Assembly (NCBI GenBank): GCA_038496445.1 | Contig: JALMLS010000421.1 | Coordinates: 1 to 64,000 of the forward strand | Length of the DNA: 64,000 bases | DNA from: Trichosphaerium sp. ATCC 40318 | Lineage: Eukaryota; Protista; Tubulinea | Reading direction: 5' to 3' | Shown here: positions 1-64,000 of the stretch, one piece after another | How positions within the stretch are numbered: the stretch's first letter is position 1 | How the letters are laid out: each line of letters starts with the position of its first letter | Translations under genes and position numbers: made by a program | Notes under the pieces: model-generated | Databases searched by the model: none | What the model saw: the letters and a program-made list of their open reading frames with translations, nothing else | Told to the model about the DNA's origin: nothing

Positions 1-2190
<2,190 letters not shown>

Positions 2191-2313
2191 GCAACAAAGA
2201 ATAAATATTAATAAAATACTGCTTGTAAGCATTACAATACTTTAACCATCGCACCATCGTTTTTTGTTTGATAAATGCCACAGAATCAAAAAGGCATAGT
2301 CAGCTTTTTCGAA

Positions 2314-3025
2314 TCACTGCAACTGTTTATAGTCCTCACACTTTTGGTCATCAACATACATACAGTGTGTAGCTAGTTGTCCATTTCTTCGCCACTCTTT
2401 ACACTCACCATTCTTTTTATCTTCGATGAATGTACATTGGAAACCAAGTTGACCGTTTTCATACCATTGATTGAAATAGCCATTTAACTTATCATCTATA
2501 CATACACACTGTATACCAAGTTGACCGTTTTCATACCACTGATTGAAATAGCCATTTAACTTATCATCTATACGTATACACTGTATGTAAAGTTGTCCAT
2601 TCTTGTACCACTGTTTGTACTCAACAATGTGTGTGAAGTTGTCCGTTCTCATGCCATTCCTTGTACTCACCACTTTTCTTGTCATTAACATAAGTAGTAT
2701 GTACATAAAGTTGTCCTTTCTTTGTCCACTGCTTATACTCTCCATTCTTTTTATCTTCGAAATACATACATTGTATCCAAAGTTGATTATTATCATGCCA
2801 GTGCTTGTAAGTACCGCTTTTTTTACCATTAACCATATTATATTTGGCCTCTATTCTACCATTTGGAAACCATTCTACCCAAACACCATTTTTCTCAAGT
2901 TTGGTATTGTAATGTGTATTAATTGCAGCCGTTTTTGAAAGGCTAAGGAACTTATTGAATACTTCCGAGGTAAATGTACATAAATAACGTTGAATATCAC
3001 CTGGAAGCTCAATAATAGTGCACAT
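2314..3025 (-). pseudogene. Intronless F-box-like + MORN-variant (YwqK-like) repeat protein, frameshifted near 2620
   Basis: N-terminal IIELPGDIQRYL followed by 24-aa repeats (KNGEYKQWYENGQL-type). ORFs 2621-3025 and 2314-2829 join out of frame where part of one repeat is missing. Confidence 0.75.
2444..2587. repeat. Near-identical 72-bp tandem duplication within the MORN gene
   Basis: ccaagttgaccgttttcatacca(t/c)tgattgaaatagccatttaacttatcatctatac starts at both 2444 and 2516. Confidence 0.9.
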
Positions 3026-3202
3026 CTGGGTAGTATTGATGAGTTATGTAGTTTTACTGGTAGAGAATGAGATTCTTGTGCAGGGATCTCCAAAAATCCA
3101 CAAAAAATTCTGAAAAATTATTTTGATTTTTCGCGATTGTGAAATTAAGTTTAATAAAGTTAACTTACCGCCAAAATTCTCTCATTGGTCCAACTCAGCC
3201 AC

Positions 3203-4027
3203 ATGTCACGTTGGGCAAGAGAAAAGCCCGGTTTATCATGCCAGTGTTTGTTAAAAAACCTTCCAATGTATCTGCAACTTGTTGCACCAGATACTATCCG
3301 ACACAACATTGTAAAGATTGGTACTCAACCTTTGATGCGTTGTGGAAGGTACTTCAAACAAACCAAAGCGTTGGGAGGGCCTGACTTTAGAAACTTATCA
3401 TACAATGGTTTGGGTGCATTAAAGTATTACCATTGCATCAAACCTCTTAACACTTGTGTAAAAATCGTCAATGAAAAAGGAAAATGCTCAAGTTGTCCAA
3501 AAAACTCGAAATGCACTGTAGAACGACACATCTATGTTACTTCAGACAATCCAGAGTTAGCTCACATCAATTCCTATGGAACTCACGCACCAGAGTTTTC
3601 CGCGCGTAAAACTGTGGATAAAAAGTTCTTTTATTTTCAGGTACTTTATTTTATACAACATGCTACAAGAGTTAATGTTAACAATGCCTAGATACGCAAA
3701 CATGCTAAAGAACTGGATGCTTTCAAAGATAATTATTATGGAGCTATCAAACCAATGTATATACATCGTGTCATGGTACCAAAGCTTATAACTAAACTAA
3801 AAGTACCAACAACATGGAATCCTGACCTATGTGTTATCACTAAATGGATGCATGCATGGCGAACTAGAGCACGATCTGAGTACAAGTACAAACTATTTTT
3901 TGTTTGTCGTTTTTGTTTACTTACCTTCATCAACTCATTTCTTTTTAGACTGCCTGACACTGTAGCTGAAGAGATATCAGAAGTGTTGTTGTCTCCAACT
4001 CTACGTCCATATGTAGTGTATCCACAA
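3203..4027 (+). pseudogene. WRKY/GCM1-like zinc-finger ORF (Mutator-like transposase N-terminus?), truncated by the CMC element
   Basis: Reads KYYHC...KCTVERHIYVTSDNPELAHINSYGTH, resembling the WRKY C..C...Y.G.H fold. Two short GT-AG introns; the frame runs directly into the TIR at 4028. Confidence 0.45.
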
Positions 4028-4345
4028 CACCAGTAGTAAAATCAAAATAGGATTTATAAAGGATTCCTTTAATTTTTCCTAAGGATTTTTTTCCGAAAAA
4101 ACTCTTCCTTAGTTCCCTTGGAATTTGTATGGAATTCTTTAAAAATTTACATTGGAATTTTCAAAGGATTTACAAAGCAATTTCGAATGGACTTTTAATG
4201 GAATATCATAGGGATTTACATTGAAATTCTTGAAGGATTTCTTAAGGATTTTTCTTTGGATTTGTACTGGAATTATAAGGAGATTTTCGTAGGAATTCTT
4301 GTGACATTCGTATTGGAATTTTTAAAGGATTTAAATGAAAAATCA
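4028..4345 (+). repeat. Left TIR plus subterminal GGA(A)TTY repeat field
   Basis: ~28-bp TIR followed by many ggattt/ggaattt/ggaattc motifs spaced roughly 10-25 bp apart. Confidence 0.85.
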
Positions 4346-4412
4346 TGGAAAAACTGGTAAATGAACTATTTATTGGTAACTACAATGCTGTTGTGAGTAT
4401 GGTTTTAGTATA

Positions 4413-5475
4413 TTAGCCAACTATAAACTTGTAGTGATCTTTTGCAGTTGATAGTTGATGTACAATATCTTTCATGAAAATACGATTGGTAACGACTAAA
4501 AGCAATCAGCTACTGAATGATTCAAAATGTGGTTACGTACGTAAAGGGTATTTTTGAACTATTTGTTTATGCTCAGTACAGTGTTTGACGTTTTTTAAAA
4601 AACCAAACAATTGTGACTGCAAACCTTCTATTAATACATCATCAGATGCCTTTGTAAGATATGCAATTGGTTCTGTGTCATCTTGAAAGCATTTTTCAAT
4701 ACATTTAAGTACACCAAGGCCAGTGGCTCCAGGTGAAAGGCATTTTTTTAACGTTATACATTTTGGGTTTTTTTTGCAATTCAGAAACGACATGACCAGT
4801 TTTTTAGAATTCTCAAACAGGTGTGTAGGCGCTTAATACTATTAATGTTTGAAACAAGATATTTTTTTACATACCAACAAAAACGAGATCATTTTTGGAC
4901 TTTACAGTTAGCGTCCAATGCCTAATAAAAAGTTAAAATCATGAAATAAACTCAATCGTTACCATTTTTGTGGATAATCTAGCTCCAACCCAATTGCAAA
5001 AGCATCAAAAGCTATCTTTACAGTGTTATCTTTACATAATAGCACTGGAACAGGAGCTATCCATGATGCAGTGCGTTGATTAGATAGACTTTTCTAGCAA
5101 ACTGTATAAGAAAAACAGTTCGAAAAAAAAAAGAAATAAAACGTACTGCTTTGTGTTTGTTAAAATCTTGCGGTTTGATGATTACACCATCATATTTTAA
5201 TGCTATCAGTGCCCAAAGAGCTTTTTGTGTGAACACAAAGTCATCTTTGGCAAACAGCGGCAAAAACTCTCGTATTTGCACTGTCGTATCACCTGACACT
5301 GTGTAAAACTCATCTCGTTTGTCTATAACAATCTAACAATAAATGTAAACGAAATACACAAAGAGCTCATTGTATGTACCTCACTAGCAGTAGTTTTGTT
5401 GTTTGATTGAGCAACATCTGCAGATGTTGCTTGTGAGTCATTTGTTTGCAAGTCGTTCATTTGCGAAGAAAACAT
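4413..5475 (-). CDS. Transposon accessory gene C: degenerate Ulp1/SENP (C48)-like protein
   Basis: Manual splicing gives an open frame with IAPVPVLL...WHWTLTVK...LVFVAP...PGATGLGVLKCIE; stop TAA at 4413-4415, AATAAA just downstream. Start codon uncertain. Confidence 0.55.
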
Positions 5476-5620
5476 GGCTGGGACAGGAGGCAAAACATAA
5501 TTGTTGCCACCTACAAAATGTGCATTGTTGGTTGTTGTTGGCTTTGTTTGTTGCTGAAATACCACCAATGGGTGTTGATAATCAATTGTACTTCTACGAT
5601 CATAATTAAAAAGCTGAAAG

Positions 5621-6615
5621 TTATGGAACACAATTTAGTTCGTACAGAAATGAAAAATCTGCTTCAGAGTACTTCATTTTAAGCTTTGCTATTGTAGAAT
5701 CAAATGGCGTATAAAATCGTTCTTTCGTATTTGGTTTAAAAGCAAGAATATAATTGTAACAGCCACAATAAAACGGTTTTTTGTTTTTGTGTGAAGAGAA
5801 AAAACTGGGCAACATGATTTCTGCCATTGCAACCAGTCTATGCACTAAATATTTGGTGAGAACTACGTTTAAAAGACATAAACAGTGAGTGCCTGTTGTA
5901 ATTTTGTCTTCGTTTTTGGTTTGAAAATGTACGAGAAACTTTGATATGAGTGCTTTAAACCTTTTTAAAACACTTTCTTCTCTGTACTTGTCCAAAGCTT
6001 TGTATATATCGACCAGCGACATTTTTGTTTTGGCTTCGTAGCTGCTGTACACTTTCAAAATTGTACGCTCCATCTCACTGTTGGTTGGAATGCTTTGAAA
6101 CTTGCCAGAAAGCCAAAGGTACTCAATCATTAAAGGTTTTCTCCAAGGCTAAGTAAAAATAAGCGCTCAAAATTTTGTGATAACAACCAACGAAAAGCCA
6201 ATACATTCCAGCTATTACAATAGCATTTGATTCGTAAAAAAAATTAAAAAAGGAGAATTCTAAAGACGCAGCCCATATTTATTGTCGTTTAGCCGCATTA
6301 AACCAGATTTGGTGTTCTATTCATAAAAAGAAGAAAAAAAGGGTAACTTTTGAAGATGCGAACCATATTAATTGTAGTTTGCTTTTGTTTAAGCAGCTTT
6401 GCCATGTCTGCTTGTAATTCGTCCAATTTTTTGTTTTGATCTGTAATAATTCGTAACAGCGTTTGAAAACAACCTATGCAATGATGAATTGTTTGCGTCA
6501 ACATACTGTGCATACCTTGAAAATAGAGAGTTAATTCTTTTATCTCTTCTGTAGAGTTAGATGCTATTGGTATTGCACCAACATCTACACGTTTTCTTTT
6601 ACGTGCAGCCATCAT
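5621..6615 (-). CDS. Transposon accessory gene B: NLS + coiled-coil protein of unknown function
   Basis: MMAARKRKR (NLS-like), heptad-like ITDQNKKLDELQADMAKLLKQ, then exons continuing into ORF 5621-6130. One splice donor (gtcttt) is weak. Confidence 0.6.
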
Positions 6616-6703
6616 TAACAATAATTTACTTTTTGCGTGGCTTAAAAAATAGCTCCATCTACCTTAAAAGATTGGTTCAAAATGAACTGACTTTATTTTA
6701 GAT

Positions 6704-7954
6704 CTACAAAAAATTGTCAAATCGTTCTAATGCTAGAGATTCTGCCATGGAAATCAACACATAAGAGTCCATAGCTATCTTCCATTTACCAAATTTAGGG
6801 TGTACGAACAAACCTTCGAATGCTGTATATGCTACCATGTCATAGTTGTCAATAGTAGGAGTGAGTACATTGGGAAACATCCAAAATTCATCATATGGTA
6901 TTCTTTCTGTAGACCACAAATAAACAAAAGGCCATGTCATGTTGTTTGGCCATACAAATTGAATAGCAGCGACGAAATCGTAACCAGAACAATCGTGGCT
7001 TACTTCTAAAGCAAAGTGAGGAACGATTATCTTGTGCCTTCGTTCGTACTTGTTTTTGTTTTCTTCACATGGTCAATAAGGATGCTATCAAATAATTCCA
7101 ACCAAGGCTTATTTGTTTGTTTGTTATAAGCAACAACACGAACACCATCATTACATTGATAATCAATGTACATTACTGGCAGATGTCTATGTTCCACAAC
7201 AGCAATTACACGTACTTCTAACAATGTCTTTGAGAGAGCATACTTCGTTTTTGATACATACAATGTGTCCATCAAGGTAAACGTATTTTCAACCTCATAA
7301 GAAAGAGCATTAGTCGTAAAGTTAACTTGTATAGTTTCTTCATCGTTGTTTTTTACAGTCGTTCTAATTTCTTTTTCCAAACGACCTTCTGAAGTAAACC
7401 AAAACACATCCCTAAACGAAACAATTATTTACCAGCAGCACACTAGGTAAAGTATGCACTTGTATTGAACAGAATTAACAACTTGGACAACCAAAACTTT
7501 GACACATCTACCTTCATCAAATGTAGCTTGAATTGAACAAGAGCCGTCTTTTTTGTGTTTAATCCATACTCCTTGCTTTAACCATTGGTTGTTGTGTCTT
7601 GTGAACAATGGGGACAAAAACTGATGAACAAGATAATATCCTGTTAAAACCTTTGCTTGATTTACATACTCTCATGAGCAAAGATGCAAATAGTCACGAT
7701 TTTAGAGAAGAAGGTACCTTTTGTATCAGCTTGAAGGTACTTCTGTTTATTGATGCATTGTTTTTATTTAACCATACAATTAGGAGTATATTCCAGGCTG
7801 TACAGGCATTCCTTTCCATACCGATGGTGGAATAGATAGTCATGTAAATGAAACCAATGGCATCAGTTGCTTTGGGTTTACACTTGAAGACTCTGATAAA
7901 TGTAATTTGAAAACAATCACTGTTGAAGGTAAATTGTACTAATTCTTTTATCAT
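6704..7954 (-). CDS. Transposon accessory gene A: unknown protein with degenerate MORN-variant-like repeats
   Basis: ORFs 7694-7954, 7429-7617, 7027-7407 and 6704-6940 join in frame through short GT-AG introns; contains KQGVWIKHKKDGSCSIQATFDEG and WFTSEGRLEKE. Confidence 0.6.
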
Positions 7955-7985
7955 ATATTTAAACTTTCAATTAGGAACCAAGCGA

Positions 7986-9267
7986 ATGCACACTTTATAT
8001 GGCAACAATTTTATTTGGGCACTACATGGCAGCCGTAATGACAATAATGGTGCTGGAGGAGTTAGACATAGATTAGAAATAAGTACATTACAAAACAAAC
8101 GTAGCATTTGGACAATAGTGCTTAGACGCACAACTTCAAAAACAGATAAGGTTAGTATCAAAAAAACTCCAATTGTCCACTCTTTATTTCTTGGTAACTG
8201 TTGCTTATGTTGTAGATTGATGACACAATACTTAAAAAAATGGCATTTATAAACCAATTAAGCAAGACTTTACGAGAATATCCAAAAAAGAAACCACTCA
8301 ACCACAAATTGGAGCTAAATACTTTATCAGTTAGATATCAAGCGAACAAACATTTGCTGTTAAATGTTTTGGAGCTTAACGCAACAAAAGGTTTACCGAA
8401 AGATGGATTGTTTTGCTTGCATGAAGGAGATTTGCTTATGTGTGATTGTCACACACTGTGTGCCTTAGGTTTGTACACCAATCCATATTGGGCTTTACAT
8501 GGAAATAAATCAGTTGGTTTAAAGGTAATTATCAAACCTGGTATACGCGACAATGAGTACGTTTCTTTTTTTATTCATAGTAAGTGTTAAGTTATTTAGA
8601 ATTGTATACAATGATTGGATGTTAATATGTTTAAGTGAAACTGAAACATATTACAACAGACAAGTGGATTACATAAAAAAATCTATTGAACTACAAGCTA
8701 AACATTCTACTGACAGGTTCAAAGGCAAAACATACTCCATTTTACCCTTACAAAGCACAAAAACGAATGTTGACGCTCAATTGAAGTACCAAAATGAATT
8801 TGCACATTGTATGTACCTTCTTTTACACTTTTTTACAATTGATTGCTCATCAATGATTATAGGTTCAAAATCACTCGGCCAAATACAAGAGTGGTATGCA
8901 CATGGCATTGTGTATAAATATCAACAGCGTATTGCCGTTTTTAGAAGAGAGCGACGACAAAAAGTTAAACTGTTGTCTGGACCAAAAGAAAAAGATGGAA
9001 AAAACTCTTTTGCTCTTGTAAATACTGCGTTGTCTTGCACATGCTGTTTCCACAAACCTAACTTTGTTACCACATTCATGGCAACACCTACACAAACACC
9101 TTTAGATTACAATGAAACTAATCCGACATCATTTCAAACTGCAGTCAACGAGACAAAGGTACATGTTGTTCGCTATGCTGTTTCTAACCTTTTCGTTTTA
9201 TTAGACACTTCAAAAGTTTTTGTATGGTACACTTCAAAAGTGTTTAAGCAATTTTACTTACAAATGA
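7986..9267 (+). CDS. Transposon accessory gene D: unknown protein with duplicated LY.N..WALHG motif
   Basis: ORFs 7923-8252, 8240-8590 and 8553-9284 join in frame through short introns; stop TGA at 9265-9267, AATAAA at ~9296. Confidence 0.65.
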
Positions 9268-9334
9268 TAGGTTCGTCAATGTAATTCTGTTAATCAATAA
9301 ATATATTATATTTAATTTTATTCAATTGAATTAA

Positions 9335-12300
9335 ATGTATCTTTGCTCGGCTTGTAATGTGTGGTTACACCGCAGTAATCACGCAAGACATCTAAAAACA
9401 GATATTCACCAAGCTAATGAATTACGACTGAGAATAATCAATCCTACTATAACAACCAATGTTCAAACGCAGGATAATAACAATAACGCATCAAACACTA
9501 TACTGCGTACTCTTTTCGTTAAAAAAACTAATTCTAATTATCTTATAGCAGCTCTTCACGTACAAACGTTAAATACACTGCCCAACACTACGAATACGAT
9601 TAATAATGTTCTTTTGCCTACGAATCCTCAAAACCAATTCGAAACAGCTTTTGCCGAGCCAATCATGCACGATGCCACAGAAACCGAACGAAAAGCTTAT
9701 TGTGAAAATGCAAATACACAAGAACTTGCTATTGTTAGAACACAGCAAATGGAATTTACTACAATGTTGCAAACAAGCATACCTACGATAGAAAAGGCAC
9801 CAGCATCTGATCAGTTTTTGTACTTAGTGCGCAAGCTGCAATTAGAACAACAATTGCCTGACGAAAATGTCAAGCTTTGGTTAAACTTTTTCAAAACTGC
9901 AGAAACAATCATCAACAAACAAAGCGAGTTTTCAACGACAACTACAAACTCCAAATCAACTCTATCATTTTTTAATGACAAATTAAGTGTTGCTAGCAGC
10001 AAAAAAACGTTTCAAAAGGCATGATTTTCTTATTAATCAACTTAAAGCTTACCAAGGCTTAGTACACACCAAAACTAAACATGCAAAACATAAAGATTGA
10101 AACGACAAACAACTCATTTACAGAAGTTCCATTTATTCCTCCTTCTGAATATGTCAGATTGTTAATATATCATTTAAAAGATAGAAACAGCATAAATGAC
10201 AACTCTAAGTACCCACACATGGTCAATAGAGCTGATATAAATGGAGAAATCAACAACATTCAGATATTTGAAGGTCCAGACACATCACAACGATATCATG
10301 ATTTGTATTTAGATGTTGAAAAGACAGAACGAAACATCAGATTAGCAGGTACAATATTGCTTCAATGGCTTACATTCCTAATTTTTAACCTTTATTTGTA
10401 GCATATGTGTGCCATGACGACTTCACATATGACAAAAAAGATAGTTTTGGCCCAATGTACCTAGTTATTTGGAATATGCCGAATAGTGAAGAAATGCAAG
10501 GAAAGATGACATTGTTTGTGTTGCCTACCAACGTAATAATGGCAAGTGCAATGAAGTATGTTGTAAATGATATTTCAATGATGTATGATGGCATTGAACT
10601 TCAGAGTCCACAATTGCAACAAGTACTTTTTTATTACCAGTATAAGTTGCTTTTTTTCTTATTTTTCGCAGACATTTAAAGTGTACTTAAGATTGGAAAA
10701 AATACTAGGAGACATGCCAGGAACATGCAAGGTTGTATGTACGTTACCTTTCACATCATTAAAAACACTTTACTAAGATTATAGCTATAAAAAACCATGG
10801 TTCAAATCTGCCTTGTCGGGTTTGTGACATATCCAAAGCTGATTTAAAAAGCCCTCAAAAACAGTACAAAAAAAGAACAAAAGAACAAGCACTCATGGTT
10901 TATAACGACAACTCTGTTTCTTACAAAAACAAACTGTATTCATTATGTTTTAATGCTTTTGTACGTAGAGGGTTGTGTGCATCTTTACTTATTGTTTTGT
11001 AGTCTCCATTTTTGTTTCTTCGCAACTTTGACATTTTCCAACACTCTCCTTTTTGTCCGTTTCACAATATTTTATTGGGAATTGCAAAACAAATATTGAT
11101 AGGCACTCTTGAAATGCTTCAAGAAAAGTATTCAAAGTCTGTGCAAAAACAAATAAATGATACTATTGATTGGTACAAAAAACAAAAACACATTTCCATC
11201 AACAAGTACATTTCTGCTTTTTTCCAAAAAAAAGTAACTGTTTTGAATTTAGAAGCAAACCTGTGTGGGATAAACAAGGAGATGTGTGTTTGGTTAAACA
11301 TGGTTGGGATGGAGCTGATACTAGATCTTTTTTGCAAATGGCATTGTTTGTTTTCAGGTCATTGTGTTCTAAAAAAGTAATGGAAACATGGTACGTTCAA
11401 CTTTATAGCACTCCAAAAATAAAAAACCCCTAAAATTCTTTAGGTGTGCTTTACTTAGCTACATTGCTCTGATGTCAAGAAGTTTTTTACAAGAATCTAA
11501 ATTACATTTGGTCACTCATGCTGCCACCAGTTTAAGAAAACTGGTGATGACAAACTTACCAAGTAAGTTAACTGATTAGTTTGTTATTAACGCTTCGAAA
11601 GATGTAAATGTCACAACACCTAACTTTCATGTTTTATTGCACCATGAAGATGCTATTCGAATGTTTGGCATGCCAAAACATTACAGGTTTAGTATGATGT
11701 GATTAAAAAGCAATTAACATTTTTGTTAGCACCTACAGCTGTGAATCCAAACATAGAAAAATCAAAAATTGGAAACGAAGCACAAAGGGTTGCAAAAAAA
11801 TAAGGTACTCATTGCTTTTTTAGTACGAATACTTTTATAATGCTGTTAGAGATATAATGGCAAGAGAGTGTGACTCTATTTCTTCCTATTTTGCTGGAAC
11901 TTTTGACAAAACAATGAATGAACTGTCCGACAACAATCCAAAAGACAAAAAAAACCTTTCAAAGTTTGTTTATGTAGCCAAAGCTCTTTTAAACATTCCT
12001 GAAGCTAACTGGACTCTTCGTACCACAATGTGCTTACAATTAAATTGTTGATTGTATTTTTAGATAATAGGAAACTTGTGCGTTTTGAGTTTTTATCTCA
12101 AACATTTAAAACGGCCTTGTACAATGACACAAATGAATGCAATATTGAGAAAACCTTGCAAATTGCAATGTACAACACTGCAAAATGTGTACAAAGAGAA
12201 TTGTCAGTGTGTGTTTCTAAAAATACATGTCTCAAAACGTGGAGGCCTGAAAAATTAGAAACTAGAAGTGATTGCATTTACATTGAAACGACTGCCATAG

Positions 12301-12630
12301 TACAACTATATGCAGGTCAAGAAGTTTATGTTTTTGGCAGGTGAGTTACAAAAAGCTTGCTAATTGTATACTTACATTAAATATTAATAGGTTGTATACT
12401 ATAAAAGATTTTCATAATAGATACGATGAAATTACAGAACTGGTGACGTATGTACATGACAACAAAACTTCTTTCATTAATTGTCAAGTAGAATTGTTCA
12501 CAATGAGGATGATCCATGTGCTTGTGTTCCCTTGTCTATGATATATAGATCTGAATGTATAATTCCCCATCCTGATGCTGAAACAAACATTTACTTGGTG
12601 AATTATTACCAACGAACCATTCCTAAGTAA
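9335..12630 (+). CDS. CMC/EnSpm-like DDE transposase, multi-exon, apparently intact
   Basis: N-terminal C-x2-C-x11-H-x5-H finger; HDDF...SFGPMYLVIWNMP (first D); GDMPG...KNHG...CRVC (second D); PFHNILLG; PNFHVLLH...IRMFG.P...STYSCESKH (E). Stop TAA at 12628-12630, AATAAA at ~12666. Confidence 0.88.
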
Positions 12631-12697
12631 ATCATACTGATAAGTAGCTCAAATGCGTGATAGTTAATAAAACTGCCGTACAATTTTTGACAATACA

Positions 12698-12871
12698 ATA
12701 AATCCTATGGAATTCCCAATGGTTACGGAATAATGAAGAAATCCCTTTAAATATCCAAATGAAAATGAAATGTGACGAAGGATTTTTGCCACAATTCCTT
12801 TAAAATCCCAAAAAAATACGGAATTTTGCAGGATTCCAGTTGAAAATCCTAGTTTTGTTTTACTACTGATG
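12698..12871 (-). repeat. Right subterminal AA(A)TCC repeat field plus right TIR
   Basis: Repeated aaatcc/aattcc/ggattt motifs ending in aatcctagttttgttttactactgatg. Confidence 0.85.
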
Positions 12872-12997
12872 TAGTAATGTATGGTTCAAATTAACCTTTC
12901 ACTTGAAATAAATACACAATTATTTCGTCGAAAAATATTTGCCGAAGCCAGCTAAGGGCTTAGGTGGGTTCAGCAAATAATCATTTAATGTCAATAC

Positions 12998-14348
12998 AAC
13001 CCTAGCCCTAACCCTAGCTCAATAGTAGTCAATTGTAAACTTGTAAGGAAAAAAATACACAATGTCAACACAACCCTAATGTAATTTTATGTGTGGTTTT
13101 AATACAATATAGCATAAAATGAAGTTATTGATTGATTCTAATATGAAAATGCCTTTAACATTTTCACACCTACTTGTGATGGCCCTTGGATAAAATAATT
13201 ATCAGTAATGTAACTTGTAAAAAAAAAAAATCTTATGTCAACTCAACCCTAGCCCTAACCCTAGCTCAATAGTAGTCAATTGTAAACTTGTAAGGAAAAA
13301 AATACACAATGTCAACACAACCCTAGCATAATTTTATGTGTATATTTAATGCAACATAGTATAGGATGAAGTGCCATATTAATTCAAGCACAAAAATGTC
13401 TTTGGCATTTCTGCACCTACCCGCGATGGCCCGTACAGGACGATATTCGGCGAATAAAAATCACATAGTCCCTAACCCTAATCACACGAAGATATGTGAT
13501 TAGCTTGCAAAACTGGCCTAAATTAGGAGTATACCATATGGCTACCACCATAAGTAAAGACAGCCAACATATTTCAGGCCAAATCCCAAAAATTCCAAAA
13601 ATCTATTATGGCATGTAGGTAAAAAATTCTTATATTATCTTGCTTCCCATACTCTCATGCATATATCTAAATTGGCCAATATGAATTTGGAAACAAAAAG
13701 TATCTTGGGGTATGGTGGTGAGCAATCCAAAATCAAAAAAATATTGCCAACTTTCACAATTCACCAGTTTTGAATCACATATATGTCACCCACCAAAATA
13801 CACATTTGTACCATGATATACACTAAATATTACGATTGCACACAAAATTAGCACCCTTTTCATAATGCACATGGTCGTGATTACATGCAAAAACGTGTTG
13901 TAAGAAAAGATAAAAGCAACATATGTATTGATAACTTTATATGGTGTGCATGTATGGCAATATCGTTTGTTGCATAATAATTTATGATTAAAATTACATA
14001 CAAGTACATATTTAGGCATTATTGTAATCAAGGCCCCCATACAAACTTCTATTAAATGAAAATCAGCTGGATTTTGGCCATCAAAAGCAAAAAAAGGTCC
14101 CAAAAATGGCTATCTCAGCATATATGCCACCGACATAAATCTAGTTGTTTTTACCAACATCGCAGTGGTGTTTTACATAAGAAAAAGTATTCTATTTTGT
14201 TGAAGGGTATTTTCAAAGGTCAGAATCTGCTAAAACATTTGGCACCTCTGTAGTAGTACCTTAAACCTAATTAAATTCTTAATTTTAATTGGTTTCTAGA
14301 AAAAAACTCCAATCTATGATATTGTTGACTAGGGTTAGGGCTAGGGTT
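12998..14348. repeat. Non-coding repeat bounded by inverted telomere-like 20-mers, with a 247-bp-period tandem duplication
   Basis: AACCCTAGCCCTAACCCTAG at 12998 and 13245; exact reverse complement at 14329-14348. Confidence 0.75.
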
Positions 14349-14845
14349 CCAACCCTATCATGTATTAGGGTTAGGTTATTACAAGTTAGAGATTAGAGAT
14401 CTAGCCTTTATCTCACCTACTTAGTGCTTTAAATGTTTTACTTTGCAAACATACATTACTTGCAATAAGGGTTTAGGATTAGTAAAGTAATAAATTAAAT
14501 GGTTTGTGTACTTGTTGACATTTTAATAGCACTTTAAACATTGGGTTAAGGCTAATTTTAAAACAAAATATGAATAATTTTATTACACAATCATCAATTG
14601 GTATTAACAAACAACAAATAGTAAGATGAAATGTGCCAACATTTAAGTTAAATAACTTTGTCAATTGTGAATCAAATTTTATATAAAGTTTAAATTTACA
14701 GCCCTTACATAAATGCAAACATCGTAACCATACAATTTTACTTTATTGAATATCAATGCATTTGTACATACTGAACGATTGTAACTGCAAAAACAACCTT
14801 GTCAATACAAACAAGTTAACCGAGTGATTCAGGATCACGCATGTT

Positions 14846-15949
14846 TTCATGAAGTTGGAATAAGCTACAAGACGTAAATAAAAACTAAACAAACGGCTAA
14901 CAAAAACGCACTCCATATCTCTGTAGTATTTCTCTTCAAAGATTTCGCCCATGCTATCCTCACCCAAAATTTCTTTAACATCAGCAACGTAGTCAAGTCG
15001 GTAAGTCATCAACTCATCGATTTTAGCCAATTTGTTATCTGCGTTGTTGGTTAGATTTAAAACAAAAAAAATACCGTTAAAAACGTGTAGGCTCGCTACA
15101 TAATTCGTAGAAACAACGTACAGTCGACGTTAACTTCAGTCAACAACTCGCGCTTAAATTCGAGTTCTCCGAGAGTCTCGCACTCCTAACGCAAGCCGTA
15201 AGCGATAAATTGTTATAAAGGAACAAAAACAAACAAGCACTACGGCATGTGATTTGCAAAGAAAAAAATCGTACGTCTACATAACGCCTTTCAAGCTCAG
15301 CGGCTCTCAATTGCTCTTTGATGTCGTCCATCTCTGTTCTTTTGGTGTTTTCTACCCTGGTACGTAGTTAGGGCCAAAGAAAACCAACAACGTTACAAAA
15401 CGTGAATAATAAACAAATATTTGGCGTTGGCGCACCTGACTTCTTGTTCGAAGGTAATAGCGTGTTGCCTCATAGTTGGTGAAGCGAACATGCCTACGAG
15501 GTTAGGGCCACCGAGAGCGTGGGAAGAGAAATCAGCTAAGTTCTCCTCAACGATAGTGTTGTATTTATCCTTTAGCTCAAGGGTTTCTAAATTAAAGTAA
15601 ATTGGAGCGCCGTAAGCGAAATACAACCACAACAAGCGGCCAAAAACCAAAAAAAAAAAAAAATTATGTGACGCCGCTGGTGTGTTTCAGCTATTTCGTC
15701 ACCCACAAAAACCCGTCTGTACTTACTGGCCTCTAAAACACAATCGTTTGCTTCTGTGGTTTTACCCAAGGCTCTAAGCTTAGAAGCCTGCTCTCTGTAT
15801 TCTTGAGCTGTGGAAGGGCGTACTTCGTTAGCGTAGTACGGGTCCTTTTTCTTTTCTGCGTCCAAAGCGGCGTATTTCTTTTGGACAGAGACGAGTTTTG
15901 GGTGTGGTGTTCCCTTTGGACCGGCTGCAAGTGCTGTGAACCGAATCAT
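14846..15949 (-). CDS. Hypothetical membrane protein, possibly mitochondrial; frameshift at a poly-A tract
   Basis: MIRFTALAAG... frame switches at the homopolymer near 15648-15663 into LVFGRLLWLYFAYG; further spliced exons down to ~14850. Head-to-head with mL52. 3' end approximate. Confidence 0.55.
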
Positions 15950-16121
15950 TGTTAAACAATAGCGTCGAACTGATTTAGGGCGGTCAGTGCGAGTAAATGT
16001 GTGGCAAAAAAAAAAATCACGCAATAGCTAAGTTAGCCAACAACAAACCCCAGCAAAACGTCACCCGCGTTTTGTATTACCTTCACTTCTCTACCCTCCA
16101 CATAAAAGACAAAAAACGAGA

Positions 16122-16655
16122 ATGTCGCTCTCTATGCTGTTGTGTAGAAGAGTTGGATTTGCCGCTAAGGCACAAGTACGCACAACAGCGCGTGCTGGGC
16201 AGCATTTGAGAGCGTCTGTTGGCTCAGGGCGCTCAGGAAACGAGGATGGCCCACTACACGACCTAAACGATTGGCACTTCGCTGGTACGAACAATACCGC
16301 AGCTTTTTTGAAAAAAGGTCCAAAACAACGCAAAAAACACTTTTGATAAGCGTCCAATGTAGCCACACCAAAACATACGTGATATGCAGTGCCTACAGGC
16401 GGGTTTTTTAGCTGTAATCTGCGTCTAACATTGAGTTCAGACGGTACATTACCCCCAGACAACGCCAAGCGTATAAAATGGAAAACAGCGAGAAATGAAG
16501 AGGCCGAACGCGTTGAAAGATTGAAAAAGGAAATGATTGACTTACACGAATTCTGGGAGGCAAAAGAGCGCAAGGAGAGGGCGTACAAGCATGTTACCAC
16601 ACCAGAAATTATCAATAAGGGCGATACACGCACAACAGGGCCTATCGTTGAATAG
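16122..16655 (+). CDS. MRPL52: Mitochondrial ribosomal protein mL52
   Basis: Basic presequence, then AGQHLRASVG...GPLHDLNDWHFA|DGTLPP (family motif GPLxDLPDWSYxDG); intron 16285-16440. Confidence 0.85.
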
Positions 16656-16940
16656 GAAAGCGTCGTTTGTAAAATTAGACTGACACTTGATATTGATGAA
16701 ATGGTTTTCAGACAAAAACAAAATAAGCAATCGCTTTTATATAGGCTATGTACAATAAACGCATCATTTAATCTGACGTGAGTACAACGCGCCTGTTACT
16801 TGCAAATTAAAGCACTTATAACTTTGGGATCACGTGATCTGTGGAGGAAAGGAGCAATTATTGACACCGTAGTTAACGAAAATATTTTAAATTTATTATT
16901 TTTTTTTGAAGTGACACTTCGTATAGCCTGTTTTGAATCC

Positions 16941-19900
16941 TTATGCAACAAATTTCCACACGAATATTATGCCAGCGAGAATGACAATACAAGCAAGGCA
17001 ACCGCATACAGCCAGTACCTGTGTTGGAGTCAGTTAGCAACAAAATAGCGAAATAAGATGAACAGTAAAATCACAGTACGCACCTTCCATCTGTACTTGC
17101 GCCACAGTACGTTTTTGAGGTACTTATCAGGGCGCAAAAATGGGTTGAACGATGTATCAGGGCGGTTGGGTTTAGGCAAGTTTGGATGTTGGTTTGGTTC
17201 ACCTCTTCCTAGACCAACTAAAGCATAACAGTCAGCGTGTTTAAAATGAACGATAAAATGGTTGTACCAGGGAATTTAGCAGCTTCAGATGCTGGCATCA
17301 ATTGGACTGAAATCTCACAACGCCCCTTTAACACAACATTAGGAATTTGCTCTGTTAGGGTTTTTTTATCATTTAGTAGGTTTGCGTACTTGACAGCCGT
17401 CAAAGTTAGGATGGGTCATTTCTATCCATTGCTTCTTTATCTGTTGCACCTCTTTAGGGTTCTTCTTGTTTTTGTATGCCTATTGAGGGTCAGTACACCT
17501 GTATACAAAACAAACAAGGAAATATATCCTACCTTGCGGTACAGTGGTTTGAGGTTTAACCTTGCTTCGCATACGGCCTCATTAGGTGGCAAGCTATCGT
17601 TATCCCATATTTGAATATTAAAGTATGGGTATCGCATATCATGTGCGTCTTGCTCTGGGCCAATCGAGACATTCCACACCATACGCCAATTAAACATACC
17701 TACATACAAAGTCAGAAAACTGAGTATTTTTTAAGATGTAGTGGTACCTTTGCCGTCTTCTGAGCGGTAATGCACATCTGTGGTCTGACGCTTCTGTCTT
17801 TCAGGTTTGCAAGACACGAAAATATCGCTCATCGGACCAGAAATGATACCTTTCTGAAAAAACCCAGATTAATCACGTGCCATTACATGCTATCAAAATC
17901 CGTACACTATCCTTGAATACGACATCTTTGGTATTCCATACAATGACACGAAGAGACCATTCCTCTGGCTGAGGTGGGCGGATATCTTCAGGTGGATTCT
18001 TACGAGCTTCCTCAGGTGTCATCATGTCTATCCACATTTCGACACGTCCCTAAAATAACTAAGTTCCAAAGTTGCTGATGGTGCTATCAAAATATACCTG
18101 CTGGATCTTACTGGCAGGATGCCACAAGTTTCTGAATTCGATAGGCTTCTTAGCCATACGTTGCCATTCCTGACTGTACCACCTATAATTTTTTTAAAAC
18201 TAGGCCGCCTTTCTTCTTTTTTTTTTAAAAGTTGTTGTACCTGTTCTCCAAGTCGATTTCTGTGGTGCCAACAAGGTCATCAGTCAAAGGATCATGATCC
18301 CATACGGATAGAGATATTGTTGAGTTCTCTGAAGGTATTTGTGTCGGGAACTAAAAGGGTTAGAAAGACGCTTGTTTGAGACGCCGAATGTTGGGTACCT
18401 CGTAGCACTTGTAAAATCCTGGATTGAGTGTACCACTAATCATGTTCTTCTTGTCAACAATGTCAGGTTTACCACCTGTCAAAACACGTTAGCAAATGTG
18501 TCATAATCAATAATTAGTACCCTTCTTTCCGTTATTGATTTCAATGTAGGCATCTACAAATCCGTCCTATTAAAGAGTGAGTTAAATTTTAAGTTGGTTG
18601 AACCAGCCTACGTCATCTTGAGGTGCAAGTTGATGTCCACGGAGCACGTAGATGCGAGTAATGATTTGCTGTTGTTTAAACAATTCAGTAGCTTGCTGCA
18701 TAGGCTTTGCTGATGATTGCTCTTGCAACGTCATAACGGCCTTGATTTGAAGAGTTAATTACGGTTTACCTCACGGTTAGTGGTAGTTGTACCTTTAAAG
18801 TACCAGCAAGCTTCACCTTGGTCTCCATTTTGAAGTGAACGGATTGAAGTTGGTGCTATGCTTGTACAAAGGAATGTTCTGGAAGGGTGCGAGAGACGTC
18901 TCCAGAAGAACTTTGTCGAGCTCACGATGATGGATAGGACGTTGGTCTGAATCATCCTTCTCCTCTACTTCTTCTTCCTCGTCTACAAACGTCAACACAA
19001 GTAAAATCTCATACAAGTATAAAAATGGTACCCTCAGCGCCTTCAAGGAACGATTGACCAACCTCTAATTGCTTACAGTCTATTGAATGTTAATCGATAC
19101 TAAAGTAGTATATGGCTATACCTTCGAGTTTTATTGTCAATTCATCAGCTTCGGTAGGAAGCATAGAGTCACCTATAAGATCTTCTTTTTCATTAGGATC
19201 AGCAATATCCATTTGACCTTTTAACTGTGGTTAACCATTTGTCTTAAAGGTGATATTCTAGCTCACCGTACCTGGTAGTCCGCTTCTCTTTTTCCTTGGT
19301 CCTTCCTACAACAAACTTAGCAAGGGTAATTGATTGATTCACAAACCAAAGAGTCTTCCAATCCAACCAAAGGCTCACGTGTCTCAGTATCGCTCTCCAT
19401 ATCACTGGCATTGTCATTATCTTGATTAATAGTCAATACAATAAAAAAGGACGGTCGATGCGGAACTCTTACCATGTTTGTGATGTGGCAAGTCAAGTTC
19501 TTCTATCGAATCTTCGTTGTCCAGCTCGTGGTCTGCAACCTCTTCCAGTTCGTCGCCAGCAAAGCGAAGTTCTACGATAGTTTAGTTTCCTGTGAGCAAT
19601 TAAGAAGTATACCGTTCTCTTTTCTATCATCCCAAGGACATAATCCGCCGGTAAAATAAGCACCTACATCACAAACGGTAAGATACAGGTTATGCGAAGA
19701 AGTTCGTTAAGATGATTAAAATAATGAGAATGTACCAGTAGCAACGGATTGAGTTAGTTTGGTAAAACCAAGTGATATGGTCTCATCCACAAGGCGAATG
19801 TTAATAACAGGAGCCAAACGGGCATCATCTGGGCAATCCAAACTGAGACGTACAGTCTATCACACAAGTTACACGAAGAGGGTTTTGCTAGAAAGGAGAA

Positions 19901-22900
19901 TGACATACCTCCAAAATATTAAGATCGTTCTTTCCGAACTTGAGGTTCTTTGGCTTTGTTTCAACACTGTTCTTTTTGTTTGAACCATACATCTTCAACT
20001 GAGGTTTGTTCATAGGTAATCCATTAACACTAGTCAAATCCTTCAAAGACATGACAGCAATATCCAAGAAACAAGGCTATAACAAAAAAAACGGTGAACA
20101 TTATTCGATCGTATAGAATAACTATCCATTACCTTTATGGTCTTTGGCTTAATTGGTTGTAGTGGATAGCTTGATATCGATTCTTTAGGAACCAATTGGA
20201 ATGATGCAAGGATTCTTCCTTCTGGAGTGTTATTATTCTTTTTAAAGATATCATACCTACACTCCAATTAGTTAACTGTCAAAAAAGCTAAATATTGTAC
20301 TTACCAACGAGGCTCCTTTTGGTCTGGAGTTATATCAGCACAATGGATTGTGCACCGACCAATAAAGTCATCGGTCAAGTCATCCTTATCGTACACCATC
20401 AAGCTAACGTTCTGAGCACGTGTCAAATCCTCGGCAAGCTCAACATCAAGAAGAACAGTTTCGAACCTATTTTATATTTTTAGTTCTAACAACTAGAATG
20501 GAAAGTAGGTTACGCACCACATAGGATCATTACTGTCAGGAATCACCCGTGTTTTTCCTTTTATATGGCCTACCACAACTCTTACGTATGGATCGTTAGC
20601 TCCAGAGTTATCTGCGATGGCAAGATCACTAGGACGAAATTACAACACCGTCATTACTTTCGACTGTCTTACCGTCCTTGATAAATGTTGGCACGGAGTT
20701 GGTACTGCCTCAATTTAGGAGGATCTATTGCCACACGATGAACCGGTTTGATCTCCTCTGAAGGTCCAAAGGTAACCCTTTTTTTTATTTAATCATTGCT
20801 GCTTTCAAAAAAAAAGTTGAACTCCATCACAAAACGTACTTGCAAAGAAGATAACCAGGAATTTCAGAAGACTTCAACTTAGTGTATGGATCCAATTCAA
20901 TCTCGTGCCATTTGAGAGGTGCATCACGTTTTAGTTCTGAAAGCTATAAGACCAATATTAGTAACAGTGAAGCCAAACAAGAAGAGGCACCTTGAATCGA
21001 ATGTAACTAGCAAAAGAATAAGCAAACTGTACAACATTTAACAGAAAACAAACCGACATACCCGAATCTATCTTTTCCAATGACACCTCCTTTTGAGTAA
21101 CATAGCAAGAACAAGTCTGGCATTTGTTCTGGGTCTGTAGGTATTGTCATATCTATCTCAGGGATAGGGACGTAAAACTGAACATGACCTTTCTATCAAG
21201 ACAAAATTATTTGTTACCCACAACAACTTATGAATAACGCACCTTCACAGCACACCACTTGGTTTTCTGATCCCAAGCTGGGTTGTTTGCAATCAACACT
21301 TGAATTTGTAGGCTACTTCCATCAGGAACTATCATTACTTCATTAGAATACAAGTTATTTAAAAAAAACAGTAAAGGTACTTGAATCGGCTTCAGCAAGA
21401 TCAACACCTAGAATTGTTGTAAGTTACGACAGTAAAGACAAGTCATGAGATAAAGCATACGTAATGTATATGCTCTTTCTGGAGGTACCGGACCGCCTGT
21501 TGTAGCTTTGACACCAGGCTAAGACAAGAGTGAGGATTACGAGATATTTTCATGAATAAAATACGCTCTTACCTTGAGACCCATGCTGCCTTCACGAACA
21601 GCAGACTCAAGTAAAATACGGCCGCGAACAAGCTTCTTGGTCTCCATTCCACGTTTTCCTGACATATCAGCATACAAGTTATACCATCGAGGTGGCACGT
21701 GCTGGCCCTCTGCTTTTTCAATCTCGCTACGACTCAAATCCAGTAGGGCAATGAGCTCATCTTTTCCAACCGACTACGAGGAAAAATCAGCCACAAAGAG
21801 CTTCTTAGTAGTTCATCATGCGTACATCCCAATCTCGAATGTTTAATGATACCCTATCGGCGAAACATGGGGCTGTGTATGGTAGAAGAAGCTCTTGATT
21901 CCACACTGGAGACAGAGTTTTCTTCTTTGTGGAGGTTTTAACCTTATTCCCGGCGAAATTAACATTTACATAGGCATCACATTTACCAACTACAAACAGC
22001 ACGTGAGTTAAAATAGAGACGATCAATAGCAGACTTACAAGAATCCATCTTTGGGAGATGTTGTGCTTGAAGAACCTTTAACGAAACCATCATATCTTTA
22101 GATTCAATACTTGGTGCGCCGATGACCTATTTGATGGATGTTAGTGTATATCTAAAACAAATCATCCGCTACGCACCATTGACTGTAAGTCAGTTATATT
22201 ATCGAGTGTCTCGTCTCCTTCTCCAGGTTCGTGATGTGGTACCTCGTCGCCGGCAGCGAGAACGAGAATAGATACTTTCAAGTAACCCTGAACAAAAAAA
22301 ATGAGTAATCTGTTTTTTCAAAAAAATGAAAAACCCACAAAACTTTTCTGCGCTTGAAAATATTAACAGCATGTTGTGGGGATAAAATCTTTGATGTTTT
22401 GGCAAAAGGGAGCGTACTTGAACTCCCTCAAATTTGCTTTTGGGATCTGTAAGCACGAGCCACTTTTTAAACACCTCGTGATTCGGTTGGGCATACACAA
22501 AAGCAATATCAATTTCGTGAGAACCTAAGAAGTGTTATCACGTGAGCAATCACGTTTACACTAAAACCGATTGTTTTAGTGTTTAATTTGAGGTACTCAC
22601 CGATTATAACGTTGCGGAGAACTGTGTTGGCGTCAAAAATATTGATACGTATTTTTTCGCGGTTAAACTGCTCCTTGTTCATTTTTACCCTGTACAAAGA
22701 TTTGGTTTACGGAGTAGTGAGGCGAAAAATAAAAAAATCTTTTCTATCAGGTCTGGTTACAAACATTCTCGGCTATTTTCTACCAAGCGTTTTTCAGAGC
22801 ACGTGTTTAAAAAAAAGGTCACAGGAGAAAAGAGAAAAAGATTATTGTCTAAAAAGCAAAAAAAACGGCAAAAGGATCGCCACGCTCACCTAAACAAGAA

Positions 22901-23137
22901 GAGTCTATCGAAGGTACAAGCAGTTGTTTGGTGATAGATATCGGTATTTTCTTCCTTGCCCATAACTTTAACGAAGGCGACAGGATCAGACATGCCTGAC
23001 TTGTCCCTGTAGGGTGGCACAAGAAGGTAAGGTTACATAGAAGCGGGTTATATTTTTACGCACCTCCCTTTGAGCTCCATGCCCTCAATGACGTGCACTC
23101 GCACTTGATACTCATCCTTTGTCTTACTGTCTTCCAT
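16941..23137 (-). CDS. Ferlin family multi-C2 tail-anchored protein
   Basis: Multiple C2 exons ([32 protein letters not shown]), [38 protein letters not shown] and a C-terminal TM helix; >30 short introns. Confidence 0.93.
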
Positions 23138-23467
23138 TTGGCGGCGACTGTAGGTTCTTTTTTTTACCTCAAGCTGCCTCCTTGTTTGTAAAACGAAAAA
23201 GATGATATCGATGAGCTGTGACACAGTGCTCATTTTGTGTGAACCAGACGCCTTTCTAGCGTTGATTTACGTTGCATTTGAGGAGCCTAAGCCTAACAGT
23301 TCGTGATGCAAAAACCTGAGGTGTCAAAAAGTACGCTGCGTTTTTGGTGTGTAGTAGTAGCCTCATTAGTCGCCGTACAAACCGGCAGTACAATCTTCAA
23401 GTTGTGATGGTTTGGCTTGCTTAATCCCCTAAAAGCATAAAAAGTAAAATACACTACTGCAACAATC

Positions 23468-25106
23468 ATGCCTGCTAAGGGTGGTAATATTTTTTGCAGT
23501 CCGTACTCAATTGGCGCCGGTGTAGCGTTTTTGGGTTTCGTACTTATGATCTTGGGCCTCATCCTCTTCGCTACAGCTCCAAACAACGGTATGAAAGAGT
23601 GCACCGTAATCGATTTCCCTCTATATTTAAACATAATTTTTTTATTGATGTTTTAGAAACAAAACTGTGGTACGGTATTTCATTCTGTCCGACAATAGAT
23701 GAAATCGGTGCTACTACAACAAAAACTTGGATTGGCATCAATACGGCTTATAACACCCTTTCCTTTTGCCCACCAATCACTCAACCATCCCCATACTCCA
23801 TTGGTGCTGCTCCTACTTATTCAAACGGAACTTTTGAAACACAACAGTTTTTAATTGAAAAGAACGTGGGTTTCAATGGTAGAGAGTTTATGCCTATTGT
23901 TTGGAGGGCGGGCGAAGGTATGCAGTTGTGCTTTTTTTTTCTCCTTTTTTATCATTAACGCATGAACCAAGTGCCACTCATCGAGTTCTACGTCGAAGAT
24001 GCCTCAGGCACACGCGTTTTTACACAGGTAACACTTTTTCAGTTATTTTCGCTTCGCTTTCGGGTATGACCGTTGACACTCGAAAAGGAGGTTATTTCAT
24101 TGTTGAATGACGATGTCGCCGCTCAAAAGCTCACAAATGAATTACGCAGTACCCAAAACAAACGTATGCTGTTTGGTGGAACTGCACTATTTCTCTTAAC
24201 CAAATAAATAGGTAGCTTGATGAAGGCTGGTTACAGTTCAGGTAGTGGATACTACTTCAGAGCTAGAAGAGCAGGTGAGATTGTTTAAACCTTCAAGTTC
24301 TCACGTTGCTAACAATGGCACCTAGGTGGTAGTAGATGTGGTTCAATTGGATGCAGTTCGATGAGAAGTACTTACTACGGTGGACACAGATTAACTGGCG
24401 CTGTAACTCAGGGTTAGTTTCTTTCTTTTGAGCACACAACGAAGCGCGAACGGTCTGGTTTTCTTATTCTCATGTCTTGTAGGTACTGTTATTACTGCCT
24501 ACTACAGACAAGGATACCGCCCAAATAACGGAGAGTACATAACAGCTAACTCAAAGAGAACTGTTTGTCAGGATACCTCAAATGGCTGTGACTATGAAGT
24601 AGATAATGATTTCACACGTGAAGAATTTCCACAACACAAATTTGATCCAGAAACGCTGCGATTCCCTTTGACATTGACTGTCACTCGGTACAAATAGCAA
24701 CTTTGTGACATACTAGATTCTCATTTTTCTCTCAAGCGTCCTTGCCAAATCACCTCCTAATCACATTCTTGTTACTTCTCCTCCAGCTCCTGAAGTCTAC
24801 ATCACGTTCTGGACACCAACTATGTCTCCTAATTACATTGTGGGCCTTAAAGTTTTGGTACTCACATAGTTTTAAACATGCGACTAACGCGCCATTAGGT
24901 ACCTATTGGTGTATTGCTTATGGTTCCATTCTCTTGCGCTGCAGCATTTGCCTTTAGCCTCATTAAGAATAAGATATCATACCACTAAATTTGGAAGCGC
25001 ATTAGCTTCCAGCAAGGATATTTGTATGTTCTCTGAAAGATATCTTAGGTTTGTTGGATATGATGTTGTACCAAAACCCAAAAAAGCTATTTTGTTCAAA
25101 AAATAA
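23468..25106 (+). CDS. Hypothetical membrane protein with N- and C-terminal TM helices
   Basis: Hydrophobic AGVAFLGFVLMILGLILFA, Cys-containing spliced middle exons, and a second TM segment near 24900-24965. Confidence 0.7.
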
Positions 25107-25412
25107 TAGACCCACTAAAATGAAATTACTTTAGTAGTAGTTAAATATATGTAACAGTGATGGTACAAATAACGAAATTGCGTGCTTTTGAGGCTATTAA
25201 AGCATAGACGAGGAAAAAAAAGTCAATGCTTATCTTTCGAATTCTGACACGTAAAAAACGTTATTACGTTCCCAATTTTCTTTTCGATTTGGGTAACCTG
25301 TTTGTGGTAGAAGCTACTTGAGACCTGGTGCGTATACGACATTTTTTGAGTCAAGCGTTTTTTTTTAAGTTTCGTTTTTGGCACTTTTACAAACCACAAC
25401 AAACAAGTCGCA

Positions 25413-27712
<2,300 letters not shown>

Positions 27713-27757
27713 GAACACATTAAATAAATCTGCAATATTCTCTATAACAAAAGTCAA

Positions 27758-27790
27758 TTAGGGTTTAGTTTATTAGGTTTAGGGTTAGGT
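27758..27790 (+). repeat. Degenerate TTAGGG/TTTAGG patch
   Basis: ttagggtttagtttattaggtttagggttagg. Confidence 0.5.
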
Positions 27791-27996
27791 TTTTATACAT
27801 CAAGAACTATTTCATTTTAGGAGAAATACACATTAAAATCCTGTTTTCATGGAGTTTGGAGTGTGAAGGAAGGGAAATTGCAGCTTTTTGTAGCACACAA
27901 ACGGTTTAGCACGTGGCTTCCCAAACCATAAAAAAAACATTTTTCAAGTTTTATAAATCTATTTATTATCTAACATTACAAGGGCGTTTTTGCATT

Positions 27997-28542
27997 CTAC
28001 TTTTTTGGGGTTTTCACGCAGTGCTTCTCAAAGAAAGTTTTTGCTTCACGCAAAGAACCTGTCTCGAAGTAGGGCACTCCCATGTGCGCAGCCAATTCTG
28101 TAATTTCAGCATTGCTTACTTTAATATCTTTCTTCTCTGCGTACAGCCCAACCAACAAGGCACAAGATGAGCTCTTATCTCCATCTGCGAATAAAGCAAT
28201 ACTCTCCAATGATTTAACATCTTCTAAAAAGCATACAACGACATACGAGTCTGGCGTTGAACGTAATTTTGGTACGTGGCTGCGACCACCTAGGTAGATG
28301 AAGGTCTGTACAGACTTGTCTAGAGTCTGATTGTCCGATTCTGTTTTAATGATATCTTTGAATTGACGAAAGAATGCTTTAGGGTTGCCTGGTCTGTAGT
28401 GATCCCCAATACCTTTGTATGTGTGCTCACCAGAAGGTTGGAAATCGTTTATCGGTGCGAATGTTCCAAATGAGTTAGATATGCAAGAAATTAACATTGT
28501 GGTGCTTGTGGGGAAGAGTTGTTGTGTTTGTAGTTTAGGCAT
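27997..28542 (-). CDS. Intronless degenerate Ras-superfamily-like protein lacking a P-loop
   Basis: C-terminal half YVVVCF...SLESI...ALLVG...ITELAAHMGVPYFETGS resembles Rho/Rab strands and helices; no GxxxxGK, DxxG or NKxD. Confidence 0.5.
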   Translation of the reverse strand: MPKLQTQQLFPTSTTMLISCISNSFGTFAPINDFQPSGEHTYKGIGDHYRPGNPKAFFRQFKDIIKTESDNQTLDKSVQTFIYLGGRSHVPKLRSTPDSYVVVCFLEDVKSLESIALFADGDKSSSCALLVGLYAEKKDIKVSNAEITELAAHMGVPYFETGSLREAKTFFEKHCVKTPKK

Positions 28543-28601
28543 TCTATTCTGTTAACCAAAAACCAAGCAAGTCTGTTTTTTGTGTCAAACAGTTTTGACT
28601 A

Positions 28602-28790
28602 ATCGATAATCACGTTATTCAGTTCGTTGTTACTCATAACCTGAATAATTTCCATGCCTCATATTTGAAAAAATGTATGCTATCAGGTTAGAATGTATTT
28701 GTTGCTTATTACAATGTACTGAATGCTCATAGTGATGAGAAAATATTAGCAAAAAAATAAGATTATCGATAATCTTTTTTGTCGATAATC
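28602..28790. repeat. Dispersed repeat copy 1 with ATCGATAATC motifs
   Basis: ~60 bp similar to 50213-50273; 16-bp palindrome agattatcgataatct at 28760-28775. Confidence 0.65.
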
Positions 28791-29003
28791 CGGGTCAATT
28801 CTGTTATCAAAATTTTAAAATGCCACGCTAAAGCGAGCCTCTTTCTGTACACCAAGGTAGTACAATAGTGAAATGATAGCAAGAGAACTCCTCAAAGAAC
28901 CAAACGAGTCAAGAACAACAACAACAACTAAATCACAAATAGAACGAATACAATTTGAAAAATTGTTACATTGTAACGCTACTATAAATTCTGAACCAAG
29001 TGT

Positions 29004-30832
29004 TTAGAGCTCTTCTTTGGCTTCAACGTCTTCTTCAACGTCTTCGGCTTCTTCGTCACCTTCTTCGGCCTTTTTGGCTTCAGCTTCAGCTTCGGCGGCT
29101 TTGCGCTCTTCTTCGGCTTTAGCCTTAGCAGCAGCATCAGCTTCTTCCTTTGCCTTCTTTTCAGCTTCCATCTCAGCCAAAACAGCTTCAGTGGCGGCCT
29201 TTGCCTCATCTTCAGAGTCGGTGATGAGGAAGTTATCGAAGATGGATCCAGATTTTACTTGCCTAGAACACACGAAATAAGATACAAGGGCCAGAACAAA
29301 GTCAAATCGAGCTTTACGCTTGAAGCGCTTGCGTAAATGATGCAAAGATAACGTACCATACTTCAACGCCCAATCCTCCGAAGGATTCGTAAGCGTACAT
29401 TTCAGGGTCTTCTTTGTAGTCTGGGTTAGGGACCATAGGGTGTTCCCATTCGCCCTTGTATTCTGGGTTAGGGATCATCTTTGGTTTCCATTCTCCCTTG
29501 TATTCAGGGTTAGCGATCATTGGGGCTTCCCAGTCACCGTCTAATTCATCATCCCTGAAAAACAAAAAATAAGTACAAGACTTAAACTAGAACGGTAAAA
29601 AAAAACCACAAAAAGCGGACACAAAATGCAGAATAAATTTCCTTCTACTCTTCTTTCCAAAAAGAGAAAAAGATTATCCATAAAATAAAAAATTCATAAT
29701 ATTACAGTTTCTCAAACGCACCAGTCATCAGGCTTAGAAGCTTCAGGATCTTCAATTTCTTTTGGAATGTCATCGTAACCTTCTGGTTTCTCATCTTCAG
29801 GATCAACAATCTCTTTCTCATCAACCCAATCCTCTGGTTTGGATGCCTCTGGATCTTTGATTTCTTTTGGGAGAAGCATGTCCCAGTCATCAGCGAGACT
29901 GCCCTTTTGCTTTTCTTCACCGTCAATAAGTACCTAAATTACAACTATAAGCACCAGGTACCGAAGGATAACATGCAAACAACCACAAACCGAGAAAATT
30001 GAAAAATAAAGAAAAAAGCGCGTGACACGTAGTACATAATAAAAGAGTGAGTCAACGTTATACATACCTTGTAGGTGTTGTCTGGGTATACGTGGAGAGC
30101 GTACAAGTGAGTTAATTCGTCATCTTCACAACGAACTTCTTTCTTTACCAAGTGGTTGTCACCGTTGTAGTTAAAGATGACGTGGGTTCTCTTGGTGGAT
30201 GAACCGCAGATATCAGGGCCGAACATGATGCTAAAAAGCAGTTTAGTGAGATCAGTTTTTGTAAACAAAAAAAAAAGAAACCTTCAAAAAACAGATTAGA
30301 GCGAATAGAAGCGTACTTGTAATCAGTCTTGTCGTCAAGGTTTTCTTGGTCTACATCACCAGGGTAAAGCTTGATGTAACCGCCACCACAGTCGATCTTT
30401 TGCTCGTGTTTGACAGAGTATTGAATAACGAGAGTTTTGTCCTTGTTGGAGAATTGCTCATCGAATTTGGCAGAGATGGTGTAAAACTTAGCGTCTTCTG
30501 ACGTTTTCAAACCTAAAAATTGAGAAATCAGCTTAAAAGTTGTCTAGTCTAACGCCCACGAACAGAACGTTGTCTCTTTAGCGTACCTTTGGCTGCTTCT
30601 TCATCACCGTAGTATTTTCCTGAAGAGATTTCAAATTCACCGTCAGAGTCCTCCTCTTTGTGTGGGTACGCTTTAACCCAGCGGGATTCCCAGCCATCTG
30701 TTTGTGTGTAAACTTACAAGTGTCTACAGCTCAAAAAACTTTCGTACCACTGAAATCCTCTTGGAAGTAGACTTTTGCGCTGGCAACGGCCACGCAACAT
30801 ACTAGAAGTGCGAGAATAGTAGTAGACTTCAT
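29004..30832 (-). CDS. CALR: Calreticulin
   Basis: Signal peptide, KHEQKIDCGGGYIKL, IMFGPDICG, P-domain repeats, QVKSGSIFDN, acidic tail ending in KEEL. Confidence 0.97.
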
Positions 30833-31462
30833 CAGAACAAGTTGTTTACGTCTGTAGAGATGTTGTAAAAAATATATTTGGAGGTTTTGACGGGCAAATT
30901 CGACAACACGCCACGTCATATTTTGGAAGGTCACTTTCTAGGCGTATTTTTAATGTGCTACGCACTTTGTCATGGTTTTTAGAGTATTTGGCAAATTCGC
31001 ATTTTGTAAAGCGCTTTGTGACGTTATAAAAGAACTAATAACGCTTTACTGTCTTTACGTAGGCGTAGTTGCGTACTATAGAGCAATCGATGCGGCTTTA
31101 AAGAGACATTTACACGGAATTTTTCAGAAACTGCACGAAACATTGTGAAGCACGCTTCCCAATTGAAGCCAACTGTAGTGCATCACGTAAAATACAAGTC
31201 ACGTGTTGTTTCACTACTCGAAACTAAATAAGTTACCCAAACCACTACCCACGGCCTGTACTACTCACTGCACTATTAACACCTTGAACTATGTGCGAAC
31301 TGAATTAAGGTGCTAGTTTTATTTGGAACAAACGCAATAATCACTTAGAAAACAATATAATAGTGTGGAACCACAACAGGAATACCGAACAGAACATAGC
31401 GCAGTTGAGAAATTGTAAACTTGTTTATTTTTTTTTTCACTAATTTTTTTTAATTGGTCTAA

Positions 31463-33750
31463 TTAATTACCACCTGGTGTATCCTCATCCATATCCTCAA
31501 GACCGTGTTCTAGCAAGTAATTCGCGGCCAACTGCTCATTTTTATCACAAGCAAAGTATGCTTCTATAACACGTGATCGCTCGAAACCGAGACCACAAAG
31601 CTAATGCGCCATGAATAAAAAATAAAAAGACACAAAACAAGACCATGTTTTGTTTTTTTCAAAAACTTTTCTGAAAAAACGTTCGTTAACGTACTCTATC
31701 AATAGATTCTTTCTCTTCTGGTGTTACTTGGATATAACGTACACCTGGAGGGGCTTGGCCAGGCATGCCACCAGGCATACCACCCATACCGCCAGGCATA
31801 CCGCCCATACCGCCCATGCCGCCCATGCCGCCCATACCGGCCATGCCAGCCACACCTGGCATGCCTCCCATACCAGCGTCACCAGCATCACTACAAAAAT
31901 ATTATTAGGCGGTTTTGTTAATGTACAAATGGAATACAGTTCAAATCGTTCAAATTCTCCACTTTTTTTTTTTTCTTCACCACAGAAACGCCTTGCGTTT
32001 TATTTCGCTTATAAAAAACTGTATTTTCAAGGAGAAAAAAAGTAGGATTTGAATGCATAGAACTATAATTACTATCACTATTATCAAACGTACTCTGGTA
32101 ATGGTTCGTTTAGCAATTGCATGAATTCAGCTTGATTGTTTTGTATCAAGTTTACGATTTGAGGATTGACTCGAGCGAGTTGTTGTATAACTGCTTGAAG
32201 CAATTGAGGGTTGGCACGTACCAATTGTCTACAAAAAGGAGTAAATGACAAGCCAATTAAATATTAATATTCTGGACGAAAGATAACGTACCGTAGTTGA
32301 TTGAACTGTGGATGTTGTCTGAGAAAACCAAAGACGTCACCGCCCTCTTGAGCGTTACCGCCTTGTGTACCACCCTGCGTAGGAGCAGGTTGTGTTGCAG
32401 GAGCTGGAGCAGGAGCAGGAGCATTTCCAGTTGTAGCAGGAGCAGGAGTAGGTGCAGCTTGTCCTTGAGCTTGTGCAGCAGCTTGTTGGCTAACCTGTGC
32501 AACGAGATGTGGTGGGATACCCTAAAATCACGTATATATAAGTATTGATGATACTGGCGGGCGCAAAAGAAAAAAAAAAGAGAGAAAGTGTCAGAGTCGA
32601 TTGTCTTACGTTCATGAGGTACTCAACGGCTTGATGTGGATTATTGAAAGCTGCACGCAACGCAATGATTACTTGCTCGCGTGGGAATCCCATATCAACC
32701 ATATTCTTTATCATACCTTCCATCTCAGATCCAGTTACAAGCGTAGAAGCGGCCTTTTGGTGAGAAGAGTTAGATTAATTATTTATTAACAAGAACCGCT
32801 TGTCACAAACATAAACTACGTTTAGCTTAACGTGTACGTAATCAAAGAAAACGCGTTTGTTTTTCACAAAAAAAAAGAGAGACGCTTGTAATGTACCTGT
32901 TGTGCAGCGTTACCTGTAGCAGGGGCTGGTGTAGCAGGTGTGGCGGCTGCTTGTGCTGGTGCTGGGCTTGTTGCTGGGGCTTGTGCATTTTTATCTTCCT
33001 TTGGCTCTTCTTTCTTCTCTGGTTCAGGTGTTGGCCTTTTTAATAAGCGTTAGGTGGCGTTGGTTATTTATACTGTAATAAATTTATAACGCACTCTGGA
33101 GCTTTTGTTTCTGGTTGTGGCTACAGGTGACAGGTGAGCGATTTTAAAGGTATGTGCAATTCAAAAAAAAAACCGCTTTGGTATTTCTCAGAAGCGAATT
33201 ATTTCGAGTTAGTGATTTTTTGTGCTTTTTGAACTGACGAGGTGTTTTGATTATGTTTTTTTTGGTGTTAATACTTTCCCGCTATAAACTAGCACTTGTG
33301 TGGGCGTTGTTTTACCGAAATTTCAACGCCTAGAGTTTTTTTTTCTTTTCGTTTTGTTTTTTTCATTAAACAATGGTTTTAGGATTATCCAAACGCACCT
33401 TTGGTTGTACTTTTGGAGCTTTTGGCTAAGAATGCGTCAATATTTTTACAGTTTGTGGGATCTTTTTTCAATGTATTATTGAAGCGTACCTTTCTCACCA
33501 TCAATACCAAAAACGCGCCTTCTTTTATACCGCAGTCCTTCAACACTTGGTCATCGTTCAAAACCTTGCCAGAGTGGATCAGCTTCTGCCACGATTTATC
33601 GTGTTTGTATTGCGCTTCTATCAATTCTTTTACTTTCAGAACCTGTAATGAGTTGGCTCCTGACTAATATTTAATCAATCGTACTGTGTCCTCTGGGTTT
33701 ACTTCCAAAGTATACTGATCCTTCTTTAACGTGCGTATTGTGAGTTTCAT
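31463..33750 (-). CDS. RAD23: UV excision repair protein RAD23 (UBL-UBA-STI1-UBA)
   Basis: [16 protein letters not shown]1 [60 protein letters not shown]. Confidence 0.97.
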
Positions 33751-34589
33751 TGTGTCGTTGCTGTAAACAAAAAAAACAATTCGTAAAATGAAATGTCAAC
33801 ATTAGTCACCCTTTCAGGCCAAAACACCTCTAAAGGAACAAAGCGTGCGCGTCGCGTAGTACAACAAGTACTACATGTCAGCCGTTGGCGATTATCTGAA
33901 ACTACTTCTACGAACTGTGAAAAAGGCGTACTAAGCTTGCTAAGAGTAATTCAAACGCATTGTGATTGCAAACACTATACTTTGTCGCAATGGTAAAGAT
34001 TGCAACTAATACATAGTGGAGCAGACAAGACTCTCAATTGTGATAAAGGGGACGGCTGTAAATGGAGTAAAAAGGACTATTATGATCTAGTGGGTCAATT
34101 AAAATCAGTATCCGTAAATCAACTCTAACTATTTTTATTACATTAAAAAAGTTCATAAGTTTCATTATCATTGACTTATGGTTCAACAACTAGCCATTTC
34201 CGCCGTTCGTGGCATTCTCCTTCTTTACCATTGACCCCAACTTAGGAAACAACACGAAAGTGGAAAAAGAGAAAAAAGTGAGCCATTTCATATAGCCTTA
34301 TTACATTGCAAACCCCGTAACTCTAACATACCCTTAAAATTGTAACCCAACAATTGCTGACTATTTCAGCAACAAAAGTCTGATGCTTCACCCTAGTTAC
34401 GGTGATTCAATCAAGAAAAACGCTGATCTTTCAAAAATATTGTGATTGATTGTAAATAGTTTTCTTTACAAAAATCAACTCAAACTAGTATCCATAGCAC
34501 CACATCACCTAATTAACACATTTAACAAACCCACTTTTTTTTTCCTAGCGAGAAAACGTAGTTCAAAAGAATCTTTGCAACTCATTAAA

Positions 34590-34971
34590 AAGTGGGAGTT
34601 GGAGCGGTCTCTCCTCTTCTGCCGGCGCATCCGGCCTCGAAGCCATTCGAACAAAAACAAGGACATAGGCCAATCCAAAGACGTTCAACTATATTTGTTA
34701 GCACTCTACTGGCCCTAGAGTGCATGGGAACATTGTAGTTGACCTAGAGCGCACAGCGTGGGGCAGTTGTGCAAAGCATGTCTTTTGTAATCAGTGCTGT
34801 TGATTGATTTTTACACAACTCTACATTTGGAGTTTGACTCGTGTTTTGGAATTGGTTTGCGCTGATAATGAGGCACTTTTCGAGGCAATGTGTAAGTGCA
34901 GGCGCACTCAATGGCACACGTACTGCGCCATTCTGACTTTGAGAAAAGAACGTTCAGTAAGCATATTTTTT
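34590..34971. ncRNA. Candidate structured ncRNA (unidentified)
   Basis: GC-richer intergenic stretch with at least five short stems and a T6 run at 34966-34971; no family motif recognised. Confidence 0.25.
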
Positions 34972-35098
34972 GTCAGTAGCGGTTGACCTGCGAGTACTAC
35001 AGCTACAAATACGCAAACCACGTGTTTTTTCTCCGCTACATTTTGCCTTCTTTGACTTGTAGTTTGTTTGAAACAAATTATTGATCAATTCTTGCTGG

Positions 35099-36107
35099 AT
35101 GGCAGCAAAGCGACACAAGACGATTCATGTTTCTTCGCTCGCGTTACTTCCACCTGAAACCTTAACGCAAATTTTAGGCCAGTTAAACAGAAAACAGCGC
35201 ATAATAGCGTCTGCAGTCTCTCGTGTGTTTAACAACGTCATTCATAGCAATATTGGCTTAGACTACCTCATTGTTTCAAGATCATCACACTGTCGTTTCC
35301 TCAAAGGCAGCCCATTGCTCAAAAACACCACAATTGATTGTTCAAGGTCCAAACTTTCAGACAGCGACATGGCTTGCCTTTATGGCGTTCGTACCATAGA
35401 TTTCTACCAATCAGCTATTTCAGATTCAGGTATGTATCCTCAACTCTGATACACCCAGCTAAGCACTGTCAGGTATCCTTGCCTTACTTAGAGGATGGAA
35501 AGACAGTACTCACGATAATACCTTGGGAATTACAAATACAATCAACGTTTCTTCAGATTTAGGTTGTCTTTCTTGTGTTCACACTATAGATCTATCATAT
35601 ACACGTATTACAGATGCAAGTATACTAGCACTAGTAAAAGCAGGAGAGCGTACTATATACAAGATAAAGTTGGGTGGTACCAATATAACAGATGTTTCAT
35701 TAAAAGCTCTGAGAGGTGTTAAAAAGATTGATGTTGGTTTTTGTTATGGAATAACTATTGAAGGAATAAAGGCACTAACAAATGTACACAAAATTACACT
35801 TACTCCAGACGACAAATGGTTAAAACTAATTTGTAATGTTCACACAGTTAAGATTCATAGTGTGGCAGTGACAAACAATGGGATCAAAGATTTGATAAAT
35901 GTAAAGTGCTTGAGCTTGTGGAATAGTGATGTAACAGACTTTGGGTTGAGAAATATGGAGAAGTTAGAACATCTTAAGATTGTTGGTCGTAGTCCACTTA
36001 CAAATGATTGTTTGAAGTATTTAATATCTCTTAAAACTATTAAGCTTGGTCACAGAAGCCTAATTACAAGGAAAGCTGTTGAGGCATTGGGTATCACTTG
36101 TCTGTAA
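35099..36107 (+). CDS. F-box/leucine-rich repeat protein
   Basis: LLPPETLTQILGQL F-box, followed by repeats such as VHTIDLSYTRITD; one intron at ~35430-35472. Confidence 0.85.
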
Positions 36108-36120
36108 AAAGTGTTCTTTT

Positions 36121-36303
36121 TGCACTCTGATAAACAGAGAATTGACCATTGATGTCCCAACTCTAGTACTCTCCTTAACATTTACTTTTAACATAATGAT
36201 ATTGTTCTAATAATTGTCCATTTGAATACCAATTGTTCCACTTACCTTCTAGTTTACCGTTTACATAGTGACCGTCAAGTGTCAATGTGCCATTGTCATC
36301 CAC
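36121..36303 (-). pseudogene. MORN-variant repeat fragment with in-frame stops
   Basis: DDNGTLTLDGHYVNGKLEGKWNNWYSNGQLLEQYHYVKSKC*GEY*SWDINGQ. Confidence 0.7.
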
Positions 36304-36519
36304 CGCTTAAACAATATTTCAGGTAAGCGTTGTGGTTGGGTTTATGACTGTTAATTTTTTAGCCCACGTGAAAAACACGTTTTGTTTTATCTTTCTTTGA
36401 ACCCTTGTTCAAGTGCGAGTTGCAAGCACACCACACCACATTAGTCATTAAATAACAAATCCACTTTAGTATGTACTTAATAAACACAATATGTACAGAA
36501 CATACTGCAAATGATGTAA

Positions 36520-37204
36520 TTATATTTCGTTTTTAAGAACTATGCTAGTTTTCTTTGAGAATTGAAATTCAGCCTCTGCTTGCATGATTCGTCTTTTGAG
36601 TGATTCTATATCAATTTGTTGGCAGAACTGCCATTGTATTCTATCATTGGAACTGCAAAAGCGTGCTCGGTCCATCATATAGTGACCTACACAAAAAGTT
36701 ATCAACTGTAAGTAGAGCAACTTGCACCAAATAGTAGCATACTTGTTCCGGATAAATGATAATCTACAAACTGTTTACGCTCCAGATGTGTAAATTTCAG
36801 GTCATTCATTATCTCACGTGTTACATCTGTCCACTGAAAATGCATATCACAAAATATCTTCCCGCATGTTGTGCTCTTGAGCTAGTAAACCCTGCACGAT
36901 TAAGTGTTGTAACCCAATCTAGTTTCGTTAATTCAGTTTTAGCTCGTTCTTTCCATGACCTCATATCATGCTGGTTTGGATCATGGTATGCCCTAAAACG
37001 ATTTGGCAAGAGTTTATTGATTATCTTGCTCCACACAAAGTCTTGACTACAAATTAAATTCATATTATGGCATGTTGTAGATATTCCAATGTTCTTGAAT
37101 GAAAGGAACGAGATTATTTCAAAACACGTTTCTGTTGGTAAAAGCCAAAATTGACATGTCACGTCCTGGTTTTTGTTTTTCGTTGTTATTGACATGTACT
37201 CCAT
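36520..37204 (-). CDS. F-box protein, 3' end uncertain, possibly a pseudogene
   Basis: FWLLPTETCFEIISFLS...TCHNMNLICSQDFVWSKI...SWKE. Confidence 0.65.
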
Positions 37205-37406
37205 TAATTGAGGTATCCTAGTAGTACAATGTGTTGAAATGTAGAGACTGTGAGACGCCTTGTTTAAAATGTACTTTTTGTTGTTGTTTTAAAATTCCAC
37301 CATGCAACATACATGCTAGTCCTAATATGATATCTGATTGGGCATCGGTGTGCGCAAAGTATAGCATGCTGGCTTTTAGCTGCTTACTCAAAAACTTTGC
37401 TGGAGT

Positions 37407-37628
37407 TGACCTGCAATAACGCTATTTCGATTTAACACTAAGCTACTTTTCAAAAAGTGACTCCCGTTCAGCAACCAGCACGTGACTTTCTGAACCTACC
37501 ATCACACGAAGTACTTCCATAAGGTACACCAATAGGCTAGTTTGCGTACTGTAGTGGAGTTGCCTGTACTCACAAACCATCTCAAAAAACTAGCTTAGCG
37601 TTGGCAAAAAATAGCGCTATTCCCAAAT
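37407..37628. mobile_element. MITE-like element, copy 1
   Basis: Imperfect TIRs tgacctgcaataacgctattt...ctaagc / gcttagcg...atagcgctatt; alignable along its length to 48489-48698. Confidence 0.75.
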
Positions 37629-37808
37629 TCACACGGTCGTTCGGTAACATAAGATTTACCACGGTAAATATGATGAATTGCGTGTTCTGTCTGTAACGGC
37701 TAAACGAATGACTTGGTAACTACCGTTATGCCACATAACAATTTAGGAAAAGTGATCTAAGTTAAGAACAAATTTAGAAATCGCTACCATTTTAGGAAAC
37801 ACACTAGC

Positions 37809-38751
37809 ATGAAGCAACAACTCGTCATCTTTCTCGCATTCTTAGCAATCGCTTTTGCACAGTGTCCTATTCCTCCATCAATATCAAGCACTCAGTTTCA
37901 GTTTACTGGATACAACAGTGGTTATAGAGGTAACCCAGGCCCAATTAATGGTACACTGGCATTCTCGCGTTCAGGTCCTAATAACACCAACTGTGTACGC
38001 CAAAAAACAAGCTCATCTCTTCATCTAATATTACTGTAGCGTATCGGTGGTCCAGCTGCCAATATAGCAATAGAACTTACACTTACAACACCAACAATGG
38101 TACGAAATACAAATCGGATTGTTTGGGATAGGAAATTACCAAATCTACTTCGGTGATTTATTCCGTTAAAAACTATTGTGTATCGCTTTACTTTGTTTCT
38201 CTTCCTTGATTTTTGCTGTTTAAGGACAATCATTGACGTTAAATGACGTGTCAACGTCATCATGTTTTGAAGCTAACAATAACCTCTTTTTTGAAAGCGA
38301 TGAGTGACTTATTTCTAACTTTTCGGGCAGAGAACTGAATATGTAGTTGACTCGATTGGACAGTGCCGTGAATCTAATGAGCCTCTACCAAACGGCGTTG
38401 ATCCAGATTGCAACTGGTCTCAAGTACGGCCCTTATTCTGTTTAGCGTATTGTCCAACAATTAGTTTTTTGACATTTTTAAAAGGCTGGGAACACGTGGG
38501 AAGAATACTGCTATGGTTTGTTTGGAAACATTTTGCAAACTACCGTGATTCTTGATAACAATGGAGATATTAGCTCTATTACCATGAACATTGATATTGG
38601 CGGTAATAAGTCAAAGGTATATTATGAGACATCACAGATGCTTGATCCACCCACTGATGCAACATTTGCTGTACGTTGTTTGTTTTTCTTTACTTTTTTG
38701 GCATTGCTGCTTATCACTTCTCGCTAGATACCATCTGACTGCAACCAATGA
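37809..38751 (+). CDS. Small secreted protein, ependymin-related-like
   Basis: Signal peptide, C-P-I-P-P after the cleavage site, beta-rich core, C-terminal DPPTDATFA|IPSDC. Confidence 0.6.
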
Positions 38752-39932
38752 ATGTAATAAACGTTCAACAATGTTTGTAGAATAAAAGAGTTACCTTCGT
38801 TAGACATGTCTCAGTACTGATTGTGTATGCATAGCAAACTTGAATACTACTTATAGTCGCTTATTTAATGGTGCATGTAGCAATAAACACGACTTTTTTG
38901 TGCTAGCATACAAGCCCAGTAAGGTGCTGGAAAATATTGTGAGTGTACTATTAAAACTGGATTAAAACACATAGTTGTTCAGGTATTCTATTCATATTAC
39001 AAGTGTTTTAGTAAGAACTATGTAATATATAGACTTGTAATTCTTCACCATAATTTCTTTTGACAGCATCAAGCTGGTAAGTTAATCTATCCGCATGTTT
39101 GTCACATGTTTCTAAACGCATGCAAGTGGAATAATAACGGTTCGTACATTGTACATTACATTGTATCAAACTGTGCACAACATGAACAAGGTATATTAGG
39201 CGCTGCACTGCATGGAAGGTTGAAGCGATCAAGTGGAAACTTTCTAAAAAAATAATACCTAAAGGCAAAACAAATCACTCACTGAACATAACTTCTGGTG
39301 TACCAATGATTATCACGTGCCATCTTATACCTGTGTAGGTAAAAAAATTGGAGCTCCTGACATGAGTAGTTACGCTCTCAGTTACCATTATTATAGCAAC
39401 GTACTAGTAACCCAAAAACGTCTGATGCTCGAAGCAATCTAAAGATGAGTTAAACCAGATCAAAGTTCATGATTCGTACTTTCTGTTTATAAAAAAGTTA
39501 ATATGCTCTTGACTTAATAAGCTCTTGTACATCCATTTATTAATGAAATGAACTGGAGATGGGTTCATGTAGTTGCGATGTTGTCCTTGAATGATTATAA
39601 TAGGGTCTAGTACGTCATCACTAAAGGAAGACAGGTGAATGCCTTTAAAGGCTTTTGACAGGACAACAGAAAGAACACCTCCGCTACTTCAGTTATCATT
39701 AATACTTGGTACTCATCACATACCTCCCTGAAGGTCCAGAGAATGTGGCTGACAGTACATTAAAAGTATTCATAGGCATAGTGTTTACTAACCGTTGAAT
39801 TGACCCAGGAATCCAAGTGAGAAAAGACCATACCTATCATTTAGAAAGAGACTTCCTTGGTTAAATAAAAATTTCCCAGTAGTATTGCTTGGCTCTGGGT
39901 AAATCACGTGTTTATTGATTGAGTGTGTGAGT

Positions 39933-41412
39933 TCATTTGGCAAATAATAGAGTTGTGGTCCTAAAAATAACATTAGCTGCAAATAAGCACGTGGAAGTAG
40001 GTGAACCAAGTTGTTTTTTGGGTTTAAAGGCGTCTAAAATTCTGTTGTCGTTCAGCTTCAGGTGATTGTTAACACTACTTATCTCCCTTTCTAAATACTC
40101 AATGGCTTTTGGATGAATATCAAACTAGTAAAGTATTAGTGTTATACTAGTTACTCAAATCGCACCTTCTTTGCAGTCGTTTGTGTTCTGAATACAAGAG
40201 AATAATGGACTAATTCTGCTTGATAATCTTTCTTTACATTCTTCAAACGCATGCTGTGGTACTATCTAAAATTCAACATTGAAATGCTTTGTTAATGTTA
40301 TCAGTACTATCTCTTGAGCATCTTTACCAACTAGAATCCATGACCCAGTGATGGTACTGAAAGAGTGCATCTTTCCTATTTTAGCTAGCCAAAAACAACA
40401 GGTTAAAAAAGCCGTTTACAACTTGTTGTTCATACATTTCACTGTGATTATTTTATGTACTCCTGGAACAATCGAAAAATGTAAAACCTGCAAAAACTAG
40501 TTTAATGCATGATGGGGAAAGCTGTGATAAATACGTACTCCAATTGATGAGTTTGGATCAACTTGTGATCCTACGCCTCCATCTTTGTGCATGGCAATAC
40601 TTGCTGCCCCAACATACGCTGACAGTATAGATAAGTACTTACATGATACAAAAGGGTAGCTAAAAGGTACAACCTTTAACTTCAAAACCATTTGCAGGCA
40701 CATTTCCAAAAGCACTAGAAAAAAGAAAACTTAGACTTATGTTTTAATTAACAACGTACGTTACTATGCTATTATAGAATGCCATTGTCTCATTACAAAC
40801 TTGAGTGTTCGGTAGTGGCATGTTTTGTAAGATACCAATTTATGATTGTTAGATTTTTTAGTAAAGGCGTGAAGTTGTTCTTACTTTTAAGCCCAGTTGT
40901 TCCTTTTCTCATTGGAGAAAGCCATGGTTCATCCCCAAAATATCCTGTCAAGTACTTTACATAACGAGAACTTCCTGTGGTTGATATTCGAGAACTGGTA
41001 AACTTAATAAAAACGTGAATAGCGTAGCGAAAAAAACAAAAAAAACTGTTTACTTTTGGAAACTTGGGTACTTGTTGCATCAAATTGACAATCTCTGGAC
41101 TCCAACCACGCTCTGCTATACCGTGTGTTAGTTACGGGCGCGATACCTGTTAAAAGGTGTACTTTGAAGTAAATACGCGTCGTATCCTTGAATACTAATT
41201 ACAATAAACTTAGTCTCGTCTAATATCGCGCCTTTCACGTGATTTAGCGTAAATTCACGTGATAATGGAGCTGTACCTGTACTTTTGCACTTTTGCTGTA
41301 CTGTACAATACCCTGTCGCTTTGAAACCATTGGGTAATCGAGCAAGGGCGGGAACAGCAACGGTTCGTTTAATTACCTTGTATTTATATTGAGAAGGATC
41401 TTGCATTGACAT
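39933..41412 (-). CDS. Divergent AlkB-family Fe(II)/2-oxoglutarate dioxygenase (ALKBH2/3-like)
   Basis: Manual splicing gives PFSYPFVSSYVGAASIAMHKDG...DPNSSIG...GSWILVGKDAQEIYHSM...HYSLVFR; stop TGA at 39933-39935, AATAAA at 39911-39916. Confidence 0.65.
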
Positions 41413-42038
41413 GGTTGCTGTAGAACAGCGAGATTGCTAATCAGGGAGTTGACATTAAAACTTCATCGATAGACTTAAGTTATACCGTGTTACAGGTGAG
41501 TACAGTAACCGACCGGTTTCTTAGGGTTAATGAAAAAGTTGTTTTGGTGTCGCTAACTTTTTTGAAGGGTCATCTCAATTTTCAGCACTGTTCACAATAA
41601 AAGCGTAGCTTCCAACCTACTTCCCACGTGCCAGTATGCCTTCGAGAATATTTGAGTCAGTACAGATACCTATCTTACAAACTGGCAAATCGGTACACTA
41701 TTGGCCTACACCAGTCAATTCCTTTTTTTTGATTTCCAACCACGCAGTGCCGTACAATAGTGGTTCTATTGGAGAGTGCGTCAGAGTAATAGCGAACTAC
41801 AAAATAGCTTTCACCTTTTTGGGCTAATTCCTTAAAATCACTTCGTGCGTATCCAACGCCGCTAAGCCACTTGAATTAAACTAAAAGAGATGTAGGCTAC
41901 CCTGTAACACGTCGCGATAAAAAAACTACCCAAAAGCCTCCAAGAAATTTGAACTTTTTTTGTAGTTTTTGGGCGTTTTTTTTCTGACAACATTTAACAA
42001 AAACTACTGCAAACCACCGCCTTGGGGACTTTAGTATT

Positions 42039-45000
42039 ATGTTGTATCGCTCTATTATTGCTGTGTTACTCTTCACAGGTGAGTTTGAAAGGCAATTAGA
42101 CAAGATAGGCTAACTATGGTAGTTGCACTTGCTGAGTTCGCCACGCCTCTTAAAAATACGTTCTTGAACGCTGGAGAGATAAAAAGCCATGATTACACAC
42201 CTTCAGATCCTATAAAGCATTTCTCGTTCACTTATGGTAGTCCTGAAGGCGTTCCAACGTATTTCTACGCTCGTGAATCAGGTACCGCCTTTAACACTCA
42301 TCTGCTCGTTTATATCTTGCTCTAAACATAAATAGAACCAGAACTGTTTATCGGGGCTTATTCCACAGCGCGAGGTACTTAGAATTGACCGTTTTTTTTG
42401 TTTTTTTGAAAACGAAATTTATTCTTTCCAAAACGGGCCATTTTCTGCTCTATTAACGTACAATATCTTCTGAAAGCGAGGTGCAAACCTAATAAAACTA
42501 CAACTTCTACGAAGAAATTTATTTAAACCGAAGCTCTAGAGCCTGATAGGCTTTCATTTGTACTAACAACTTTTTTATTAGATTTCTACAATGGAACAAG
42601 AACACGAACAAACTTTGCTTACAGCAACTCTACCAATCCTCTATTTGAGTTTGGTAATTTAACCGTGTTGGTAGTACGAGATGATAATATTGGTAATATC
42701 TCTATGCAGTTTACTGGTCCTTCAGATACAGTATGTGCTTTTCAATCGCAGTTTAATTAATATTGTATTTGTTAATTCAATGAAACAGGGCTCTCTCCTC
42801 ACAGGTAAACAACTTGTACCTTACAGTGTGCCTGCATTAGGAGGTATTAAATATACCGCAGCATATGATACTTCAGCAACAACTGATAGAGGTACATAAG
42901 AGAAAGTTAAATGTGAGGGTTTTTGCTAACAGTTGTATTTAAAGACGAAGAATTCTTGGTTGATGTTGAAACTGATAATACCACAGCATTTTACATTGTT
43001 CCAAGAAGGACACTAACTCCAATACCGATACCTTACGTCAGAGGTACAAAAAATTGCACAATATTAACCACGTGCTGTATCAACAGAACTTTGAGAATTA
43101 ATAAGTTTTTTCGTGTGAATAGATATATCAGGTGGCAATTACAGAAAGGGTAATGTTGCCTTCGTCGGTGATAAAGTATACATCAAATTCGTTATAAATG
43201 GAAGTCAGTTACTTGGACAACTAATAAACGTATCAGCGCCTTTACCTGTACGTCAGAAAACGGTTTCTTTACAACAATATAAGTTTTTTGAAGTAATTTG
43301 TAAATCTCATTTATTTCCTGTAGCGCGATCCACCTGAAGGTTTTTTATCTGTTCAAGACGACGTATTTGTAGACTTTGCAATAGCTACTGATGTAACTAC
43401 ACAAAACCTTTTCATTGTGGCAGTAACTGAAAAAGGAAGTGTTTTGTTTCAAAATGAAGCTGATAGTTCAAGTACACCACTAAATGACACTTCAGCAAAC
43501 GCCATCCCAGCTACACCTGCCGTAATCGAAACTGAAATAGCAAGCATAGATTGTGTCATTGCTTATGTAAATGCAAACGATAGTCTTGTTGTTTATGGTT
43601 ACAAGGTACTGTGTAAAAGAAAGCTCCTCAGAAAAAAACCCTTTCACTTTTTATCATTTGTGCTTACAAGCCCACTAGCAACTCAGAAATGAGAGTCTCT
43701 CTCAACCAGTTTATTTTCCTATTCCTCTTGATGTAGATGAAAATGTTACAAAACTATCAATAACGAGAATGGACGTAATAAACTGCGTAGTAACGGTAAA
43801 CATTTAATAATCAGAAAGGATTTTTAGGGTTCTCTCTAACACTTTATTAGATTCTCGCTTTTACTTCAGCTGAAAAAGCATACATTATCTTTATTGATCA
43901 AGCAGCAGGTTTATTTACTTGTCCACCGCCACCACCATCTACTGCATCCCCTACCACAGAACCTCCTACCACAGCGTCTCCTACTGTTTCCCCTACAGAA
44001 GAACCAACAACAACTTCACCTACAGAAGAGCCTACTTCATCTCCAAGTGCACCTATAGCTCCCATTGGTCAAGGGCTCCCAGACGTAAGGATAGGGACTA
44101 CCTGAAAGCACCATTAGCCTAATTTCTACTTAGATTCAACCACGCTTAGATTGCGTTCTATTCATCTCTGAAAATAATTACACTGCAATTCTTGGTTGGG
44201 AGTCAGCTGTACGCAAATCTTCGTGGTTTTACAGTCCACTGTACTCACCTAAATTTAGTCAGGTGCTATGTTGGAGGACTTGAGTGTACCTTCAGGTGTG
44301 AATAACGTTATATCACCTGAAACACAAGTACCAGTACCTACATTCTTTGTAAATGATGCACCTTTTTTTCCTGCAGAAGGGCAATTCCGACTACCTTTTA
44401 ATGGTCAACAAACTACATGGACTCTTGGAGTACGTTAATACACTAAATACATTAAATCAGTTGTTTTCTAAACCTTCGTATTAGCGTGGTGTTGTATCAT
44501 TTGATAGTAGCGCTCTCACACTGTGTCAAACAGGAAGTAAGTACAAAAATTTTCTTCGAAAACAACTCACTAGTGGAGCACTCAAAAACGTCAACTTAGT
44601 TACCCAAGCGTTTTATTCTACATAATTTCGTTATTGTGTGGCTAACCTATGGTGACCACTAGATACAAAATACCTTTGGAGTTTTACTGCTTTTAACTTT
44701 TTTTTTTGAAGTTGTGACTTAACCAATATCCTAGCTGCTGACTTGGCTCTAACAGTCAATGAACCATTTCCTCTACCACAATCTACACTTGACGGTATCA
44801 GCCAGGAAGTAACAAATAGCATTGGTAATAATGTAACTGTTGAAAACGTAACACAAAAAGTATCTTCAACAAAACGTCAAGCATCAACAACTGTTACTGT
44901 CACTGTATCTTCACCAAGTATGTCAAGCTAATACCTACTTAATTATATTCTATACTTACTTATATACCACCAGATAATCAAGCTGCTGTTAGCGTAGGGA

Positions 45001-45329
45001 CGTTTTTAAGTGACGATACAACGGTTTCTGCAACTCTTACTCAGATTAACTCAGCATTTAATATTACTGTTGCAGTACGTAAAAAAATTTCCTTACTTTG
45101 CCTGATGTATAACAAAGCAACCCTTGTGACTTACTTTGTTAACTTAGGACATAACAACACCCCCTCCATCAACGCTAGTGACTGCCACAGACAGGCCTAC
45201 AGCACCATCTAGCGGCGGTATTGAAAGAGTAACAGCTATGTTTTTGGGTAGGTTTTCTCTGGATGCTTAACTGTTTAACTAACTGATTTCTTTCTTGTAA
45301 TTGTATTATGTGCTGTAAGTATTCTATAA
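42039..45329 (+). CDS. Large secreted/cell-surface glycoprotein with Pro/Thr/Ser-rich linkers
   Basis: Signal peptide MLYRSIIAVLLFT, many short exons, N-x-S/T sites, PPPPPSTASPTTEPPT linker, and a probable hydrophobic C-terminus. Confidence 0.7.
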
Positions 45330-45885
45330 TTGATTTCTGAGAAGACTATTCTTCGTTAGAGATATGAACTCACGCACCATCATTTAAATCCTTTGATGGG
45401 TTGTAAATTCAATCAATAAACAAAATTCTTGCACAGGTTTTGTGATTATAATTCACTGTTACGGTCCATCGAGTAGTTGGTGTCCTCGTCGTATACACGT
45501 GGAAGATTGTGTCGGTGCAACTCCAAATGTCAACCTTAGTGAGCACCAATGTAGGCAGTCCTGGCGCATATACAAATAGAAGTAAGGTAGTTTACAAACG
45601 GGTCTTTTTCCTTGAAAGTACATTGTTATGAAGGTAACCTTCCCTGTGCTTTTTATTGTATTTATTAAGATTGACATTACATATGATCACATCACAATCA
45701 ACTCCTGTACAACCAATGCCATTACCAACATAATCACACGATTGGACAGAAAATACTATGAACCTAAGCTTCAAGCGACGATAAGTCTTGAAGTAACTTA
45801 ACTAGGCAGATCAGAGAATTGAGTTTTGTTTTACAATAAATGCTTACGTTGCAATCCTAGAAAAATTACGTAGCGTACGCCTGAC

Positions 45886-46653
45886 ATGATTAGTTACGTA
45901 AAAAAGTGTTACAGCGACTACAGAATAAAGGATTGGCCAATTCTTATCACAGGACAGGACTACGCAGGTAAAACAACAGCAGTGCATCAAATGGTGCGCG
46001 GAGAATACGTTACAGTTCCATCCACGCGTTGGCTACCAAACTATGAAGTAAAACGAAGCTATGCACGTAAGCCATTTCAAGTATACGAGTACGACATTTT
46101 TCTTTTGTTTTTTGCTTCAAAAAACGTGACTAAATTTTTTGGTTGTGAAAGATGGGACAGCTGTGATAGAGACAAATTACAACCTTTGTATAATAGCTAC
46201 TACAACAAATTTAAGGCATTAGTTTATGTTGTTGATAGTACAAACATAGATATTATGGCAGAAGGTAGTTCTTTTAATAGTGTTTTTGGTGACTTGTTTT
46301 TTATTTTTATTGTTTTATCACGTGTTTGACTACCCATTGTTGGTATTAGATGCTCTATATTTTCAAAAACTACTAAGAAATGAGCATTTAAACGATGACA
46401 TACCTATTCTTATCATGGCCAATAAGCAGGTACACATCTATATCTTTGATGATAGGTAGAGTGTTAACCTTGGCTCTAGGACCTACCAACAGCGTTGAGT
46501 CTGAAAGAAATATCTGACAAGTATGGATTGGAATCATTAAAACGGCCTTGGCATATAATTGCTACTTGTGCATTGAGAGAAAATGGATTAGAAGAGTCAC
46601 TAGAATGGTTAGCAGACCAACTTGATATTTGGAAAAATGAGCAAGATGTTTAA
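45886..46653 (+). CDS. Divergent Arf/Arl-family GTPase
   Basis: GQDYAGKTT, LVYVVDS, ILIMANKQDLP, WHIIATCA..GLEESLEWL. Confidence 0.88.
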
Positions 46654-46862
46654 CCACTGTCCAAGTGCTTGTAGATTTCACTTACTTGACAAACACAAAC
46701 TTATGGCATCTTTGTACTGATTGTTAGCTAGTATTTTTTTGACATATGAAAGAACAAACAATGATTTGTGCACATGTTAACATAGATATTGTGAGTTCAT
46801 TTCTAGTCACTATCCCAAATCCATGCAGATACAACTCTGAATATTTTACTGTTTCAGTTTAT

Positions 46863-47070
46863 TTATACAAGCACTTGAACGACCAACATTACAATAGAAA
46901 TCAGTGCAGAAAATGGTACAGCCAAACTACAATTGGAGGTTATTAGTGTGTTATTTGGTGTCCTCGTTGGTGCTAAAGGTGCTAAGGGTACTAATGGTGC
47001 TGGTACGATTTTCGTTGGTGAATCTATCATCGGCGTTGTTGTTGGAGTTGAAGTTGTCATCACGTGAACC
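46863..47070 (-). pseudogene. Orphan 3' exon of a surface protein (T/P stalk + hydrophobic tail)
   Basis: TTSTPTTTP...APTRTPNNT...LISIVMLVVQVLV*; no convincing upstream exons found. Confidence 0.4.
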
Positions 47071-47290
47071 TATGAATATACGTTGGTTGTACTAATGGGC
47101 TCGAAACGTATTTGATTAATATGTAATAGAAGAAAGAATTGCACGTGATCAATCTTTGATTATATTATATCGATGTTCCAACTCCTTACACTCGTTCAGT
47201 GATCTAGTGGCTTTCACTGTATCCCTGTATTAGTGCCAACTCCAAGACCATGATTGACAATTGTATTTAAACTATTGAATCTTCTAATAA

Positions 47291-47890
47291 ATGGCCAGCA
47301 ACAACAAAAAGGTCATTATATTACCACCAGAGCTTGTATACATTATTGTGGAATTTATTGACACATTGGAGCTTATGAGAGTTATGAGAGCGTTAAACAA
47401 CTGTTATTGTGTCATAACTAGTAAAAGCTTGCTGTATCAGGTGCAACGCAATTGGCTAGGGGTTTAATATTACCACACAGCGCTGTTAACTCTATTTTAG
47501 CGTTTTCTAGCTTGTAAAGAAGGCTACAACAAGAAAAGCAGAGCAATACGCGATGGCTCTGAGCGAACCCATTTAAATTGGATGATGCGTTATTTCGTGC
47601 TTGGTTTAGATGCACTCTGCTATTATGTGGTATCAAACTGTTTATTAATAGTCACAAAACTGACCATATTGCTCATCAAATCTTCAGAGCGCTAACAAAG
47701 AGGACCAACGTGGATCACTTTCTTATACGGACATTGTAAGTGCTCAAATAGATGAAGATATAAGCAACAATTGGAGACGTGTATGGTCAATTAGGTTTGA
47801 AAGGAATCAGTTAAAAAGGACTTTTTATATGGATTGTAACACTGATAAAGAGGCACGTGATTTATTGACAGTATTTGCTTTTTCTTTGCT
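47291..47890 (+). pseudogene. F-box gene, probably degenerate
   Basis: MASNNKKVIILPPELVYIIVEFID...; the downstream frame is interrupted. Confidence 0.45.
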
Positions 47891-48488
47891 ACAAATACCC
47901 CTTTTTGGGTGCCTGTGGGTGGTCGAGTTTTGGCCCTTGGCTTGCCAACTACAAAAGTAGTACTCGGTTATGACCATGGTCAATCACCCATCTTTATGTA
48001 TGTAGTACTGTTTAATGTTTAGTAATTCACCTAAAAATGTCATTACATAATTTACTGTCTAATGTATCTTTGGTTGCTTAGAGAAAAGAGTGGGTAGAAC
48101 ATGTTAACATGGCTGTAAAACTGTACAATCAAGCGTTATCTTAGATGAGTAATCACCTGCCATAAAACGTACCTGGTTGACCCACATAACATGTTTATTC
48201 TTGCATATCTTTGCTAATATATTGCACCATCGCTTTATCATCTATGCTCATAACACATACCTAATAAAGTACATCAATAGTGCAAACAAACGGTGGGTTA
48301 TGCACGTGATTTCTTTGTCTCAGAAGCAGGCCACAAACAAATGCCTTTTGCTTTTAATAACATTAGGTACTCAACTTGTTATTTTAAGAGAGTATAGGCA
48401 CCGATAAAATATCTCAAGCATACAATGCCTTGAGTGGCATACGAAACAATGTCAAACCTCAAAGAATCGAACTACTTAACCAAGGATT

Positions 48489-48698
48489 TGACCTGAAAAG
48501 CGCTAGCTTTAAGCCACTTTTAAAAGGCCACCCCATTTGTAGCATGCACGTGACTTTCTGATCTTATGCTCACGTAAAGTACTCCATAAGGATACACTAA
48601 TGGATAGCTTTAAGAGTTGCACAAGGCCTACCTTATGTTCACAACCATCCCGAAAAATCAGGCTTAGCGCTAACTCAAAATAGCGTTATTTCAGGTCA
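48489..48698. mobile_element. MITE-like element, copy 2
   Basis: tgacctgaaa..cgcta ... tagcgttatttcaggtca TIRs; shares the core gcacgtgactttctga with copy 1. Confidence 0.75.
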
Positions 48699-48779
48699 CA
48701 ATGAGGAAATAAAATTGATAAAACTTAATGTAGTTTAGCCTAAACGAACTCCAGTTATCCGCATATCACCAAACCGGCA

Positions 48780-50049
48780 ATGGCGGAGAATATTAAAGTC
48801 GTTGTTAACGGAAATGGAGCAGTTGGTATGAGAAATAGCTTAAAACTTATTATGACAGTCATAATTAGCTTTAACCGTTATACGAAGGTAAAACATGCTT
48901 GCTTATACGCTATGGAAACAATATGTTCCCAGGAGACTTTAGTACGAGCATATTAATTCTATCTTTGCTTATAGAGCGTAGTACCAACAGTTTTCGACAC
49001 AACAAGGTACTGATTGTAGATTAACGCCATTTTATCGCATTTAAAGCGAGGACAAAATCATGTGGAACCAATAAAAAAGTGAATCGAGATTGAAAAAGTC
49101 AACGTTTGACACTCCAGCACATGTTCAACCTCACTTAAACCAACCTTTTGTTTTATATTACTACAATTGTACTTTGTACTACTGTTGTTAATTGCATAAA
49201 CTAGAGTAAATGTAACGTTTGGAGACAGGCAAATAAGCGTAGGTACGAGTGTATTCTTTTTTTCTTATTTTCTTCTTGTGCCTTTGGCAGTTGTATTTAT
49301 TCTCAACCCAGGCTTATGGGATACAGCTGGCCGTATAGATTACGATAGACTAAGACCTTTGAGCTATCCTGTACGCATATTATGGATATTGAGTAGTATT
49401 TAATTGATGTTTAGGGCACAGATGTTTTTTTGATTTGTTTTAGCATTATCTCAAGAAGAAGTTTGGATGATGTTTCCTCGATGGTACTGCTTATGAAATC
49501 AAAGAACACATACGACATCTGGCTTTAAATGTGTTATAAAACTCACCCAGCAGCATGACAACCTTTGCATCTGTCGTAGAATGAATGATAGATAACAAAG
49601 ACACTTTTTGTGAATTTTTTTTACTATGATAGTGATACTGTTTAGTGGAAACCTGAAGTTCAAAAACATTGTCCAAACACACCCATTGTGCTAGTAGGTC
49701 TAAAGTTAGATTTGCGAACACAAAAAAAGGAAGATAGAAGTGTACCATACGAGTGCATTACAAGAGAAGAAGGCCAAGAAATGGCCACAGCAATTGGTGT
49801 AAGATTTTTTACCTTGTACTTTGGTTGTGCTCCTATTTACGATCTATACAGGCACACTCGTATGTGGAATGTAGTTCACTGACTGGAGTGGGTGTAAAAT
49901 CAGGTAGGTGGAAGTTGTACACGGCTCACGTGAGCCGAAAAAGTTCTACAAACTAAATATTTTCATAAGTGTTCGAAGAAGCAATAGCGACAGCTTTGAA
50001 GAATAGGAAGGTTGTAGAAGTAGAGAAACCAGGTTGTATTGTCATGTGA
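48780..50049 (+). CDS. Rho-family (Rac-like) GTPase with CAAX box
   Basis: [60 protein letters not shown]. Confidence 0.93.
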
Positions 50050-50212
50050 CATTCTTGTAGTATAGTTTTTGAGACTACCTTAGTTGTACTACTGTGGGAT
50101 AGTTTGACAACATTTTGGTTCAATAAATCCTCACTTACCACGTGCCTTCTCAATGTTATATTTGGCTGACCAAGCACATCTTGGAATTGATTTTGAATAT
50201 CACCAAAAAGAT

Positions 50213-50273
50213 ATCAATAATCCCATTTTTCAGTTCGTCATTACTCATAACGTAAACAATTTCTATGTCTCAT
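50213..50273. repeat. Dispersed repeat copy 2 (matches 28602-28662)
   Basis: tcagttcgt..ttactcataac.t.aa.aatttc.atg.ctcat shared between the copies. Confidence 0.65.
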
Positions 50274-50317
50274 TTTTTATTGGTGCTTGAATTACTCAGT
50301 GCATTAATTCAGTCTTA

Positions 50318-51328
50318 CATAATGATGGTTCCTTTTTTTTTTGGCTTTTTTTTTTCAACTTTTCTTTTTCCAAAACTTCTCAACTGTATGAAGTGAGGTC
50401 AACACAATGACAAGCTATAGATCCTTGTTGCCATGGTACCATTAGTAGAAGAAAGTATGATAATTGTTCCATTGTAACATAAACAACACCTAGTGCAGTA
50501 GCAACTTGTTGTAATCCATCAAGATTAAAAGTGCTTTGATTAACAAGTACAGTATGCCTTGGTGGAAAACCTAAAAAAACAAGATTTGTTACAAGGTAGA
50601 ATACAATACTAATTAAAAACTTGCTTGCAAGAAGAGTCCAGTCAACATTATGACCATTATGCCTGCTTGTGTATAGGAACTGTAAATTGGAGATTGAGTA
50701 TGTAACAGTTTGAATATCTGCTTTATCCTTTGAAGGTCATTATCTTTATTGTATTTCCAGACACGTGTTCACGTACATCAACAGTAATAAGTTTATAATC
50801 TACAAAAGAAAATTAAAAACACCTCACACGTGATGTTGAATAAAACATAAGGTGAGTCAAAAAAAACCCAGGAGAATTTGAACTGTGTACACATCACGTG
50901 CCACTAAAAAAATTCCACATTTCTTTTCTTGCACTGTTTATAATAGAACGACTATTGAGCCAACGTAGAAGCTTCTTTTTTGATTGTTCTCTATGTGCTA
51001 TGAAGCGTTCGTGAAATGAAATTTTTTCTACAGTTTTATGGACACTCTGAAGCATTTTTTTACGTAACACAAGTGAAGGTTGCGCAGTTATGACTGTTTC
51101 CAAACTCAACAATAGCGATGACACTCTAGATAGCTTAAACTTATCCATAAGGCGATACAGACGCTTATTAGTGTATAAGAAGGATACTGCACTTGCTGTG
51201 GGGAGATTTAAAGCAATATTCAAGCATAAGTCGTCAGGTACTGCTTCAAATTCGCGAACTTACCTCACGGATGGTTATGAAAAGAGAAAAATAGAAAATA
51301 CTGCGTACCAATCTTAATACACCTCCAT
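50318..51328 (-). pseudogene. F-box-like protein gene, probably disrupted
   Basis: FEAVPDDLCLNIALNL...LYTNKRLY; apparent frameshift near 50730 and an in-frame TGA near 50380. Confidence 0.45.
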
Positions 51329-51461
51329 TTGGCGTACCGTGTTGAATCATTACGCCGTTTATACCGTGCACGAAGACTCATACCAAGATACTTCCGCGTG
51401 TCATTCTCAATAGTCAAATCAAGGTCGATGTTAAGGTAACATACGTTTTATTTCCTTTTTT

Positions 51462-53254
51462 TTACAATTTATCAAAGAATGAACGGATGACCTTGCACAC
51501 GTATGTGATATCTTCCTTGTTGAGACCGTGGTGAGCGCCGAGCAAGAAACTAATAATAAGTCAGTACAAACGACATCAAGCACAAAAAAATACAAAAGCT
51601 CTTTTTTTTTTGTTCAGGACTTACCCTTCTTTCATGAGTTTGTCAGCGATTGGGTAATCACCGTAAAATTGTCTGTAAGCAGGATGACGAGTGATATTAC
51701 CAGCGAAGCATACACGAGTTTGGATATCATGCTAGAGAAACAAAGGTAAGCACAATAAATAACGAAAAAAAAATGAACACTTCTTTTGAAAAAAAAAAGG
51801 CGTCGTACATCTTCGAGGTAGTGGAGAAGCTTGGATCTATCAGCATACATAAGAGGCATAGCGAGCCAATCTTGCATGTCTTCAATTGGAAGATCATCAG
51901 GAACGACTAGACCCTTAGGTGCTAAGTCTTGGAGTTGTTGAATATAAGTTTTGACATTTGTTCTTCTTGTCAATTTGAATTGTTCAAGTTTCTTGAATTG
52001 TACAAGACCGAAAGCACAGTTCATCTCACAACTCTTCAAGTTGTAACCCAACTGGGAGTACAAGAATTTGAAATCGTATGGGATACCGTCAACGCTATGT
52101 TGGAATCTGACAGACATATCCTACAACACAAGGTAAGCGACGAGCTCCAAAAGCAACCAAAAAATAGCGTTCTAGAACAAAAACAAAAAAGCAAAAAGCA
52201 GCGTTTACCTCACTGTTATCGCCAGTACGACCCCAATCTCTGATGCATAGAGCCTTTTTCTTGTGTTCCATGGTGTTGAACATGACGATACCTATTGTTT
52301 AGCGTTAGTAGGCGTATTTTAACTTAAAAGTTCAATAATGGCGTACCACCACCGCCACCGCAAGTCATAATGTGGGAAGCGTAGAAACTGCAGATAGCGA
52401 CATCAGTTTCTGGTGTACAAGTGCAAGTATCAGCAGAGTCTTCGAATAACTTGATTTGTTTCAAGTCACCGCCTTCACGGGCCTTATTTACTAATAAACG
52501 CGTTAATTAAGAGCACTTTTAAGCTTGCGTAGACGAAGAAAAATCAAAAAAATCAAAAAAAACCGCAAAGCTTTGCTGAACTCGACGTACTTTTATCGGT
52601 TTCTTCACGAATCTTCTTCCAGTCTGGTTTAGAACCAACCAAATTTGGCAACATAATGACCATTGTTTTATCGGTTACAGCGGCCATAACATCAGCTACT
52701 GTTGGTACAATAGTGCGGAATTGAATGTCCTATGAAGAATTTAATGACTTGGGGCAATGGGGAGAGGAAATCTTTTTGAAAATGGCCAAAAGAGGTTTTC
52801 TTTAGCGACATTGAGCGCTGTAGTTTTGTACGCACCACGAAGACTGGAGTAGCTCCCAATTGCACAATAGGGGCGACAGTAGTTGCGAAAGTACATGCTG
52901 GAGTGACAACTTCATCACCAGGTCCAATACCAAGGGTGGCGAGACCGAGGAGATTTGCGGAAGAGCCAGAATTTACGAAGACACCAAACTTCTTACCGAA
53001 GTGTGCTGACATCTAAAAAGCGCATGGTAAGGTTTAGAAACGTATTATTTTTTTTTTGTTTACGAAAGTTTTGGTTTACGTGATAAAAATGTCGTGTGTC
53101 TTACCTTCTCTTCGAACTCAGCAGTTTTAGGTCCAGGAGCGAGCCAGCCGTCGCGTAGGCATTGCTCTACAGCCTTGATTTCGTCCTCACCGTAGGCTTC
53201 GAACTTGTTTGGTGCGTACCAAATCTTTTTCGTGTGCTTTAATCCTGATGCCAT
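51462..53254 (-). CDS. DegT/DnrJ/EryC1/StrS family PLP enzyme, NDP-4-keto-6-deoxyhexose 3-dehydratase (ColD/E1-like)
   Basis: VNSGSSANLL, PACTFATT, EDSAD, SFYASHIM (His at the Schiff-base Lys position), RDWGR, GYNLK, TRVCFAGNITRHPAY; about seven introns. Confidence 0.9.
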
Positions 53255-53871
53255 GTTGCGTTGTTTGAATAACAAAGGAGCCTTACTTCAGGTTAAGTCG
53301 CGTGAACAGTGAGAGAAACCGGTGACTCACCGTGTTTTTGGCGTGTTTTAACGTAGCCTAGTCACCCTCTCGTAGCTGAGTCACTAATACCTTCGTTGGA
53401 GATTGTGATCTTTAGCCACGTCTTCGGGTGCCAGAAAATAGCGCCAGGCTACATTCACGCAGCGAGATAAAACACTGTACGCCCGATAAACCCATTAGGC
53501 GTGTCAATTCTGTTTTTTGATTTATTGTTTCACTATTTTCGAAACAACACGCCTAGTTAAGAACTATATAGCGCTGTATACACACTCGGTAATATTTGTC
53601 GCCGAAAAGTAAATACAGGACTACGTAATTTACGAAAAGAGTTTTTTTTTTTCACTTTCTTAAATTATCCTTATCTTTACTGCAAGTTCCGTTTTCTGTT
53701 CACAAAAATAAAAACTAAGCGAATACAATAAAATTACAGTTTAATTAGTTGGTAGTAGTACAGGAAATGACACTTCTTTTTTTTTTGTTTTTGTTTTTTT
53801 GGTTACTTTTTTTTTTTGTTGAATTTCCAAGCGGAAGAGGTTTTTAGATTTGACATATTATTTAACTTAGG

Positions 53872-56800
53872 TTATTGGCTACCACGTCTTAAAGTAGAAG
53901 AATCAGAACCTGTTGATACTATAAGTCCGTCTTTTCCAACAACGTGTTTACGTGCACCCTATAAAATAAATTTAGTGCTTCTTTTTTTAGATTTTACTCA
54001 AAAAAGTGCAATTACAAAGTTTCATGGAATTTGTTTTCCCTTTTGTTATGGGGAGTGCACTGGCAAGAATAAAGGATAAATTACACATAATTGCGCCAAC
54101 AATGTACCTAAAAATACGTACAATACGCGCGAAAACAAAAAATCGAAAAAACGAGAAATTCCGGTTTTTTTGGTTTGTAAGCAAAAAACCCTAAACATAA
54201 CTCTGCTTGTACGTACACTATGGCTCCTACTTCTAAACCTTGTTTTCTTCTCGCTATGTCTTCTTTGCTGCTTTTTAACCCTTGAGACTTCACTGTGCGT
54301 CCTTTTTTTAGAGCCACTCTTTGATTGCCTTCTCCGTCGCTTAGCTGATGCGTGACGTCTATGACTGCGTTCTTTGATATGTATAGCTTCAGAGTCTTTT
54401 ATTGAAGCCTTTCTTCTGCGCCCAGTACGTGGTGATGCCGACTTATGGCCGTTATGGGAACGATTTCCGTTCTGAAGAGTGATATTTGGCAAAGATTGAA
54501 TTTCTCTATGTTTCTCAATTGAAGGTCGCGAACTAACGATAGAATTGCGTCTCATCTCGGCACTCGATGGTGAAGTATTTCTATTCATCACTTGATGTTT
54601 AAGCGCTTCATCATAACTCTTTGTTCTACTATGATGTCTGCGAGTCCTGGCATGCGCTTTTGATGATTTTCTACGACGTCTTGGATCTCTTTTTGATTCT
54701 TTATCAAAAGGTTGTTGTACTCGAACAAATGGCGTATCGGTGCGTTGGTTTGACTTTTCAGCGTATTTCGTATGTCTTATGAAATCGTGGATTTTTTGAA
54801 ACGGGTAGTCTGGCGGAGCTAGAATTTGTCTACGCGGTACCTTACCTATGCTCAAAGAGAGTTCCTTGCGCACTAGGCCATTGGGATCGGGTTTGGATCC
54901 TTTTGGTGTATTGTTAAATTTATTACAAGTGGCAACATAGAGAGGGATAACAAGAGGTTTGTCTCCTATAATTTTAGCGTTAATTGTTTTTTGTAGATTA
55001 GCATTTGCACGCGAACGCGTAAATGTCAGGCGAGTTTTTTTCTACACGTGAAAATTTTATGCAATGCTAACAACGGCTTTGTTTGGTAAGGAAGCATGTG
55101 CTTTGTAATTTTTTTGTAGTTTTGTTGAAAATTAGACATCTCATGTAGTGATAAAATTACTCTTGTACGTAAAAAACCGCGTCAAATATTCAGGAATGGT
55201 TTAAACGTTTTTTTAATAAATTTGAACCGCCGTTGGAATTTCTGTTTGGGTTTTTGTTGCTCTTTCGCATATTCGTACCTCCGTACTCAAACTCTAGGCC
55301 ATATCTATGTGTTATAATATTTGTATAAAACTGAACTGACGGTTTTAAATCCTTTGGCATTGTCATTACTAAATCCTCCATATACGATGCTCCAGGGTTT
55401 ATTGGGCATCCTTGTTTAAACTCAAACATTGCTACCACAGATTTCTCCGTCTTGATCTAGAAAAAAACGTAGTGAGTCCAACACCGCTCGTTTACCCTAG
55501 GTACCTTCTCAGATGTTTCAATAGATAGGCTAGAAACCAAACTAGCCTTCAAACGGGGAATACGTGTTTCTGTCTTGTTTATAATACGCTTTTTGCAAAA
55601 ATTAATAAATCGATCATGTCAAGGAACGGTTCTAAGCAAAAAACGTACAGCTCTTATTTTGAACTTCCCGGATGGAACAGCATAGGATTTTGCCATATCA
55701 GCTATGAATTGTGGTTTTCCCAATAAGTCAGATGATTGTCCATGTCTCCTTGCACGCGCTGGTGGTACACTCTTTATTATAATTGGTTGCTCCAACATCT
55801 ATCAAAAATAAGTTTTTGAAAGGTTGGAACAAAGTTACTATACTTTTTTTGGAATGAAAAAATCACGTGATTTTTTTTCTTTTTAGTATTACTTACTTGA
55901 ACCGATTTACCGATTGTTGCCACTCTGCACTGGTATTTCACATACCCAATACTAGCACTGATGGTAGGTGGTATTGTATCTGGAAGCTTGAACTCAAAAC
56001 ACCACGCATAACGTCCTGGTGATACTATCTAGAAAGAGGGTAAGTGCTTAGTTTATTTCTTAGTTTTCTTTTTTTTTTCCGTAATTTACCTCTGAAGATT
56101 GTGGGAGAATTTTTTTCTTTATAAACAGAAGCTCTGAGCTCTCTTCTAACTTAGGACCACCTTTCGATACTCCCTGTTTTACCCACGTAGCACCTATGAT
56201 ATAATGTGATTCTCCTTAAAACTTGCGACTCAAGACTGAACATGCAGTATTGTTAAAGTAAGCGTAATAGACGCGTACCTTCTGAACCTTCAAAGGAGAT
56301 TTGAATTTTGTGAATTTTCTTCGGGTGACCAACGTTAAAAACGGCGAAACCACGCACAATCTTTTGCAAGAATAGTAAGTACAATAAAAAACACATGACA
56401 AAAACTATTTTTTTTTTTTCAATTATTCACACCTGTCCAGGGTAATAGAATGGCTCTATACAAAGGTATTAGTAAACTGTGTTGTAAAAAGAAGTATTCC
56501 GTTTTTCGTACGTTGAAATACTACGTAAAGACGAGGAAGTCTCTTATTATCTGCATCAGGTGAAGAACCATTCATAGACTTCAGTGTGACCTGCAGGCTA
56601 CCGCTCTTTTTGAAGAGAAGAGTCTTTCGGTGAATTCTATCCTTTGCCAGCTTAGAAAGTTGTAAAGTGACCTCATCAATAGGTGTATGGTGTCTAGACC
56701 TTTTACTCTGTGAAATAAATGGCGTTATTTAAACTCAACAAACGAAGAAAACCGTTTCGCTTATTCTGTCCACTTGGACGTACATGAAGTTTGAATAAAA

Positions 56801-57481
56801 TAGGTATAGAGTCTGTATCGCGTAGGGTAATTAGGAACTCTTCATAAAACTAGAAAAACTCTCCTTGTTAAAATAACTTAATTGTTTTAATTTTTACTTG
56901 CTGTAGGTCTGCTAATGCGCACTGGCTTTGTCTTAACTGTGCTAGCGTTTGGTTGAAGAGGTGTTACGCTGACGTATGCCTCTAGAATAATAAATAAGGC
57001 GTTGAGTATACTCTTGGCGTTGTATTTAGTACCGGAAAGTGCTCGGATACCGGGCGCTACATTCAAGTGCTCTATCGACAGCCACAGCGTAAGAGCTTTG
57101 GTATGATTCATTAAATAAATGCTGTTTAAACGCGGGGGATTGTGCTGATTGCCTGATTTTCTTGAAGAAAGAGTTAGACTCGTTTTATACAAAATAGGAA
57201 GACAAAGAAGAGTTACTAGCTAGTAAACGAGTTATCGATAGTTGCTTCGTAAAAACACGTGCGTCTATCGTGGGTGTAGGTTTGAGTCTTTTTTTGCGTA
57301 TTATAAATCACTTGCGTACCTATTGTCCACGTTCTACCTTTATTTGGGAGTATGCTGCAGGTACTAATACTCCTTTTGGGTAGTTCTCGATCTTTTCTTA
57401 AGAATATTGTAGAGTGCTTCAAATGTCGTCGTTATTATCGTATACGTAATCCCGGATGCAATACTGCGCGTCGGAAGACAT
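53872..57481 (-). CDS. C2 domain + arrestin-fold protein with Arg/Ser/His-rich tail
   Basis: C2-like AYVSV...KTK...FYEEF; arrestin YYPGQIVRG, PGRYAWCFEFKLPDTIPPT...GYVKY, LKPS...IITHRY. Start approximate. Confidence 0.75.
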
Positions 57482-57675
57482 CGCGCGATACGTCCATAAA
57501 CCTCAGTGTGAGCCGTTGTGCGTTGTGCTTCAAGGCGGTTTGCTTGTTGAGAACTACCAAAGAATACAATAGAAGCGTGCATACCTGGTTATAGAGAGCG
57601 CGTAAAATACACGTACGCGTCGATAGCGTGAAAGAAATTAATGTTGTGAACCGTTAACAAAGGTTTATTCCTCTC

Positions 57676-58728
57676 TTAAACCTGAGCATACAAGTTGATT
57701 TTGTGTAAGTCTACAACATCCGTGTCCGGATATTTTTCTGTTACAGCTTTTGTTAAGCAATTAAGACCTAGTACTGATGTAGTGACTATATTTACAAACA
57801 CAGGGCGCTCTTTATAGCACTTTTTAGTAAATGTGTCGAAAGCGTTTATCATTGCAGTTGCCCCCACGTCTTTTGGTGTACCTAAATGACCGCAAAACAA
57901 TAAAGGCATTGATATTGATCTTATAGCCTGTTCTTTAGCATGTTCTAGCACTTTTCTAAACGGAAAAAAATTAAAACTTTTTTTTTTCACCTCTAAAAGC
58001 ACGTGCAAGTAAGTTGATTCTACCTCCACCAATGCCCTTTCTAAATAATGTGTCAGTAATAAGTCTCGCCTGGGAAATACTAGTATACCTCTATCTCCTT
58101 GATAATATGTGCCAAGCACGTGTGTTACATATCGCCAAGATTCCCCACCACTTGATGCTACAAGTTTTTTGTTAGTGTTGAGTTGCTTTTGCATTGTTGT
58201 ATTTACTGAACATGTAACCAGGTCTTATATCTCCTATTTGTAGAAACTGACAAGTTAGTATGATGGTGCGTTTTATTGATGTACTTTTGTGAGGTCCGTT
58301 ACTTCCCTAACTGATAAAAGTTAACAACAACTTTTCAAATCAAAGTTAAACGTCAGTGTTTTACCTGTGCCGTTTCCTGCTTTGTCCATAATATCACACG
58401 CATGACCTGTCCTCCATTGAACCAAAGAGGCTGTGTTCATTGTAAGTGTCAAAACAATTTTATATCAAACTTACGGTGTGCACTAAGAACTACACAGTCG
58501 CTAGGTTCATTTGCGATGTTTCCAAACCTAACTGACAGAGTGTGACCTGAATAAACGGTAAGTCTTACCAAACCTATTTAATCTATATTACCTGATTTAA
58601 ATGAGCGCCTTATGACCTCCTGTATTCTACATTGATACGTTGTGTCTTAATAGGCGTAAATGTTCGCTACCACATAGCTCATACGCACGGAAACCACGTT
58701 TTATAACTCTATGATTACCTAGATCCAT
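57676..58728 (-). CDS. Macrodomain-like protein
   Basis: LSVRFGNIANEPSDCVV, YVTHVLG, IRSISMPLLFCGHLGTPKDVGATAMI. Start approximate. Confidence 0.7.
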
Positions 58729-58945
58729 TAAACAACGAGCAAACTGTTTTCGCACTCCTACCAAGCGATTTTAGTGCTCTATTGGTTCTAGTAGCTCGCA
58801 GTATCATAGTTTTATGCAATTAGCGTTATAACGTAACTGTGCGCAACTGTAGGGCCGCCAAAAACGATTTTGACTTAGCGCCAAATTGGTTAAGTTAGAG
58901 CTTATTTGGCGCGATATTATTCAGACTTTTGTAAACTACCTCACC

Positions 58946-61900
58946 ATGGCTTCGTATGAGGTGGATGAAATTGGCCTGGACCATTATGATATACATAAGG
59001 ATATTACATGCTCTGTTATGAGCCTAAAGCACATGGCGTGCCAAGCAGTTGCCGCTTCTTTAGAACGTACGCCTTCAAACGCCATTTTGCGAGATTTGAG
59101 CTGAAGAACTCATAAACCGTAGGGCAACCAATAGATCAGGTACCTGAAGTGTTTATAGAGATGTTGCTGCCGTTTGCGCAGCAATTCCGAACGGTATGCT
59201 CTTACATTCTTTATTGTAAAGCTCACCCATTGGCTATAGCTTACCGACGAAACCATGCCTGTGTTCTTGTGTACGTTTTAAAGCTTTACCGCCGAAGTAG
59301 ACATTAATTCTAACTTTAAATGTAGCCGCCGTTCGTGATAAGTTCGTATTAAACATAACACAGCCACCGCCGCTATTTACAGATGCATCTGCTATGCATT
59401 TTGCTTCGTGTCCAAACCTTACAGAATTAAACCTCGCCAAATGCATTTTTAGCGTAAAGGGGTTCACCACTGTCTTTAAAGCGTGCAGAAAATTAAGTAA
59501 GTGACATTTTTTCGAAATTTTGAAAAAAGAGCGCTATGTCTACCCGCCACAATACAATAACCTCCTACTTACGCCTGTTGTTATAGGAATACTAAATCTT
59601 TCAAGATGCTACTCTTTAAACACCGCTAGCATTCTGGTGCTCTGTGAAACAAACCCAAACATAACCGTACGCCAAAAGTGGTCTAAACATGCCACCAATA
59701 ACTGCTTTGTTGCGTGTACTAACGCTTATTGCCCTAGGAATTGACTTTGAACAGATGCGATCTCTTAGATGACAGAGCTCTGATGGCAGTCACTGAAACT
59801 TACTCAAAGACCTTGCTGACGTTTGGTATACAGTCATTAACGCGAATTACTGTTCCTTGTTTACAACACTGTATACCTAAGATGACCAATTTGATAAACT
59901 TGAACGCTGGGTTTTTGAAAGTCGAGTACGACGAGGACCGATTTTTCTTTCTTTTTTTTTTCAAGTTCTGAACAACAATTCAAGTCTTTGATATTTAGTC
60001 ACTCTTGTAGTGGTATAATGATAAAATATATTCCATGGATTGATTCTTTCAACATTTTGGTTGTTGCCCTGTCGCTTATGCACAGAAGTTTCATCTTTTG
60101 AATTTTTTTACAGCTTTCTTGTTTATGCTTACTTTGGTTTTTTCAGAGCGTTGGACCCAATTGTGACCTTTTCGGCACTCACGAACCTAAGATCTTTACA
60201 GTTAGCACGTACAAAGCTAAGCGAAGCCAATTGGAGTAAGCTATATGCTGTTGTTCAAAATACCTTGACTGGGTTAAGAGTAAGTTTTAATTATTTTTTA
60301 TTTTTAGAAGTTTTATTAACGCTTTGTGTTTTTAGACTTTTGATGTCACTGGCGCCGCAATTAAGCCACCGCAAAGCTTGTTTCAATCAATGAAGGAACT
60401 AAGACGCCTATATCTATCACGAACAGATAGACAGAGTAATGATGACTTGCTGGCAATAGCTGAATGTCCGAAGCTTCATAGCGTGTACCTAACTAATATG
60501 AAAAACACATCTATCAGTGATGAAGGATTGGTTGCTTTTGCTAAGAAGATAAATACCTTGCGCGCATTTGTACGCCTCCATTATGATAATACTCGAATTT
60601 CTATTTCAGCGGAACACAAAAAACGTTAAAGGCGAAAACGGTTGCAGCCAAGAATTTTTTTGTATTCTATTTTTTTTTGGTTTTGTCATTACTTTTCTTC
60701 ACTTGTCGCTTACAAGTACTTTCCCTTAGGCTATATCACGTGTGCCTTCAGTATCGTCAACTGGTGTGGCTGCAGTGTTGGAGAACAATCAAGAAATCCA
60801 GCAGCTGCAAGTATCACGCTGCAGTGTGACCTTGGATGGTACTGCATTTTTACCTGTAAAGCATGGTAACTTGCGTATTTTGGAGATTGGTAGACGAAGG
60901 TTTCCATTTACTAGTAATGTAATGGAGTATGTTGGTAAGAATTTAAGGCAATTGGATTTGTCTGCTGGTCGCATTGGAAGAAAGGTTATTGATTTTAATA
61001 TTTTCAAACACATGCCTTTTTTGGTTTCGCTTAACGTATCTGGTACGCTTTTTTTTTGTCCGTTTTTTGTTGTTGTGGCTTTGTTCTGTTATTGATGAGT
61101 TTGGTTAGGTAATATCTACTTTGATGTACAGCACGTGAAGCGTGTGATGCGTTATTGTAAGCATTTGACTTTGTTTAATATGGGTTATTGCACAGCCATG
61201 AGTATGAAGAAGTTTTGTATTAGAAGAGTTCTGAATTGTTTTCGCAACCTTCGTCGACTCCATATGGACTCTCTTCATCATGTCAAAGAGACTTATGCTT
61301 TTACTAAGATGAGACAAGCTAATGCTGTGGCAGATGAGAACGTTAAGTATTTTGTACGTACAGAATTCTTAATTTTCTTCAACTTTGTTGGTCTTTTTTT
61401 TTTCTGTGGTCTCTTTTCCTTCATAATGACGTCAGAGCTTATTTGGTTTCTCCTAGAAAAAAACTGACAAGTACCCTATAATGAGCTGCCTGCACTTATC
61501 AAGAACTGTTTTGGCGGTAAAGTTAATACCACATTACCACAGTACGTACTTTTTTTGATTTTCTGCGTTTCATCTTGTAAAATCGAAATTTGCGAGTTTT
61601 CAGTCGTCTACTTTCCTCTCACGTGAATTACGCATACACGTGTTAGCTGAAGTTGTTGTTGAACCTAGCAGATAATGCCTTGCGCGTGAATGAGTCTGAC
61701 GTTCGTTTTTTTTAGTGTTTCCTAACTTGACAACGCTCCAAGTCCGTGCAAGCTTTTTGGAAGAAGGATTGTTAGCAAAGGCACTTAAACAGCTGCCTCT
61801 CCTTGAAAACTTGGATTGTAGTCGTTGTAAACTGAATGCAGCTGACTATGAAGCAATAAGCCGTTGCACTAAACTCACTAACGTATGTGTGGCACACAGT

Positions 61901-62743
61901 AAGTGTACAGACAAGGATGCTTATTGTATACTGCGTAATCTTCCGTATCTGACCTCATTCAACTGTGCTGGAACGCGTGTAACTCATAAATTCCTTTACT
62001 ATATTATACGTACGTTTGAAGTCACATGGTTTTTTTTTCAACAAAAACTTTGTCAGCGAGATGCTTTATTTTTGGCTTTTGAGTCTTTTTTTTCTACCCA
62101 GAGGTAACATAGGTTGTACTAATTTATGTATTTGTTAGGCGAGCCATCACTTGTTTTACATATGAACCATATCAATGTGACTAAAGCTAAGATCAACCCT
62201 GATAAAATGAAAAATTTTGGCGAACATGCATTGTTAAATGTCAACGAGACTGTAAAGAATAGGAGGATGAGATTCAGTCATGAAACACCACCACAATCTT
62301 ATGAGCTTGCAAACATGGCTGCATGGTCTAAGGAAGAAAGTTCAGCAATCTTGAAGGGTATGGAATCAGAGCAGGGGTTAAAAGCCGAATGGAAGAAAGT
62401 ACAAGCTTTATACGAGAAAACTTACGGCAAGACTGCTGAAGAGATGGGAGAAATGCAGTTAGCACAAATAGCTGTGGATGACGCTATGTCTGTGGAAGTA
62501 AAAAATGAAGTTCCAGAAGATTCTAGTGGTGATGAGGCGAAACCAGGAATTAGGAACCTTCGACGTAAGAGAAAAATCGTTGTAAAGCGAAGAGTGAAGA
62601 AGAAACAACCGATTGTCATTATTGATTCTTCTGATGATGAGGGCCTTGATGATGCTTCTGATGGCGATTATGTTCCTCCTGGTAAAAGAAAAGCTGGTTA
62701 TGTTACTGGACCTACTGCAAAGAAGGCACAGTTGGAAGAATGA
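58946..62743 (+). CDS. Leucine-rich repeat (FBXL/AMN1-like) protein with charged C-terminal tail
   Basis: N-terminal SLKHMAC (BC-box-like), repeated LxxLxLxxC motifs across many exons, acidic/basic NLS-containing tail. Confidence 0.85.
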
Positions 62744-62974
62744 GAGAAAAACTTATTGAAAGATTTTTTTTCCTTTTTCGGTTGGTTTGTGACTTTTAGT
62801 TGAGCCTGTTGATGATGGGAACTTGTATGAAAGTTCTTACATGTCAAGGCAGTTCTAATACGTCTTAAAAAAAACTGACGTTGTACATAGAGGTGTAAAA
62901 AAAGTAAATGTATTTATTGTATAATTTCCTGTTTTTTTCTTGCTTTTGTTTGTTTTCTCGCTTTATTCTTCTTC

Positions 62975-64000
62975 CTATTGAGTGTTTAGTTTTATTTTTA
63001 TTTCTGGTGGTTTTTGGTTTGGGTCTGTAAGTGCTTTTTTTGCTAGTTCTCTTATATTGTTGACGTCAGAGTTATCGACTAGTATGAACCAGTGCCATCC
63101 ACAATTATTGTCTTTGTATTTTATTTTCTTTATTTGGTTTTGAGTTATCCCAAGAACTTTCTTTATACTCATTGTGAATGGTACAATTGTTGTATCGTCT
63201 ATAAAGGGAAGTCAACTATTTAAACAATGTCTCACAAACTCGTTTTTTGACAACATTAAAAAAAAGACAAAAAGTTAACTAAAAATTTACTAACAACTAT
63301 GTAGTGAAAACAGAAAGAGACTTGTGGTACCATCTATATAAAATACCGATTTGCCCATTTGATGCCGTATTATAACTGTGTACTTATTCTTCTCTTCTTT
63401 TTTCTCCTTCTCAACGGTAGTGTTCTTTTGTTTTTTCCTTTTCTTTCGTTTCCTTTTCCGTTTTTTTTCCTTCTTTTCGTTCTTTTCTTTCTTCTCTTCC
63501 TTGTCTTCTCTTTTCCTCTTTCTACTCTTCTCTACCTTAATTTTCTTCTCCGTAGCGTCGTTTCCCGAAACCAAACGTATCTTTCGATAAGTTGCGTGAA
63601 CAATAGCAGAACGTTTTGCTTGTTTGTTAAAATACTTCTCAGTGCACTTAAACGATAATCCATCAGCTTTTATCTTATAATGAAGTAGAGTTTTTTTAAT
63701 ACTCCCCAATGTAGCGTTTTCTCTCCAGTTTGATTTCATGAAGTCGAGAAAATACTCCAAGTCCATTATCCCAAACCTTAAACAAAATCAAAATGAGCAA
63801 AAAAAAGACTGTTTTAGGTTTGTTTGGCGTTTGAACCCACATACGTGCAATGTCCTGTCCATTGAATACATTTATTACTTTCATCCTGTAGCATATCAAA
63901 AATCACTACTCTTGCTGAAGTTTCAGCTGTACGGGCTTTGTAGTAAGTCAAACAAGTAAGAAAAAAAAATTGTTGTAGGCAATCACGTGTAAGTAGGTAC
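62975..64000 (-). CDS. Hypothetical Lys/Glu-rich protein, 5' part outside window
   Basis: ORFs 63290-63766 and 62975-63172 with plausible splice sites; no recognised domain. Confidence 0.45.

Follow-up and report, generated by a model that had tools for sequence, protein, structure and literature searches.

The segment at positions 4028-12871 of the window, by which we mean the entire 64-kb stretch of Trichosphaerium DNA analysed here, raises the question of whether the genes crowded beside a DDE transposase work for a transposon or are simply carried by it. We find that this ~8.8-kb unit, with its terminal inverted repeats (TIRs), subterminal arrays and intact transposase, is a real and apparently intact cut-and-paste transposon of the CACTA/Plavaka group, its class being read from transposase motifs and termini, which agree with each other. 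In the full reading that we favor on balance, it is an autonomous Plavaka-like transposon of the CMCT (EnSpm/CACTA-Mirage-Chapaev-Transib) clade with about three long-resident accessory genes, one of which, gene A, most likely codes for a dioxygenase. A preliminary description had already proposed a multi-gene element of the CMC/CACTA group with matching termini, subterminal repeats, tight gene packing and an intact spliced transposase, and all of these features were recovered in our analysis.

Termini, transposase and placement of the element

A 25-bp TIR pair at 4031-4055 and 12844-12868 is identical at 22/25 positions, with two matches in the 64-kb window against none in 100 shuffles. It can be lengthened to CACCAG at 4028 and CTGATG at 12871, giving a left terminus on the plus strand (4028..4055) that begins with CACCAGTAGTAAAA and a right terminus on the minus strand (12844..12871) that reads CATCAGTAGTAAAA and displays a PlavakaB-like CATCA..TGATG arrangement. 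Position 4031 (CAG) on the left and 12868 on the right are alternative boundaries, and CA..TG termini hold under either pair. Inside the TIRs, the motif GGAWTT reaches 44-50 per kb in a left array (4050..4345, plus strand, with an 11-12/23-bp period) and a right array (12700..12844, minus strand), as against 0.5 per kb in the interior; these arrays are likely to be the binding sites of the transposase. Neither candidate boundary is flanked by a perfect target-site duplication, the 2-bp flanks being AA/TA or AC/AT with one mismatch each, and the ends and duplication together carry one or two mismatches; a 3-bp duplication was rejected as the corresponding flanks are CAA/TAG. The target appears to have been a spliced orphan gene on the plus strand (3185..4027), whose final codons, stop and AATAAA are found immediately to the right of the insertion at about 12872-12912; excising the element with a 2-bp duplication restores the in-frame end, stop and AATAAA of this gene. 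Searches of metagenome contigs with the TIR pattern found no second copy, those of viral and metagenome contigs found no related loci, and Rfam returned no match.

The transposase gene (9335..12630, plus strand) splices without stops from 14 exons into a protein of 898 aa, through 13 introns of 39-53 nt, of which the first is of the GC-AG type. Its product has a C2H2-like finger at the N-terminus and, by inspection, a catalytic triad in motif context formed by D329 (10416), D411 (10711) and E665 (11743). It further displays the zinc-binding motifs C430-RV-C433 and H641-VLL-H645, along with C496-x2-H. [quoted passage not shown] Exon-by-exon comparison with Pfam recovered no Plavaka, Transposase_21 or TnpA-type match, a word-index search with one transposase exon no homologue, and a DNA pattern meant for CACTA transposases retrieved none. 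Taken one by one, the exons of the transposase and the accessory genes have no significant match in Pfam, NCBIfam, PHROGs or PDB, so that it is by its motifs that the transposase is assigned.

Among described elements, the right end CATCAGTA shares 8 bases with the end CATCAGTAAA of PlavakaB-2_SLL, and relative to the PlavakaB signature CATCA..TGATG the right end is exact, while the left end is CACCA. The PlavakaB elements, including the TET/JBP-carrying families of Agaricomycetes, are of similar size (6-9 kb) with a target-site duplication on the 2-bp scale (Kojima 2025, PMC12730594), and have in common with the Trichosphaerium element both the C(2)C and H(3-4)H motifs and a probable 2OG/Fe(II) dioxygenase passenger. 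They differ in that their passengers are of the TET/JBP type, whereas the motif found here is AlkB-type, and in that the present element has two further orphan genes, no exon matching the Pfam Plavaka model and, in all probability, an amoeba as its host. With the EnSpm/CACTA elements it shares a CAC-like left end, a short TIR with subterminal repeats, a DDE transposase and several ORFs; however, EnSpm/CACTA in the strict sense combine CAC..GTG ends with a 3-bp duplication, whereas here the right end is ..ATG and the flanks do not match. The family is a divergent, Plavaka-like and apparently undescribed one. By analogy with its relatives, the transposase would bind the subterminal arrays, pair the ends, excise the 8.8-kb unit and insert it elsewhere, in this instance close to the 3' end of a different gene, where the 2-bp duplication is imperfect.

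Number and nature of the accessory genes

Gaps between the genes measure just 67-88 nt, and gene spans cover 91% of the element. With the transposase as its sole training gene, a gene finder scored against local shuffles gave 75 for gene A, 52 for gene B and 102 for gene CD, with shuffle maxima of 10-12. All accessory ORFs are intact, and AATAAA follows within 45 nt of the stops of A, B, CD and the transposase. The preliminary description had counted four accessory genes, three of them on the minus strand; our best model instead has three, namely A (plus, 7608-9267), B (minus, about 7675-6704) and CD (minus, 6615-4413), and the element probably comprises four genes in all rather than five. Judged from sequence alone, anything between one and four minus-strand genes may be formally possible.

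The revision hinges on CD (11 exons, 581 aa in the best model, which may represent 2-3 genes). The pieces 6615-6260, 6206-5621 and 5475-4413 join into one ORF via ten ordinary introns of 41-53 nt, the linker 5479-5592 scores as coding, and AATAAA follows the stop at 4413 and not those at 6260 or 5621. A five-gene structure, in which the minus strand holds three distinct genes and 4413-5475 codes for a Ulp1-like pseudo-protease of its own, coupled to CAG..CTG ends at 4031-12868, strikes us as rather unlikely. The ATGs found in frame at 6206 and 5475, together with the stops at 6260 and 5621, would permit it, the gene finder is prone to over-joining, and the 4031-12868 boundary with its AC/AT flanks needs but a single change. 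Against these stand the normal length of the joining introns, the coding score of the linker, the lack of AATAAA in the 110 nt that follow 6260 or 5621 when all four modelled genes have it no more than 45 nt past the stop (chance about 0.07 each), and the agreement of the CATCAGTA end with PlavakaB. The Ulp1/C48 candidate itself was rejected, since CD has only the HW of the H-D-C triad and QxxxxDCG signature, and a 12-sequence Ulp1 profile scores it below the shuffle mean.

The CD protein shows a basic N-terminal patch (RKRKR), a helical domain, a Q/N/T-rich linker and a C-terminal domain in which the HW motif stands alone; it likely contains a coiled coil. A full HMMER search with its largest exon gave 0 hits. 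Gene B (6704..7675, minus strand) is best modelled with 4 exons and 276 aa, its start codon being uncertain, and its orphan product is probably beta-rich. It overlaps gene A by 68 nt, mostly within its own first intron (7669-7621). An earlier model of B with an exon at 7718-7954 was discarded for its negative codon score and an acceptor in the 9th percentile, as was a MORN repeat, equalled in 103/500 shuffles. More generally, exact protein look-up and an ESM Atlas search returned no match, and single-sequence folds reached pLDDT values of only 45 and 40, the matches obtained with them being meaningless. We posit that both B and CD probably assist the element in a non-catalytic way; CD has an NLS-like patch and a likely coiled coil. 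Two side observations belong here: the gene finder fuses even B with CD, and some stretches resemble GNAT or TET by eye only, no search agreeing with it.

Gene A as a candidate dioxygenase

Gene A (7608..9267, plus strand; 7 exons, 452-453 aa) begins at 7608, which places its start 630 bp before that of the obvious ORF at 8240, and this upstream part holds a YxPG..HxD..H..R series of AlkB type comprising H55 (7817), D57 (7823), H109 (8025) and R122/R124 (8064/8070), followed by a weakly SRA-like or duplicated region. The pattern Y.PG.{2,3}[IL]..H.D, set post hoc, matches 84/125 AlkB proteins in a set drawn mostly from one subfamily. Across all six frames of the window it has a single occurrence, at 7787, with an expectation in the element of 1e-4 that is to be read with the choice of pattern after the motif was seen. 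The second histidine lies 54 residues on, compared with 55-56 in AlkB, and an arginine follows; the final AlkB arginine is absent. Profile methods do not recover the AlkB fold: a local HMM was not above shuffles, hhalign gave an E of 0.57, an AlkB PSSM was equalled in 74-200/500 shuffles, the AlkB/PF13532 profile had no significant match, Pfam by exon was negative and a word-index search with the exons found no homologue. The dioxygenase-like domain is spread over three exons of 43-58 aa. Taking the motif series and its spacing as our guide, we consider it quite probable that gene A encodes a 2OG/Fe(II) dioxygenase domain.

The downstream region (about 8390-8620, plus strand) is weakly SRA-like by PSSM in a splice-dependent manner, being equalled in 1-4/500 shuffles, or 43/500 with the better-scoring splice choice, and for the first 40 SRA columns in 9-14/500 under either splice. 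Two placements of an intron compete in gene A, 8541-8580 and 8557-8599. An SRA/YDG HMM was negative on the C-terminal half, and the residues of the base-binding pocket motifs (GVH, AGI, GGYxDD, YTG) are mostly changed.

By analogy with the TET/JBP enzymes of fungal Plavaka and PAG3 of red-algal Plavaka, we tentatively propose that gene A might oxidise or remove a methylated base on the DNA or RNA of the element itself, and thereby counter silencing by the host. The anti-silencing module suggested by the preliminary description thus acquires a concrete lead in AlkB-like motifs that it had not named, the role itself being conjectural. AlkB proteins act mainly in the repair of alkylated bases or in RNA demethylation. 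A motif of this type, and an SRA match (SRA being a 5mC reader) that weakens with the better splice, speak for a dioxygenase with another target, such as damage by alkylation, the RNA of the element, which it would modify, or an unusual base, glycosylated or otherwise; against this, the transposon-borne 2OG oxygenases (TET/JBP, PAG3) have been interpreted as anti-silencing factors, and the first SRA columns persist under either splice. We regard such another target as rather unlikely. Improbable, in our estimate, is that the extra genes are passive cargo, be they host, mobile or virus-derived orphans, with no role in transposition and with chance or vestigial dioxygenase motifs: though just one copy is seen, no accessory domain is backed by a profile or fold test, and low-GC short-intron orphan genes and a MORN-repeat gene lie nearby outside the TIRs, the intact ORFs, narrow gaps and AlkB-like order and spacing of HxD-H-R speak against it. 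The accessory introns (median 46.5 nt) match those of the transposase (45 nt; p=0.92), whereas the single host gene compared, a thiolase, has introns of a different size (76 nt; p=7e-4); short introns also occur in the orphan genes outside the TIRs and so do not set the element apart. Hence, the earlier suggestion that these genes may be residents of the element rather than captured host fragments gains indirect support from intron size and ORF integrity.

Accessory genes of other transposons and the silencing conflict

Published examples of Plavaka/EnSpm elements with several genes and 2OG oxygenases already exist in Bostrychia, Chondrus and the TET-bearing elements of fungi. The giant Plavaka of Bostrychia and other red algae code for a transposase and PAG1-3, one of which is a putative 2OG oxygenase whose domain was detected at weak significance only and for which self-modification was proposed (10.1101/2025.02.11.637652). 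The Trichosphaerium element resembles them in having a transposase and three accessory genes, one a putative 2OG oxygenase, but is 8.8 kb rather than 17-19 kb long and shows neither the adenine methylase and SET domains of PAG2 nor ParB domains. The EnSpm/CACTA families of Chondrus crispus, at 16-20 kb, have 4-5 ORFs (PMC6431247). Alongside the three accessory genes of the red-algal Plavaka, this renders outdated the premise of the preliminary description that CACTA elements encode about one accessory protein. The VANDAL Mutator-like elements, with the anti-silencing factor VANC and a Ulp1-like gene, embody the common idea of accessory genes serving the element, but have a transposase of a different superfamily, and Ulp1 is not supported here.

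To our knowledge, few lineages have documented cases of transposons encoding enzymes that counter silencing, namely VANDAL, the fungal TET/JBP elements and the red-algal Plavaka. Should gene A prove to be an active enzyme of AlkB type directed at element DNA, Amoebozoa would join this arms race, and would do so with another class of enzyme. A bolder and unlikely scenario is that of an amoebozoan Plavaka-like lineage routinely carrying, beside the transposase, an AlkB-type (not TET/JBP) dioxygenase in fusion with a degenerate reader that is SRA-like, together with dedicated helpers; if true, an eraser of DNA base marks would have evolved independently within a transposon, and Trichosphaerium would be expected to defend itself against transposons by methylation. 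The CpG observed/expected ratio is 0.63 in the element and 0.87 in the rest of the window, and since that of the host thiolase is equally low at 0.61, the value for the element is no sign of methylation specific to transposons. If gene A is not such an enzyme, the divergent Plavaka-like family would still be worth curating, with a modest general interest. Being compact and apparently intact, the present copy offers a convenient test case.

Transposase, termini and insertion site

The stretch at 4028-12871 is a real DNA transposon of about 8.8 kb, and the motifs of its transposase argue for its placement in the EnSpm/CACTA-Mirage-Chapaev-Transib (CMCT) clade. The intact spliced DDE transposase claimed in the preliminary description is borne out: the + strand of 9335-12630 gives 898 codons without a stop across 13 introns of 39-53 nt, and retains all the CMCT-defining residues, namely D329, D411, C430-x2-C433, C496-x2-H, H641-x3-H645 and E665. 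As its exons, taken one by one, found no match in Pfam, and no relative was found in viral and metagenome contigs, the transposase appears to represent a divergent lineage. Its first exon (684 nt) starts with a C2H2-like finger, and its first intron (10019-10062) has a GC donor.

The termini likewise conform to the CMCT type; the element does not fit EnSpm in the strict sense. A 25-bp inverted repeat (4031-4055 and 12844-12868) is the sole such pair in the window and was encountered in none of 100 shuffles, and the density of GGAWTT motifs in the 315 and 179 bases adjoining the ends is about 90 times that of the interior. Two boundaries are compatible with these ends: that of the preliminary description, 4028-12871 (CACCA..TGATG, 2-bp flanks AA/TA), and 4031-12868 (CAG..CTG, flanks AC/AT). 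PlavakaB elements have CATCA..TGATG termini with a 2-3-bp target-site duplication (TSD) (PMC12730594). Under the first boundary the right end reads CATCAGTA on the minus strand and fits this rule, while the left end is CACCA; eight bases are common to this right end and that of PlavakaB-2_SLL (PMC12730594). We slightly favor 4028-12871.

The element sits inside a spliced orphan ORF beginning near 3185 (3185-4027, remainder about 12872-12912), which codes for a Cys/His-rich protein of about 250 aa, has introns of 51 and 63 nt, found no match in Pfam or PHROG, and lost only its last few codons to the insertion. Once the element and a single copy of a 2-bp duplication (CAG..CTG boundary) are taken out, the ORF runs on to ...VVMYGSN-stop, with an AATAAA ten bases beyond; judging from the sequence, a TA duplication at the CATCA boundary keeps the same frame and ends the ORF two codons earlier. 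This restoration of frame and stop lends mild support to a 2-bp TSD; neither candidate boundary retains a perfect one.

Accessory genes

The ORFs of genes A, B and CD are real. With a simple gene finder whose training was limited to the codons and splice sites of the transposase, A (+ strand, ATG 7608) scored 75, B (- strand, about 7675-6704, ATG 7675) 52 and CD (- strand, 6615-4413, ATG 6615) 102; locally shuffled DNA reached at most 10-12, and the opposite strand 2-8. In the first-pass models, their introns (41-54 nt) are indistinguishable from those of the transposase (p=0.92) and shorter than those of the host thiolase (p=7e-4); the revised gene A has three more, two spanning 46-47 nt and one spanning 65 nt. 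The tight packing noted earlier also holds, with intergenic gaps of 67-88 nt.

The preliminary description counted four accessory genes, three of them on the minus strand. That the accessory ORFs are spliced and intact stands, and the exons of A, B, CD and the transposase all join without disruption, but our best model differs in the count and its strand split. Across 6615-4413 the pieces can be spliced into one ORF of 581 aa with ten introns of 41-53 nt, and AATAAA lies within 45 nt past the stops of A, B, CD and the transposase, with none found past the stops that alternative models place at 6260 and 5621. Since the finder is prone to over-joining, having fused even B to CD, anything from one to four minus-strand genes is possible; two is our best estimate and a reasonably probable one.

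The best candidate start of B, ATG 7675, makes it overlap the first exon of gene A head to head by 68 nt (7608-7675), and most of that exon falls in the first intron of B. Both B and CD are orphans, with no homologs in exact protein look-up, the ESM Atlas or exon-wise domain searches. An HW motif had raised the idea of CD as a Ulp1 pseudo-protease, which is rejected as a profile of 12 Ulp1-like domains scored CD below shuffles; a MORN-like stretch in B was not significant. Single-sequence folds were unusable.

A putative dioxygenase in gene A and comparable known elements

Gene A probably codes for an AlkB-type 2OG-Fe(II) dioxygenase. Its segment at 7608-8150 splices onto the ORF at 8240 through sites at the 82nd-98th percentile, giving a product of 452-453 aa whose added N-terminal part displays EYxPG...HxD, a His 54 residues on within WALHG, and then an Arg; the HxD-to-His spacing is 55-56 in the AlkB proteins of E. 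coli and Rhizobium. The pattern Y.PG.{2,3}[IL]..H.D matches 84 of 125 AlkB proteins; in the six frames of the window it has a single occurrence, at 7787, with 1e-4 expected in the element, a significance that is overstated as the pattern was set after the motif was noticed. Comparisons of gene A with AlkB by HMM, hhalign and PSSM were not significant. The second half of the gene resembles the first (7 of 2000 shuffles) and is weakly similar to SRA domains over their N-terminal half. A glocal SRA PSSM was equaled in 1-4 of 500 shuffles with the intron at 8557-8599, but in 43 of 500 with the better-scoring intron at 8541-8580, and a HMMER profile of 126 SRA domains gave no score; we regard an SRA domain as less likely than not.

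The unit combines an intact DDE transposase, terminal inverted repeats and arrays at its flanks, insertion in a gene, and intact passenger ORFs; like others of its family, it would move by cut-and-paste. By analogy, gene A might modify bases and so shield the element from silencing. The CpG value of the element is 0.63, versus 0.67-1.10 in every 8.8-kb slice of the remaining window, but that of the host thiolase gene is as low, so this depletion is barely informative on whether the element is methylated.

Multi-gene Plavaka/EnSpm elements, including ones with a putative 2OG oxygenase, are already known from mushrooms and red algae. The element may be likened to the TET+ PlavakaB of mushrooms (PMC12730594) and to red-algal Plavaka, in which a putative 2OG oxygenase is one of three accessory genes (10.1101/2025.02.11.637652); EnSpm families of Chondrus carry 4-5 ORFs (PMC6431247). 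Our paper searches turned up no account of an AlkB-type transposon passenger, or of elements of this kind in amoebae; this speaks weakly for their absence.

Genomic surroundings

The window is intron-rich eukaryotic sequence of about 38% GC, and the 12 introns of the host thiolase gene (1-2190) have a median length of 76 nt, in agreement with the Trichosphaerium draft genome (37.69% GC, mean intron 75.4 bp; PMC10521059). A MORN_2-repeat gene at 2314-3025 (-), detected in two frames (Pfam E 6e-12 and 1e-9), has an N-terminus that is F-box-like by eye and resembles giant-virus-type repeat genes. Immediately adjoining the transposon, a low-GC stretch at 12975-14350 is probably a separate non-autonomous element. 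Within it lie a direct repeat of 247 bp and a 20-bp motif with CCCTAA/CCCTAG, the latter present again in inverted orientation at 14329-14348. Across 12872-14800 the CpG o/e is 0.37. Further along, 11.2 kb separates the copies of a 37-bp inverted repeat (86%; 37407-37443 and 48662-48698) and a 56-bp direct repeat (37478/48546); these may mark another element's ends or be paralogous promoters. The long LRR ORF at 35523-36107 (+; Pfam LRR_4), which lacks introns, and a Macro-domain ORF (57676-58194, -) are ordinary host or virus-like genes.
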